DNA from: Obrimoposthia wandeli
Taxonomy: Eukaryota
Length of the DNA: 64,000 nucleotides
Assembly (NCBI GenBank): GCA_977020255.1
Contig: CDROCS010001350.1
Location: 1-64,000, forward strand
Direction of reading: 5' to 3'
Shown here: piece after piece, positions 1 through 64,000 of the stretch
How the letters are laid out: the number at the start of each line of letters is the position of its first letter
Position numbering within the stretch: the stretch's first letter is position 1
Position numbers and translations under genes: made by a program
Notes under the pieces: model-generated
What the model saw: the letters and a program-made list of their open reading frames with translations, nothing else
Database searches by the model: none
What the model was told of the DNA's origin: nothing

Positions 1-88
1 TTATCAGTTTTGTGACCAGTTTGGTGATCAATTTAGACTCTAGAATTGGTAACTCATTAGTGGTTTAAAAGGGTGTCATATAAAACAA

Positions 89-105
89 TGTCGATTATCT
101 TTACA
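89..105. promoter_or_regulatory. Candidate enhancer (UAS) for a sigma54 activator, TGT-N11-ACA
   Basis: TGTCGATTATCTTTACA lies about 60 bp upstream of the sigma54-type -24 element; the spacing suits a bacterial enhancer-binding protein site. Confidence 0.35.
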
Positions 106-166
106 CATACGTAAATGTAAATTTATAATCATTAAATTATTATATGAATTTCAATCTATTGGCATC

Positions 167-183
167 TTGGATCGTTATTTGCT
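167..183 (+). promoter_or_regulatory. Sigma54 (-24/-12) promoter of the PEP-CTERM gene
   Basis: TTGGATCGTTATTTGCT: GG at 169-170, exactly 10 nt, GC at 181-182, with TTGCT tail; 46 nt upstream of the ATG. Confidence 0.6.
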
Positions 184-228
184 CTATCTTAATTCCGCAA
201 GAAGTTATTTTAAAATAAGGAAATTGAG

Positions 229-822
229 ATGAAAAAAATAGCAACATTAATTGGTTCGTTATTAATGGTAAGTGGAGTTAATGCGACAGTATTAAATTTT
301 GATGATATCGCCCTGAATAGTAACTACGATACTATTTCAAGTGTTAACGCAACAAACTACGGCGGTCTTAACTGGGATACCAGTTGGTATGTAGGTGATA
401 CGTCGGTAAGTACCTACCAGAATTCGGCGCATTCTGGTGACCAATATGTATCTAATGGTAACAATGTTAACAACCTTTCTGTCGGTGACGATACGTTATT
501 TGATTTCGATGGAGCCTGGTTTGGTACGCCTGGCGCAGGTCACAATAATGTAGCTGATTGGATCAATGTTACTGCATTCGATGCGTTTGATAATATCATC
601 GGAACAACAGGCAATATCGCGGTTAGCGCAACGATGGCATGGGTTGACGCTGGTTTTATGGATGTATCATACCTTGATATTACGCGTGGTGGTGGTTGGT
701 TTACGATGGATGACTTCAGTATTAACTCAACGTTAGTCTCTGTGCCTGCGCCAGCAAGCATTGCTATTTTAGCGCTAGGGCTCGCTGGTTTACGCCTTTC
801 TAGAAAAAATAATAATGTTTAA
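229..822 (+). CDS. PEP-CTERM sorting domain protein (VPAP variant)
   Basis: N-terminal signal peptide; C-terminus VSVPAPASIAILALGLAGLRLSRK is the motif, TM helix and basic tail; RBS AAGGA. Confidence 0.9.
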   Translation: MKKIATLIGSLLMVSGVNATVLNFDDIALNSNYDTISSVNATNYGGLNWDTSWYVGDTSVSTYQNSAHSGDQYVSNGNNVNNLSVGDDTLFDFDGAWFGTPGAGHNNVADWINVTAFDAFDNIIGTTGNIAVSATMAWVDAGFMDVSYLDITRGGGWFTMDDFSINSTLVSVPAPASIAILALGLAGLRLSRKNNNV

Positions 823-835
823 CTTCTAAACAATT

Positions 836-858
836 ATAGCGCTAATCATTGGCGCTAT
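836..858 (+). terminator. Hairpin after the PEP-CTERM gene (weak terminator or RNA-stabilising stem)
   Basis: ATAGCGC-N9-GCGCTAT inverted repeat with no U-tract. Confidence 0.35.
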
Positions 859-936
859 TCCAAAACCATTTAACTTAATGTTATCATCCAGTATTCAAAT
901 ATTTCAGCTAACAGTGAACTAGGGGATAGCGACTGA

Positions 937-1794
937 ATGAAAGTACCTCAAAGAATACAACCTCTGGTTGATGACGGGCTCGTTGACGAAGTTATGCGTC
1001 AATTAATGAGTGGTAAAGAAGCTACGGTTTATGTAGTGCGTTGTGGCCAGTCTATTCGTTGCGCTAAAGTATATAAAGAAGCAGACAAACGCAGTTTTAA
1101 ACAAGCTGTGCAATATCGAGAAGGTCGTAAAGTCCGCAATAGTCGACGTGCTCGAGCGATGGAAAAAGGTTCTAACTTTGGTCGAAACGAGCAAGAGAAG
1201 GTCTGGCAGAATGCAGAAGTTGATGCTTTATATCGCTTAGATAACGCTGGCGTTCGTGTTCCAGAACCTTACGGTTGTTTTGATGGTGTATTGCTCATGG
1301 AGTTAATCACCGATGTAAATGGCTTTGCTGCACCCCGTTTAGGTGATGTTGCATTAAGCGCAGAACAAGCTGTGATAGACCATGATAAAGTGATCCATTA
1401 TGTAAGATTAATGCTTTGCGATGGTCTTATTCATGGTGATTTATCAGAATTCAATGTCCTTGTTGATGAACATGGGCCTGTTATTATTGATTTACCCCAA
1501 GCCGTTGATGCATCAGCAAACAATAATGCCAAGTGGATGCTCGAACGTGATGTTGATAATATGACACAATATTATGGACAATATGCTCCAGAGCTACTTG
1601 AAACAAAGTATGCTAAAGAAATGTGGGCGCTGTACGAATTAGGTGAACTGACTACGGACGTTAAATTGACCGGTGAGTTTGTTGAAGACACAGAATCTGC
1701 AGATGTAGAGGGTATTTTAGAAGAGATTAATGCTGCTCGAGAAGAAGAGCTTGACCGTTTAGCACGGATTCAACTTGCTGATGAGCCTGAATAG
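937..1794 (+). CDS. RIO1-family Ser/Thr protein kinase-like protein (PA4780 type)
   Basis: MSGKEATVY P-loop, CAKVYK, IHGDLSEFNVL catalytic loop, IIDLPQAV. Confidence 0.9.
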   Translation: MKVPQRIQPLVDDGLVDEVMRQLMSGKEATVYVVRCGQSIRCAKVYKEADKRSFKQAVQYREGRKVRNSRRARAMEKGSNFGRNEQEKVWQNAEVDALYRLDNAGVRVPEPYGCFDGVLLMELITDVNGFAAPRLGDVALSAEQAVIDHDKVIHYVRLMLCDGLIHGDLSEFNVLVDEHGPVIIDLPQAVDASANNNAKWMLERDVDNMTQYYGQYAPELLETKYAKEMWALYELGELTTDVKLTGEFVEDTESADVEGILEEINAAREEELDRLARIQLADEPE

Positions 1795-1817
1795 TAAATA
1801 ACGTTTATTAAACGATG

Positions 1818-1853
1818 AACCCCTTAGCGATGTTAATTTCTAAGGGGTTTTTT
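1818..1853 (+). terminator. Rho-independent terminator
   Basis: AACCCCTTAG...CTAAGGGGTT followed by a T-run. Confidence 0.85.
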
Positions 1854-1914
1854 ATGATGTTGGAATAAGGATCTTATTATTATCCATGTTTATTAGTAAC
1901 CTCTCACTTAGGGT

Positions 1915-2298
1915 CTAACGTGAGGTAACGATATCTTGCTCCATAGTTGTTGAATTTTCTTCTGAAACTAATCTGTTTGGTCGTAAACCAATACAATGCT
2001 TAGGTAATTCTTGTTCACGTTCTAAATATAATGCGCAGGCATATAAATTTTTACGTAACTCAGAATTACTCTCTAACTTTTCTTCTCCCCAATAATGTAA
2101 TTCAAAAATGAGAAACCAAAAGGTCTGCTCTTTTTCACTTGAGACTTTTTCGTCAACGACATCCAGAGATTGCCAATCCTGTAAAACATCCCATACCAAG
2201 TTACTTAATACGTTGTAACTTATTTTATGCATGAGAAATTGATTTACGTTGTCAGTTAATAGTGCTGATTTCTCATCAATAAATGCGACTGCTTGCAT
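1915..2298 (-). CDS. Hypothetical protein
   Basis: 127-aa ORF with a GGAG RBS and globular composition; no recognised motif. Confidence 0.7.
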   Translation of the reverse strand: MQAVAFIDEKSALLTDNVNQFLMHKISYNVLSNLVWDVLQDWQSLDVVDEKVSSEKEQTFWFLIFELHYWGEEKLESNSELRKNLYACALYLEREQELPKHCIGLRPNRLVSEENSTTMEQDIVTSR

Positions 2299-2406
2299 TG
2301 GTTTATCTCCATTTGTTTAAACTAATTTTAAGTCTAGCCTCAAACTTTGCTTTGGAGAGGTTTAGACTTGATTAATAATGCCTAAAAAGTAATAGTTCGA
2401 TCTCGG

Positions 2407-3312
2407 TCACATAGTTTTCGCTAAGTGATTGAAATGTTCCTTTAGGAAAGCTAATAACACCCTATGTTTTTTCGAACCCGCGCTTCCCGGCGGAAAAACA
2501 CCGTATAGCTCAATGTTTGTTAATTCATAATCAGACAGTAGACGTTCGAGTTTGTTTGCGGCGATTCTCGGTGCTGCATCGTAAAGCGGAATTCGCGCAA
2601 TACCATGACCACCTTCAACAAATGCGCTACGTGCTGCTGCATTATTGGTACTGATGCTCCCTTTGGGCTTAACACTATAAGCACGCGACCCTTTGGTAAG
2701 CGTCAAGGTACTCGAGCTTAATTTATATAATATCCAATTATGATCGACCAGTTCAGTTGGGGAAACCGGTCTACCATATTTGTTTAAGTAGTCAGGTGAT
2801 GCACATAAGCAGGTTCTCATTGAAATTAGTTTTCGTGCTTGCAGACCGGAATCAACTAATGGTGCGCCCCTGATCGCCAGATCAATTCCTTCTTGCATGA
2901 TATTAACGATATCATCGGTCAGCATGATGTCCAATTCAATCTTCGGAAATTGGATCTTGAACATGTTTAAGGCCGGAACAATGATCTGTAATCCAACATT
3001 GACCGGACACGTTATCTTTAATAACCCCTCAGGTTCGTGTTTTAAGTTTTCTATTTGTTGATTTGCGGCTTCTGCCTGGAGGGCTATTTCTTGGCAGTGC
3101 TGGTAGTACTGTTGCCCAGCTTCGGTGAGGGTAAAGCTACGTGTGGTTCGGTTAAGTAATTTTAACCCTAACTGTGTTTCTAGTTTTTTAAGATGGTAAC
3201 TGACCACTGCACGTGAGAGGTTCAAATGTCGAGCTGCAGCAGAAAGTGTACCTTGTTCGACAATCTGTGCGTAAACAACCATACTTTTTAGTTGTTCAAA
3301 AGATACATTCAT
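2407..3312 (-). CDS. LysR-family transcriptional regulator
   Basis: N-terminal HTH (LSAAARHLNLSRAVVSYHLKKLE...LLNRTTR) plus substrate-binding domain; divergent from the DJ-1/ADH genes. Confidence 0.95.
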   Translation of the reverse strand: MNVSFEQLKSMVVYAQIVEQGTLSAAARHLNLSRAVVSYHLKKLETQLGLKLLNRTTRSFTLTEAGQQYYQHCQEIALQAEAANQQIENLKHEPEGLLKITCPVNVGLQIIVPALNMFKIQFPKIELDIMLTDDIVNIMQEGIDLAIRGAPLVDSGLQARKLISMRTCLCASPDYLNKYGRPVSPTELVDHNWILYKLSSSTLTLTKGSRAYSVKPKGSISTNNAAARSAFVEGGHGIARIPLYDAAPRIAANKLERLLSDYELTNIELYGVFPPGSAGSKKHRVLLAFLKEHFNHLAKTM

Positions 3313-3527
3313 AGATAGACGCCATATAGATGCAGATACGAAAACCTATTGTATCAAAAAACTGAACAGTGTAGTCAGTTTACTCTGCATTGTTAGATTT
3401 TACTTTGAGGTATAGACTGTCTCCATTCGCTGTTATCAAGTAACGGCAGTTGTTTTAATTACACTGCTATTAACTACACAGCTATCTAGTAACTAGATTC
3501 AGCTCGCTTAAAGTCAAAGGAATTATC

Positions 3528-4208
3528 ATGATTAAAAATATTTTAGTAGTATTAACATCACATGCAGATTTAGGTAATACAGGCAAGAAAACGGGTTTTT
3601 GGGTTGAAGAACTAGCCGCACCTTATTATGTATTTCTTGATGCTGGCATGAAGGTTACCCTAGCTTCACCTGCTGGTGGCCAACCACCGATTGATCCAGC
3701 AAGTGCCGATGAAAGCATGCAAACAGATGCAACTCGTCGTTTTGATGCGGATAAAGTCGTACAGCAAGCACTTGCAACAACGGTTAAACTTGTTGACGTA
3801 AAAGAACAAGACTTTGATGCGGTATTCTACCCAGGCGGTCACGGTCCACTTTGGGATTTAACGAATAACGAAACATCAATTGATTTACTTTCTGCATTCC
3901 TTGCCAACAACAAACCTGTATCAGCTGTTTGTCATGCAACAGCGGCACTGCTAAATGTGAAGACAGCTGAAGGTGAGTATGTAATTAAGGGTAAAGCTGT
4001 TACAGGATTTTCAAATACTGAAGAAGATGCGGTACAATTGACTGATATCGTACCATTTTTGCTAGAAGATGAGCTTGTAAAGCGTGGCGGTGACTATCAG
4101 AAAGTTGCTGATTGGACACCGTTTGCTGTACAAGATGGTTTAATCATTACAGGTCAAAACCCAGCGTCTTCAGCTCTAGTGGCTGAAAAACTAATCGCAC
4201 ACGCTTAA
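3528..4208 (+). CDS. DJ-1/PfpI (type 1 glutamine amidotransferase-like) protein, possible glyoxalase III
   Basis: GFWVEELAAPY, FYPGGHGP and AVCH (catalytic Cys) motifs; TGQNPAS. Confidence 0.9.
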   Translation: MIKNILVVLTSHADLGNTGKKTGFWVEELAAPYYVFLDAGMKVTLASPAGGQPPIDPASADESMQTDATRRFDADKVVQQALATTVKLVDVKEQDFDAVFYPGGHGPLWDLTNNETSIDLLSAFLANNKPVSAVCHATAALLNVKTAEGEYVIKGKAVTGFSNTEEDAVQLTDIVPFLLEDELVKRGGDYQKVADWTPFAVQDGLIITGQNPASSALVAEKLIAHA

Positions 4209-4223
4209 TATTAGGAAATAAAT

Positions 4224-5381
4224 ATGTTGAATTTCACGTTTCAAAACCCAACTCGCATTCACTTCGGTGATGATCAGATTAAAGCGATAAGCAAAGAAAT
4301 TCCATTAGATGCTAAAGTACTAGTAACTTATGGTGGTGGTTCGATTAAATCTAACGGTGTTTATGATCAGGTTGTTGCTGCATTATCTGAACATAACTGG
4401 GTTGAATTTTCAGGTATCGAACCTAACCCAACATATGACCAATTAATCAAAGCTGTCGATGTTATTAACGAGCATAATGTGGATTACATTCTTGCTGTCG
4501 GTGGTGGTTCTGTTGTAGATGGTAGCAAGTTTATTGCTGCAGCGGCTGTATTTACAGGCGATGATGCTTGGGACATTCTTAGCAAACACGCACCGATAAC
4601 TAAAGCCTTGCCATTGGGCGCTGTTTTAACCTTGCCAGCAACTGGCTCTGAGTCAAATGGCGGCGCAGTTATTACGCGTGACGGCAGTAAACTGTCATTT
4701 GGTAGTCCGCTAGTGCGTCCTGGTTTTGCGATCCTTGACCCTGCTGTTAGCTTGAGTTTATCGGATCGTCAAATCAGTAATGGTGTTGTTGATGCGTTTG
4801 TTCATACGATGGAGCAATACATGACTTATAGCATTAACGCTAAAGTACAAGACCGTTTTTCTGAAGGTCTATTACTGACGCTTATTGAAGAAGGGCCAAA
4901 AGCATTAAAGCCTGAAACTAAAGATGATCTAGAAATCCGCGGTAACATTATGTGGTCTGCAACAATGGCGCTAAATGGTCTTATCGGTGCAGGTGTACCA
5001 CATGATTGGGCTACGCACATGATTGGTCACGAACTGACTGCCGCACATGGTGTTGATCACGCACGTAGTTTATCTATTGTGTTACCTGCAGTAATGAAAG
5101 TCATGCGCGAAGACAAACGCAGTAAATTACTTCAATATGCAGAGCGTGTTTGGAACATTACTGTTACTGATGAAGATCAAAAAATCGATCTCGCGATAGC
5201 TAAAACAGAAGCATTCTTTAAAGTAATGCAAGTTCCAACAACGCTTACAGATGCGGGTATCACATCTGCTGATATTGATAATTTAATGGCTAAGTTAGAG
5301 AAGCACGGCATGGTAGCATTGGGTGAACGTAAAAATATCACTTTGGAAGTAAGCCGCCAGATTTTAGAGACAGCACTGTAA
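4224..5381 (+). CDS. yqhD: Iron-containing NADPH-dependent alcohol/aldehyde dehydrogenase (YqhD-like)
   Basis: GGGSIK and GGGSVVDG motifs, TLPATGSE, HMIGHELTAAHGVDHA metal-binding histidines. Confidence 0.85.
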   Translation: MLNFTFQNPTRIHFGDDQIKAISKEIPLDAKVLVTYGGGSIKSNGVYDQVVAALSEHNWVEFSGIEPNPTYDQLIKAVDVINEHNVDYILAVGGGSVVDGSKFIAAAAVFTGDDAWDILSKHAPITKALPLGAVLTLPATGSESNGGAVITRDGSKLSFGSPLVRPGFAILDPAVSLSLSDRQISNGVVDAFVHTMEQYMTYSINAKVQDRFSEGLLLTLIEEGPKALKPETKDDLEIRGNIMWSATMALNGLIGAGVPHDWATHMIGHELTAAHGVDHARSLSIVLPAVMKVMREDKRSKLLQYAERVWNITVTDEDQKIDLAIAKTEAFFKVMQVPTTLTDAGITSADIDNLMAKLEKHGMVALGERKNITLEVSRQILETAL

Positions 5382-5442
5382 ATATTGAGTATAACGTCTT
5401 TATTTAAAAAGATAACTAGCAGTAAATAGCATATTGACAGCG

Positions 5443-5479
5443 AAGGCCAGAATGATTATTCATTCTGGCCTTTTTTTTT
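5443..5479 (+). terminator. Rho-independent terminator
   Basis: AAGGCCAGAATGA-ttat-TCATTCTGGCCTT followed by a T-run. Confidence 0.9.
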
Positions 5480-5628
5480 ATTATAAAATGATTATTAGTT
5501 AAATATTAACTCTTGCTTAACACTTTTTTAATTCAATGATGTTATAACTTAATGATACTGTTTTTATAAATAAAAACGTTTTAAATAAACTATATTATTG
5601 TTTTGTTATCTATACTTAAGGAAAAGTT

Positions 5629-5895
5629 ATGGCTGATTTTGACTGGATGCTGGGCGTCATTATGTTATCGGGTTTTTTGTTTGCAGCAATTGCGAGATTC
5701 AATTTACACCGATATGTACAATATAAAAGAGTGCCGGCAGATTTTGATAACCAGCAGTATTTGGAGGCGTTAGAATCAAGCTCTCCAGAAACAATTTTAG
5801 ATGATGGACTTCATCAATTATTCAAATATGTCATGGCTGGTATAATTATTTTTCTTATCGCTAGTACAACATTAGTCTCTATTATTTTTGATTAA
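5629..5895 (+). CDS. Hypothetical two-TM membrane protein
   Basis: 88 aa with hydrophobic N- and C-terminal segments; AAGGA RBS. Confidence 0.65.
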   Translation: MADFDWMLGVIMLSGFLFAAIARFNLHRYVQYKRVPADFDNQQYLEALESSSPETILDDGLHQLFKYVMAGIIIFLIASTTLVSIIFD

Positions 5896-5937
5896 ATACG
5901 GTTTTCGATTAAATACTCTGTGAGCGAGAGCTAAACA

Positions 5938-6102
5938 CTAACGCTCATAACCTGGATCCGTTGGTACTTTCTCTGGTGTGTTTTGTTGAGCTTCATCGTA
6001 TTTTTTGTGTAGTTCGGCAATAAGCTCCAGATCTAACTTTGCAAAGAAGATGTCTTCTTCGGCTTGACCTTTTCGACGTACTGTTTCGTTGAATACAGAC
6101 AT
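5938..6102 (-). CDS. Small protein (54 aa) with an IF1-like motif; not in the ORF track
   Basis: Hand translation: MSVFNETVRRKGQAEEDIFFAKLDLELIAELHKKYDEAQQNTPEKVPTDPGYER*; GAGG RBS 8 nt upstream of the ATG; TATAAT on the minus strand at 6184-6189. Confidence 0.75.
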   Translation of the reverse strand: MSVFNETVRRKGQAEEDIFFAKLDLELIAELHKKYDEAQQNTPEKVPTDPGYER

Positions 6103-6199
6103 GGCATTCACCTCTAATAACCTGCTATTGATAATTTTAGTTTATTTTAAGCAGAAGTGTTATTAGAGGGAGATGATTGAGCGATTATACCGCGACGAA

Positions 6200-6880
6200 T
6201 TACGCTTGCTTTAATGTCGCTAAGACGTTTGATAAAGAACTGGTTACCGTATGGCCTAATGTTAATATTTCTGCACTGGGTTGTACTAGATCGGGTATTT
6301 GAAATGTTTGCATATTGGCACTGACGGCGGCAAGCACACCATTATTGGAATCTTCGAAAGCTAAGCAATACTTAGGTTTAATATTTAAACGGTTTGCGGC
6401 AAGTAAGTAAATTTCAGGATCTGGTTTACCGTTTTTAACTTCACAACCTGTCGTAAGGTTATCAAAGAAATGATCGAGACCTGCAAATTTAAGCTTTATT
6501 TTAGCGACATCATTTTGTGTTGATGTGGCGACTGCTGTCGGTATATTGTTGTCTTTGAGCCAGGTTAATAACTCAACAACCCCTTCTTTCACCGGGATTG
6601 CTTGGTGCTTAACCACTGCGTTGTAGCGTACACGCCATGCTTCATGAAGGACTGGGTAGTCAAGATCGCTACCGTAACCCGCGCGAAGAACTTGTTCAAT
6701 ACCTTGGGCATTACGACCGATAATATCTAAGTAGACATCTTCTAAAAAAGGAATAGATAATGAGGCGCACGCTTCTTCGAACACACCTTTACACACGCGT
6801 TCAGTGTCGAGAAGTAGTCCGTCCATATCAAAAATAGCTGCTTGATAATTCACTTTTTGTTTATCCTCTATTCGCTTCAA
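6200..6880 (-). CDS. HAD-superfamily phosphatase (beta-PGM/CbbY-like)
   Basis: FDMDGLLLDTE motif I, VATST motif II, GKPDPEIY, FEDSNNG motif IV. Confidence 0.92.
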   Translation of the reverse strand: MKRIEDKQKVNYQAAIFDMDGLLLDTERVCKGVFEEACASLSIPFLEDVYLDIIGRNAQGIEQVLRAGYGSDLDYPVLHEAWRVRYNAVVKHQAIPVKEGVVELLTWLKDNNIPTAVATSTQNDVAKIKLKFAGLDHFFDNLTTGCEVKNGKPDPEIYLLAANRLNIKPKYCLAFEDSNNGVLAAVSANMQTFQIPDLVQPSAEILTLGHTVTSSLSNVLATLKQA

Positions 6881-6957
6881 CTTAATTAATGAGTCAGTAT
6901 AACAAATCCCATCGAGATAATTAATTTAAGATTGCTTTGACTTTTTAGCGCTAAAAT

Positions 6958-7001
6958 AAAAGGCTAGGCGATCACCTTATTTACAGTGATGCCTAGCCTT
7001 T
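6958..7001 (-). terminator. Terminator of dcuC
   Basis: AAAGGCTAGGC...GCCTAGCCTTT inverted repeat with an A/T tail. Confidence 0.75.
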
Positions 7002-7101
7002 AAATAATGACGTTATGATTGATTTACCTTTAATGAGTTCAAACTTAACAGTTCAGGTTTGAACGCCTAACTAACCTTAGATAAAAATAAGCTTACATTA
7101 A

Positions 7102-8469
7102 CTAGGCATACATAGGTACAAGCACCATGGTGCCCGCTATCACAGTGATTAAACCGGCGAGAACAGGTACTGAGGTACGTTTAACCACTTCAAATGGACT
7201 GATTTTAGCCATGCCACTTGTGGCAACAATAACGCCAGCAACAGGTGATACTGTACGACCAAGGTTCGATGCTTGTAACATTGGAATGATCAAGAATGCG
7301 GGATTTAAGCCCATTTTACCGGCAAGGGCAGGGGCTAATTCAACAAATGCATAGAAAGGTGCATTACCAGAACCAGTCGCAATTGCAGCTGCAACTGTTA
7401 GCGCGGTCAACATGAGCATTAATGCAAAACCACCTGCACCGGCTGCTTCAGCAAGACCGATTAAATTATCAATAGCACCAAGAGACATTAGACCTTGCGC
7501 AAATACACCCGCTGCAACTAACAACATTACGACGCCTTTAAATGCATCGCCCATACCTTGGTAGCATGATTCTAAATCTTCTAATGTTGCTCTGCCGTTT
7601 AAGCGTTTAGTTATAAAGTCGACAATCGCACTAATAAAGATAGAGAACACAACAATGGTATAAATATCGAGCGTTAACCCTTCAATGGTTGAGCCGTTAA
7701 ATATAAACACACCGAAAATAGGTAAGAATGGTAGAAATGCATAATAATTTGGTGCTGTTACTACAATCTCTGATATATCAGTTTTTTCCATTGGCGTATT
7801 TTCTTTTTTATCTAAATAACGATTCCAGAAAAATGCAGCCGCCGCCATCACAATGATTGCGCAGATTGATACAGGTAGTACAGTTTGAACAGCAAATACG
7901 TCTAGCGATAACCCTGATTTTTCTGCTGCGATAACAACATCACCAGACGTTGGCGATAGAATGATAGCTGCAGGTGACGCACAAACGGCCACCGCAGCAG
8001 GTCGAGATATGCCCATCGCAGTCATCATCGGGAATAAAGTCGCCATTAATAATACACCTAGCCCAGTCGCAGAGCTTACCGCTAGTGACATTAAACAAGC
8101 GACGATATAAGCGGCAACAAGTAGGATGTAAGGTGATTTTATAAATGACAAAGGTTTAGAGAATTGTTTAACAACCACATTGTTAGCATCAATTTTTGTC
8201 ATATAAGCGGCAAAACCACATAACAACATAATTTGCATACCTAAACCGCCACCACGATATTTCAGCATGTATTTAACAAATTCCAATGAATCTGTCAGGA
8301 TATTCCCTGTACTTGCGACACTTGATGGCAGAATTTGTTTACCGAGTAATCCGGTGATAATGAGTAGTGTGATACCGGCCGTGAGCAATACACCTGCCGC
8401 TTTATATTCCTTCACGATGAAGTAACCAACGGCCACCGTGACGATCAAACCAATGAATAACTCTAACAT
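7102..8469 (-). CDS. dcuC: Anaerobic C4-dicarboxylate transporter, DcuC family
   Basis: GGGLGMQIMLLCGFAAYM, SSATGLGVLLMATLFP and TGSGNAPFYAF motifs; polytopic membrane protein. Confidence 0.9.
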   Translation of the reverse strand: MLELFIGLIVTVAVGYFIVKEYKAAGVLLTAGITLLIITGLLGKQILPSSVASTGNILTDSLEFVKYMLKYRGGGLGMQIMLLCGFAAYMTKIDANNVVVKQFSKPLSFIKSPYILLVAAYIVACLMSLAVSSATGLGVLLMATLFPMMTAMGISRPAAVAVCASPAAIILSPTSGDVVIAAEKSGLSLDVFAVQTVLPVSICAIIVMAAAAFFWNRYLDKKENTPMEKTDISEIVVTAPNYYAFLPFLPIFGVFIFNGSTIEGLTLDIYTIVVFSIFISAIVDFITKRLNGRATLEDLESCYQGMGDAFKGVVMLLVAAGVFAQGLMSLGAIDNLIGLAEAAGAGGFALMLMLTALTVAAAIATGSGNAPFYAFVELAPALAGKMGLNPAFLIIPMLQASNLGRTVSPVAGVIVATSGMAKISPFEVVKRTSVPVLAGLITVIAGTMVLVPMYA

Positions 8470-8714
8470 TGAAACCTCTTAATTGTAGTGGATTTTGTTA
8501 ACATTAATTTAACGTTTAAAATAATGTTTTATTACAGAGGAATGTACCTATAAAGTAATGCATGTGCGATAGCTAACCCCACTAATAATGATCTAAATCA
8601 GGATTTTATAAACTCTCCTCTGATAGTTTGAGGCAGATCAACTCGTTGGTTTTACACATCACAGCAGTTCGGTTAAAATTGCTGCATTAATCAAATACGC
8701 TATATGGAATAAAC

Positions 8715-9248
8715 ATGACTAAAGCTAAAATCGGTATTGTGACAGTAAGTGATAGAGCCAGTGCTGGCATTTATGAAGATCTTTCTGGTAAAGCCATTAT
8801 CGATGTATTAAACGAGTACCTGACTTCGGAGTGGGAACCTGTTTATGAAGTTATTCCAGACGAGCAAGATGTGATTGAAGCAACCTTGATTAAAATGGCT
8901 GACGAACAAAACTGCAGTTTGATCGTAACAACAGGTGGGACTGGTCCTGCTAAACGTGACGTAACACCAGAAGCAACAGAAGCTGTGTGTGATCGTATGA
9001 TGCCTGGTTTTGGTGAGTTAATGCGTACAGAGTCATTAAAATTCGTACCAACGGCTATTCTATCTCGCCAAACCGCAGGATTACGTGCGGATTCTTTAAT
9101 TGTGAATTTACCGGGCAAACCTAAATCTATCCGTGAGTGTTTAGATGCGGTATTCCCAGCTATCCCTTATTGTATTGATTTAATGGATGGACCTTTCCTT
9201 GAATGCGATGAGTCGGTAATGAAACCGTTTAGACCTAAAGCGAAGTAA
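8715..9248 (+). CDS. mog: Molybdopterin adenylyltransferase
   Basis: VTVSDRASAGIYEDLSG, TTGGTGPAKRDVTPEAT, LSRQTAG, NLPGKPKSI. Confidence 0.95.
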   Translation: MTKAKIGIVTVSDRASAGIYEDLSGKAIIDVLNEYLTSEWEPVYEVIPDEQDVIEATLIKMADEQNCSLIVTTGGTGPAKRDVTPEATEAVCDRMMPGFGELMRTESLKFVPTAILSRQTAGLRADSLIVNLPGKPKSIRECLDAVFPAIPYCIDLMDGPFLECDESVMKPFRPKAK

Positions 9249-9284
9249 TTGATCATAAATTTAATACAATACGCATAAGCTAGA

Positions 9285-9328
9285 AGGCCATGTATTTTCC
9301 ATTGTTAACGGAGGAAATACGTGGCTTT
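9285..9328. terminator. Imperfect hairpin between convergent genes
   Basis: GGCCATGTATTTTCC...GGAGGAAATACGTGGCT. Confidence 0.5.
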
Positions 9329-9362
9329 GGAATGCATGATAAATGTTGATTTATTACTGCAG

Positions 9363-9602
9363 TTATAAACGACACATCACTTTATAAATAACGTTGCTTA
9401 CATCAAGCTTGATATGTAGAGATGCGTCTTGGGCATATACTTCAATATTTTTGAACAACTCGCCAATCATCGTAATGCCGCCGCATTGAATTGTGAGGAC
9501 TATGTTTGCCGTGATGATATCGATCACGGCTTGTTCGTCAGAGCTAGAATTAAGAGAATCGACCTCTTGTCGTTGGCCTTTATTTTTAAATGGATGAAAT
9601 AT
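9363..9602 (-). CDS. Small hypothetical ORF downstream of the YbaK-family gene (start uncertain: ATA 9602 or GTG 9527)
   Basis: Frame is stop-free from 9611 to 9363: IFHPFKNKGQRQEVDSLNSSSDEQAVIDIITANIVLTIQCGGITMIGELFKNIEVYAQDASLHIKLDVSNVIYKVMCRL*. Confidence 0.45.
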   Translation of the reverse strand: MFHPFKNKGQRQEVDSLNSSSDEQAVIDIITANIVLTIQCGGITMIGELFKNIEVYAQDASLHIKLDVSNVIYKVMCRL

Positions 9603-9603
9603 T

Positions 9604-10122
9604 TTAATGCCTTAACTTACCTTGTCTTGTGTGTTCATGGTGATAGCCACTGCCTGCTTTATTAAAGCCACAACTGATAATTGTTGGGTTAATAAGATCC
9701 ACTAAATCGACAGTTTTCATCCGAATAGTCTCACTGTGGTCACCCGCATTAAAACTGATATCCTTCTGTTTTAGCAAGGCGTCGGATATAAACACCGGCA
9801 TGTTAAATAAATGACCAAAGGGTGGCATTGCGCCTGTCTCACAGTCGGGAAACATACCACTAAATTGATGTTCATAAGCTAAGTTGACATAACGAGCGCC
9901 AATTGAAAAAGCGATATTATCGAAATCAATGGTATAAGGTGCAGGCATGACAATCATAACAAGCCGCGTGTCTGCAGTGATAATGACAGTTTTAGCAAAA
10001 CACATACCGCTGGTTTTACTTAATTCAGCAACGTGCTGTGCAGTATACCCGGGTGGGTGGTGGTCGCTTTGGTAGGTTATATAAGCCTGATCTAAATAGT
10101 GGGTGATTTTTTGCATTAGCAT
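9604..10122 (-). CDS. YbaK/EbsC/ProX-family aminoacyl-tRNA deacylase
   Basis: TAQHVA, FAKTVII, CETGAMPPFG and FNAGDHSETI motifs. Confidence 0.88.
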   Translation of the reverse strand: MLMQKITHYLDQAYITYQSDHHPPGYTAQHVAELSKTSGMCFAKTVIITADTRLVMIVMPAPYTIDFDNIAFSIGARYVNLAYEHQFSGMFPDCETGAMPPFGHLFNMPVFISDALLKQKDISFNAGDHSETIRMKTVDLVDLINPTIISCGFNKAGSGYHHEHTRQGKLRH

Positions 10123-10254
10123 AATCCATCTCCCGTATTGGCTAAAATCACCAATATATTTAATAGGGGGTGCTTAGGAGCTTTAATTATAGTTGCTAAT
10201 GAGATTAACGCGGCCTTTAAGGGGTTATTCTCGATAGGTTTAAAAATAGTGAAT

Positions 10255-10288
10255 AAAAAAGGGTGAAATGCATACACATTTCACCCTT
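10255..10288 (-). terminator. Terminator of ygiQ
   Basis: AAGGGTGAAATG...CATTTCACCCTT with a minus-strand T-run. Confidence 0.85.
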
Positions 10289-10326
10289 AACCGTTTATAT
10301 ATCGGTATTACATTATTTAGTCATGT

Positions 10327-12768
10327 TTAGCGTTTGTTACTACGCTTAGCTTGTTGGCCTTGACCACTATTATTTGCTGACTTGTTTGCGGCGCCTGGTC
10401 GACTTGCTGATGGTTTTTTAAAACCGCCACCCTTAGTGCTGCCATTGGCATTTTTATTCGCACCCGTGTTGTTAGCAGAACTTCCACCCACAGCAGGTTT
10501 CTTACGGTTTGGTTTATTACCCGCTTTATTACCGTTTTCGTTAATACCGACACCTTCTTGTGGTGCAAGACCGGTATGTTTCGTTAACGCTTTAGTAAAT
10601 TGCTTAGTGCCTGGTTCAGAGCGTTGCTGCTTAGCGCCTTTATTACTGGTGTTTGGCTTATTCTTACTATTAGCACCACCTTTACCAAGATGCGGTTTCG
10701 CATTACTTAGTTGTGCTTGTTTTTCTGCCAAGCTTTCTGGCGGCACAAGATGACGTGGGCTACGACCAATCAAGTTACGATTACCCGTTTTAAGCAGGTA
10801 TTCGCGAATGATTGGCCAGTTAGCTGGATCATGATAGCGTAATAGTGCTTTATGCAGGCGACGTTGACGCGCACCTTTTGGTACGACAACTTTTTCATCT
10901 GTCTCACGTACTTTATGCAATGAATTTAGCTCTGTGTGATACACGGCTGTTGCATTAGCAAGTGGTGATGGATAAAAATTCTGTACTTGGTCAAGCTTAA
11001 ATTTATTTTGTTTTAGCCACAATGCTAACGTCAGCATGTCTGCATCATTGGTACCCGGATGCGCAGAGATAAAGTAAGGGATAAGATATTGTTTCTTGCC
11101 TGCTTCAGCAGAGAAACGATCAAACATCTCTTTAAACTTATCGTAGGTGCTCATGCCTGGCTTCATCATGATGTCAAGTGGTGATTTTTCAGTATGCTCT
11201 GGCGCAATCTTCAAATAACCACCGACGTGATGCTCTACTAGCTCTTTGACATAACGCGGATCTTCAATCGCTAAATCATAACGTACACCTGATGCAATTA
11301 AGATTTTCTTAATGCCTGGTACTTTACGTGCACGGCGATATAGGTCAATTGTTGGCGTATGGTCGGTATCCATGTGTGCACAAATCGACGGGAAAATACA
11401 AGACAGGCGGCGACAAGTCGCTTCTGCTTTAGCACTCATACAGCCTAATTTGTACATGTTTGCCGTTGGGCCACCAAGATCGGAAATGACACCTGTAAAT
11501 CCAGGTACTTTATCGCGAATTGCTTCCATTTCTTTAACGATAGAATCTTGAGAGCGGCTTTGGATCACGCGACCTTCATGCTCGGTAATTGAGCAGAAAG
11601 AACAACCTCCAAAACAACCACGCATAATGTTGATCGATGTTTTGATCATGTCATAAGCTGGGATTTTTTGGTCGCCATAACTTGGGTGTGGAACTCGTGC
11701 ATATTCTAAGTCGAATACGCCATCCATTTCACCTTCAGCAAGTGGTGATGCTGGTGGGTTTAACCATACTTCGCGTGCGCCGTGTTTTTGAATCAGTGCA
11801 CGTGATGAAATAGGGTTGGTTTCTTGATGGAATACACGTGAAGTATGCGCGTATAACATTTTATCTTTTTTCACTGTTTCCATATCTGGAAGACGAATAT
11901 AAGTTTCGTGCCACGGCATTTGCTTAGGCGCTTGCATCACGATTGGTTTTGCTACATCTGCATCCGAGTTATCGATGACGTCGTCAGTACCTTGTGTTGC
12001 ACAAGTTTCGTCAATTTCAGTGTATGGACTGATGATTGGTTCAATTTTCCCCGGCGTGTCCAATGTACGTGAATCAATACCTTTCCAAGTAGGTAGTGGC
12101 TCTTTTAGCATTACGCCTGTACCACGTACATCTTGAATTTCTTTAATTGATTCGCCGTTAGCAAGACGATGTGCCACTTGAATAAGTGGACGTTCAGCAT
12201 TACCGTAAATAAGCATGTCAGCTTTTGAATCGGGTAATACAGAACCACGTACTTTATCAGACCAATAATCATAATGGGCAATACGGCGTAAACTTGCTTC
12301 AATACCACCAATCACAACAGGCACTTCTTTAAATGCTTGCTTACAACGTTGTGTATACACTAATACGGCGCGGTCGGGACGTTTACCACCAATGTCGCCT
12401 GGTGTATAAGCATCATCATGACGTAATTTAAGATCTGATGTATAACGGTTAATCATCGAATCCATGTTACCTGAGGTAACACCAAAAAATAGATTTGGAC
12501 GACCTAACTCTTTAAAGGGTTCTACACTTTCCCAATCAGGTTGAGAAATGATACCAACGCGGAAACCTTGTGCTTCTAAGGTTCTGCCAATAATAGCCAT
12601 ACCAAAACTTGGATGATCGACATACGCGTCACCTGTAACCACAATAACGTCACAGCTATCCCAACCGAGTTTGTCCATCTCTGCGCGTGTCATTGGCAAA
12701 AATGGTGCGGGTTCTGTCACCCGATTCTGAAATTTTGGATATGAAAAAAGATCTTTGGCAGTTTGCAT
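10327..12768 (-). CDS. ygiQ: YgiQ-family radical SAM protein (ATG start 12768 preferred over the track's TTG)
   Basis: [26 protein letters not shown] (CxxxCxxC), [19 protein letters not shown]; long N/K/G-rich C-terminal tail. Confidence 0.93.
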
Positions 12769-12868
12769 AAAGTACTCTTGGGTATTAATTTTAGTGCGCA
12801 AAGTTAATTGCGAAGGCTATTTTCACGACTGGGATAAATACAACAAAGAGAACGCCAGTCGTTACTGA

Positions 12869-12903
12869 GGGCGGATTATAGCCACTTACCACGTGTTTTG
12901 CGA
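12869..12903 (-). promoter_or_regulatory. Sigma70 promoter of ygiQ with GC-rich discriminator
   Basis: Minus strand reads TATAAT-CCGCCC at 12880-12869; the -35 (TCGCAA at 17 bp) is weak. Confidence 0.5.
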
Positions 12904-12923
12904 TTAAAAGTGGCAATAAATAT

Positions 12924-13580
12924 TTAGCTTGTTTGTAACAAATTGAAAAACTGGTCTAAATTATTCGTTTCGTAATCGGCTTTATAGTCTAAATCGGTCA
13001 CAACTTGTTCTGAACCAGATACCCAGACCGTAGTCATACCAAGGGCTTTCGCAGGTTTAAGGTTACGTAGTTGATCATCAAAGAACACGGTTTTATGGCT
13101 ATTAATACCATGCGTTTCACAAAGCTGTTGATAACTGGCTTTGTGTGGTTTTAGCTCATAATTTGCATCTTCTAATGAAAAGATAGCATCAAAACTGTCG
13201 ATTAAAGCTAATTCATGGAGTATTTTTTTGGCGTAATACTTTGGCGAATTAGTATAAATTATTTTACGCCCAGACAATTGGTTTATCTGCTTGATAATAT
13301 TTGGTTGTACTTTTAATGCGGTCATATCCACATCGTGACAATAATGAATAAAATCATCGCGGCTAATATCGTGATGCTTTACTAAGCCTTTCACTGTGCC
13401 GCCATATTGCTTGTAATAATGATTGGATAACACGGTTGCTTCAGGTAATGGCAGAGAAAGGGCGTTAGCAATAAAATGATGCATCCGCGATTCTACTTGC
13501 TTTAAAATACCTAGCGATGGGCAGTAAAGGGTGTCATCTAGATCGAATAGGTAAGTTTCAGCTTGGTTAATGTTCTGCAT
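12924..13580 (-). CDS. HAD pyrimidine 5'-nucleotidase (SDT1-like)
   Basis: FDLDDTLY, YTNSPK, KPHKASY, FFDDQLRNL...GMTTVWV. Confidence 0.88.
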   Translation of the reverse strand: MQNINQAETYLFDLDDTLYCPSLGILKQVESRMHHFIANALSLPLPEATVLSNHYYKQYGGTVKGLVKHHDISRDDFIHYCHDVDMTALKVQPNIIKQINQLSGRKIIYTNSPKYYAKKILHELALIDSFDAIFSLEDANYELKPHKASYQQLCETHGINSHKTVFFDDQLRNLKPAKALGMTTVWVSGSEQVVTDLDYKADYETNNLDQFFNLLQTS

Positions 13581-13895
13581 ATTACTCTTCTCTATTTATT
13601 AACAATGCATTTGTTGCGTATGAGGATAAATCTAAATGAGCAAGCAAACGTTATAAAGGCTGCATATTAGTGTAAAAGCACCCTAATGCATAGCTTGTTT
13701 ATATCGCCCTGTTAATATAGCTGGTTTATGTAGTCTCCTTGCTCCGTGGTGACACAATATTGTGTTTTGTTTGCTCAAATACCCTCTTTTTTTTGTGGTT
13801 AGAACTCCAACCAGATGAAAAATGGCAAAAAATAGGTGCTTAATTTTTCAGAAACTTTTATCCTGTCTACTGTGTCTCAACATTGTGAAGATAAT

Positions 13896-15101
13896 ATGAT
13901 TATTAAACCAAAAACGCGTGGTTTCATCTGTACCACTACTCATCCTACTGGTTGTGATTTAAATGTTAAAGAACAGATACAGTATAATAAAGAACAAGGC
14001 GCAATTGAAAATGCACCGAAACGTGTTCTTGTAGTTGGCTCATCAAGTGGTTACGGACTTTCGTCGCGTATTACTGCTGCATTCGGTGGTGGTGCTTCAA
14101 CTATTGGTGTATTTTTCGAAAAACCGGCAACAGAAAGAAAACCGGGTACAGCTGGTTGGTATAACAGTGCTGCATTTGAAAAATATGCTGCAGAAGAAGG
14201 TCTATATGCAAAGAGCATTAATGGCGATGCTTTTTCTGATCAAGCAAAACAAACTGCAATTAACCTCATTAAAGAAGACTTAGGTCAAATTGATCTGGTT
14301 GTTTACTCGTTGGCATCGCCAGTACGTAAATTACCAAGCACAGGTGAAGTTGTTCGTTCATGCTTAAAACCAATTGGTGAAACATATACGGCTAAAGCTG
14401 TTGATACCAATAAAAACACTTTATTTGAAGCAAGTGTTGAAGCGGCGACAGAGCAAGAAACTCAAGATACTATCACTGTCATGGGTGGTGAAGATTGGGA
14501 ACTGTGGATGTCTGCACTCGCTGATGCAGGTGTATTAGCCGACGGTTGTAAAACGGTTGCGTATAGCTATATCGGTACTGAAATTACATGGCCTATCTAT
14601 TGGGATGGTTCATTAGGTAAAGCGAAGCAAGATCTTGATCGTGCTGCGCATGCTATTGATGCAGATCTTAAAGCGACTGGCGGTAGTGCTAACGTTGCTG
14701 TGCTTAAAAGTGTTGTAACACAAGCAAGTGCTGCAATTCCAGTGATGCCTCTGTATATCGCCATTGCATTCCGCGTGATGAAAGAACATGGTTTACATGA
14801 AGGTTGCCTAGAGCAGATTTCACGTCTATTCCGTGGTTCGCTTTATCCGCAAGGTGTGAGCAGTGCGATATTAGACGAAAAAAACCGTCTACGTTTAGAT
14901 GACTGGGAACTGCGTGATGACGTTCAAGCTACGTGCGTGAAGTTATGGGGCGAAGTGACAGATGAGAACCTGTTTGAAACAACGGATTATCAGTACTACA
15001 AAGATGAGTTCTTAGCATTATTTGGTTTTGGTATTGAAGGCGTTGATTACGATGCTGACGTTAACCCAATCGTTGATTTCGAGCCAATTACGCTAGTTTA
15101 A
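13896..15101 (+). CDS. fabV: Enoyl-ACP reductase FabV (trans-2-enoyl reductase)
   Basis: [54 protein letters not shown] (ATG 13896 preferred). Confidence 0.95.
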
Positions 15102-15103
15102 CT

Positions 15104-15165
15104 TAGCGATAGACTGTCGCTATATATTATAGTGATAGATTATAGCTATAAATTGTAGCGATAAA
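15104..15165. repeat. Degenerate 26-bp tandem repeat of palindromic units
   Basis: TAGYGATAR recurs at 15104, 15130 and 15156; units 1 and 2 match at 20/26 positions; unit 1 contains TAGCGA-N7-TCGCTA. Confidence 0.6.
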
Positions 15166-15182
15166 TCGAACTGGTCTTGTAT

Positions 15183-15234
15183 AAACCGTGCCTGTTATTG
15201 GATTTCTGATCTAATTCAACAGGCGCGGTTTTTT
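15183..15234 (+). terminator. Terminator of fabV
   Basis: AAACCGTGCCTGTT...AACAGGCGCGGTTT followed by a T-run. Confidence 0.75.
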
Positions 15235-15310
15235 AATATTTGCTTCATTGTTTAACTTCACGTATATCTATAGCCTTATCTTCTGCATTCAACAAATATG
15301 AGGAGTGGGC

Positions 15311-16072
15311 ATGGCCTCTCTTAACAATAAAAAACTCGAAAACATCTTAACTGAATTTATGCAACCCCATCGTGTACGTGACTTTACGGTTAACGGCATG
15401 CAAGTTCAGGGCAAGGATACAGTGACAAAAGTGATCACGGGTGTCACAGCCTCTCAAGCATTAATCGATGCTGCTGTCGCACACCAAGCCGATGCCATTT
15501 TAGTCCATCATGGTTATTTCTGGAAAAATGAATCACCAGCCATTACCGGTATTAAATACAATCGAATTAAAACCTTGATTAAAAATGACATTAATTTATA
15601 TGCTTATCATTTGCCGTTAGATATTCATCCGGAATTAGGCAATAACGTCGAGTTAGCTAAATTACTTGGTATTACTGTACGTCGTGGTCTAGAACCATGG
15701 GATAAAGCCAGTGTTGCTTTAGTGGGTAAATTTGAAGACGAGATCTCAACTGCACAACTCACGCAGCGTATTGCAACTCAACTTAGCCGTGCGCCATTGG
15801 TGGTTGATGCGGGTAAACCAATTAAATCTGTAGCTTGGTGTACTGGTGGCGGTCAGAGTTATATTGAACTTGCGATAGAGCAGGGTATTGACGCTTTCAT
15901 TAGTGGTGAAGCATCTGAACAAACAATCCATTTAGCGCGTGAAGCTGGTATGAGTTTCTTTGCTGCGGGTCATCATGCAACAGAGCGCTATGGTGTTAAA
16001 GCATTGGGCGAGTGGCTGGCGGAGGAAAAGGGTCTAGATGTTACCTTTATTGATATCGATAACCCAGTTTAA
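15311..16072 (+). CDS. Nif3-like dinuclear metal center protein (YbgI type)
   Basis: VHHGYFW, AYHLPLD, FISGE, AGHHATE and DIDNPV motifs. Confidence 0.93.
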   Translation: MASLNNKKLENILTEFMQPHRVRDFTVNGMQVQGKDTVTKVITGVTASQALIDAAVAHQADAILVHHGYFWKNESPAITGIKYNRIKTLIKNDINLYAYHLPLDIHPELGNNVELAKLLGITVRRGLEPWDKASVALVGKFEDEISTAQLTQRIATQLSRAPLVVDAGKPIKSVAWCTGGGQSYIELAIEQGIDAFISGEASEQTIHLAREAGMSFFAAGHHATERYGVKALGEWLAEEKGLDVTFIDIDNPV

Positions 16073-16171
16073 TAAATGGGAACATCCGGTTTAAGTAATA
16101 GGGTAATCAGGCTTAATTAATGAATTACTGTGTTCTGAATAAGCCACGGTCGTCGTCCTTACACTAAGAAC

Positions 16172-17113
16172 TCAGGTTGTCATCGTTTTGTTCCGATTAA
16201 TACTCAGTTTCAAGTCGGTTAATATATTGCGAAAGTGACGGGGTGTGGGTTGTTCGCATAGCGCTCTGAAGTCAAAGGCTAACGCTTGAGCCGGACATGC
16301 TTTTTGGCGATAATATTTTGCATAAGATGCTGATAAGTGTGCATGCGCTGAATGTACTGCGTAAGGATCAATGGTTTTTATCTTGTTCTCATAACGTTTT
16401 ATTATTTTTTCCATTGCCTTCAATTGCTTCATTTGATCACCGATACCACAATTTTTGCATTTACTCGCTGTTAATGGTTTTTTAATACAACCAATAGCAG
16501 TGTGTAAAGCAATTTTTAACCACAGATCCCAATCTGATACTAATTTTATATTATGGTCAAAACCATCGAGTGCTAAATATAAATCTCGCCTCACGAGTAC
16601 GGTCGATGTACCGATTATATTTTCTGAGAAAATCGCAGCGGCACCTTTGGGAATAACAAATGCATCTTGGCTGTGTTTAAGTGTTTGTTGTTTGAAATAA
16701 TCACAGTTGGTAAAGCTGTCATTAGTCACTTCATTTTTGTCATTCATCAATTCACAATTGGTAAAGCTAATGCCCACTTGTGGATTTTCTTCCATGAATG
16801 TTATTTGTTGTTTTAACTTGTGTTGATACCAAAATGTGTCTGCATCTAGAAAGGCAATATAGGTACCACTAGCAAGTCGTGCTGCATGATTTCGCGCTGT
16901 AGAGCTACCTTCAGAATCTAATTTCAATGCAATTATATTATTGTGTTTTCGACAGAGTTGACAGATCCATTCCCAGCTTTTATCCGTTGAGCCATCATCA
17001 ACAATAACTATTTCAATTTTATTCATACTTTGCTGCCAAACACTTTCAATTGCACGAGGTAGGGTGGTAAGGCAGTTTTTACTTGGAATAATGACACTCA
17101 CGATTGGTTTCAT
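16172..17113 (-). CDS. Glycosyltransferase family 2
   Basis: VSVIIP, IVDDGSTD, ARN, FLDAD, DWDLWLK motifs; divergent from EPS locus A. Confidence 0.92.
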   Translation of the reverse strand: MKPIVSVIIPSKNCLTTLPRAIESVWQQSMNKIEIVIVDDGSTDKSWEWICQLCRKHNNIIALKLDSEGSSTARNHAARLASGTYIAFLDADTFWYQHKLKQQITFMEENPQVGISFTNCELMNDKNEVTNDSFTNCDYFKQQTLKHSQDAFVIPKGAAAIFSENIIGTSTVLVRRDLYLALDGFDHNIKLVSDWDLWLKIALHTAIGCIKKPLTASKCKNCGIGDQMKQLKAMEKIIKRYENKIKTIDPYAVHSAHAHLSASYAKYYRQKACPAQALAFDFRALCEQPTPRHFRNILTDLKLSINRNKTMTT

Positions 17114-17190
17114 CTTCGTCCCCAATTATCTATAAAGGACACTTTTAAAATAACAGATCCTTTGCATTAGTGAGCTTAGTAGATTTAATT

Positions 17191-17208
17191 AACATCGGCG
17201 ACGATGTT
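17191..17208. promoter_or_regulatory. Palindrome in the divergent EPS promoter region
   Basis: AACATCG-gcga-CGATGTT. Confidence 0.35.
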
Positions 17209-17319
17209 TTAATTTTTTGTCCACTTTGGTGGCTAATTATTTTTAAATCTTATTTAACCCATTGTTTTTATATAGTCTATTCTTGGTAGATATTAACCAA
17301 TTGCAGGGAGTGTAATTAT

Positions 17320-18024
17320 ATGGATATGCTTGGTTCATTAAAGTTGTGGTTAAAACATGACGACAGCAAGTTAGCTAAAACCTGTCACCGTTATATCCGT
17401 GGGATTATGCACTTTTCTATTCCGGTTATCCCTGTTTTACATCCTTTCATCTTAAGAGTTCATCTCTTTACATCCCAGCTCTTCGCTAATTTTTTAAGAA
17501 TTACTTATTGGACCCCCTTATTTAAAAGTCGACTGCTGACGAAACCACATCAATTGTATTTGTATTCGGGGATGCCGTTGGTACTCGGTCATTTAACCAT
17601 TGAGTTAGGTGATCATTGTCGGGTTTCGGGTATATCAACATTAAGTGGTCGTAGTATGAATGGTAAGCCATCACGCTTAATTATTGGTAATAATGTCGAT
17701 ATTAATTGGCAAAATAATATTGCAGTGGGGGGCAATATCATCATCGAAGATAATGTAAGGCTGGCCGGACGGGTGTTTCTTGCTGGTTACCCTGGTCACC
17801 CTATTGATGCGCAAGAACGTGCAGAAGGATTAGCGGAACATGAATCTCAAGTGGGTGACATTATACTCAAACGTGATGTGTGGCTGGCCACGGGGGTAAG
17901 TGTGATGGCTGGCGTGACTATCGGTGAGGGCACAATCGTTGCCGCTGGGAGTATAGTTACTCATGATTTACCTGCGGGTGTACTTGCTGGTGGTATTCCA
18001 GCTAAGGTAATAAAATCATTATGA
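17320..18024 (+). CDS. Hexapeptide-repeat O-acetyltransferase (SypM-like)
   Basis: Left-handed beta-helix repeats, GHP, GVTIGEGTIVAAGSIVTHDLP...GIPAKVI. Confidence 0.9.
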   Translation: MDMLGSLKLWLKHDDSKLAKTCHRYIRGIMHFSIPVIPVLHPFILRVHLFTSQLFANFLRITYWTPLFKSRLLTKPHQLYLYSGMPLVLGHLTIELGDHCRVSGISTLSGRSMNGKPSRLIIGNNVDINWQNNIAVGGNIIIEDNVRLAGRVFLAGYPGHPIDAQERAEGLAEHESQVGDIILKRDVWLATGVSVMAGVTIGEGTIVAAGSIVTHDLPAGVLAGGIPAKVIKSL

Positions 18025-19205
18025 AAAATTGGCAATGGATAGTATTTGGTGAAGATTGGGGACGTCACCCAAGTAGTACCCAGCATTTGATGAAATGTAT
18101 GGCAACACAACATCAAGTGTTTTGGGTTAACTCAATTGGGTTGAGACGACCAAGGCTGAATGATGGAAAACGTATCATCGAGAAGTTTAAGCAGCTAAAT
18201 CGCGCCACACGAAATGATTTTAATCAGGGCGAGACGCCACATCTAACAGACGTGCAGCCTTTGGGCATTCTTGCTCCGGTAGCAATCCCTTGGCCTGGTA
18301 GCCAAATTGCTTATGTGATTAATCGCTTGTTACTGACTTACCAAACACGCGCTTTACTTGCTAAGCATAATGCCAATGCCAAGAACCCAAGGATATTGTG
18401 GCTGTCATTGCCAACGGGTCGTTGTGTTATTGGTTCATTAGAAGAAGATATAGTGGTTTATTATGCAGGCGATGATTTTAGTGCATTAAACGGTGTTGAT
18501 CATAAACAAGTGAGTATTGAAGAAAGTGAACTCGTTAAACACGCCGATATTATCTTTGCGGCGAGTGACATTATTGCGCGTCAATTCCCACAGGATAAGA
18601 CCTATTTACTCCCTCATGGCGTCGATTTAAAGCACTTCTCTTCAGATTGTAAGCGCCCGGATAATTACCCAAAATCGGATTTGGTGGTTGGTTATTATGG
18701 CAGTATCACCAGTTGGTTAGATTTCGAATTAATCACGTTTCTTGCCCAGTCGAGACCTGATGTAACGTTTTTATTTATCGGTAAAATTGAAATTGCTGAT
18801 TGTCCTATTTTTGAATATGACAATATTATCCATTTGGCAGATATGCCCCACGAGCTGCTGATTCAATATGCGGCTAACTGGCAAGTATCCCTTATTCCAT
18901 TTGTTGATAATGAACAAATACGTGCATGTAATCCATTAAAATTGAGAGAGTACCTTGCTATTGGACATCCCATTTTAAGTACCCGATATCCTGCCGTGAT
19001 CCCCTTTGCTGATTGTATCTATGTTGCTGATGATAAATATCAAATGTTAGCACAATTAGAGCTAGCACTGGTGTTGCCAAGTAAGGTGTTAAAACAACTT
19101 AAAGGTCGCTCTCGGGAAATGGTAGAAACGGCAACTTGGCAAGCCCGTTGTGATCTCGTTACGATGTTACTATCAGAAACGCTCGCAATGACAAAGGGTC
19201 AGTAA
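18021..19205 (+). CDS. GT-B glycosyltransferase (SypN/TuaH-like)
   Basis: FGEDWGRHPSSTQHL, WVNSIGLR, NPLKLREYLA. Confidence 0.88.
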   Translation: MKNWQWIVFGEDWGRHPSSTQHLMKCMATQHQVFWVNSIGLRRPRLNDGKRIIEKFKQLNRATRNDFNQGETPHLTDVQPLGILAPVAIPWPGSQIAYVINRLLLTYQTRALLAKHNANAKNPRILWLSLPTGRCVIGSLEEDIVVYYAGDDFSALNGVDHKQVSIEESELVKHADIIFAASDIIARQFPQDKTYLLPHGVDLKHFSSDCKRPDNYPKSDLVVGYYGSITSWLDFELITFLAQSRPDVTFLFIGKIEIADCPIFEYDNIIHLADMPHELLIQYAANWQVSLIPFVDNEQIRACNPLKLREYLAIGHPILSTRYPAVIPFADCIYVADDKYQMLAQLELALVLPSKVLKQLKGRSREMVETATWQARCDLVTMLLSETLAMTKGQ

Positions 19206-19254
19206 TATCAACAATCCGTATGTAGAATTAAAAGAATCGTATAGGGAGAATATT

Positions 19255-19737
19255 ATGAACGGATTTATGCATTATAAACGTACCCGAGTTCAACTGTTGT
19301 TTATGCCATTGTTGTTGCTGTACGGCTGCGCAACTGCTCCCACTGACATGTCGATGCAAATGTCAGGGATGACAGCAGTCACGCCGTCGAATAACGTAAT
19401 TGTTGAACCTAGAAAATTAAACTTTTCGTTTGAATATAAACAGGTTGAACTGACGAAGAGTCAACGAAACCGTTTGCTTTATCTCTATGACTGGCAGCAT
19501 GGTACCGTGATTAGCTATGGTAAAGCGAAAGCCGAAAATGATTACACTGCATTATCTATTGGCCATAAACGCGTGCAATCCATCGTGCAGGCACTAACAA
19601 AAAACCAACAAGTCATTCAGATTAATTTTGATCCATCATTGCCCCTTGATTCCGTATTGGTTGAAGAGAAATTATCTAAAAATAAACCGTTAACGACAAA
19701 CAACGTTCTCGACCTGCTCGATAGTGCTCGGTTGTAA
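19255..19737 (+). CDS. Putative lipoprotein with a degenerate OmpA-like domain
   Basis: Lipobox LYGC; FSFEYKQVELT and ALSIGHKRVQSIV resemble OmpA C-terminal motifs. Confidence 0.55.
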   Translation: MNGFMHYKRTRVQLLFMPLLLLYGCATAPTDMSMQMSGMTAVTPSNNVIVEPRKLNFSFEYKQVELTKSQRNRLLYLYDWQHGTVISYGKAKAENDYTALSIGHKRVQSIVQALTKNQQVIQINFDPSLPLDSVLVEEKLSKNKPLTTNNVLDLLDSARL

Positions 19738-19739
19738 AT

Positions 19740-21191
19740 ATGGGCACCATTATTTGGGGTAATATTTATAGGTTTATCGAGATAATATGGCGCCGACGTT
19801 ATTACCTCGGGCTCTCTATTATATTAGGTATCTGTATTGCTTTATTGATTAGCATTGTCACCCCTAAACGATATGACTCGCACACTTCTATTTTGGTTCA
19901 GGAAAGTTCATTGCTTAACCCATTTTTAGAAGATTTATCGGTGTCTTTTAACCTTGAAGACCGCATGGTCGCGTTAAGAGTATTAGTACATAGCCGGCAT
20001 ATTTTATTCACTGTAGCGGAACAAAATAGACTCATAGATAACAATAGTGACTATCGAACAAGGGATTTGGTGGTTGAAAAACTATCAGGTGCGATCACAT
20101 TAACCTTGTCTGGTAAGGACTTGGTCATCATATCGCTGAGTTGGGATAATCCAAGTCAAATGAAGTCGGTGTTAAATTCTGTCAGTGAATTGTTTATTGA
20201 TAGCCTAATGGCACCAAGTCGAGCTTCAATCATTTCATCCGAGAAATTTTTACATAAACAATTAGAGTTAAGACGTGAAAAATTAGTTGTATCAGAAGAA
20301 AAAATGGCTGAGTTCCGTCGTCAACATCTCGGTGTTTTACCTGAATTGTTTATTCAAAACAACCAGACATTATTTTCTATTTATCGTGATATTAGAGATA
20401 AAGATATCAAACTTTCAGGTGCTTACGGACAGCTAAATAGCTTGAAAAAAAAATTAGCGCAAACTAATCCCGTCATCGGTATTGTCGAAGAACAAATAGT
20501 GTCAATTGAAGCAAAGCTATCCTTACTCAAAGCGAGTTATACCCGTAGCCACTCCAAAGTACAATCTGCTGAATTACAGTTAAATAATTTAAAAAACGAA
20601 CAAAGTAGATTACTGAGTAAAAATATTGAATTAACAGATGAGCAGCTAAACCAGTTATGGAATCTAGCTTCTGTTGCAGACAGTGGTGATGGTGAGGGCA
20701 AAACGCCATCATTATTATTGTCTCAGTTAGAAAACTTACAATCAGCACAATCACGCGTGATTCAATTAGAAAATGAAATTGCAATGTTACAGCAGCAATC
20801 TAAACGTTTAACGTCTAACGTCGCTATGGAGGCTGATGTAGCTAAAGAGTTAAGTGCGCTGGAACGTGATTTGACGGTGAATACTGAATTGTATCACGAC
20901 CTGCTAAACCGCCATGAAATGGCGAAAGTGACTGGCGAGTTGGGTCGACATGAAGAACCTGAAAAAATCAAAGTGATCGACAGGCCTTTCACCCCTGGTT
21001 ATCCCACTAATTTATCTTTATTGATATATACCCTAATTGGCCTCTTTGTGGGTATAGCTTGTGGCATTGGATTAACGGTGGCCGTTGAATTATTAGATGA
21101 TACGCTTTGGCATATCAGAAAAGAGACTGTGTTTGGAGATATAAATATTCTGGCACGATTACCTTCCATTGATTATGAAAAGGATAGCTAA
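19740..21191 (+). CDS. Polysaccharide co-polymerase/chain-length determinant (SypO-like, no kinase domain)
   Basis: WRRRY, NPFLEDLSVS...HSRHIL, long coiled coil, KVIDRPFTP, C-terminal TM; no Walker A. Confidence 0.88.
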   Translation: MGTIIWGNIYRFIEIIWRRRYYLGLSIILGICIALLISIVTPKRYDSHTSILVQESSLLNPFLEDLSVSFNLEDRMVALRVLVHSRHILFTVAEQNRLIDNNSDYRTRDLVVEKLSGAITLTLSGKDLVIISLSWDNPSQMKSVLNSVSELFIDSLMAPSRASIISSEKFLHKQLELRREKLVVSEEKMAEFRRQHLGVLPELFIQNNQTLFSIYRDIRDKDIKLSGAYGQLNSLKKKLAQTNPVIGIVEEQIVSIEAKLSLLKASYTRSHSKVQSAELQLNNLKNEQSRLLSKNIELTDEQLNQLWNLASVADSGDGEGKTPSLLLSQLENLQSAQSRVIQLENEIAMLQQQSKRLTSNVAMEADVAKELSALERDLTVNTELYHDLLNRHEMAKVTGELGRHEEPEKIKVIDRPFTPGYPTNLSLLIYTLIGLFVGIACGIGLTVAVELLDDTLWHIRKETVFGDINILARLPSIDYEKDS

Positions 21192-22253
21192 ATGAAGATC
21201 ATGGTGGAAATAATTCAGCATCTAAAACCCGGTGGTATCGAGAAATTAGTACTTGATATTATGCGTCTACAAGACGCTAATATCGAAGTGTACATTGTCG
21301 CATTAGAAGGTGAAAAAACGGTTTCCTTAACGCAATGGCCTGCTCTGAAACGTTATCAAGACCGATTGATTTTTTTGGATAAACAACCCGGGTTTAAACT
21401 TTCAACGATAAAGCAGTTACGTAAAGTGTTAACGACATTGGATACCGATATTATACACACCCATCATATCGGCCCTTTGCTTTATGGTGTCATGGCCACG
21501 TTAAGATTAACCAATATACAACACATTCATACAGAGCATGATGCATGGCATTTACTCGATAATAAACAATTGCAGATGACAAAGTTAATGCTGCGATTAA
21601 ATCATATTACGTTAGTCGCTGATGCTGATACTGTCGGAAAGCAATTGTCCCGCGTACTTGGCCCCAGCGTTAACCCTATTACGATCTTAAATGGGATTGA
21701 TACTGAAAAATTTTCACCGAGTCTAAGTCACCCACGTTATAAGTATAATACAAGGGTATTTAAGATTGGTTGCGCAGCAAGATTAGTAACGGAAAAATCA
21801 TTAGATATTCTGATTAAAGCGATAGCAGATATTCCTAATGTGCAGTTGTCTATTGCGGGTGATGGACCTGAAAAGCAAAATTTGACAAAATTAGTGCAGG
21901 AATTAGACCTATCAACTAAAGTTAAATTTATGGGCTATACAGATGATATGGTTGGGTTTTATCATCAGTTAGACTTGTTTGTATTAACCTCGTCTAATGA
22001 GGGGTTACCGTTGTCAATTTTAGAGGCTCAATCTTGTAACGTGCCGGTGCTCTGTAGTGATGTTGGTGGTGTACATGAAGGTGTGTGTAAGCATACAGGA
22101 CATTTAATCAAACTAAATACCGTTAATGAATTTCATGTTGCGATTCAATCGCAGATGAAACGGAGTCGTGAGCATTATCCGCGTGATTTTATTACTAAAA
22201 ACTTTGATATAAGAATGATGATTAAAGCTTACAATCAATTAATTAAGGAGTAG
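21192..22253 (+). CDS. Glycosyltransferase family 4 (SypP-like)
   Basis: QHLKPGGIE, HTHHIGPL, HTEHDAWHL, EGLPLSILEA. Confidence 0.92.
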   Translation: MKIMVEIIQHLKPGGIEKLVLDIMRLQDANIEVYIVALEGEKTVSLTQWPALKRYQDRLIFLDKQPGFKLSTIKQLRKVLTTLDTDIIHTHHIGPLLYGVMATLRLTNIQHIHTEHDAWHLLDNKQLQMTKLMLRLNHITLVADADTVGKQLSRVLGPSVNPITILNGIDTEKFSPSLSHPRYKYNTRVFKIGCAARLVTEKSLDILIKAIADIPNVQLSIAGDGPEKQNLTKLVQELDLSTKVKFMGYTDDMVGFYHQLDLFVLTSSNEGLPLSILEAQSCNVPVLCSDVGGVHEGVCKHTGHLIKLNTVNEFHVAIQSQMKRSREHYPRDFITKNFDIRMMIKAYNQLIKE

Positions 22254-22255
22254 CT

Positions 22256-24109
22256 ATGGATTGGCTTCTGTTTGGCGTTATCGTATCGGTAAATCTGTTT
22301 ATTTATCATCATTGGGTTTATCCACAGCTTTTGCAGTATTATGCAAAAAAAAGAGATAGCGATGACAAGATTGATACATTTCAATCTCGTAATTACGTTT
22401 CCAATGATGTCGATTGTGACCTTCCAAATATCACGATAGTGATGCCTGTTTACAACGAAGCTAAACATTTAGGTGCTAAACTTAGCAACTTGCTTATGCT
22501 CGATTATCCGGCAGATAAGCTTAAAGTGGTGCTTGGTTTTGATGGTTGTACCGATAATTCAGTTGATCTTGCCAGACAACATTTAGCGCAATTCCAATTA
22601 AATAACATCACCATTGAACTCGATGTTGCTGAAGATAATCACGGTAAGGTACACGTGATTAATAAACTGTTGATGCGTCATAAATCGACCTCGGATATTT
22701 TAGTCTTAAGTGATGTCAGTGCCTTGATTTCGATTGATGCCATGCAAATATTTGCGCATCGCATGGCAGAGGAAGGGATCGGTGTTGTTACAGGTGATTA
22801 TCAACTCTATGAACACGGTTCTAAAGGTGAAACTCATTACTGGGATTATCAACGTAATATTCGTAAAGCAGAAAGTATAACGGGTTCTATTATAGGGCCT
22901 CCAGGGGCATTATATGCGATTAAAGCCGCATTATTTGAAGAGATCCCTGTTGATACCATTAATGATGACTTTGTGTTTCCAATGTTATTAGTTAGCCGTG
23001 GTTATCGAGCCGTATTGGATGACAGAATTTCGATTATTGAGATGGAAGCAACAAACGAAACAGATGATTTTTCACGTAGAACGCGTATTGGGGCTGGTAA
23101 TGTACAACAAGTATTAAGACTACGCGGTTTATTTTCGATGCAAAACGGGCTGACTGGCTTTAACTTTTTCAGTGGTAAATTTCTACGCACATTAATGCCG
23201 TTCAATTTATTAGTTTTATTTATATCGACTTTCTTTTTAACTAATAGTAGCTCCATGGTTATTGCGAACACGGCTTGGTTTTTGTGGTTAGCCCAATGTT
23301 GTCTGTATGGTGGTTCTGCTCTGTGCTTATTGTTTGACACTGCCCCTGTGAAGCAACCTTGGGCCTCGTTGTACTATATTGCAGTCGGTTACATGGCTAG
23401 CTTTTATGGTGGTATACGTTACATTTTTGGTTTGGATCGTGGAACTTGGATCAAGATCAATACCGGGCAACCTACGGTTAACTATCAGAAAAAAAGTGTA
23501 GTTATACCAAAGCGTTTTTCAGATGTTGTTATATCGATAGTGGCATTAATTATTATTACGCCCCTTATTCCTTTTATTGCACTGGCCATTAAGTTGAATT
23601 CTAAAGGACCCATTTTTTATCGACAGCTTCGAGTGGGTGAAATTCGCAATGACTATGTTGAAGTGTTTATGTTAATTAAGTTTAGAACCATGGGTGTGGA
23701 GTCTGAATCTAAATCAGGACCGGTGTGGGCGCAAAAACAAGATACAAGAGTCACATCGGTAGGGCGTTTCTTACGTCGAACAAGAATTGATGAATTGCCG
23801 CAATTGATTAATGTATTACTTGGCGATATGGCGATTGTAGGGCCAAGACCTGAACGACCTGTATTTTGTGGTAAATTAGAAGAGAAAATCCCTTATTATT
23901 TGGAACGTACGAGTGGTGTTAGACCTGGTATTACCGGATTGGCGCAAATATCGCAGGGTGCAGATACATGTTTAGAAGATGTGCAAAATAAACTGTACTG
24001 GGATCATTCATATGCTTTAAGCCTAACAAGTTTCTCACGTTGGCTCAAAGCAGATGTGATGATTATATTAAGAACCTTTTTAACGATGGTGACGTTTAAA
24101 GGTAATTAA
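22256..24109 (+). CDS. Fused GT2 (SypQ-like) and priming phosphoglycosyltransferase (SypR-like)
   Basis: N-part: PVYNE, DGCTD, SDVSA, INDDF, RRTRIGAGN plus TMs; C-part: KRFSDVV...KFRTM...RIDELPQLINVLLGDMAIVGPRPERP; no internal stop. Confidence 0.9.
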   Translation: MDWLLFGVIVSVNLFIYHHWVYPQLLQYYAKKRDSDDKIDTFQSRNYVSNDVDCDLPNITIVMPVYNEAKHLGAKLSNLLMLDYPADKLKVVLGFDGCTDNSVDLARQHLAQFQLNNITIELDVAEDNHGKVHVINKLLMRHKSTSDILVLSDVSALISIDAMQIFAHRMAEEGIGVVTGDYQLYEHGSKGETHYWDYQRNIRKAESITGSIIGPPGALYAIKAALFEEIPVDTINDDFVFPMLLVSRGYRAVLDDRISIIEMEATNETDDFSRRTRIGAGNVQQVLRLRGLFSMQNGLTGFNFFSGKFLRTLMPFNLLVLFISTFFLTNSSSMVIANTAWFLWLAQCCLYGGSALCLLFDTAPVKQPWASLYYIAVGYMASFYGGIRYIFGLDRGTWIKINTGQPTVNYQKKSVVIPKRFSDVVISIVALIIITPLIPFIALAIKLNSKGPIFYRQLRVGEIRNDYVEVFMLIKFRTMGVESESKSGPVWAQKQDTRVTSVGRFLRRTRIDELPQLINVLLGDMAIVGPRPERPVFCGKLEEKIPYYLERTSGVRPGITGLAQISQGADTCLEDVQNKLYWDHSYALSLTSFSRWLKADVMIILRTFLTMVTFKGN

Positions 24110-24130
24110 TGGGGTATTACTTCGCTGTTT

Positions 24131-25531
24131 CTATTGTTGTTCTTCTTCTGTCATTGGCGGCTCATACTTGCGTATTTGAATGAGCATGCCAAACATAGGA
24201 TGGTCCAGGTAATGAATTTCACCACTGCGAATGACACGAAGTTGCTGCATCGGATAACTATTCAAGAAAGGTAACGTTTTATCTTGAGGTTCGGTAATAT
24301 CAGTTGCTTCAACGTTAATCACATTGCCATTTTCATCTGTTAGTGCATTATCATTTTCAGCACTGGCAGTCACTATGTCTTCAATTAGAAAATCTTCACT
24401 TGCGGGATCGAGGTTAACGTCAGCATCACTGAGTGCTACTTCGTTATGTCGCGTTTTATTCGGTTCTAAATGAATGCCCAATAATTCTAATAGGTCTATG
24501 TTTTCTACATTGGTCCCTCTATGTGACTCTTCTAAATCAGCGGCAATGATTTCCTCAGAAGTTATCGTTTTCGTGCCTTCTTTGCGTACAAAAAGGTTGG
24601 TTTTGGCATAGAGGTAATGCTCTAGATAAATGGTCAACTCACCATCAATTTTCCACACTGGCGTTACTGGCACAGGAGCTGCTTTAGTGAGTAATTCCGT
24701 TGCTACCGTATCACTGATTTGATCTTTACTTGTTGATACACTCAGACCCTCATTGATGGATGTTGTGTTATCCAAATTAATGACATTTTCGTCACCTACA
24801 TTATTGCTAAGCGAGCCAGATAATTGAGCCGATGCAGCATCTACTTCGCTGTTTGGAGATACAACGGGTACAATTGTGCGAACAATTGCATCACCATTTT
24901 GCTTGTATTGCTGTTGATAGTTTTGACCTGCAAACAAGCGTATCGGTATTGCTGCATTACGATCTTGTGGCTGCATGCGCCATGCCGAGTGTAATACGAC
25001 ATTATAATTGGCGTGATTATTGAGTGCTGTAAATTGCTCTGTTAGTTGCAATTCATTTGCCGGTACAATTTGTAGCGTTGGATCTTTGGCATCACTGTTT
25101 AAATTAGCCCCATCAATAACCACATTTGTTGTTTTGATAAAGTCTGATTTAATATCAGTACCTTGTATCAAAGACTCTTCTCGGTCAGTACCAAAGACAG
25201 GTAAGGTTTGGCTATCATCTATAAGTGTTGGCTGTTGGCCAGTCGCAGCGTTATTACTGTCGTTGGTTAACGCTAGATCATTGCTGCTACCGTTCCCATT
25301 TGGCGTGATTAAATTATCATCATTGATGAATAATGCCATTGGATCCTTATTCGTTTGCGAATAAGTTGGATACGCAGATTGATCCCAATGCTCTATTACT
25401 TTAGCAGGGTCGATATTGCGTTCGAATAAAATAACTTCGACTTCAAACCAACGCTCTTCTTCTGCTGCATTGGCTGCAAATGAACTGCCAAGGGATAGAC
25501 CGACTAATAAACTGATTAATGACTTTTTCAA
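24131..25531 (-). CDS. csiV: CsiV-family periplasmic peptidoglycan-binding protein
   Basis: RWFEVEVILF, HSAWR, DGELTIYLEHYL, QLRVIRSGEIHYLDHPMFGMLIQIR; downstream of mfd as in Vibrio. Confidence 0.8.
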   Translation of the reverse strand: MKKSLISLLVGLSLGSSFAANAAEEERWFEVEVILFERNIDPAKVIEHWDQSAYPTYSQTNKDPMALFINDDNLITPNGNGSSNDLALTNDSNNAATGQQPTLIDDSQTLPVFGTDREESLIQGTDIKSDFIKTTNVVIDGANLNSDAKDPTLQIVPANELQLTEQFTALNNHANYNVVLHSAWRMQPQDRNAAIPIRLFAGQNYQQQYKQNGDAIVRTIVPVVSPNSEVDAASAQLSGSLSNNVGDENVINLDNTTSINEGLSVSTSKDQISDTVATELLTKAAPVPVTPVWKIDGELTIYLEHYLYAKTNLFVRKEGTKTITSEEIIAADLEESHRGTNVENIDLLELLGIHLEPNKTRHNEVALSDADVNLDPASEDFLIEDIVTASAENDNALTDENGNVINVEATDITEPQDKTLPFLNSYPMQQLRVIRSGEIHYLDHPMFGMLIQIRKYEPPMTEEEQQ

Positions 25532-28500
25532 CGTTTAACTCCTGCAATCTTATTTTTTGCAAATTCCACTAACATGGCTTCAACTAGTGATATGCGATCT
25601 TTTGCATCCGGTGATTTGATTGCAAACTTCAATTTCGATGGTCCATCCATGCTATAAACACGAGGTTGTTGCTGGATAAGACGGATAAGATAACCTACAT
25701 CAACCTGATTATCATCACCAAAGCTAATATAGCCACCAGCGGGACCTATTTCAAGTCGTTTAATACCTAAAGGTGCCGCTTGTAATTTCAACTCGGTTTG
25801 ACGGATCAAGTTTTTAGCATTGTCTGGTAATAAACCAAAACGATCAATCAGTTCTACTTGCACTTCGCGTAACTGATCGTCATTTTTGCAACTAGCAATG
25901 CGTTTATACAGAGATAAACGGGTATTGACGTCATGAATGTAATCATCAGGTAATAATGCCGGTACACGTAATTCAATTTCGGTTTGGCTTTTTAATGCTT
26001 CTTCGAGCGAGACTGATTTACCCTCTTTAATGCTTTTCACTGCTTGGTCGAGCATGTCCATATACAGAGAGAAACCAATAGAGCTAATTTGACCACTTTG
26101 TTCATCACCTAACAATTCACCTGCGCCACGGATCTCAAGATCGTGTGTTGCTAACGTGAAACCAGCACCTAAGTCTTCTAACGATGCTATCGCTTCAAGA
26201 CGTTTTTTAGCATCGCTGGTGATACGTTTTGGATGTGGCGTTAACAAATAAGCATAAGCTTGGTGATGAGAACGACCGACACGACCACGTAGTTGGTGCA
26301 GCTGTGCTAAACCGAGATGATCTGCGCGGTCCATGATGATGGTATTGGCACTTGGAATGTCGATGCCTGTTTCAATAATGGTGGTACACACTAAAACATT
26401 GAAGCGTTGATGATAGAAGTCAGCCATGACAGATTCTAATTCACGTTCTGCCATTTGGCCGTGAGCAGCAACAATACGCGCTTCCGGTATCAACAACGCC
26501 AGTGATTCAACGGTTTTATCGATTGAATCAACATTGTTATGTAAGAAGTAAACTTGACCACCACGCATAATTTCACGCATGATCGCTTCTTTTACTACGT
26601 TATCATCATATTGGCGTACAAATGTTTTAACTGCTAAACGTTTAGCGGGTGGTGTTGCAATGATAGATAAATCACGCATGCCATTCATTGCCATGTTTAG
26701 CGTTCTTGGAATGGGTGTTGCTGTTAGCGTTAAAATGTCAATGTCTGCACGTAGGGCTTTTACTTTTTCCTTTTGACGGACACCAAAACGATGTTCTTCA
26801 TCAATGATCAGTAAACCGAGATCTGAAAACTTAATTTGATTACTGAGTAATTTATGTGTGCCGATTAGTAAGTCAACTTTGCCATTTTTAACATCTTCTA
26901 AAATAAGTTTCTGTTCTTTGGCTGTTTTAAAACGTGAAATAACTTCAACACGTACTGGCCAGTTGGCAAAACGGTCTTTGAAATTCTCAAAATGTTGCTG
27001 GGCAAGTAAAGTGGTTGGCACAAGCACAGCGACTTGTTTGTCGTTCATAATCGACATGAAGGCGGCGCGCATGGCGACTTCGGTTTTACCAAAGCCGACA
27101 TCACCACAAACCAGACGGTCCATGGTTTTGTCTTGGCGCATATCATCCATGACGTCTTGAATGGCGGTTTTCTGATCGTCCGTTTCTTCAAACGGGAAAC
27201 CATCAGCAAAGGCCGCATAAGATTCTTTATCGCATTTATATTGGAAACCACTTTTAGCTGCACGCTGAGCGTAGATATCCAACAATTCTGCAGCAACGTC
27301 TCGCACACGCTCCATTGCTTTTGATTTTGATTTTTCCCAACTGTCACTACCGAGTTTATGTAACGGTGCTGATGCTTCACCCGCACCACTGTAACGGCTG
27401 ATAAGATGTAAGGCTGACACCGGCACATAAAGCTTCGCGGTATTGGCGTATTCAAGGGTTAAGAATTCAGTGTCCATGCCTGCGTTGGTAATGATCTGGA
27501 GACCAAGGAAACGGCCGACACCATGCTCGATATGCACAACCGGTTGACCTATGCTTAACTCTGTCAGGTTTCTTACTAATGCATCATTGTTCGCTTGTGT
27601 TTTTTTGTCGGTGCGACGACGCTGAATGATCTTATGACCTAGCAGTTCATTTTCACAAATGATAGCGACATTGACTTCGTCAATAATGAAGCTGTTTTCA
27701 CACTGACTAACCCAAATACCAATCGCTGGTTTGGCTTTTAAGAACTTGGCGATACTAGTGATTGCTTTTGGCTTTAACTTGGTTTTTTCAAGTAACTCTA
27801 ATAAGGTTTCACGACGCCCTTCAGATTCAACACTAAAGATTATTTTACCGTCAAAGCCATCGATAAATTCAAGCAGCGGCGCAAGTGGCGTTTTCTTTTG
27901 ATGATTCACTGATATTACGGGTAGTTTACTAAAACCTAGGTTGGTATTACCGGGCTTTTCGCTCAGTGGTGTATTACTTAAGCTGACTTTACTGTACTGA
28001 CCAAGAGCTTGAAACAGTTCTTCAACAGGTAAGTAGAGTGACGCTGGCGTCAGCAATGGACGTTGAATGTCATGACGACGGTCTTCGTAGCGAGCTTCTA
28101 CATCTTGGAAGAAAGCTTGAGATGCTTGATGTAATTCGCCTACTTGCGCAATCGTGATTTGCTTAGGTAGATAATCAAATAAGGTTGCTGTTTCGGTTAA
28201 AAATAACGGGTGATAATACTCAATGCCCGTTGGTAAGAAGCCTTTACTGACTTGCTGATAAACAGATTCAGCTTCACGCGATGGCGTAAACAATGCTCTA
28301 AACTGTTGACGAAATAACTCAATGGCTTTCGCATCTGTCGGGAATTCATGTGCGGGCAACAAGTTAATGGCGTCAAGGGTTGCTTCCGAGCGTTGTGTCT
28401 CGGTATTAAAGCCACGTATCTCTTCGACTTCATCATCAAAGAAGTCGATTCTAAATGGAGAGGGGCTGCCCATCGGGTAAAGATCAAGAATGGAACCGCG

Positions 28501-29004
28501 GGCAGAAAACTCACCGTGTTCTAATACTTGGGTAACGGCATTGTAACCGCTATTTTCTAATCGCTGGCGCATAGCATGCATGTCAATCTTATCGCCGGTT
28601 TTGACGATTAAGCTGTGCTGGTCTAAAAAGCTTACTGGTGCTATACGTTGCATCAGAGTACTTATCGATACAATAATCAGCCCATTTTTCGTTTGTTGAA
28701 AACGGTGTAAGGCATGAATACGTTGCGAAATAATATCTTGGTGCGGCGAGAAGTTATCATACGGCAGCGTTTCCCAATCAGGAAACGTGATTAACGGTTT
28801 ATCATCCGCTAAAAAGTGACGTACTTCTTGTTCAAGTTTCAATGCACTTGGGGTGTCAGCGACGACCGCAAGAATAGGGGTGTTTGTTTGTGAACACAGC
28901 TCTGCAAGTGTGAATGCAAGGCTACTGCCAACAAGGTTACCGAAGGCGATCTTGTCGCCTTGTTTTTTTGGTAACGGTAGAGAAAGAATAGCTTTTGATT
29001 TCAT
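25528..29004 (-). CDS. mfd: Transcription-repair coupling factor
   Basis: FPDWETLPYD, CGDVGFGKTEV, DEEHRFG, TATPIPRTL, QLRGRVGR, TRCF C-terminal domain. Confidence 0.98.
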   Translation of the reverse strand: MKSKAILSLPLPKKQGDKIAFGNLVGSSLAFTLAELCSQTNTPILAVVADTPSALKLEQEVRHFLADDKPLITFPDWETLPYDNFSPHQDIISQRIHALHRFQQTKNGLIIVSISTLMQRIAPVSFLDQHSLIVKTGDKIDMHAMRQRLENSGYNAVTQVLEHGEFSARGSILDLYPMGSPSPFRIDFFDDEVEEIRGFNTETQRSEATLDAINLLPAHEFPTDAKAIELFRQQFRALFTPSREAESVYQQVSKGFLPTGIEYYHPLFLTETATLFDYLPKQITIAQVGELHQASQAFFQDVEARYEDRRHDIQRPLLTPASLYLPVEELFQALGQYSKVSLSNTPLSEKPGNTNLGFSKLPVISVNHQKKTPLAPLLEFIDGFDGKIIFSVESEGRRETLLELLEKTKLKPKAITSIAKFLKAKPAIGIWVSQCENSFIIDEVNVAIICENELLGHKIIQRRRTDKKTQANNDALVRNLTELSIGQPVVHIEHGVGRFLGLQIITNAGMDTEFLTLEYANTAKLYVPVSALHLISRYSGAGEASAPLHKLGSDSWEKSKSKAMERVRDVAAELLDIYAQRAAKSGFQYKCDKESYAAFADGFPFEETDDQKTAIQDVMDDMRQDKTMDRLVCGDVGFGKTEVAMRAAFMSIMNDKQVAVLVPTTLLAQQHFENFKDRFANWPVRVEVISRFKTAKEQKLILEDVKNGKVDLLIGTHKLLSNQIKFSDLGLLIIDEEHRFGVRQKEKVKALRADIDILTLTATPIPRTLNMAMNGMRDLSIIATPPAKRLAVKTFVRQYDDNVVKEAIMREIMRGGQVYFLHNNVDSIDKTVESLALLIPEARIVAAHGQMAERELESVMADFYHQRFNVLVCTTIIETGIDIPSANTIIMDRADHLGLAQLHQLRGRVGRSHHQAYAYLLTPHPKRITSDAKKRLEAIASLEDLGAGFTLATHDLEIRGAGELLGDEQSGQISSIGFSLYMDMLDQAVKSIKEGKSVSLEEALKSQTEIELRVPALLPDDYIHDVNTRLSLYKRIASCKNDDQLREVQVELIDRFGLLPDNAKNLIRQTELKLQAAPLGIKRLEIGPAGGYISFGDDNQVDVGYLIRLIQQQPRVYSMDGPSKLKFAIKSPDAKDRISLVEAMLVEFAKNKIAGVKR

Positions 29005-29042
29005 AGTTTTAAGTAATCTAATCGTAATTGTTGAGGATTTTG

Positions 29043-29624
29043 TTATTGATCATCTTGCTGCTGCCGTTGTTCGGCGCGTTGCTTAAGTTGTAACTGCTGA
29101 ATACGTAATGTAGCACGAATCAATATCTCGCGGTCAATATCACGGATGCGTGTATACGACGCCGTGTATTCAATCAGAGTATCATCAGCTTCTTGTACTT
29201 CACGTGAAGTGATGACGCCATAGCAGTAAATAGCAGAAGAGTCATTGGGTAAGAATATCTTAATGCGTACCGCTTGCTCTAATGCTAAATCGGCATGTGC
29301 TAAGAATTTGACTTCACCTGCACCAAACACCGTGGTGTTAAAGCGTGAATCAGGGTTATCTTGCTGCGCTAATACATAGCCCATGATCAAGTTTATTTTA
29401 TTATTTTGCATCTGTAAAAAATCAGCAAGTGCGTCAGCTTGCTCACCGATATTTCGGATTGAACGCAGGGCATTGCTATCGATTTCAGCGACATCGTTGG
29501 CCATTTTAAAGGGCGTTGGCATTTCATTTTCAAGCGCCAATCGAGATGTTGGGACTTTATCAATGGAAACAGGTTCAATATTGACAGATAAACTGTGTCT
29601 AATAGAAAAATATTGTTGCGTCAT
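29043..29624 (-). CDS. PilZ domain-containing protein
   Basis: Conserved position between mfd and lolC; C-terminal PilZ-like beta strands followed by DREILIR. Confidence 0.7.
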   Translation of the reverse strand: MTQQYFSIRHSLSVNIEPVSIDKVPTSRLALENEMPTPFKMANDVAEIDSNALRSIRNIGEQADALADFLQMQNNKINLIMGYVLAQQDNPDSRFNTTVFGAGEVKFLAHADLALEQAVRIKIFLPNDSSAIYCYGVITSREVQEADDTLIEYTASYTRIRDIDREILIRATLRIQQLQLKQRAEQRQQQDDQ

Positions 29625-29775
29625 TTGCTGTCATCCTTTCCTAGATTGCGAACCCGTCATTGTGGCATATTAATTCCTATTTATCTTCATTAGTTTATGG
29701 TATTGCGCTTTTAAGGCGCTGTTTTAAACCAGAATAACTAATCGCTCACAAGTTTACCTGAAGGTATAATTTTAC

Positions 29776-29804
29776 TTGCTCATTAGTGGTCATGTCTCTA
29801 GAAT
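29776..29804 (+). promoter_or_regulatory. Sigma70 promoter of lolCDE
   Basis: TTGCTC-17 bp-TAGAAT. Confidence 0.55.
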
Positions 29805-29842
29805 GAATAGCAGTTTTTAGCAAGGTCTTCTTAATTATATTT

Positions 29843-31075
29843 ATGTATTACCCCCTGAGTTTATTAATCGGCTTGCGTTATACTCGCTCGAAGCGCAACA
29901 ATCGATTTGTATCATTTATTACGTTATTTTCAACTGCTGGTATCACCATCGGTGTGTTAGCGTTGATTACTGTGTTATCGGTAATGAATGGTTTTGAGCA
30001 AGATTTAAAAGTTCGCATTCTTGGTGCGGTTCCACATGTCATCGTGACACCTAAATCAGACATGGACAATGTTGATGTTGATGACAGCTTAGCTGCATTG
30101 GCTGACGATCCTTTAGTTGCCGCCGTGACGCCTTTTTTACAAGCGGATGCCATGGTGCAAAGTAAAAGCCAGATCCAAGGCGCTCAGCTACAAGGCATCG
30201 ATCCAACCTCTTATCCGCAATGGGATGTTATTCGCCAGAATATGCTTATTGGTGATATCTCATTATTACAGCCAGGTAAATACAACATCATTATTGGCCG
30301 TAGTATGGCCAAATCATTAGATGTTGAACTCGGTGATAAAATAAGACTAATTTCGACCAAAGGCAGTGTCTTTACCCCGATGGGGCGTGTGCCTAGCCAA
30401 CGTAAATTTACCGTGGTTGGGATCTATTCTGTTGGTTCAGATGTCGAAGCCACCCAAGTATTAGTGAATATTACCGATGCTGGCCGATTGGTTCGTTTGT
30501 CTCCGTCGAGTCCGATGCAGCATCGTGTTTTTGTTCACGACCCATTTTCAGTGAATGAATTAGCAAGCCGAGATTACTTCAGTCACTTTGATTCGTTGGA
30601 TTGGCAAACTGCCCGTGGCGAATTATTCCAAGCGGTAAAAATGGAAAAGAACATGATCGGCTTATTGTTGTTCTTAATCATCACCGTCGCAGTGTTTAAT
30701 ATTTTGTCATCGTTAGTCATGTTAGTGACAGAGAAAGAAACAGACGTTGCTATCATGAAAACCTTGGGCATGAATAGACCGACTATTGTGCAAATATTTA
30801 TTATTCAAGGCGCTTGGACGGGTGTATTGGGTGCCATGGCTGGTGGCGTTGCGGGCATCGCATTAGCTGCCAATCTTAATGAGTTTATGTCGCTTATTGG
30901 TCTTAATTTATTAGCCCAAGCATCTGGCGGCGCACGTTTATTACCTGTTTTATTTGATTGGTCGCAGATCGCATCAATTATTTTCGGTGCGATTGCATTA
31001 AGTCTACTCGCAACACTTTACCCTGCATTTAGAGCGGCAAATATAAAACCTGCCGAGGCATTACGTTATGAATAA
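29843..31075 (+). CDS. lolC: Lipoprotein-releasing ABC transporter permease LolC
   Basis: [46 protein letters not shown]. Confidence 0.95.
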
Positions 31076-31787
31076 TTCTTTATTAGTTTGCAATAATCTC
31101 GAAAAAATTTACCAAGAAGGTAACCTCGATACACACGTATTAAAAAAAGTATCGTTGACGATTGAAAAAGGTGAACTGATTGCGATTGTCGGCCGCTCTG
31201 GTTCTGGCAAGAGTACTTTATTGCATTTAATGGGGGCATTGGATACGCCGACATCTGGTTCTGTATTCCTTAACGGTGTCGATATTCACAGCATGTCAGA
31301 GAAGCAACAAGCGTCAATGCGCAACCAAAATATGGGTTTCGTTTATCAATTCCATCACCTGCTTAATGAATTTACGGCATTAGAAAATGTCTGTATGCCG
31401 TTATTAATCGCGGGTATGAAAGTGACCTTAGCGAAGCAAAAAGCCTTGGCGATGTTAGAGCGAGTCGGCTTATCGCATCGTGTTGAACATAAACCAAGTG
31501 AGCTTTCTGGTGGTGAACGTCAACGTGTGGCTATTGCACGTGCGTTAATTAACGAACCGAATATTGTATTAGCAGACGAACCGACGGGTAATTTAGATCA
31601 AAGCAGTGCTGATACAATCTTCAATTTAATTAAAGAATTAAATGAAACGTGTGATACTGCTTTTATCATTGTGACTCATGACGAGCAGCTGGCGAAACGA
31701 CTAGGTCGTACTTTACATATGGCTGATGGAGTATTGACCCATGATAGCGAAGCAGTGCAGGTGAGTGCTGTGATGGAGGAAGTGTAA
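31068..31787 (+). CDS. lolD: Lipoprotein-releasing ABC transporter ATPase LolD
   Basis: [32 protein letters not shown]. Confidence 0.95.
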
Positions 31788-33034
31788 TGTTTCGTCCGTT
31801 AGCAGCTTATATCGGATTGAGATATACCTCGTCTAAACGTCGTAATGGTTTTATTGCCTTTATCTCCGCGTCATCAACAGTTGGTATTGCACTGGGGGTG
31901 ATGGTTCTAATCATCGGTTTATCGGCAATGAACGGTTTTGAATATGAGCTTAAAAATCGTATCTTAGCGGTTGTGCCAAATGGTGAACTTGAAGGGGTGA
32001 GTGAACCCTTTGATAATTGGACAAATGCACAAAATACACTACTCGCGCATCCTGAAGTTGTCGGCGCTGCGCCTTTTATTAAGCTTAATGGTTTATTACA
32101 AAAAGGTAATGACTTGAAGGCTGTGCAACTGCGCGCTGTTGACAGTGAAGCGGAAAAACAAGTATCTGAAGTGTATCGTTATGTTGCCCAAGGTAGTTGG
32201 GATAGCCTTAATGATCCGATGAATAACAGACAGGTTGTGATTGGACGTGGAATCGCGAAAGAATTGAGTCTCGCGCTTGGTGATTCTGTCACGGTATTAT
32301 TATCACAGCAATCGGGTCAATCCTTTAAAGCGCCACGCCGTTATAATTTTACTGTTTCTGGTATTATTCATCTTAGCGGTCAATTAGACAACAATCTCGC
32401 TTATGTGCCGTTGAGCGCAGCGCAAGATATTCAAGAAAAAGCACTTAAAGCCGATGGCATGAGTATTAAGGTAACGGACATCTTTGCTGCAAATCGCATT
32501 GTCCGTGAAGCGGGAAATCAGTTAGATCACTACCTGTACATCCGCAGTTGGATGACCAGTCAGGGATTCTTATATCAAGATATTCAGATGGTTAAAAGTT
32601 TGATGTATGTAATTTTGATATTAGTGATAGCGGTCGCTTGTTTCAATATCGTCACTACTCTGGTGATGGCGGTGAATGATAAGCGAGCTGACATTGCGAT
32701 CTTGAAAACGATGGGTGCTTCAAATGCGTTATTACGAATGATCTTCATCGTGCATGGCGGTATCAACGGTATTTTAGGTGTTGTTTCGGGGACGATATTA
32801 GGTATTTTAATCTCAGAGAACCTAACGGTTATAATCAAGTTTGTTGAACGTTTGATTGGCCATGAATTCTTGTCTGGTGATATTTACTTTATTAACTTCT
32901 TACCGTCACAACTTGTATTAAACGATGTGCTGGTGGTTGGTGGCGTTGCGATGGCAATGAGTGTGATAGCGACAATTTATCCTGCGAATAAAGCCTGTTC
33001 AGTACAGCCTGCACGTGAATTAGGCAATAAATAG
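31787..33034 (+). CDS. lolE: Lipoprotein-releasing ABC transporter permease LolE
   Basis: SAMNGFEYELKNRIL, LYQDIQMVK, INFLPSQL, PARELG. Confidence 0.95.
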   Translation: MFRPLAAYIGLRYTSSKRRNGFIAFISASSTVGIALGVMVLIIGLSAMNGFEYELKNRILAVVPNGELEGVSEPFDNWTNAQNTLLAHPEVVGAAPFIKLNGLLQKGNDLKAVQLRAVDSEAEKQVSEVYRYVAQGSWDSLNDPMNNRQVVIGRGIAKELSLALGDSVTVLLSQQSGQSFKAPRRYNFTVSGIIHLSGQLDNNLAYVPLSAAQDIQEKALKADGMSIKVTDIFAANRIVREAGNQLDHYLYIRSWMTSQGFLYQDIQMVKSLMYVILILVIAVACFNIVTTLVMAVNDKRADIAILKTMGASNALLRMIFIVHGGINGILGVVSGTILGILISENLTVIIKFVERLIGHEFLSGDIYFINFLPSQLVLNDVLVVGGVAMAMSVIATIYPANKACSVQPARELGNK

Positions 33035-33065
33035 TACACTTCCTCGCAAAATTACTGCAGATATA

Positions 33066-33101
33066 AAAAAGGCCACATCACTGATTAATTGATGTGGCCT
33101 T
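33066..33101. terminator. Bidirectional terminator
   Basis: AAGGCCACATCA...TGATGTGGCCTT between convergent genes. Confidence 0.85.
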
Positions 33102-33115
33102 CTCATTTTTAAAAC

Positions 33116-33634
33116 TTATTTTGTGCGTGATGCTGAACGTTTCTTCCAAGCATTGATTATTTTCCAACGCCATAACCAGCGAATACTAAAATAACCTACA
33201 ATAGAAAAGAATGTAGCAGAGACAAAACAGCCGAGTAAGAATGCGGGGCCATATAAGGATATCGCCAGCATTAACCATTCCATCGTCAACTCAAAAGAGA
33301 ATGGATGGACGGGTACTTGCAATATCCATGCGCCGAGTTCGTATGTGGCATAAAACATAGGTGGCATGGTAATCGGGTTCGATAACCAAACTAATGCGAC
33401 AGACAAAGGTAAGTTAACTCGAAAGAGAATCGCAAAACCGGCAGCTAACAACATTTGGAAGGGCACGGGTACAAACGCCATAAAAAGACCAACAGCAAAC
33501 GCACCAGCTGCTGAGCGGCGATTTAAATGCCAGAGGTTAGCGTTGTGTAACAGGTCACCAAAGATCTTAAGGTGCTTGTGCTGTTTGATTGATTCAGGAT
33601 CAGGGAGATATTTTTTAATTAAATTCTTAGGCAT
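33116..33634 (-). CDS. DUF2062 domain-containing membrane protein
   Basis: LWHLNRRSAAGAFAVGLF, VWLSNPITMPP; conserved next to comEC. Confidence 0.88.
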   Translation of the reverse strand: MPKNLIKKYLPDPESIKQHKHLKIFGDLLHNANLWHLNRRSAAGAFAVGLFMAFVPVPFQMLLAAGFAILFRVNLPLSVALVWLSNPITMPPMFYATYELGAWILQVPVHPFSFELTMEWLMLAISLYGPAFLLGCFVSATFFSIVGYFSIRWLWRWKIINAWKKRSASRTK

Positions 33635-33662
33635 AATTCTAATCAAATGTCAGGGGTAATGA

Positions 33663-35255
33663 ATGACCTTAAAGGCCATACTACTTTCAATTACCATATT
33701 AATAAGTATGTTCTTTGTAGATATTGAACGCATTCAATTTATCACGATAATGACAGTCGCTGCATTCATCCTTGTCTACGCTAAAGTACCGTCTATATCA
33801 ATACTTTTGTTTGCCGCATTAAGCGGGTCTATTTTGTATAAAAACAACGTGATAAATGAAGCCAATACGTTATTCTACAATCCTAGGGCCCAATACAAAC
33901 AACCATCAATTAAAGTAGCACAAGACCATATCATAACAGCCGAAGTAATAACATTAGTAAATAACAAAAACCTACTTTCGTTTGATGTAAACGTGGTTAA
34001 AATCAATAATTCTTTACCATCTTTCATCCACCCCAAATTGGCATTGAAGTGGTTCAACCCTGACTATGATTATCCTGGGGAAGTCGGGATTGGTCAAGTA
34101 TGGCGTTTTAAAGTTCGATTAAGTAACACTCATAATTCGACGTTGCTATCACGCCATATCCGCTATGCAGGTATCATAACGAAAGGCGAGATAATAGAAT
34201 CTAAGTTTAGTTTACGTGGCAATTTTTACAAAGCATTCAAGTCAGTATTGCCAGATAACCCCAATCCGATGCTGTATGCATTAAGTTTTGGTGACCGAAG
34301 TTACATTAACGATAAACTATGGACACAATTTAAGTTGCTCGGCATTGGGCACCTTGTTGCTATCTCAGGTTTGCACATTGGTCTTATATTTGGATTCTGC
34401 TATTTGGCCTTAAATCGATTGTTGAGGTTGTTTCAAACACCTTATAATCTCGGTATTAGTTTGTCGATTAGTCTGATGGCTGCCATATTTTATGCATGGA
34501 TAGCGGGCTTTTCTTTACCTGCGTTACGGGCGATTATTTTACTTAGTCTTCATTGTTCATATCGTATCCAGTATTTCAAGGTTACCTTGGTGCAATTGTT
34601 TTCAACTATGTTGTTGGTGACTTTAGCCATCGACCCTTTAACTGTGTTTTCCATTAGCTTTTGGTTGTCATTTTCGGCCATGGCGGCAGTATTTATATTG
34701 GTGTGGATGAACAAGCAAGAGTCGCTGTCGGGGCACAATCATATGGCAGTTGTTAATGGGCAACACAAAATTGTAAGTGTGCTTTATCGGGTTAAAACAG
34801 CTGTGCAAGGTGCGATGAGTAAAGCCATTTACCTTTGCCAGAGTCAGGTATTACTGACATTACTGCTATTGCCAATTCAAGTTACCGTTTTTTCCGGATT
34901 TAGCTTACTGTCAGCATTGGTTAATTTGATTTTTATCCCCATTTTTAGTGTATTAATATTGCCGGTATTATTAATGGCTGTGCTGTTATTAGCCATCGCA
35001 CCAAGTGTGAGTGGTATATTGATTGCTGTTGTTAATTACTTTTTAAATATAATTCAAGGTCTATGGGCAACGTTAACCGCGAATGATGCTGTTTGGGTGG
35101 CGTTCGACCCTCTGTTTAGGAACGTATTGTTCAATAGTATATTGCTGCTGTTTATCCTATTAATTTGTGGTGTTATTGTTAAGCCAATGCGGGTAACATT
35201 TCATTCTTTATCGTTGTTATTATTACCCATCATATTTTATGGCTATTTAAATTGA
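33663..35255 (+). CDS. comEC: ComEC/Rec2 competence protein, lacking the C-terminal metallo-beta-lactamase domain
   Basis: GIGHLVAISGLHIG, PALRA, SFWLSF and NLIFIP motifs; ends after the TM region at 530 aa with no DVGQG-type motif. Confidence 0.85.
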   Translation: MTLKAILLSITILISMFFVDIERIQFITIMTVAAFILVYAKVPSISILLFAALSGSILYKNNVINEANTLFYNPRAQYKQPSIKVAQDHIITAEVITLVNNKNLLSFDVNVVKINNSLPSFIHPKLALKWFNPDYDYPGEVGIGQVWRFKVRLSNTHNSTLLSRHIRYAGIITKGEIIESKFSLRGNFYKAFKSVLPDNPNPMLYALSFGDRSYINDKLWTQFKLLGIGHLVAISGLHIGLIFGFCYLALNRLLRLFQTPYNLGISLSISLMAAIFYAWIAGFSLPALRAIILLSLHCSYRIQYFKVTLVQLFSTMLLVTLAIDPLTVFSISFWLSFSAMAAVFILVWMNKQESLSGHNHMAVVNGQHKIVSVLYRVKTAVQGAMSKAIYLCQSQVLLTLLLLPIQVTVFSGFSLLSALVNLIFIPIFSVLILPVLLMAVLLLAIAPSVSGILIAVVNYFLNIIQGLWATLTANDAVWVAFDPLFRNVLFNSILLLFILLICGVIVKPMRVTFHSLSLLLLPIIFYGYLN

Positions 35256-35268
35256 ATTTGGAGTGTTT

Positions 35269-35610
35269 ATGAATCTGACAGTTAAAGCGGGGCTGCTATC
35301 CGCTTTGTTATTTCCGGGGGCTGGTCAATGGTTGTTAAAGCAACATTTAAGGGCTGCGATATTTGCGGTTGCTGCTGGGGTTCCATTATATTACATAATG
35401 GATGTGACGGTGACACAAACACAATTAATGGTAGATAAGGTATTGAACTCAGGCAGTAATATCGACATCGCCAATATTACTGCATTGGTTAACCAGCAGA
35501 TGGTGAATATCGATACGCAAGGCGTACAAATTGCCACTGTTGTATTACTTTGTGTGTGGGTGATTAATATTGTCGATGCGATTAGGCTTGCAAAAAAACA
35601 AGCCATTTAA
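35269..35610 (+). CDS. Hypothetical membrane protein
   Basis: LLSALLFPGAGQW N-terminal motif; two hydrophobic segments; GGAG RBS. Confidence 0.75.
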   Translation: MNLTVKAGLLSALLFPGAGQWLLKQHLRAAIFAVAAGVPLYYIMDVTVTQTQLMVDKVLNSGSNIDIANITALVNQQMVNIDTQGVQIATVVLLCVWVINIVDAIRLAKKQAI

Positions 35611-35682
35611 TCAAACGTTACTCTTATTCTTACTTTTAACTTTGTTTATAAATCGAGTTCATCAATTCAGTACAGATATTGC

Positions 35683-36594
35683 CTACTCATCAGCATAGAT
35701 AACAGACAGTGCTTGATCTAATGAATCAGAATGAAATGTAAAGCCAGCTTCAAGTAACCGACTTGGTAGTACGCGTTGACCATAGATAATGAGATCTGCG
35801 CGTTCACCAAGTAACATCCGTAACAGTAACGTTGGGGTGGTAAATCGCGCTTTTTTACCAAAGCAGCCCGCTAACTGGTTTGAAAATTCACGATTGGTGA
35901 CGGGATTTGGTGCGGTCAGGTTAAATGCACCGTGTAGCGTGTCATTCTGTAATAAGTAATTTATGGCTGCGACCATATCGGCAATATGTATCCATGACAT
36001 ATACTGCTGGCCTTTGCCAATGGGGCCGCCAAGTCCTAATTTGAACGGCAATTCCATTTTCTGTAACGCGCCCTTGCTTTTGTCTAACACAATCCCGGTT
36101 CTTAAAATGACGGTACGTGTTAACGGGCAAGCTGCTCGCGCAATCTCTTCCCAATGTTCACATAAATGACTTGAGTATTCAGGGTGATGCTCTGTGTGTT
36201 TTTCATCAATTCTGGAGTCACCTTGACGACCATAAACTCCGATGGCTGAACCACTGATAAACACGGCTGGTGATAACGTTTTGGCTGATATTAAATCAAC
36301 CAACTGCTGGGTTAGCTCCCAACGACTAGCCTCTAAAATATGCTTGTGTTTAGCTGACCACATCTTATCCATAATGGGCGAACCCGCTAAATTGATAACC
36401 GCATCAATGTGGATAGAATTTGATAATTCAGACAGGTCAGAAATGAACTTAATTTGATTATTGTTAATATTTGAAAATATGCGTTGTGCATTTGTGATGT
36501 CGCGGGTTAATACCGTGAAATCATAATCGCCTTGAAATGTGTTTATAAATGCTTGGCCAATAAAGCCAGTACCACCTGTAATCAATATATGCAT
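35683..36594 (-). CDS. TIGR01777-family NAD(P)-dependent epimerase/oxidoreductase
   Basis: ILITGGTGFIG, INLAG, SGSAIGVYG, GLGGPIGKGQQYMSWIH. Confidence 0.92.
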   Translation of the reverse strand: MHILITGGTGFIGQAFINTFQGDYDFTVLTRDITNAQRIFSNINNNQIKFISDLSELSNSIHIDAVINLAGSPIMDKMWSAKHKHILEASRWELTQQLVDLISAKTLSPAVFISGSAIGVYGRQGDSRIDEKHTEHHPEYSSHLCEHWEEIARAACPLTRTVILRTGIVLDKSKGALQKMELPFKLGLGGPIGKGQQYMSWIHIADMVAAINYLLQNDTLHGAFNLTAPNPVTNREFSNQLAGCFGKKARFTTPTLLLRMLLGERADLIIYGQRVLPSRLLEAGFTFHSDSLDQALSVIYADE

Positions 36595-36681
36595 AGCTAA
36601 AATCCCCTTAATCACCTTGTCTATAGTGTAGGCTATTTATGCTTGTTTTATAACATTTTGTTGACATCTTTTCGTTAATAT

Positions 36682-36717
36682 AAAAGAGCAAGCTAGTGTC
36701 GATTACTGGCTTGCTCT
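36682..36717 (-). terminator. Terminator of the GT2-ArnT-like operon
   Basis: AGAGCAAGC...GCTTGCTCT with a minus-strand T-run. Confidence 0.7.
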
Positions 36718-36788
36718 GCGTCGCACTTAAATACAAATCTTCAGTAATTATTAACGACGGTTATTTAACGGGTATTATTTAAGTCAGG

Positions 36789-38282
36789 CTATTTAGCATT
36801 ACAGAATGCCAGTAGCCGTTTCTTTGCACGCTCAACAACGACACATTGAGGTAAACTCGTGATCAGCAGTTCCGTCTCATTAGATTTTCGAATAACAAAA
36901 TAGGTGTCTTTAGTGATATCTTGTACAGCGATTTCGAGTTTTACTTTACGTTCGACGGCGACGCCGCGTGAATAAAACTGTGCAGAGAACGGGCGCTTAT
37001 CTATATAGACCAACTCTTTATTCTGTGCTTGCGCTGACCATGTTTGCATTAAGCCTTTCTCTGATTGTTTACCTGTTATTTCTGTTCGTAATAAAATAGC
37101 AATAATTAGGATAAGTATCGGTGCAATAAAGCCTATTTTATAAACCTTGCTTGATAGTGGATTGTTACGTTGATAAACCACCATCAATAGCGCAAATGCC
37201 GGTAGGCAAGGCATCACATAGCTAGATAATATATTACCGCTGAATGTGAACAGTAATAAAGGCGCTAATAACCAAGCCCATAAGAAGCTGGTGTAGTTTA
37301 ATTCTATCGAGTCTTCGTCTTGTTGTGTTTTCGTTTCACCCTTTGTTTTTTGTGTCGCTTGTATGCTTTTAACCCATTGATAAATAAATAACGGTGTCCA
37401 TGGCAGTGCTGAAACTATCGCAAATAGCCAAATTGTTCCTTTCATTTCCTTGTGTGCAGTACCGTATAAATCACCTTGCCAACCACTTACCAAGAAACGC
37501 TTAATATGCTCGCCAACAATAAAGTAATTAAGGAAACCCGGTGAAGAGTACTCGGCGATAATGTACCAAGGTAAGCTTGTTGCAAGGAAAAGCGGTATAC
37601 CGGTTTTCCACGGTAAGCTACGGAACATGCTCATCCAGGTTTTGTTAAACAACGCCCAAATAAACAAACTCATGCCAATAAGCACTAAGGCTAAAGGCCC
37701 TTTCGCTAACATACCGATTGTTAAGCCGAGGAAAAATAAATGTCCCCATAAAGCAGACTTGTTTTTATAGTTTAGCCAAAATGCCGCCATGCTTAAGGTA
37801 ATGCCAAGTGTCAGCGCTGTGTCTGTCATGACCGCGCCGGTAACAACGATAAATGTTGCTGTTGTAGCGAGAATACCAGCTGCTAACCATGCTTCTTGTT
37901 TACGTTCTGAACGACTGCGTGTTGGGATGATGCTATATGCAAGTAGGGCAACGATGAATAACACTAAACCACCAGCGAGTAAGTGTGGCAATCTAACGGC
38001 GAACTCATTTAAACCAAAAAGTGTAATACCCGTGGCGCTCATCCAGGTGAACAGTGGTGGTTTGCCCCAAAATGGTACGTCGTAATCAAACATCGGTGTG
38101 ATCCAGTTACCTGTTTCAGCCATGATCCTTGCCATTTCACCATAACGTGCTTCGGTTGTGTCCATAAGTGGAAAAAAACCCAGGGTAAATAATCTTATTG
38201 CTATCGCTGTAATAACAAGGGTTATCGCAATTTTGGTTAAAGAGACATTGTTTAATGAGATATCGGTTACTGCTTTAGACAT
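36789..38282 (-). CDS. ArnT/PMT-like GT-C glycosyltransferase (undecaprenyl-P-sugar donor)
   Basis: DTTEARYGEMAR, PFWGKPPL, LAKGP, YVMPCLP; about 12 TMs. Confidence 0.88.
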   Translation of the reverse strand: MSKAVTDISLNNVSLTKIAITLVITAIAIRLFTLGFFPLMDTTEARYGEMARIMAETGNWITPMFDYDVPFWGKPPLFTWMSATGITLFGLNEFAVRLPHLLAGGLVLFIVALLAYSIIPTRSRSERKQEAWLAAGILATTATFIVVTGAVMTDTALTLGITLSMAAFWLNYKNKSALWGHLFFLGLTIGMLAKGPLALVLIGMSLFIWALFNKTWMSMFRSLPWKTGIPLFLATSLPWYIIAEYSSPGFLNYFIVGEHIKRFLVSGWQGDLYGTAHKEMKGTIWLFAIVSALPWTPLFIYQWVKSIQATQKTKGETKTQQDEDSIELNYTSFLWAWLLAPLLLFTFSGNILSSYVMPCLPAFALLMVVYQRNNPLSSKVYKIGFIAPILILIIAILLRTEITGKQSEKGLMQTWSAQAQNKELVYIDKRPFSAQFYSRGVAVERKVKLEIAVQDITKDTYFVIRKSNETELLITSLPQCVVVERAKKRLLAFCNAK

Positions 38283-38289
38283 GTTACTA

Positions 38290-39360
38290 CTAGCCTTGTT
38301 TAAAATGAGCGTTGTGGGCTTGATGCGTATTTACGTTACTTTTTTTATGCTGGGTTAGGTTGAAGCCTTTATTTGGCTCTGCTGTTTGTTCATTCATGAC
38401 AATAAAGTTGGGACGTTGCTTAGATTCAATAAATAAACGACCGACATACTCACCCATGAGTCCTATTGACAACAATTGAATGCCACCCAATAATAATACA
38501 ACCGTCATTAATGAAGGGTAACCAGCAACCGGATCGCCCCAAAATAAAGTTTTGCTCACCAGTACGATAGCCATCATTACCGAAATAACGGATGTCAGCA
38601 TCCCCGCTGCAGTAGCGATGCGCAATGGTCTGATACTGAAAGAAGTAATACCTTCAAATGCGAGGTGGATGAGTTTGGTATAATTCCATTTAGTGGTGCC
38701 AGCTTGACGTGCGTCTCGATCAAATTGCAGTGTGCAAGTATTGAAACCAGGCCAAGAGAGTAAACCTTTCATAAAACGGTTACGTTCTGGTAATTCATTA
38801 ATAACGTCGACAACTTTACGATCTAATAATCTAAAGTCGCCCACATTACGCGGCATTTCAATATCAGCTAATCGATTGATCAATTTATAAAAAAGATACG
38901 CGGTGGATCGTTTTAACCAGTTTTCGCCGTGGCGTTCTTTACGCTGCATGTTAACGACATCATAGCCATTTTCCCATTCACTGATCATTTCAGGTATTAA
39001 CTCGGGTGGATCTTGTAAGTCGGCATCCAATAGTATCACCGCACGGCCGACTGTATTTGCCATGCCAGCTGTCATTGCGGCTTCTTTTCCGAAGTTACGG
39101 CTCAGCTTAATGCAGCGCACGGTATGATTGTTCGCGGTAAAGGCGATGACTTGTGACCATGAATCATCATTACTACCGTCATCGACATAAATGATCTCAC
39201 ACGGTTGCTGCAACGTATTTAGAACCGCGACAACACGTTGGTGACAGTCTGTTAGTACTTCATCTTCATTATAAAATGGGATCACGATAGACAATAAAGG
39301 CGGTATTGTGCTGCTATTCGCCTCTCTGTGTTCTGTAATGGATGTGATACTGGCTGGCAT
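38290..39360 (-). CDS. GtrB/ArnC-like polyprenol-phosphate glycosyltransferase (GT2)
   Basis: IPFYNE, VDDGSND, LSRNFGKEAA, DADLQDPP, GDFRLLDR, ERNRFMKG, two C-terminal TMs. Confidence 0.92.
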   Translation of the reverse strand: MPASITSITEHREANSSTIPPLLSIVIPFYNEDEVLTDCHQRVVAVLNTLQQPCEIIYVDDGSNDDSWSQVIAFTANNHTVRCIKLSRNFGKEAAMTAGMANTVGRAVILLDADLQDPPELIPEMISEWENGYDVVNMQRKERHGENWLKRSTAYLFYKLINRLADIEMPRNVGDFRLLDRKVVDVINELPERNRFMKGLLSWPGFNTCTLQFDRDARQAGTTKWNYTKLIHLAFEGITSFSIRPLRIATAAGMLTSVISVMMAIVLVSKTLFWGDPVAGYPSLMTVVLLLGGIQLLSIGLMGEYVGRLFIESKQRPNFIVMNEQTAEPNKGFNLTQHKKSNVNTHQAHNAHFKQG

Positions 39361-39423
39361 AATAAATTCCGATTTGGATAACAATGCATACAGTCTAGAT
39401 TACGTTGTGTGGAATTAATGTTT

Positions 39424-39439
39424 TCGACATGTTTTTGAC
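39424..39439 (+). promoter_or_regulatory. ColR-box-like site within tandem (T)TTYGACAT repeats
   Basis: TCGACATGTTTTTGAC matches YYNASNNYTTTTTSAC (ColR consensus, from memory) at 15/16; related repeats span 39422-39460. Confidence 0.55.
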
Positions 39440-39507
39440 ATTTTTACATTATTTCGACATCAAATTTGTCATAATGAAGACGTATTTAATTATTGGATTG
39501 AAAGGTT

Positions 39508-40182
39508 ATGAAAATATTATTAGTGGAAGATCATCAAGATATCGCCGGTATTATCTTTGATTTTTTTGAAATTAAAGGTTACACCTTAGATTATGCGCAA
39601 GATGGTGTGCATGGATATGAACTCGCTAGTAATAATTATTATGATTTAATTATTCTAGACATTCAGATGCCACGTATGGATGGCTTGACTGTTTGTCAAA
39701 AATTAAGAGAACAGGGCAACGATACACCGATTTTAATGCTCACAGCGCGTGATACACGTGAGGATACACTTACTGGATTCGATTGTGGTGCCGACGATTA
39801 TCTTATCAAACCATTTGATCTCGATATTCTCGCTGCCCGTGTTCAAGCGCTACACCGTCGTCGAAGTGGGAAAAATGCGGCCAAAATTTTAACCTTTAAT
39901 GATCTTTCATTAGACTTGAAAACGCATGTTGCTTCTCGTAATGGCTGTAATTTTGAATTAAATCCAACGCAGTTCACTATTTTGAAACTATTGATGATGC
40001 GCAGTCCTGAAATAGTGACTAAGAATGAAATTATCAATGCGATTTGGGGCGAGGATGAACCCGAAGGTGACATTTTACGCAGTCATATCTACCAGTTACG
40101 TAACCAAGTCGATAAGCCTTTTCAATCTCATTACATTAAAACCTTATCGAAGATCGGCTATCAACTTGTTTCTGTTAAATAG
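39508..40182 (+). CDS. OmpR-family response regulator, ColR-like
   Basis: ILLVED, LDIQMP, GADDYLIKPF; LRSHIYQLRNQVDKPF resembles the ColR C-terminus. Confidence 0.92.
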   Translation: MKILLVEDHQDIAGIIFDFFEIKGYTLDYAQDGVHGYELASNNYYDLIILDIQMPRMDGLTVCQKLREQGNDTPILMLTARDTREDTLTGFDCGADDYLIKPFDLDILAARVQALHRRRSGKNAAKILTFNDLSLDLKTHVASRNGCNFELNPTQFTILKLLMMRSPEIVTKNEIINAIWGEDEPEGDILRSHIYQLRNQVDKPFQSHYIKTLSKIGYQLVSVK

Positions 40183-40188
40183 TGGGGC

Positions 40189-41454
40189 TTGAGTATTACC
40201 ATGGCTAAAGTACGTTCGGCTAAACAACTTACATTCATCTACTTTTCGATCGTTGCGTTCGCAATCATCATGATCCACGCTACAGTACTTGATTCGACGC
40301 TTGAAAGTATTGAACAATTAAGTGTACAGAATCGACTATTATTGCAAAAAGAATCGATTATTGAAAAATCGAAATTATTGGGGCATTCCCGTTCGTTTAA
40401 AATTGATGAATTTACCAGAGGTTATTTTGATCGCGTTACCTTACCTGAATTGGTAGATGAAAATATCTATCTGCCTATCGATGAAGCCATTGAAATTCAG
40501 CAGGGTAATTCTTTAGGAACTGAGTTCTTTTTAATGAAACTTGCTACTTTAGATAAACAGCATTCGTTTATTTACATTGTCCATCGTGATCCCGCTTTTG
40601 AAATGGGTGAAGAAGAGATCATGTGGACACAATCATGGCAGTCGTTGATATCATTGTCGCTTCTGATTGTGGCATTATTAGTTGTGATGCGGATTTCAGA
40701 TAGGCTAACAGCACCAATATCGATATTTGCGCAACAGATTGCGCGTCGTACACCTGATGATAGCAGTGATATTGAGCTACCCGCGGGTATCGCGACGAAA
40801 GAGTTACTACAGCTTGTTGATAGTTATAACAAGAATCAGCAACAGAAAAATGCGTTAATCGAGCGAGAGCGTGCCTTTAATCGTATGGCGAGTCATGAAT
40901 TACGTACACCTTTAATGGTGATGAAAGGCGCGACCAATTTATTGAGCTACAGCAATGAACCTGAATTTATCAAAAAACAACAAGGTCGTTTAGAAAGTGC
41001 CGCAAATGAGATGAATGACTTTATTGATGCTTTGCTGTCATTAACTAAATCGGAACAAGACTTAGCACTAGCACAACGCCTGTTGACTGAAGATGAAATC
41101 ATGGTAAGTGTGAATGCGCACAGTGCTTTGCTTAGTTCAAAATCTGTCGTTGTTAATGTGATCATAAAGCAAGCCCCTATGGTCACGATCCCCGAAGTGG
41201 CGCTAAAATTGCTACTTGGTAATTTATTAAAAAATGCGTTCGCGTGTACCGAATCGGGTGAAGTGAATGTGGTCGTTGATTGTAATTCAATTGCTGTGAT
41301 TGATACCGGCATCGGTCTTTATAAGAAACTGCGCTCTGATGAAGGGCATGGACTCGGTCTATTAATTACCAGAGATATTTGTCGTAAATACAACTGGCAA
41401 TTTGAACTGAAAAATAATGAGGCTGGTGGCTGTAGCGCGATTATAACACTTTAG
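40189..41454 (+). CDS. Sensor histidine kinase, ColS-like
   Basis: Two TMs, periplasmic FEMGE (ExxE) before TM2, SHELRTPLMV H-box, NLLKNAF, DTGIG, GHGLGL. Confidence 0.9.
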   Translation: MSITMAKVRSAKQLTFIYFSIVAFAIIMIHATVLDSTLESIEQLSVQNRLLLQKESIIEKSKLLGHSRSFKIDEFTRGYFDRVTLPELVDENIYLPIDEAIEIQQGNSLGTEFFLMKLATLDKQHSFIYIVHRDPAFEMGEEEIMWTQSWQSLISLSLLIVALLVVMRISDRLTAPISIFAQQIARRTPDDSSDIELPAGIATKELLQLVDSYNKNQQQKNALIERERAFNRMASHELRTPLMVMKGATNLLSYSNEPEFIKKQQGRLESAANEMNDFIDALLSLTKSEQDLALAQRLLTEDEIMVSVNAHSALLSSKSVVVNVIIKQAPMVTIPEVALKLLLGNLLKNAFACTESGEVNVVVDCNSIAVIDTGIGLYKKLRSDEGHGLGLLITRDICRKYNWQFELKNNEAGGCSAIITL

Positions 41455-41479
41455 ATCTTGCTACTAACAAACCAACTAA

Positions 41480-41869
41480 TCACTTGGCGAATACCCAGCG
41501 GTCAGCTAAAAGATAGTTAATGAGCATACCAAATATAATACCGGGGATGATGGCTAAAATTGCAGCCGTCCCCGTGAGTGATAAGGCCGACACTAAGAGC
41601 CAATAACAAAGTAGATTAGGTATTGCCCCGAAACATGATGAGCACAGAAACTTACTCCATTGTTGAAGTAATCCTGAATCACTGTCTACTTGTTGTGCTT
41701 TAAAGGTAAAGCTGCGATTCAGTAGCCAATTACTGTTTACGGCAAAGAAAAATGCCAGTAATCGTGCAGCGTATAAAGGCATTAATGTTGAGAATACTAT
41801 CATTGCGCTTAAATCGACGATAAAACCAATGCCACCGACACAAGCAAATTTAATATATTTGTTATTCAT
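41480..41869 (-). CDS. GtrA-family membrane protein (candidate Und-P-sugar flippase)
   Basis: KFACVGGIGFIVD, NWLLNRSFTF, INYLLADRWVF; four TMs. Confidence 0.9.
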   Translation of the reverse strand: MNNKYIKFACVGGIGFIVDLSAMIVFSTLMPLYAARLLAFFFAVNSNWLLNRSFTFKAQQVDSDSGLLQQWSKFLCSSCFGAIPNLLCYWLLVSALSLTGTAAILAIIPGIIFGMLINYLLADRWVFAK

Positions 41870-41919
41870 GTTTAGTCTTAGCTAGCTTGTTTTTAAATCG
41901 TAAAGCTAACATCGAACAT

Positions 41920-41935
41920 GTAGAAAAAAAGTGAA
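41920..41935 (-). promoter_or_regulatory. Second ColR-box-like site upstream of gtrA
   Basis: Minus strand TTCACTTTTTTTCTAC (14/16 to the same consensus); overlapping TTTTCTACATGTT matches 39421-39433 at 12/13. Confidence 0.4.
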
Positions 41936-41997
41936 TAACAATTTATCTGAAATAATCTATCAACCGTAACGTATCAACCGTAGATCATAATCGTTCT

Positions 41998-42471
41998 TTA
42001 TAACAAGAAATCTTCATAAATAGGGTTGAATACAGTTGCGCTATTTATTAAGGCATTAGCCGTAAGGGCTGGTACGCCATACACTTCAGCTCTGACTTGA
42101 TGACGTGTCTTTATGGTATCAAGCAAGATAGCAAAGTCACCGTCACCAGAGAGTAGTACGACAGTATCGACTGACTCTGCAACTTGTAATACATCGATCG
42201 TTATACCCACATCCCAATCACCTTTTGCGCTGCCATCACTGCGTTGGATAAAAGGTTTTAGTTTCACATCAAAGCCAATATGTTTGAGTGCGTCTTGGAA
42301 CTTTCGTTGCTGATCGTCATTTCTGTCAATCGCATAAGCATACGCAGTGACTACGTCACCTTGCAATAATAAATGCTGCCAGAGTTTACGATAATTAAAC
42401 TGACGCCCATAAGTATGGCGAGTGGTGTAATAGATATTCTGTACGTCAACAAATACGGCTATTTTCTGCAC
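41998..42471 (-). CDS. NYN domain-containing protein (LabA/DUF88)
   Basis: VFVDVQN, KGDWDVGITID, SGDGDF. Confidence 0.92.
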   Translation of the reverse strand: MQKIAVFVDVQNIYYTTRHTYGRQFNYRKLWQHLLLQGDVVTAYAYAIDRNDDQQRKFQDALKHIGFDVKLKPFIQRSDGSAKGDWDVGITIDVLQVAESVDTVVLLSGDGDFAILLDTIKTRHQVRAEVYGVPALTANALINSATVFNPIYEDFLL

Positions 42472-42521
42472 GAGCTATTCCTATTTTTATGCGGTTTATT
42501 TTAAAGTGCCATGATAATGAA

Positions 42522-42989
42522 CTATGCTTTTTTCGCGTATTTAGCGAGGTACTGATCAAGCGCATTACCAAATGCTTGTTTATCTTTTATGCCTAATGCC
42601 GCGGGTCCACCGGTCATTTCACCGCTTGCGCGCATGGTATCCATAAAATCGCGCATATTCAGACGCTGACGGATATTACTAAGCGTATACTTTTCGCCAC
42701 GAGACGTGATGACATGGCCACCTTTTTCGATCACCTCTGCCGCCAATGGAATATCAGAGGTGATAACCAGGTCATCCGCCGACATTTTTAAGACGATATG
42801 GTCATCTGCAACATCAAAACCGGAAGGAACTTGGGTCATTGATATATAAGGTGAAGCCGGTACACGTATCCAGTGATTCGCCACAAGTACTAATGGTACT
42901 TTCACACGCACAGCTGCGCGAAAAAGAATTTCCTTCATTGGGGTCGGACAAGCATCCGCATCAACCCAAATTGTAATATTATTTTGCAT
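42522..42989 (-). CDS. YaiI/YqxD (UPF0178) family protein
   Basis: [35 protein letters not shown]. Confidence 0.92.
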
Positions 42990-43100
42990 ATCACCTTCAT
43001 ACTTATTTAAAGAGGGGTATTTTAACGTATAAGCAGATAAAAATGTTGGTCAGTTGTTATTTATTAGCCATACTTAAATTATGTTCACTAGGAGACGTCT

Positions 43101-44414
43101 ATGTATAAAATGTATCTTTTTAAGAGATTGGAAATTATACAAAAACTCTCTATTAACAACAAGTTAAAATCGATGTTATTGTTGGTTATGATCACATCGA
43201 TAAGTCATCATGCTTCTGCGTTACCACTTCATCAAGTTTCAATTCTGGGCAGAACGACAGATGTGATCGATAATATGAATACCATCAATAATGAATATTA
43301 TGCCTACGTCAATCATAGTAATACACAACCAGATAATCTGTTACCAAATAATCACGCGGTCAGTGACGTACCTGTTTCCAAAAAGACGTTACAGTTTTCA
43401 AGCCGTGCGAGTTATCTAAACTGGCTTTCTGTGCAATATAAGTGGGATGAAATAATATTTTCTAGTTTATTACGCATCGGCGATCGGGCCCCTATGGTGC
43501 ATGAAATCCATGCTCGGTTGATATTACTGGGAGATAGCGATGCGCAATTGCATCAATCAAATATTTACACGGCAGAAATTGCAACAGCAGTGCGTAATTT
43601 TCAGCGTCGACATGGATTAACGGCAGATGCAGTCATAGGTCCCGATACACTAAAATGGTTAAATCTAAATCCCCTTCGACGATCTGAGTTGTTGAGTCAA
43701 AATATGGAAGAAAAAATCCATTTCATGGCTAATCTTGGTGACCGATACCTGCTTGTCAATATCCCTGCTTATGAATTACTGCTCAGCGATAACGGTAAAA
43801 TTGCACTGCGCTCTCGTGTCATTGTTGGTAAACCTAAAAAACCAACGCCGATATTAACGAGTGAAATTAAGAGCATCGTCATTAACCCAAGTTGGCGGGT
43901 GCCGCGGAGTATCTTAGAGGACGATTTATTACCAAAAGTACAAAAGAATGGCGATTTTTTTGCTCAACGTAATTTTAAAGTGTTTAACTATCAAAACCAA
44001 ACAATAGAAAAATCCCCTGCAGAGTGGCAGGAACTCGCCAATGGCCAATTCCCATATCGACTTGAACAAATGCCGGGAACAAACAATGCCCTTGGGCGTT
44101 ACAAATTCTATTTCCCTAATGATTTTAGCGTTTACCTTCATGACACAACCAATACGAACTTGTTCAACAATGCCAATAGGGCGTTATCTTCTGGTTGTAT
44201 TCGCATTGAGAAAGTAGATGAATTGGCCAATTGGGTTGCTAATAGCTTAGTTGATAATAAAGCATTATGGTCGAACCTTAAATTTACACGAAAAACAACC
44301 AAGTGGTTTCCGTTAAATGATGTTTTACCAGTACATTTGGTGTATTGGACTGCATGGATTGATGACAGTGGATTAAGCCAGTATCGTGACGACATATATG
44401 CTTTGCAGCAATAA
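43101..44414 (+). CDS. L,D-transpeptidase, YcbB/LdtD type, with peptidoglycan-binding domain
   Basis: FQRRHGLTADAVIG, VNIPAY, VIVGK, NPSWRVP, YLHDT, SSGCIR. Confidence 0.9.
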   Translation: MYKMYLFKRLEIIQKLSINNKLKSMLLLVMITSISHHASALPLHQVSILGRTTDVIDNMNTINNEYYAYVNHSNTQPDNLLPNNHAVSDVPVSKKTLQFSSRASYLNWLSVQYKWDEIIFSSLLRIGDRAPMVHEIHARLILLGDSDAQLHQSNIYTAEIATAVRNFQRRHGLTADAVIGPDTLKWLNLNPLRRSELLSQNMEEKIHFMANLGDRYLLVNIPAYELLLSDNGKIALRSRVIVGKPKKPTPILTSEIKSIVINPSWRVPRSILEDDLLPKVQKNGDFFAQRNFKVFNYQNQTIEKSPAEWQELANGQFPYRLEQMPGTNNALGRYKFYFPNDFSVYLHDTTNTNLFNNANRALSSGCIRIEKVDELANWVANSLVDNKALWSNLKFTRKTTKWFPLNDVLPVHLVYWTAWIDDSGLSQYRDDIYALQQ

Positions 44415-44484
44415 AACTTGATCTAATAGCTTATTGCATATACATTCCACTGCTTCTGTATGAAAAGCGATCAATGGTGGTAAA

Positions 44485-45027
44485 GTGTCAATAGTATGTT
44501 CAACCCGTAGAAAGGTATTAGTAGGTCTTGGTGGATTAGCCGCATGTTCAGTGCTGCCTGTGCAAGCAAGTCAAAGCGTAATAGGCTTGAGAAAATTGGG
44601 TTTTTACAACATTCACACAAGAGAACGTGAGCACGGTAGCTATTGGATCGATGGTTTCTATCAGGATGATACTCTTCAAAATTTTAGTCATGTACTCCGA
44701 GATCACAGACAAAATTTAGCCGCTCCGATGGACAACCGTTTATATGAGTTATTGTATCAGCTAAATCGAACCTTAAATGTGACAGAAGAGTTTCATGTTA
44801 TCTCCGGATATCGTTCACCTAAAACAAATCAAATGCTAGCAAGTAAAAGTAATGCTGTAGCCACAAAAAGCTATCACATGCGTGGTATGGCCATTGATAT
44901 AGCTATGCCTGATGTGAAGTTATCTCATTTACGTGAGGCAGCTATTTCGTTAAAACTAGGTGGGGTTGGTTATTATCCTAAATCAGGGTTTGTCCATGTT
45001 GACACTGGGCCTGTGAGGCTGTGGTAA
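44485..45027 (+). CDS. YcbK/MepK (DUF882) peptidase with Tat-like signal
   Basis: TRRKVLVGLG, ISGYRSPKTN, SYHMRGMAID, GVGYYPKSGFVHVDTG. Confidence 0.92.
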   Translation: MSIVCSTRRKVLVGLGGLAACSVLPVQASQSVIGLRKLGFYNIHTREREHGSYWIDGFYQDDTLQNFSHVLRDHRQNLAAPMDNRLYELLYQLNRTLNVTEEFHVISGYRSPKTNQMLASKSNAVATKSYHMRGMAIDIAMPDVKLSHLREAAISLKLGGVGYYPKSGFVHVDTGPVRLW

Positions 45028-45061
45028 GTTTATTCGTTGCAGTTTATTTGTAGTTGATAAT

Positions 45062-45087
45062 AAAGGGTTGCTCATGGCAGCCTTTTT
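45062..45087 (+). terminator. Rho-independent terminator
   Basis: AAAGGGTTGC-tcatg-GCAGCCTTTTT. Confidence 0.7.
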
Positions 45088-45174
45088 AATTTTCCGGCGC
45101 TGTAATACTGAGCGTTAAGATTGGATTGTTACCGTTAAGATTACTGCTAGTAGTATGATTTGTTAATGACAAGT

Positions 45175-46278
45175 CTATTTTATAGTAATAACGGCTTTTA
45201 AGTTATCGGTGGTACCGCCAGTACAAGCCTCTGAAAATGGTTTGCCTTTCCCAATAAAACGATTTTTTTCTAGGGTGACTTTATTCAACTTCGGGTTTAA
45301 AAAAGTAGTAAATAAGCATATAGCGACAACTTTAATTTTATCATCAATGATAAGGTTGTCTTTAATGATCGTGTCTCCGTGTCCGACCGCAATACCAATA
45401 GGTCTATACCCAGAACGATTAGTGATATCTGTAATTACATTGTTCTCTATTAAATAACCGCCCAGTTCTGCAAATGAAGACTCGGTAGCAACGGTGATCG
45501 CAGCGTTAAATTGTAAATTAATATTACTAATACTATTTTCGATTATTTTCACGTCATAGGCATTGGCCTTAACATCAATCGCTTCGTTGTTGGTGTGATG
45601 AATGATGTTATTACGTATCGTTACATCGCTTACCGTATGGCGTATTTTTAACCTGCTCTTATCTTTGGTATAAGCACCATCACCAATATATAAACCTTCT
45701 CCATAACGGGGATGGAGCCGCCCAGTATTAAAAATAATGTTGTCTTTGATAAGATAGTGGCTACCGCCATAATATTTGGGTTTTATTGATATGGCTTGAT
45801 TACCGATATCAAATACTCTATTTGATATCAGTGATATATTGGAAGAGTCTTGTACTAATATTGCGCTTAAACCACCAGTGATGATCAGCCCTTGGATAAT
45901 AATTCCCTTAGAATTCTTTATTGTTAAACCTGTCCCCGTGTAGTGTTTACTTTTTATTGTGGTTCCTAGGTAATGTAAAGGACGGATTATGAGCGGTTTA
46001 TTACCACTGTCGAAGTCTTCAATCATGATGACTGGTTGATAGCTGTCAGCAAGGCAAATCACGTCACCTTCAATATAGTGTTCTAAAGCAAAACTCAATT
46101 TAGTAAACGAAGGTATTGGATATGATAAATTTTTCTTACCGGTTGTGATTAGCTTTGTACAATCTTGTGTCGTATTCGTTAATGCTGAATTGGCTGTATT
46201 TGAAAAGGTAGCCATGTGTAAAATTAAAGAACACAGAATTAATTTGTTTCTATATTTAGTGATAACGTCATACATCAT
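45175..46278 (-). CDS. Secreted right-handed parallel beta-helix protein (possible polysaccharide lyase or modifier)
   Basis: Signal peptide; repeated I-x-x-N-x-I beta-helix turns; GEGLYIGDG and EAIDVK. Confidence 0.7.
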   Translation of the reverse strand: MMYDVITKYRNKLILCSLILHMATFSNTANSALTNTTQDCTKLITTGKKNLSYPIPSFTKLSFALEHYIEGDVICLADSYQPVIMIEDFDSGNKPLIIRPLHYLGTTIKSKHYTGTGLTIKNSKGIIIQGLIITGGLSAILVQDSSNISLISNRVFDIGNQAISIKPKYYGGSHYLIKDNIIFNTGRLHPRYGEGLYIGDGAYTKDKSRLKIRHTVSDVTIRNNIIHHTNNEAIDVKANAYDVKIIENSISNINLQFNAAITVATESSFAELGGYLIENNVITDITNRSGYRPIGIAVGHGDTIIKDNLIIDDKIKVVAICLFTTFLNPKLNKVTLEKNRFIGKGKPFSEACTGGTTDNLKAVITIK

Positions 46279-46469
46279 AGATAACCTTATAACGGGCTAA
46301 TGTAACTGTGTTAATGATAGTGCATGAGACTCGCATTGACATCCAAGGGAATGCCAAATCCTTACCTAACGTCTAATATCATATTTATGCTGAATTAATT
46401 GTTATATGACTAGCTAAATATAATCTGTTTGGATTCTAGTTGTCTTCTCTACTTCAAATTGGATTTTAT

Positions 46470-47720
46470 ATGAATGTTATTATCTGGCTTGAAAAATATG
46501 GTTTATTACTTATGTTGTTGTTTTGTCTTGGCGTTTATACACCGGACTTTACTAATAAGATTAGTATGATGGATCGAGAGTTAGATTCAATTACGAGTGG
46601 TCTTGCCCAAAGTAATCTATTCAAACAAGTATTTTGGGTAATCTTATTCATGTTCTTTTCGTTTAGATTTTTTATAAATACTGAGATAAATAAATTAAAA
46701 CCAGAAGTTATAAAGAAAATATTCATCTTAATTGTCATTTGTACTATTGCTTTACTCAGTGCTAGTTGGTCTAGTTATCCGATGATTGCAATGAAACGAG
46801 CCGTGTTTCAAATTCTATTTTGTACCTCGTTAGCGTTAGGGCTTTGCTTTTCATATTATCATAATAGTATCGAGTTAAATCTAAAAGCAGCAGTAATTAT
46901 ATGTATCATTATGATATCAGTGGCTATAGCGCAAGGTGCAGGGTTTAATCAAGATATGCAATTGGCCGGATATTTTAAATCAAAAAATACGATGGGTATT
47001 AATTTGGCAGTGTTAATTGTTATAAGCCACATGTGGATGAAATCATTTGATATAAACAGTGTGTTTTTAAATGTAATGTTAGTCATTCTGTTTGTGTTAC
47101 TTATTTTAACTCAGAGTAAATCAAGTATTGTGCTGTGTATTATGTATTTCCTAATGACACACATAAGTTTGTTTAAAGTAAAAGTAATAACATCAACGAT
47201 GGCAATTTTATTTTTTAGTGTGTTCATTCTTATACCTGGGGTGAGTTATCACATGAATGATTACCAACATATTGCATTATATGTTGATGATGATTTTTTT
47301 ACTGGTCGAGGGGTTATATGGGATTCACTCTATTATGATCTTACATTTTTTGATGAGATAACATTTGGTTATGGTTATGGCAGTTATTTTGGTGTGGGTA
47401 TAATACCGTTCGTATTAGATGATAAATACAGTTTTTTGCAATATATATCATCAGCACATAATGGTTATCTAGAGCTGTTATTACAGTTTGGTGTTGTGGG
47501 CTCATCTTTTATCTTTGTTTTTTTAATTATTTCAATGTTGAAATCTAACAATACATATTTCCATGCTGCACTTATTATACCTATTCTTCATAATGTAACG
47601 GAATCAACGGTATTTAGAGATGCAAGTATGGCATGGTTGTTAATGGTTGTGATTATAGTGTCATCCGGTATTTACCTCGTCAGACATGCAGAAAATAACC
47701 GGCGTTCCAGTGCGATTTAA
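46470..47720 (+). CDS. Wzy polymerase / O-antigen ligase-family protein
   Basis: About 11 TMs; SKNTMG, TQSKSS, FTGRGVIW, SAHNGYLELL. Confidence 0.82.
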   Translation: MNVIIWLEKYGLLLMLLFCLGVYTPDFTNKISMMDRELDSITSGLAQSNLFKQVFWVILFMFFSFRFFINTEINKLKPEVIKKIFILIVICTIALLSASWSSYPMIAMKRAVFQILFCTSLALGLCFSYYHNSIELNLKAAVIICIIMISVAIAQGAGFNQDMQLAGYFKSKNTMGINLAVLIVISHMWMKSFDINSVFLNVMLVILFVLLILTQSKSSIVLCIMYFLMTHISLFKVKVITSTMAILFFSVFILIPGVSYHMNDYQHIALYVDDDFFTGRGVIWDSLYYDLTFFDEITFGYGYGSYFGVGIIPFVLDDKYSFLQYISSAHNGYLELLLQFGVVGSSFIFVFLIISMLKSNNTYFHAALIIPILHNVTESTVFRDASMAWLLMVVIIVSSGIYLVRHAENNRRSSAI

Positions 47721-47750
47721 ATATCTGGTTCGTGATAGGTATGTATATTT

Positions 47751-49190
47751 ATGAGTAAAATAAACAAAGAATTGAATAAAGGGATTATTCAAAGTTTAAT
47801 CGGGAAATATTCTCTTTACCTATTGCAAATTATATCATTATCCATTTTAGCACGATTATTCACACCAGAAGATTTTGGTACCTTAGCGGCGTTACAAGTG
47901 CTTATTCTTTTTTTTCAACTATTAGCTACATCAGGACTCGCACCAGCCATTATTCACCAAGATAGTATCGATGTAGATCAGCGTAATGGCATCTTTACTG
48001 CGACGTTTATTATTGGTATTTCGCTGTCTTTTTTATTCATTTATATTACGCCATTACTCGCGAACTGGCTTAACTTAACGCACGTTAGCTTGTTAACCTA
48101 TGTATTAACGTTGAATGTACTTTTTTCAGCCATAGCAATGTTACCATTGGCTTCGTTACAAAAAGACACCAAATTTATTATTATTGGTAAAGCAGAGGTA
48201 TACGCAGAAATAATTGCGTTAATTATTTGCATTATATTGTATTTATTCGATTTAGGGGTCGTAGCATTAGCGGTTAAACTATCAATTACACCTGTAGGTC
48301 GGTTTGTATTTTATTATCGATTTTCAAAACAGACCGAGATAGGCCAGGCCAAATTGGGGAGCAAGATATCAAGTATTGTCCCATTATTCGCGGTAGCTAA
48401 ATTCCAACTTGGTTTTAATATACTTAATTTTTTCTCTCGAAATTTAGATACTATATTAGTGACTAAATATTTCGGTGTAACGACCGTCGGTTTTTATGAG
48501 AAAACCTACCAGCTTATGCGCTATCCACTTCAACTGTTTACCTTTGCCATTAATCCTGCACTGCAACCTGTATTAACGCGATATAAAACACAACCAGCAA
48601 TGATTTTCGCTGCTTATTATCAATTGGTTTACAAACTCGCAGCGTTAGGGATAGTCACTGCGACGATCATGTTTTGGAATGCCGATGACATTATTTTCAT
48701 ATTGTTTGGATCTCAATGGTTGGCTGCTAGTGAGTTGTTGAAAATATTAGCGCTCTCAATTCCGGTACAAATGGTGCTAAGTTCAACTGGCGGTTTGTAT
48801 CAGGCAATGGGCGCGACCAAACAGATGTTTTATTGCGGTGTATTCTCATCTATTGTCAACGTTTCGGCCATTATTCTTGGTGTGTATACGGGGGAGATGA
48901 CCGTGTTGTGCACAAGTTTGGTGGTCGCTTTTATTATTAATTATTTCCAATGTTTTTATGTTTTACATCATAGTGTGTTTAAGATAAAAAAATTACGGTC
49001 TTTTACAGTATTGTCTAGTTTGGTCTTGATTAGTTTGGTTAACGTCGTGTTTGAATCAACGGATAAAACCCCACATGATTCATTCAGCTACTCAAACAGT
49101 TTTTATAATATAGCCAACGTGCTCCTACCTCTTATCCTTATTGCTGTGATTGCATTCATTTTTAACAAACGTCACAAATTAAAGCGCTAA
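47751..49190 (+). CDS. wzx: Wzx flippase (PST family)
   Basis: ILARLFTPEDFG, RNLDTILVTKYFG...VGFYE; 12-14 TMs. Confidence 0.88.
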   Translation: MSKINKELNKGIIQSLIGKYSLYLLQIISLSILARLFTPEDFGTLAALQVLILFFQLLATSGLAPAIIHQDSIDVDQRNGIFTATFIIGISLSFLFIYITPLLANWLNLTHVSLLTYVLTLNVLFSAIAMLPLASLQKDTKFIIIGKAEVYAEIIALIICIILYLFDLGVVALAVKLSITPVGRFVFYYRFSKQTEIGQAKLGSKISSIVPLFAVAKFQLGFNILNFFSRNLDTILVTKYFGVTTVGFYEKTYQLMRYPLQLFTFAINPALQPVLTRYKTQPAMIFAAYYQLVYKLAALGIVTATIMFWNADDIIFILFGSQWLAASELLKILALSIPVQMVLSSTGGLYQAMGATKQMFYCGVFSSIVNVSAIILGVYTGEMTVLCTSLVVAFIINYFQCFYVLHHSVFKIKKLRSFTVLSSLVLISLVNVVFESTDKTPHDSFSYSNSFYNIANVLLPLILIAVIAFIFNKRHKLKR

Positions 49191-49241
49191 ATTTATAGTC
49201 TAAAGAACAAGGAAGTTTTGTACCCAATTACGGTTTTATTA

Positions 49242-50258
49242 TTAACTGCCAATGAAATAGCGACTTCGCTTACCCAAGGTTTTAATTATGCATATTGAAA
49301 GTAGTGAACTAATTGCAACAACCAACATAAATTTAATAAATGTTGCTGACCCATCGCTAAGACCATAGCTCAATAATGTGTTGTCAATTGATACCCTTGT
49401 TAATAGGATTAGAACATAACCATGTATGAAATAAAGTGAGAATGATATTTTTGCTAGAAACGATAACGGTTTTATATTGAAATTTTCTAATGAATTAATT
49501 GACGTTATAAAAAAAAGGATTAACAATATTTTTTGTATATACAATAAGTCAAAACCAGAGAAAACAAATAAATCTTTATGGCTGCTACCAATACTCCCAA
49601 TTACATGTCCCTGTACATAAGCTAATAATATGGTTGAAAATAAAAATAGGTGATTGTACTTCCTTATTTTATATATTAAATCTCGATGGACAAGACAGTA
49701 AATTCCAAACAAATAAAATGGGATGTGGTAGATGAACGAATGAAATGGATTTAAGCCGCCAATAGGGCGGTGGGCTAAGATAGAAAGCAAAGAGAGTATA
49801 AGTAAAATAGTCAGTTGTGATTTATTTGTTAATGATGTGAAGTGTATGATGATAGGAGCGCTGATGAATAACAGTAAAGCAAAAGGAACATACCAATACG
49901 CAGTGATGTGACGTCCTGTGACGATGTTTATTAAGCTACCTTCTACGGTCGATACATCACCAAGTAACGGATGGAAATCACCACTTAACGCTATATTAAT
50001 TAATGCCGGTGAAGAACAGATTAAATACGGTAATATTACAAATTTAAATTTTCTTTTTAAATATAGAGGGTAGTTAAAAACACCTTTTTGTAGATGTTGA
50101 AACAAGTAACCACTAATGAATACAAATAATGCGGTAGACCCTGAAAGTAGATTAGTAAAGATCGGATTGTCAATTTCGACATTGCCCACATGAACGTGGG
50201 CGGCAATAATAAATAATATTGCAATGCCTCTAAAATAATGAAAAGAAGTTATAAACAT
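49242..50258 (-). CDS. Acyltransferase family 3 (membrane O-acyltransferase)
   Basis: FRGIAILFIIAAH, FVFISGYL, YWYVP, SFSLYFIH. Confidence 0.88.
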   Translation of the reverse strand: MFITSFHYFRGIAILFIIAAHVHVGNVEIDNPIFTNLLSGSTALFVFISGYLFQHLQKGVFNYPLYLKRKFKFVILPYLICSSPALINIALSGDFHPLLGDVSTVEGSLINIVTGRHITAYWYVPFALLLFISAPIIIHFTSLTNKSQLTILLILSLLSILAHRPIGGLNPFHSFIYHIPFYLFGIYCLVHRDLIYKIRKYNHLFLFSTILLAYVQGHVIGSIGSSHKDLFVFSGFDLLYIQKILLILFFITSINSLENFNIKPLSFLAKISFSLYFIHGYVLILLTRVSIDNTLLSYGLSDGSATFIKFMLVVAISSLLSICIIKTLGKRSRYFIGS

Positions 50259-50545
50259 GTTAAGCCTTTCTCTTAACCTCACACATTAACATCATAGTTT
50301 ATTATTTAAATATATAAAATGTTTGTTTCAGTGTTAGCCCTTATCAATTGCGGCCATAAATAAAATGACTGCTATAGTTAATGGGATATTTAATGAGTAT
50401 CTACATGGAAACTAATTTCGTGTTGAAGTTTAAATTAATTAACGGATTATCAATAACATATTCAGTGGATGAGCGGGTTGTTTGTGTAGCTCAGTAGTTC
50501 ATTTATTAAAATGAGTCTACTTTAAATTTTTTAAGGAATCTTGTT

Positions 50546-51940
50546 TTGAAACCTGTTAATACATTTAAGGTAAGTTTCGCTAATTATTCTTTTGTATATC
50601 GTTTTTTAGATTTAAGTTGTGTTACGTTTTCTTTAGTGATTGTAATTAATAGCTATAATCTTAAAATGACGCAAGAGTACATTATCGTGGTACTAACCGC
50701 TTTGGTTGTGTTTTTGTATATTGCTGAAGCGCTGCATTTATATCAAGCGTGGCGCGTAGGTCGATTCATGAATGTACTTATGACGGTGATGGCAGTATTC
50801 ACATCTTCATTTCTCATTATGTTCGCCATTGGCATATGGCTTAATACTGCTTTTGTTTTCCCTAGTCACGTATTAAACATATGGTTTTTTGTCGCATTTT
50901 TAAGTTGTTCCACATGGCGAGTAATCACACATCAATGGTCAGTAGTACGCAGTAAACTAGGCATTAACCTGCGAAAAATGGCGATATTGGGGGCTACTTC
51001 AACAGGCGCAAATTTGTATCATGAAATTAATCACTGTGATGAATTAGGTTATGATTTTGTCGGTTTTTTTGATGATAGAAAAACAGACCGATTACCTGAA
51101 GGTTTAACGGTCATCAGTGATATATCAAAATGTATCAATCAGGCAAAAAATGGCGATATTGATATTCTGTTTATCACATTACCAATTTCGGCTGAGAAGC
51201 GCATTGCTGAGATCATCAACTTATTATCTGATACCACCGTCGATGTATATGTTGTCCCTGCGTTTATGCTTTCAGATGTCATGCAGGGACGCGTGACGCA
51301 TATAGGCAAAATTGATGCGCTTAGTATTTTTGAGTCTCCTTATTTAGGTTCCAAGATCTTGTTAAAAAGATTTGAGGACATCGCTGTCAGTCTCATCGCG
51401 ATAATACTGCTTTCTCCTGTGTACATCCTCATTGCGATAACACTTAAGATTACATCGCCTGGTCCGGTGTTATTCAAGCAAAGTAGATACGGATTAAGAG
51501 GTGAGAATATATCTGTATATAAGTTTCGCAGCATGACAGTCATGGAGTCTGATGGGAAAGTTACGCAGGCCACAAGAGGTGATAAACGTGTCACGCCATT
51601 TGGTGGTTTTCTACGTCGTAGTTCTCTTGACGAGTTGCCTCAGTTTTTTAATGTGCTGATGGGCGACATGTCCGTTGTAGGGCCGCGTCCTCATGCCGTG
51701 TCACATAATGAAGAGTATCGTAAACTTATTCAGTTTTATATGTTACGCCATCATGTAAAACCGGGGATAACGGGATGGGCACAAGTCAGTGGTTGGCGAG
51801 GAGAAACAGATACATTAGACAAAATGCAAAAACGTATTGAGTATGACCTTTATTACATTTTGCAGTGGTCAATCTGGTTTGATTTGAAAATTTTGATGTT
51901 AACCGTACTGACCTGTTTAAAAAGTGAGAACACTTATTAG
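50546..51940 (+). CDS. wcaJ: Undecaprenyl-phosphate glucose phosphotransferase (WcaJ/VpsL/CpsA-like)
   Basis: Four N-terminal TMs, CoA-binding-like domain, KRFED, YKFRSM, SLDELPQFFNVLMGDMSVVGPRPHA, KPGITGWAQV. Confidence 0.92.
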   Translation: MKPVNTFKVSFANYSFVYRFLDLSCVTFSLVIVINSYNLKMTQEYIIVVLTALVVFLYIAEALHLYQAWRVGRFMNVLMTVMAVFTSSFLIMFAIGIWLNTAFVFPSHVLNIWFFVAFLSCSTWRVITHQWSVVRSKLGINLRKMAILGATSTGANLYHEINHCDELGYDFVGFFDDRKTDRLPEGLTVISDISKCINQAKNGDIDILFITLPISAEKRIAEIINLLSDTTVDVYVVPAFMLSDVMQGRVTHIGKIDALSIFESPYLGSKILLKRFEDIAVSLIAIILLSPVYILIAITLKITSPGPVLFKQSRYGLRGENISVYKFRSMTVMESDGKVTQATRGDKRVTPFGGFLRRSSLDELPQFFNVLMGDMSVVGPRPHAVSHNEEYRKLIQFYMLRHHVKPGITGWAQVSGWRGETDTLDKMQKRIEYDLYYILQWSIWFDLKILMLTVLTCLKSENTY

Positions 51941-51999
51941 CAATTTGTAGAGGTAAATCATGATACAAGCTCAAATTTTTGAAACACTGGAGCGCTCAA

Positions 52000-53190
52000 A
52001 TGAAAGCATATAAAGTCAATGTTTATTGGTTTAGTTTCGCTTTATTGAGTGATGGTGTATTTGCTTACATACCAGATACACACATCACTGATGGCGGTTT
52101 ATTTATTAAACCATCTTTAGAGATAGGCGTTGCCCATGATGATAATATTTATAACCAACAACGCGCTGGTACTAGCAGCGGTATTATGACGCTCATGCCG
52201 GCCATCAATTTCAAAATGGATGATGGTGTCAATTACTACAGTCTCGATATGAATGTAGAAAAAGGGACTTACGAAGCCAGTGGTGAGGATGATTATACTG
52301 ATGGTGAGTTAGGGCTGAAAGCCCATTTAGAGCCAAATGATACCCATCGAGTAGATGCTAGTGTAAAAGGTGAATGGCTAACTGAATCACGTGGGACAGG
52401 AAAATCGGAAGGTAATTTCGATCGGACTGACGAACCTATTAAATACGGTAAAAATACCTTCGCAGCATCGTATGAATATGGTGCGTTACAGACCAAAGGT
52501 CGACTTGCTTTCGATCTTATATTTTATGAAAAAGAATACCGAAATTTCGATGATATAACGAGACGCAGCAATTATGACTCCATCTTGCTTGGGTCTACAT
52601 TTTATTATGCAACGAGAGCAAATACCGATGCCTTCATCGAAATTAACGCAGAGAAAATTGGATACGATTACAATGCTCCAGGTGAGCTTATTCGAGATTC
52701 GGATGTATACACTGCATTTGTCGGTATGCAATGGGAAGCATCTGCTATTGTTCATGGCTTTGTTAAAATAGGTGGCCAAGCAAAAGAGTTTGATGATGCT
52801 GGGCGGGAAGATTTTACCGGTTTTAGTTGGAATGTTGGGGGTGTTTGGCGTCCTCTGACCTATTCGAAGCTGACATTTTCGACCTCACAAGCCACAGACG
52901 ATCCAGATGTCGATGGGGATTATGTACTCGAAACAAAATACAACATCGACTGGAAGCATGATTGGACATCATACTATTATTCTTCGGTTGGTATATACAA
53001 ATATAAAGATGATTACAGTGGTATTTCTCGTGTCGATGATATCTATGGTTTGACGCTAAAATTTAATTATGACGTAACTCAGAATATTGCGGTTGCAGTA
53101 TTTGGCGAGTGGGATAGAAATCAATCTACAGAAGCCGTGTTTGAATATGATAAAAACGTTGTGGGCTTAAGTTTCACGTTTACGCTCTAG
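52000..53190 (+). CDS. Outer-membrane beta-barrel for polysaccharide export (VpsM/CpsB-like)
   Basis: Signal peptide, HDDNIY, alternating aromatic beta strands, terminal FTFTL; position after wcaJ. Confidence 0.8.
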   Translation: MKAYKVNVYWFSFALLSDGVFAYIPDTHITDGGLFIKPSLEIGVAHDDNIYNQQRAGTSSGIMTLMPAINFKMDDGVNYYSLDMNVEKGTYEASGEDDYTDGELGLKAHLEPNDTHRVDASVKGEWLTESRGTGKSEGNFDRTDEPIKYGKNTFAASYEYGALQTKGRLAFDLIFYEKEYRNFDDITRRSNYDSILLGSTFYYATRANTDAFIEINAEKIGYDYNAPGELIRDSDVYTAFVGMQWEASAIVHGFVKIGGQAKEFDDAGREDFTGFSWNVGGVWRPLTYSKLTFSTSQATDDPDVDGDYVLETKYNIDWKHDWTSYYYSSVGIYKYKDDYSGISRVDDIYGLTLKFNYDVTQNIAVAVFGEWDRNQSTEAVFEYDKNVVGLSFTFTL

Positions 53191-53199
53191 GTGGCTAAC

Positions 53200-53718
53200 A
53201 TGATTAAAAAAATAACTATTGGTATATTGCTCATTTTTATGAATTTCACGGTTTTAGCTAACAGCTCATATATTTTGGGGCCGGGTGATAAAGTCGAAAT
53301 TAAAGTATTCGGTCAAGAAGATCTCACTGTTGAAACATTATTAAGTAATAGCGGCCAAATTAATTATCCATTTTTTGGTGAAATAAAGGTCATTGGTCTG
53401 ACGGTTAAACAAGTTGAGAAATTGATCTATAAAGGCTTGAAAGGCAATTATTTGGTTAACCCTAATGTCTATGTCCACGTTGTAGAATACAGACCATTTT
53501 ACATTCATGGAGAAGTAAATAGGCCAGGGGGTTACCCCTATCAGCCAGGTCTGACTGTAAACCAAGCGATAGCGTTGGCGGGTGGACTAACTGAGAGAGC
53601 ATCTAAAGATAAGATATATTTGTTTAAAGAAAAAAACAAAAAAACGCAAACAAACGCAAGCTTAACGTACAAAGTTAATGCTGGTGATACCATTTTGATT
53701 AAGCAAAGGTTTTTCTAA
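53200..53718 (+). CDS. Short OPX/Wza-family export protein (VpsN/CpsC-like)
   Basis: YILGPGDKVEIKVFG, GEVNRPGGY, AIALAGG (poly_export plus SLBB). Confidence 0.88.
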   Translation: MIKKITIGILLIFMNFTVLANSSYILGPGDKVEIKVFGQEDLTVETLLSNSGQINYPFFGEIKVIGLTVKQVEKLIYKGLKGNYLVNPNVYVHVVEYRPFYIHGEVNRPGGYPYQPGLTVNQAIALAGGLTERASKDKIYLFKEKNKKTQTNASLTYKVNAGDTILIKQRFF

Positions 53719-56021
53719 TGGATAAACTTGAACAGAATCTCAATAACTCGTCTGCCAATAATGACATTGTGTTACCTTCACCGCATTGGCACGTTATCCA
53801 AAGATATAAATGGCGGGTCCTCATCGTGGCGGTGCTGGTCTCTATCTGCACCGCATTTTATCTTTCAAATGAGTCACCGTTATACCGTGCTTCTGCAACC
53901 TTATTGATCGAAGCCGATCAAGTACAAGCTGTCGCATTTGATTCGGTACAAGGACTTGATTCGAATAGAAAAGAATACTATTTAACGCAATTTGAAATTC
54001 TTAAGTCATATTCAATCGCCGAAACTGTTTACGACCGCTTGAATCTACAGCAACAACCTTCATTTCAAAAAAGTGAAAGCTGGAAAGATATGGTGGTTAC
54101 TTATCTTATGGAAACCACGCCATTATTTAACTACTTTGTTATGGATGACAACGTTGATAGTGAATTTAGTGAAAACATTGGTGCAGGTTATATCAATGGC
54201 GTACCGCAAGTAGGCAGTGAGGTCAGCACCGAAGAGTTGCAAAGCCAAACGCAGAAAAGGGCACGTTTAAGACAGTTTTCAAAAAGCTTAATTGTCACAC
54301 CTATAAGAAAAACCCAACTTGTTAAGTTGTCGTATGACAGTGAAGATCCCGCTTTGGCTGCCATGATAGCTAATGCTGTAGGTGAAGCTTTTATAGCCCA
54401 AGACCTGGCGGTAAAATCGTCAATCAATAAAAATGCTGCCCACTGGCTAAGAGCGAGGCTTGAAGATTTACGGACGAGCCTTGATGCCTCTGAGTCCCGT
54501 TTACAAGTATACCGTAAAGAACAAAATATCATTGATTTACAAGATCGTGGGGGCAGGGGATTGACGGGGTTGGTTAGTAACGAACTTGAACAAACATCAC
54601 GCCAATTGCTCGATGCCAAAAATGAAGTGAATCAATTACGCAGTATTGTCCGAGCCGTTGAGGAATTCGGCATTAAGGACATGGATAAATTAGAATCAAT
54701 ACCTGAGATAACATCACACCCAGTGATTCAGAACATTAAAACATTAAAAGTTAAAGCAAAATTAAAGGTATCTGAATTATCACAAATCTATGGCCGTAAA
54801 CATCCCGATCTTATTGCGGCTAAATCTGAACTTTATACTATCAACAGACATCTGACTACTCAGATATCTAAACTGGTAACAGGCATAAATAGAGATCTAA
54901 AAACCAAGCAAAGTAATGTTGCGGCCTTAGAAAGGGAATACAGTAAAATTCAAGGACAATTTCAGGATGTCATTGGTAAGGATAATGAATACCAGAAATT
55001 AGTGCGCGACGTAGAAAGTAACCGTAAACTTTTCAATACGTTTTTAGAACGGTCTAAAGAAACGGCTTTAACGAGTGACTTTAATGCAGCCGTCGCTCGT
55101 TTTACCGACAGAGCACATACGCCAAGTAAACCGATTACTTTAAGTACTAAAATACTCGTATTAATCGCTTTCGTGTTGTCGATTATTTTACATATCACTT
55201 ATTTGTTGGTTAAAGAATATTTCACTGATAATTTTAACTCGGTCGGTGATATAGAAACCAAGCTTGGACTACCAGTATTAGGAGTATTACCTAAGATTGC
55301 TAGAAAACGTAACCAAGATTTGGATCTGCATTATTTCTTTGACGAAGAAGGACGTCAATTTTCTGAGTCAATTCGTACATTGCGAACTAGTTTTTTATTA
55401 GCTCAAGGTCAACAGGTTAATCAGGTTATTGGGATCATCTCCTCACAACCTAATGAAGGTAAGTCCACAACGGCGACGAATATTGCTTTCTCGTTGGCTC
55501 AGATTGAAAAAACAATCCTAATTGATGCTGATATGCGCAAACCGAGTCTAGCAAGTAATTTTAACATACCAAAAGACAAACCAGGACTGGCGCAATTGAT
55601 CCGCGGAGAAGCGAATTTATCGGACTGTATTACTGTAGATAAAGCATCCGGTACACATATTATGACGTGTGGTCCAACACCAAAAAATGCCCAAGAGTTA
55701 TTGTCGTCCAAACGCTTCAAGTTGTTGATGGAAAATTTAAGGCAGTCGTATGACCGAATTGTTATTGATACACCCCCAATTCAGGCCGTGAGTGATTCAT
55801 TGATTATATCTTTACATACAGACGCCATTATTTATGTCATTAAAAGTGAAGAAACACGGGTGCGGTTAGTTCAAAATGGTGTACGCCGATTGGCTAAAGT
55901 TGATGCTAACCTTGTCGGTATTGTGATGAACCATGTTAATACGGACGGTGTTGCTGACTCTGATTATTACTATGGGTATTACAGTGATGATGAATACGCT
56001 GAAAAACCAGCTAAGTCATAG
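53718..56021 (+). CDS. wzc: Wzc-type co-polymerase/tyrosine autokinase (VpsO/CpsD-like)
   Basis: YYLTQFEILKS, coiled coil, SSQPNEGKST Walker A, IDADMRKP, IDTPP, C-terminal Tyr cluster DYYYGYY. Confidence 0.92.
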   Translation: MDKLEQNLNNSSANNDIVLPSPHWHVIQRYKWRVLIVAVLVSICTAFYLSNESPLYRASATLLIEADQVQAVAFDSVQGLDSNRKEYYLTQFEILKSYSIAETVYDRLNLQQQPSFQKSESWKDMVVTYLMETTPLFNYFVMDDNVDSEFSENIGAGYINGVPQVGSEVSTEELQSQTQKRARLRQFSKSLIVTPIRKTQLVKLSYDSEDPALAAMIANAVGEAFIAQDLAVKSSINKNAAHWLRARLEDLRTSLDASESRLQVYRKEQNIIDLQDRGGRGLTGLVSNELEQTSRQLLDAKNEVNQLRSIVRAVEEFGIKDMDKLESIPEITSHPVIQNIKTLKVKAKLKVSELSQIYGRKHPDLIAAKSELYTINRHLTTQISKLVTGINRDLKTKQSNVAALEREYSKIQGQFQDVIGKDNEYQKLVRDVESNRKLFNTFLERSKETALTSDFNAAVARFTDRAHTPSKPITLSTKILVLIAFVLSIILHITYLLVKEYFTDNFNSVGDIETKLGLPVLGVLPKIARKRNQDLDLHYFFDEEGRQFSESIRTLRTSFLLAQGQQVNQVIGIISSQPNEGKSTTATNIAFSLAQIEKTILIDADMRKPSLASNFNIPKDKPGLAQLIRGEANLSDCITVDKASGTHIMTCGPTPKNAQELLSSKRFKLLMENLRQSYDRIVIDTPPIQAVSDSLIISLHTDAIIYVIKSEETRVRLVQNGVRRLAKVDANLVGIVMNHVNTDGVADSDYYYGYYSDDEYAEKPAKS

Positions 56022-56120
56022 CCCGGGATAAAAGCAGGTATTTATTACGAGATAACTGCTTGCTGTTTATTGCATTTTTTGGTTAAATTACGTCAGTGGT
56101 TAATAGCTTAAAGGATTCAA

Positions 56121-56600
56121 ATGTTTACGTCTCGTGTATATACCCGTTCTACATTCATACTAACGTGTAGCTTAGTACTTACTGCATGTACTGGCGCTCG
56201 TCCTTATAATTTAGGGGTTGTTAATTCAACGTTAACGCCTTGTCCTGATACTCCTAATTGTGTATCAAGTGACAGCTTAGACGAAAGTCATTATGTACCA
56301 GCATTTAAACTAGAAGCGAGTTCTGAACAGGTATGGTCTGAAATTAAGCTATATTTGGATTCGCAAAGTAATATGGTAATCGTCAGAGAGCTAGATGATT
56401 ACTTATATGTTGAAAGTACGAGCATGTTTATGCGCTTTGTTGATGATTTCGAACTTCATCTGCGTGAAGAAAACGGTATTATTGCAGTAAGATCCGCTTC
56501 TCGATATGGTAAATCTGACTTTGGTGTGAATAAAGAGCGTGTTGACGCTTTGTATTTATACCTGAGTGAGAAGGGGTTAGTGAGCGAAGCTATACGCTGA
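56121..56600 (+). CDS. DUF1499 lipoprotein
   Basis: Lipobox LTAC; LTPCPDTPNCVSS, FVDDFE, RSASRYGKSDFGVN. Confidence 0.88.
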   Translation: MFTSRVYTRSTFILTCSLVLTACTGARPYNLGVVNSTLTPCPDTPNCVSSDSLDESHYVPAFKLEASSEQVWSEIKLYLDSQSNMVIVRELDDYLYVESTSMFMRFVDDFELHLREENGIIAVRSASRYGKSDFGVNKERVDALYLYLSEKGLVSEAIR

Positions 56601-56648
56601 GTGACATTAATATAATACGATGTTGTGATTCACGAAATTTGATCAAAT

Positions 56649-56682
56649 AAAAAGGGTAATACATTTTTGTATTACCCTTTTT
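56649..56682. terminator. Bidirectional terminator
   Basis: AAAAAGGGTAATAC...GTATTACCCTTTTT. Confidence 0.9.
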
Positions 56683-56735
56683 AGATTGTCGATACTATGG
56701 CAGTTGTAATGCTATAAATCTAGAAGTTTAGGTGT

Positions 56736-58499
56736 TTAGAAATAATTAAGTAACTTGCGATAATAATCATTGGTTTCAATTAAGGTTTTATGCTCCCCTT
56801 GTGCCACAATAGTCCCTTCATCCATGACAACGATCTTATCCATTTTCTGTAACATTAATGGCTTGTGCGTTATCAATATCAAGCTTTGTTGTGATTGTTC
56901 AAGCTGTTCGAATAAGCTGGTTATCACCGTTTTTTCACTGCGACGATCTAAGCCTTTAGTTGGTTCATCTAATACGAGTACTTTCGCTTTGCGTAGCAAG
57001 ACCTGTGCTAAGCATAAACGTTGCTTTTGACCACCGGATAAACCAGAGCCTGTTTCACCAAGCCAAGTTTTAAAACCATTTTCTAACTCATCAATGAAAT
57101 CAAGTAGCCCCGCGGCTTTACACACTTCACGCATCTCTAACTCTGTTGCACTCGGGTTAGCTAAGCGTAGATTATCACCAATAGTGGCATGAAATAGATG
57201 ACTATTTTGACTCATCAGGGCAATATGTTCACGCAAGGATTCAGTATTTAAGTCATTTAAATCAATGTTATTAATCGTGATACCAGGCTTTAATTTGCGC
57301 TCAACAACTGAGCCTTGAACCCGTTCTGATTGAAGAATAGGCCAGAAGCCCATTAATAGATTCACTAAGGTTGATTTACCTGCGCCACTAGCACCGATAA
57401 TGGCCACTTTTTCACCGGGCTCAATAGTAAGGTCAATATTGTTTAACACACTGCGATGACCATCAGGATAAGTGAAATTTAAATGATTAAACTCAATTGT
57501 ACCTGTTGTTACTAACGTGTCGCCGCCAACACCTGGAATTGGTTTGTCAATAATTTCAAATAAACGTGCCGCACTGTCATGTACTTTCGGTAAAATCTGA
57601 CAGGCTAGGGGCATATTAATTACGGTTTCAAAACATACTAAAATAAGCAATGCTGCACTGGCAACAAACTCAGGCTTTAAATCACCTGTTTGTACCAAGG
57701 GTACGAGTAAGTATAAGCTTGCTAAGACAGTTGCGTTAATTGCTAAGAATGTTAACGCAGTGGCTAACGCATGTAAGCGGTGTAGATGTAACTCCGCTTG
57801 ATGATAGCTTGCTGATACACGATTAATTGATTTTTGATATTGATTGGCAATTTGATAAACCAACAATTCACGCATAGATGCAACGCCATCGACTAATTCA
57901 ATTTTTAATTCACTCGAGAGCTTAGCTTGTTGTCTAGCGCGTTTTTTACTTAACAATAATATTAATATTGGTAAAACAAAACCGACAATCAGTAACGCGC
58001 TAACAATCACAAGGGCAAGGTCTGATGAAATGAAGCTCACCCCCCAACCAACGAGTGGAATACTAAAAATAGCAACTAAAACGGGTAGTAACACTCTTAA
58101 ATAAAAGTTATCAAGTTCATCGATGTCTTGCTGTAAACGTGCAAGAATATCTGCTGATTTAAAGTTAACGCGGTAGTAGGGCAGTAAGGGTTCTAAGCGG
58201 GTATAAAAGTAATAACGTAACGCAGCAAGGGTATTAAACGTGGCTTTGTGCGTCAGCAGACGTTCGGCATAGCGACCTGCTGTTCTTACAATAGCAAGAA
58301 AGCGAATGATGGCTGCAGGGGTGAAGTAGTTTGCGGTCACGCCAGAAAGTCCTGCAATGGCCATGATGGTAATGAACCAACCTGATACCGCGAGTAGGCC
58401 AATATTCGCCATCACGGTAATAATTGATAACAAGGTACCGAGCAACATTAAGGGTAATTGCGGTTTAAGTAATTTCATCAACCTAACTAATGGATTCAT
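56736..58499 (-). CDS. cydC: Heme/thiol ABC exporter CydC
   Basis: NYFTPAAIIRFLAIVRTAGRYAERL, GASGAGKST, LSGGQKQR. Confidence 0.92.
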   Translation of the reverse strand: MNPLVRLMKLLKPQLPLMLLGTLLSIITVMANIGLLAVSGWFITIMAIAGLSGVTANYFTPAAIIRFLAIVRTAGRYAERLLTHKATFNTLAALRYYFYTRLEPLLPYYRVNFKSADILARLQQDIDELDNFYLRVLLPVLVAIFSIPLVGWGVSFISSDLALVIVSALLIVGFVLPILILLLSKKRARQQAKLSSELKIELVDGVASMRELLVYQIANQYQKSINRVSASYHQAELHLHRLHALATALTFLAINATVLASLYLLVPLVQTGDLKPEFVASAALLILVCFETVINMPLACQILPKVHDSAARLFEIIDKPIPGVGGDTLVTTGTIEFNHLNFTYPDGHRSVLNNIDLTIEPGEKVAIIGASGAGKSTLVNLLMGFWPILQSERVQGSVVERKLKPGITINNIDLNDLNTESLREHIALMSQNSHLFHATIGDNLRLANPSATELEMREVCKAAGLLDFIDELENGFKTWLGETGSGLSGGQKQRLCLAQVLLRKAKVLVLDEPTKGLDRRSEKTVITSLFEQLEQSQQSLILITHKPLMLQKMDKIVVMDEGTIVAQGEHKTLIETNDYYRKLLNYF

Positions 58500-60247
58500 A
58501 CGCTGGTCTCCATATCGATATTAATGGTGTCGGCATAACTTCCATTTAATTCGAGCAATTCGCTATGGGTGCCTTGCTCAATAATTTGTCCTTGTTCTAA
58601 TACAATTATCTGCTTAGCATCTATCACGGTATGTAAACGGTGAGCAATGACAATGACCAGATGATCCTTGGCATACTCAGCGATACTATCACTGACGACT
58701 TGCTCGGTATCTTTATCTAAATGGCTACTTGGTTCATCTAAAATTAACACATCTGGCTGGTGGTAAAATGCTCGCGCTAACGCTAACCGTTGCGATTGAC
58801 CACCAGAGAGTCCAACACCACCTTCGCCAACATGGGTGTTGAGTCCATCTTTGAGCTGTGACACAAAATCAGCAAGGCCAACACTGCTTAATACTTGTTG
58901 TATTTTTTCTTCATCAAAGTGTTCAGTTAAGGCGATGTTAAAACCTAGGCTGCCATAGAAAACATGACCTTGTTGGGCTATCCAACCACAGTTATTTAAC
59001 CAAGCATCACGCAGTGCTGGAGTATGCTTAATACCGTTGATTGTCATCTCGCCGCTATCTGGCGTATTAAAGCCTAAAATAGTATCGATTAATGTCGATT
59101 TACCCGCGCCACTTTCACCAATGACGGCGTACAGCCCTTGGTTTTCTAGCGTCAGGTTAATATTGTTAAGGGTATTGTTTCTGCCCGAATAGGTAAAATT
59201 AACATCTGTTAAGCTGATGACGAACGGTGCTTTAAATTGTGTTTCCGTTTGGCTTTCTTTAATCGGGGTATTCAGAATCTCTAGCATGTCTTGAGCCGCT
59301 GTTACACCGGCCATCTTGGCGTGGTACTGAGTACCTAATTGTCTAAATGGTAAATAGAATTCGGGGGCAAGTAATAGTACCCACAGGGCTAATAAATAAT
59401 CGACACCACCGTAATAAAGTCTAAAACCAAGAATAACAGCAACGAGTGCAATGGCGATAGAAGCAAGAAATTCCAACATGAATGAAGAAAGGAAGGCGAC
59501 CTTTAAGATCCCCATTGTTTGGTTACCATAGTCTTCACTGATTGTTTTTACTGCCGCCATTTCTTGGCGTGATGCGTTGAATATTTTAAGCTGAGTAAGA
59601 CCTTGAATAATATCAAGGAAATGACTACTCATGCGCAGTAGTTTAGTCCAATGTTGTTGGTTTAAATCATGTGCTTTGTGGCCAATGATGATCATAAACA
59701 TAGGTACCATCGGCGCTGTTAACATTAATACTAAACCTGAACGCCAATCCATTGGAAATACCGCAAATAAAACCGCACTCGGGATCACTGAGCAATAAGC
59801 GACAATAGGTAAGTACCCAGAGAAGTAATCTTCGAGTGAATCAACACCTTGATGCAGCAGTTGGGCTATTTTAGCACTACCAATCGTTTGTGTTTTCGCA
59901 GGACCCATAGCAAATAGGTGTTGCAATAATTGTTGTCTAATTGAAACTTTAATCAGCATGGCGGCATGGCGACTGTAACGTTCACTGATATAACCAAATA
60001 CAGTGCGGAAAATGACGATGGTAACTAAACCGAGTAATAAGGGCGTTATTTCTGCGAGTGCTTTGTTTGAGAAGATGATTTCATTGATGATGCCAGCTAG
60101 AACTGCCATTTGTACTATCATCAATATGCCATTTAATGATCCTAAAGCAATCGCTTTGCTTAATCGACCTTGGGCATGTGTTCGTTGGCTTTTAAGCCAT
60201 GTTAAACGCTCTTTTTGAGTGTATTCTGTATTTATTGATTCTGTCAT
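58496..60247 (-). CDS. cydD: Heme/thiol ABC exporter CydD
   Basis: TAPMVPMFM, FLDIIQGLTQLK, LAPEFYLPFRQLGTQYHA, GESGAGKST. Confidence 0.92.
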   Translation of the reverse strand: MTESINTEYTQKERLTWLKSQRTHAQGRLSKAIALGSLNGILMIVQMAVLAGIINEIIFSNKALAEITPLLLGLVTIVIFRTVFGYISERYSRHAAMLIKVSIRQQLLQHLFAMGPAKTQTIGSAKIAQLLHQGVDSLEDYFSGYLPIVAYCSVIPSAVLFAVFPMDWRSGLVLMLTAPMVPMFMIIIGHKAHDLNQQHWTKLLRMSSHFLDIIQGLTQLKIFNASRQEMAAVKTISEDYGNQTMGILKVAFLSSFMLEFLASIAIALVAVILGFRLYYGGVDYLLALWVLLLAPEFYLPFRQLGTQYHAKMAGVTAAQDMLEILNTPIKESQTETQFKAPFVISLTDVNFTYSGRNNTLNNINLTLENQGLYAVIGESGAGKSTLIDTILGFNTPDSGEMTINGIKHTPALRDAWLNNCGWIAQQGHVFYGSLGFNIALTEHFDEEKIQQVLSSVGLADFVSQLKDGLNTHVGEGGVGLSGGQSQRLALARAFYHQPDVLILDEPSSHLDKDTEQVVSDSIAEYAKDHLVIVIAHRLHTVIDAKQIIVLEQGQIIEQGTHSELLELNGSYADTINIDMETSV

Positions 60248-60254
60248 TGGTAAG

Positions 60255-60311
60255 CCTGAAATTGGAGGAATATTAAAATACTATTTAAAGAATAGCCCCT
60301 GAAATTGGAGG
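60255..60311. repeat. 14-bp direct repeat (CCTGAAATTGGAGG x2) upstream of cydD
   Basis: Exact copies at 60255-60268 and 60298-60311; hairpin CGCCCA-tcct-TGGGCG at 60324-60339. Confidence 0.8.
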
Positions 60312-60389
60312 TTTAGAAACAGACGCCCATCCTTGGGCGCAAAGCGTAATCCGTTATTGATATAACTTAACTATTAAAAGTTAATGTTT

Positions 60390-60518
60390 TTAGTCTTTCT
60401 GATCATCTTGATCTTTTGCCACGTTATCCGTGTGCTGTTCCATTTCGTACCACATTACATTGATGATACCGAGAGAAACTGCCAGCAAAACACCTAGGAT
60501 CCAACTGAAATACCACAT
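60390..60518 (-). CDS. cydX: Cytochrome bd small subunit CydX; not in the ORF track
   Basis: Hand translation MWYFSWILGVLLAVSLGIINVMWYEMEQHTDNVAKDQDDQKD*; AAGGAG RBS; directly after cydB. Confidence 0.93.
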   Translation of the reverse strand: MWYFSWILGVLLAVSLGIINVMWYEMEQHTDNVAKDQDDQKD

Positions 60519-60528
60519 GGTTTACTCC

Positions 60529-61668
60529 TTAATATGATGAATGGGTGTTTTCTTCAATTTCAGAACGAGTCACCGTTCTCCACATTTTGCTATAACACCA
60601 AATCGTATAACAAAGAATAAGCGGTAAGAATATCGCTACCACGATCAGCATTAAGTTAAGCGTGCCTTCACTCGATACCGCATCCCAAATTGTTAAGCTG
60701 TGATTAGGCGTGCTGCTTGACGGCATGATAAATGGGAACATAGAAACACCCATCGTCAAAATAACACCGGCAATTGATAACGCACTGGCCGTAAATGCTA
60801 AACCACCAGGCTTAAAGCGAGCAAGTAGACCTGCTACAATCGCCATCACGAAACCTGTTATAGGTAACAACCAAAGTATTGGCATGCTGTTAAAGTTATT
60901 TAACCATGCACCGGATACTATCGTAACGACTTTATTAGTTGGTTGAGCATAAGCCTGAGTATCAATTGCACTTTGAATAACATAACCGTCAATCGTTGTG
61001 GCAATCATTACACCGGCAAGGGCAAAACTAACAACAAGCACAGCTGCAAATACTTGTGCTGCTTTTGCAGAGCGTGCCGCAACCTGTTCATCGGTACGCA
61101 TACTTAACCAAGTGCCGCCATGCATCAGTATCATTGAAACACTCACAACCCCACTCAATAGTGCGAATGGGTTAAATAGTGCGAAAAATGAACCTGTGGT
61201 GTAAACACGCATTAACTCGTCAAAGTTAAACGGAATACCTTGTAGCAAATTACCAAATGCAATACCAAAGACGAGAGGGGGCACTATGCTGCCAACAAAT
61301 AATGCTTTATCCCAGTTGTAACGCCATTTTGGTGAATCGATCTTACTGCGGTAATCAAAACCAAGTGGTCGCAAGAATAAGCAGAACAGCGTTAGCATCA
61401 TTGCAAAGTAGAAGCCACTAAACGCAGTACCGTAAACCATTGGCCAAGCGGCAAATAATGATGCACCAGCAGTAATTAACCAGACTTGGTTACCATCCCA
61501 GTGTGCGGCGATGGTATTAATCACTACACGACGTTCGGTATCATCTTTTGCCACGAAGGGCAGTAAGCTACCAACGCCCATATCCATGCCATCGGTAACG
61601 GCAAAGCCGATAAGCAATATTCCGATGATTAACCACCAGATAAGTTTTAAGCTTTCATAATCAAACAT
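60529..61668 (-). CDS. cydB: Cytochrome bd ubiquinol oxidase subunit II
   Basis: DGMDMGVG, HWDGNQVWL, FLRPLGFDYRSK. Confidence 0.96.
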   Translation of the reverse strand: MFDYESLKLIWWLIIGILLIGFAVTDGMDMGVGSLLPFVAKDDTERRVVINTIAAHWDGNQVWLITAGASLFAAWPMVYGTAFSGFYFAMMLTLFCLFLRPLGFDYRSKIDSPKWRYNWDKALFVGSIVPPLVFGIAFGNLLQGIPFNFDELMRVYTTGSFFALFNPFALLSGVVSVSMILMHGGTWLSMRTDEQVAARSAKAAQVFAAVLVVSFALAGVMIATTIDGYVIQSAIDTQAYAQPTNKVVTIVSGAWLNNFNSMPILWLLPITGFVMAIVAGLLARFKPGGLAFTASALSIAGVILTMGVSMFPFIMPSSSTPNHSLTIWDAVSSEGTLNLMLIVVAIFLPLILCYTIWCYSKMWRTVTRSEIEENTHSSY

Positions 61669-61679
61669 AATCTAAGCCC

Positions 61680-63269
61680 TTAGTATTTGTCTTGACGTAA
61701 TTGTGGTGATGCTTCTTGCTCTTCTTGCTCAAAGTGGTAACGACCAGTATGTAGCGAGCTTGGACCTTGTTTGGCAAATTTAACCATTAGCCACATTTCA
61801 AGAATGAACATAACGATATAAACAAGAATGAACGCAATCATCGTCATGGCAACTGAACTTGCTTCATGGTTCGACGTTGCCATAAAGGTAGGTAAAATCT
61901 CACTAATAGCCCAAGGCTGACGACCTACTTCAGCAACAAACCAACCAGTTTCAATTGCAATCCAAGGTAGTGGCAGTGCAAATAAGATCGCTTTAAGTAA
62001 CCAGCGCTTATCTTGTATTTGACGACGAGCGTTAAAGTAGAAGGCTAGAATAAATAGGCCTAACATGACGATACCACTACCAACCATGATGCGGAATGCC
62101 CAGAAGATAGGTGCTACAGGTGGAATTGAATCCTCAACCGCCATCTGGATCTGTTCTTCAGTCGCATTAATCACATCATTGGTATAACGTTTTAATAATA
62201 AACCGTAACCAAGGTCATCTTTAACTTCATTGAAACTCGCGATGTTTTCAGGTGTTTCTTCACCACCACGTAGCTTCTGTAGGTAATCATAAGCAATCAT
62301 ACCGCCACGAATACGTACTTCATGTTCTTTTTTCAAGTCACTGATACCAGTTACTTGACCATCTAAAGAACGTGTCGCAATAAGACCTAGCGCATAAGGG
62401 ATTTTAACTGCGTAATCCGTTTCCATGGTTTCTTCGTTTGGCAAGCCAACTAAAGTAAACGCTGCAGGTGCCGGTTCTGTATGGAATTCAGCTTCAATTG
62501 CAGCAAGTTTAACGCGCTGCACTTCACCCACTTCATAACCTGATTCATCACCGAGTAGTAATACACAGAAGATAGCGGCTAGACCGAAACCTGAGGCAAC
62601 AGAAAAAGAGCGCTTAGCAAATGCAACATCACGACCTTTTAACAGGTAGTAACTACTGATACTCATCACAAACATAGCGCCTGCAACGTAACCGGCAGCG
62701 ACAGTGTGAATGAACTTAACCTGTGCCACTGGGTTGAAAACAAGTTCAGAAAAGCTGACCATTTCCATACGCATAGTGGCATAGTTAAATTCACTGCCGA
62801 TTGGGTTTTGCATCCAACCGTTGGCAACCAAAATCCACATCGCAGAAAGGTTAGTCCCTAACGCCATTAAGAAAGTAGCCGCTAAATGCTGTCGTTTACT
62901 TAGTCTATCCCAACCGAGCAGGAACATACCCACGAAGGTTGATTCGAGGAAGAAAGCCATTAAGCCTTCAATCGCCAGTGGTGCACCGAAGACGTCCCCG
63001 ACATAATGTGAATAGTAAGACCAGTTGGTACCGAACTCAAACTCCATGGTTAAACCGGTTGCGACACCTATCGCGAAGTTAATCGCAAAGAGTTTACCCC
63101 AGAATTTAGTCATATCACGGTAAATAACACGTCCTGTCATCACGTATACCGCTTCCATGATAAACAGTATCCAAGTCATGCCGATTGTAAGTGGTACGAA
63201 AAGGAAGTGGAATAGAGCTGTGATGGCGAACTGCCAACGGGATAACTCTACTAAGGTTTCATTAATCAT
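61680..63269 (-). CDS. cydA: Cytochrome bd ubiquinol oxidase subunit I (long Q-loop type)
   Basis: [43 protein letters not shown]. Confidence 0.97.
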
Positions 63270-63289
63270 TATAAGAATACTCCTCTAGA

Positions 63290-63853
63290 CTAATTTGATT
63301 CAGAATTTTTTTTATTTGGAAATAATTGATCTTTTACAGACAGCATCTTAGATACACCAGCGCCTAACTTCATCAATCGGCTAAGCTGCTCTGGATTAAG
63401 ACGTTGTAATTCAGCTGCCCATTCGGTGACCATCTCGAGCAGATCATGAATTTCTTGCATTTTAGTTTGAGAATACTCATCACCTGCATCTGTCGGTTTT
63501 TCGAGAAGAGAAGCACGCAGTAAAGAAAGCGTTGGGTCTATTTCACGTTTACGGCGTTCTTTGAATACAGTGTTAGCCATATCCCAAATGCTGCCAATCG
63601 CACTGTAGTATTCTTTACGGTCACCTGGAATGTGACTCATTTGGATCAACTGCCATGATTGCAGCTCTTTAATACTCATACTGACATTGCCACGAGAGAT
63701 GTTTAAACCACTCGCAAGGTCGTTTGCGCAAACAGGTGCTTCAGTAATAACAAGCAGTGCATACATTTGACCAACGGTACGATTGAAGCCCCATCGACTG
63801 CCCATTTCACCGAAATGATAAATAAATGATTGGTTTTGAGTTGAGATGTTCAC
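63290..63853 (-). CDS. GbsR/MarR-family regulator of cyd (CydE-like)
   Basis: FGEMGSRWGFNRTVGQMYALL, ISRGNVSMSIKEL, PGDRKEYY, RKREIDPT. Confidence 0.9.
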   Translation of the reverse strand: MNISTQNQSFIYHFGEMGSRWGFNRTVGQMYALLVITEAPVCANDLASGLNISRGNVSMSIKELQSWQLIQMSHIPGDRKEYYSAIGSIWDMANTVFKERRKREIDPTLSLLRASLLEKPTDAGDEYSQTKMQEIHDLLEMVTEWAAELQRLNPEQLSRLMKLGAGVSKMLSVKDQLFPNKKNSESN

Positions 63854-63866
63854 ATATTACCTAACG

Positions 63867-63890
63867 AACTTTCAGAAGTTTCTGAAAGTT
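63867..63890. promoter_or_regulatory. Perfect 11-bp-arm palindrome, probable operator of the GbsR-type regulator
   Basis: AACTTTCAGAA-gt-TTCTGAAAGTT, 13 nt upstream of the GTG start. Confidence 0.7.
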
Positions 63891-63907
63891 TAAATCACTA
63901 AGTGTAA

Positions 63908-63921
63908 TTGATCAAGGTCAA
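63908..63921. promoter_or_regulatory. FNR-like box (one mismatch)
   Basis: TTGAT-caag-GTCAA. Confidence 0.5.
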
Positions 63922-63957
63922 ATTGAGATGAATTACCTTGTGGAGTGTAAAGATTCG

Positions 63958-63971
63958 TTGATATATATCAA
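63958..63971. promoter_or_regulatory. FNR box (perfect consensus)
   Basis: TTGAT-atat-ATCAA upstream of the cyd operon. Confidence 0.75.
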
Positions 63972-64000
63972 AACGCTATATAACTTCTTTGATTAGCTAA

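Follow-up and report, generated by a model that had tools for sequence, protein, structure and literature searches.

A small protein of a gammaproteobacterial family carries a predicted helix that weakly resembles the mitochondrial ATPase inhibitor IF1

A conserved 54-residue protein of Moritella belongs to an unnamed family of small gammaproteobacterial proteins whose predicted N-terminal helix weakly but specifically resembles the part of the mitochondrial inhibitor IF1 that plugs ATP synthase, making it a candidate for a bacterial regulator of that kind. The gene lies in a window of 64,000 nucleotides (contig CDROCS010001350.1, assembly GCA_977020255.1, deposited under Obrimoposthia wandeli), at 5938-6102 on the minus strand, with its ATG at 6102-6100 and its stop codon at 5940-5938. 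The genome is a Moritella, since the protein is 98% identical to a Moritella dasanensis protein. A first-pass annotation, made from the sequence alone, had described this ORF as an unannotated 54-aa protein with a GAGG ribosome-binding site and an upstream TATAAT, had aligned it by eye with the inhibitory helix of bovine IF1, and had proposed an IF1-like ATPase regulator or a related small helical inhibitor. We confirm what it observed. Its interpretation is supported only in part: an IF1-like helix is supported by family-level comparisons, while membership of the IF1 family and ATPase regulation remain inferences.

First, we examined whether the ORF is a genuine gene. The Shine-Dalgarno GAGG lies at 6114-6111 on the minus strand, 8 nt upstream of the ATG, and is conserved in six Moritella species. 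An in-frame GTG at 6111 would give a protein of 57 aa, but the family-wide alignment starts at the ATG. The description as unannotated holds only for this window, since orthologues in several public Moritella genomes, at 65-98% identity, are annotated as hypothetical proteins. Eighteen Moritella-type relatives, 51-98% identical overall, keep residues 1-34 (6001-6102) almost unchanged while the last 20 residues (residues 35-54, 5941-6000) vary freely, and dN/dS between Moritella species over codons 2-34 is 0.03-0.17 with dS near saturation. The gene order consisting of a DcuC transporter, a HAD-type hydrolase (6200-6880, minus strand), the small gene and then a convergent small membrane-protein gene is kept in other Moritella genomes, and this DcuC-HAD linkage is specific to Moritella. 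The convergent gene is an 88-aa ORF with hydrophobic stretches at 5629-5895 on the plus strand, with no Pfam family on record. Another explanation could be a spurious ORF, or a leader peptide or regulatory RNA region without a functional protein product, given that the ORF is very short, that a conserved hairpin lies upstream and that no evidence of translation was obtained. However, we consider this very unlikely, as it is contradicted by the purifying selection, by the conservation of the amino-acid motif across Vibrio, Photobacterium, Psychromonas and Chromatiaceae and in 95 protein clusters, and by the occurrence of the helix as an in-frame fusion to a 150-residue domain.

The RNA evidence, which came from assembled contigs only, is thin. 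One 210-nt contig from an aquatic metatranscriptome matches 6001-6098 at about 91% identity, covering only the conserved N-terminal coding part and diverging where the variable tail begins; it is a relative's copy in an RNA library and does not show transcription of this gene. Upstream of the gene, six Moritella species share an inverted repeat on the minus strand, whose 5' arm (CCUCUAAUAAC) lies at 6159-6169 and overlaps a possible -35 hexamer, and whose 3' arm (GUUAUUAGAGG) lies at 6111-6121 and contains the Shine-Dalgarno sequence. The arms form 11 perfect pairs, or 13 or more with a bulge, and flank an AT-rich box at 6131-6148 that is nearly invariant in Moritella and includes the predicted -10 TAAAAT at 6139-6134. 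The TATAAT of the first-pass annotation is present at 6189-6184 on the minus strand, 11 nt after the stop of the HAD hydrolase gene, and is an alternative -10 that would place the whole hairpin in the 5' UTR, although it is conserved in only about 4 of 6 Moritella species. As RNA the repeat folds at -20.8 kcal/mol (z = -4.43), but it shows no compensatory changes, and it may be either a translation-blocking hairpin or a DNA operator around a promoter. It is not a family-wide feature, being seen clearly only in Moritella.

To determine how widely the protein is distributed, we searched a profile of the Moritella proteins against 1.84 billion representative proteins, which returned 95 clusters at E<=1e-3. 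All share an N-terminal consensus close to M-x-D-F-x-E-K-L-R-L-K-G-x-A-E-E-D-I-Y-F-A-(K/R)-x-D-R-E-L-I-x-A-L-H, in which E16 and F20 are invariant and A14, D17, A21 and L27 are above 90%. A scan of one genome per species found 140 genomes with a relative, of which the best 80 are all labelled Gammaproteobacteria or Pseudomonadota, namely Moritella, Motilimonas, Photobacterium, Vibrio, Aliivibrio, Psychromonas, Chromatiaceae (Thiorhodococcus, Thiohalocapsa), Candidatus Thiodiazotropha, Sedimenticola, Haliea and Thiogranum. With a 40-column family profile, each of 84 fetched loci and the window holds exactly one member and nothing else scores at E<=1, the window ORF scoring 72 bits (E 1.3e-20). 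Members share a 35-residue N-terminal helix followed by a variable tail, and the family comes in three forms. Short forms have 53-70 aa, as here. Long forms of 88-98 aa (for example, in the fetched loci numbered L, L041:6001-6288, L055:4355-4630 and L083:6001-6276) carry two further conserved helices with motifs like F-E-K-x-F...T-x-K-H-x-K-K-P and L-L-x-A-Y-R-x-L-L. These extra helices have no match to IF1 and add nothing to the IF1 alignment when long forms are compared over their full length (probability 40%), and the AlphaFold2 model of a long-form member reached only pLDDT 57.6, too poor for a fold search. Finally, four natural fusions (L035:3925-4530, L044:6001-6600, L073:6001-6636 and P0058), partly in Chromatiaceae, join the helix to a complete cpYpsA SLOG domain (Pfam E 1e-42 to 1e-56), the helix behaving as a portable module attached to a predicted nucleotide-binding domain. 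No cpYpsA genes lie next to the unfused members. Every database name for members is "hypothetical protein", neither Pfam nor NCBIfam has a model for the family, and we found no paper on it.

We next asked whether the resemblance to IF1 can be detected from single sequences. The count of nine identities in 24 positions against bovine IF1 residues 24-47, given by the first-pass annotation, is correct in the ungapped register (Q27, A28, E29, E30, F34, E40, A43, L45 and K47). This pairwise similarity is not significant on its own: BLASTP against a bovid IF1 finds no alignment at E<=100, and the window protein hits nothing in Pfam (IATP included, even at E<=10), NCBIfam or the PDB. Family members scanned individually reach about 13 bits against Pfam's gathering threshold of 25 bits for IATP (PF04568), so that no member qualifies for that family by its own criterion.

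Family-level comparisons gave a different picture. When 101 members were scanned against Pfam at E<=1, IATP was hit by 35 (best E 0.0073) and the next family by 5, and the same exercise against NCBIfam, PHROGs and PADLOC gave no family with more than 3 members, indicating that the helix is not generally sticky. The absence of a repeated PHROGs or PADLOC family, together with the absence of a plasmid hit, also gave no support to a phage or defence origin. The 40-column N-terminal profile searched against 177,635 distinct PDB sequences returned 13 matches at E<=10, of which 12 are IF1 chains or the plant IATP-domain protein At2g27730, all in one register (profile 11-38 to bovine IF1 25-52) and with a best E of 0.066; yeast IF1 chains were not among the matches. 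To compare profiles directly, we collected IF1 sequences using a bovine IF1 sequence that served only as bait and that matched a bovid IF1 annotated with PF04568 at 99% over its full length; the resulting profile of 24 IF1s contains vertebrates only and lacks fungal, plant and protist IATP proteins. Against this vertebrate-only profile, hhalign gave a probability of 80.8%, P 1.3e-5 and a score of 30.3 over 26 columns, whereas 400 shuffles of the family's columns gave a mean of 10.8, a standard deviation of 2.7 and a maximum of 25.7, and the reversed profile scored 8.7. Composition alone does not explain the match. In the reverse direction, a model of the vertebrate IF1 helix searched against 11,025 six-frame ORFs from the fetched loci listed 82 at E<=10, of which 79 carry the family motif and one of the other three lies at the family gene's position in its locus (best E 2e-4), that is, about 80 of 85 family ORFs were recovered from a background of about 10,900. 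The by-eye match to IF1 is a reproducible signal at family level; it appears only with family profiles, in the register proposed by the first-pass annotation. However, its database-wide significance is borderline, with E-values of 0.02-0.4 and an hhalign P that becomes about 0.3 after correcting for the roughly 25,000 Pfam families, so that an honest estimate is only about 0.07-0.3, and short charged helices are prone to spurious profile matches.

To determine which residues match, we used the division of the IF1 helix into three groups by Bason et al. (PMC3041923), in which group 1 supplies binding energy in the final complex, group 2 is needed on the pathway to inhibition and group 3 is dispensable. 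Residues 11-36 align with bovine IF1 25-50, family position being IF1 position minus 14. Among 83 members, F22 corresponds to position 8 (L, M, I or V in all), A28 to position 14 (A in 78), E30 to position 16 (E in 83), Y33 to position 19 (Y, F or W in 83), F34 to position 20 (F in 83), Q41 to position 27 (L in 78, the one difference), L42 to position 28 (I, V or L in 81) and L45 to position 31 (L, M or I in 83). Seven of the eight group 1 residues are thus identical or conservatively kept, and they are the family's most conserved positions. Several group 2 positions are also kept, R25 becoming K/R, K39 becoming R/K, E40 becoming E/Q and A44 staying A. E30 makes the only important salt bridge, to beta-R408 (PMC3041923). 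That arginine is conserved in bacterial beta subunits. In IF1 the long helix spans residues 21-50 and residues 47-50 already emerge from the F1 surface, so that the family's conserved block (residues 1-35, equivalent to IF1 15-49) covers about the segment that would be buried. It is also close to the minimal inhibitory segment 14-47 reportedly defined by van Raaij et al. in 1996. AlphaFold2 predicts a single helix at residues 2-40, with pLDDT 93-96 over residues 11-30, followed by a tail that is predicted disordered (pLDDT 52-56 over residues 41-54).

The protein also differs from IF1. It is bacterial, has no presequence and no flexible N-terminal region, its well-conserved residues 1-10 have no likeness to IF1 15-24, and the Moritella form has no His-rich coiled-coil dimerization tail, although a conserved His or Arg at position 32 lies two to three residues before IF1 H48/H49. 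What both share is a small size, one long helix with the motif A-E-E-(D/E)-x-(Y/F)-F followed two turns later by E-x-(L/I)-x-x-L, and a remainder that is variable or disordered. The zeta subunit of alphaproteobacterial F1Fo-ATPase (DUF1476) is a stand-alone bacterial gene outside the atp operons whose N-terminal segment mimics IF1 (PMC9317440), and it sets the precedent for the mechanism considered here. However, zeta has a four-helix bundle and is confined to alphaproteobacteria, whereas the structure predicted here is a single helix and DUF1476 is not among the families hit by more than one of the 101 members in the Pfam scan. The C-terminal domain of subunit epsilon is the accepted hydrolysis inhibitor in gammaproteobacteria and occupies the same alphaDP/betaDP/gamma region as IF1 and zeta (PMC9317440), but epsilon is a rotor subunit encoded in the atp operon, and no sequence relationship was detected. 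Cyanobacterial AtpTheta, from a different lineage, is a protein of about 50 residues encoded outside the atp operon and is reported to inhibit ATP hydrolysis when energy is low.

We then looked at the gene neighborhood. Clustering of the neighbors in 80 loci found none shared beyond single genera and no atp genes, which neither supports nor contradicts an action on F1 since the zeta gene also lies outside the atp operons. In six Photobacterium-type loci (L011:6001-6177 with L011:6499-9039, and five similar loci) the small gene lies about 330 bp upstream of a heavy-metal P-type ATPase (E1-E2_ATPase plus HMA domains) on the same strand, and upstream of it lie a cNMP-binding histidine kinase and a response regulator. 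This P-type ATPase would be one candidate partner if the helix were truly related to IATP but docked onto a different energy-converting complex or ATPase, as does At2g27730 (subunit P2), a mitochondrial protein found in structures of respiratory complex I rather than on F1. At2g27730 was the best PDB match of the full-length family profile (E 0.021; 0.12 with the N-terminal profile) and aligns in the same register as IF1, so that an IATP-like helix need not target F1. We consider this reading unlikely, as the neighborhood is not conserved beyond single genera and the kept residues are the ones that bind F1 beta in IF1.

Taken together, our analysis establishes that the gene is real and conserved, that the family exists, that its helix is predicted, and that the sequence resemblance to IF1 is specific, reciprocal and centered on the F1-contacting residues, whereas the binding partner, the inhibition of F1 and the physiological role are inferred. 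In the reading that we tentatively prefer, the ORF encodes a small cytoplasmic protein whose function lies in its 35-residue amphipathic helix, which would act like the inhibitory helix of IF1. During ATP hydrolysis it would insert into a catalytic alpha/beta interface of the F1 sector of the F1Fo ATP synthase, where the invariant Glu16 (IF1 E30) would pair with the beta-subunit arginine equivalent to bovine R408, and this would block rotation in the hydrolysis direction and save ATP when the proton- or sodium-motive force falls. However, another explanation, nearly as plausible to us, could be that the likeness to IF1 is chance or general convergence between charged amphipathic helices, and that the protein binds some other partner as a small regulator or adaptor. 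The borderline database-wide significance, the lack of an IF1 counterpart for residues 1-10, the lack of a genomic link to atp genes and the SLOG fusions, which suggest that the helix is a general docking module, all fit this view. Against it stand the specificity of the IATP hits across four profile libraries and the PDB, the failure of any column shuffle to reach the observed score, the separation of the family from background ORFs by the vertebrate IF1 model, and the fall of the matches on the F1-contacting residues.

Current reviews assign ATP synthase inhibitors by lineage, with epsilon in bacteria, zeta in alphaproteobacteria only and IF1 in mitochondria only, IF1 being treated as having arisen after the mitochondrial endosymbiosis (PMC9317440). 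It remains possible, though we consider it somewhat less likely than not, that IF1 is not a purely eukaryotic invention and that gammaproteobacteria, including Vibrionaceae, Moritella and sulfur-oxidizing Chromatiaceae, carry free-standing IF1-like helices that act as one-way inhibitors of their F1Fo-ATPases alongside subunit epsilon, the family being either a distant homolog of mitochondrial IF1 or an independent convergence on the same binding groove. Even if the protein does not inhibit F1, what is new is a well-delimited small-protein family with a sharply conserved helix and natural fusions to a SLOG nucleotide-binding domain. If the family does inhibit F1, gammaproteobacteria, including tractable Vibrio and Photobacterium, would gain a third layer of control over ATP hydrolysis, the question of where IF1 came from would reopen, and a 35-residue natural peptide would be available as a probe or lead against bacterial ATP synthases.
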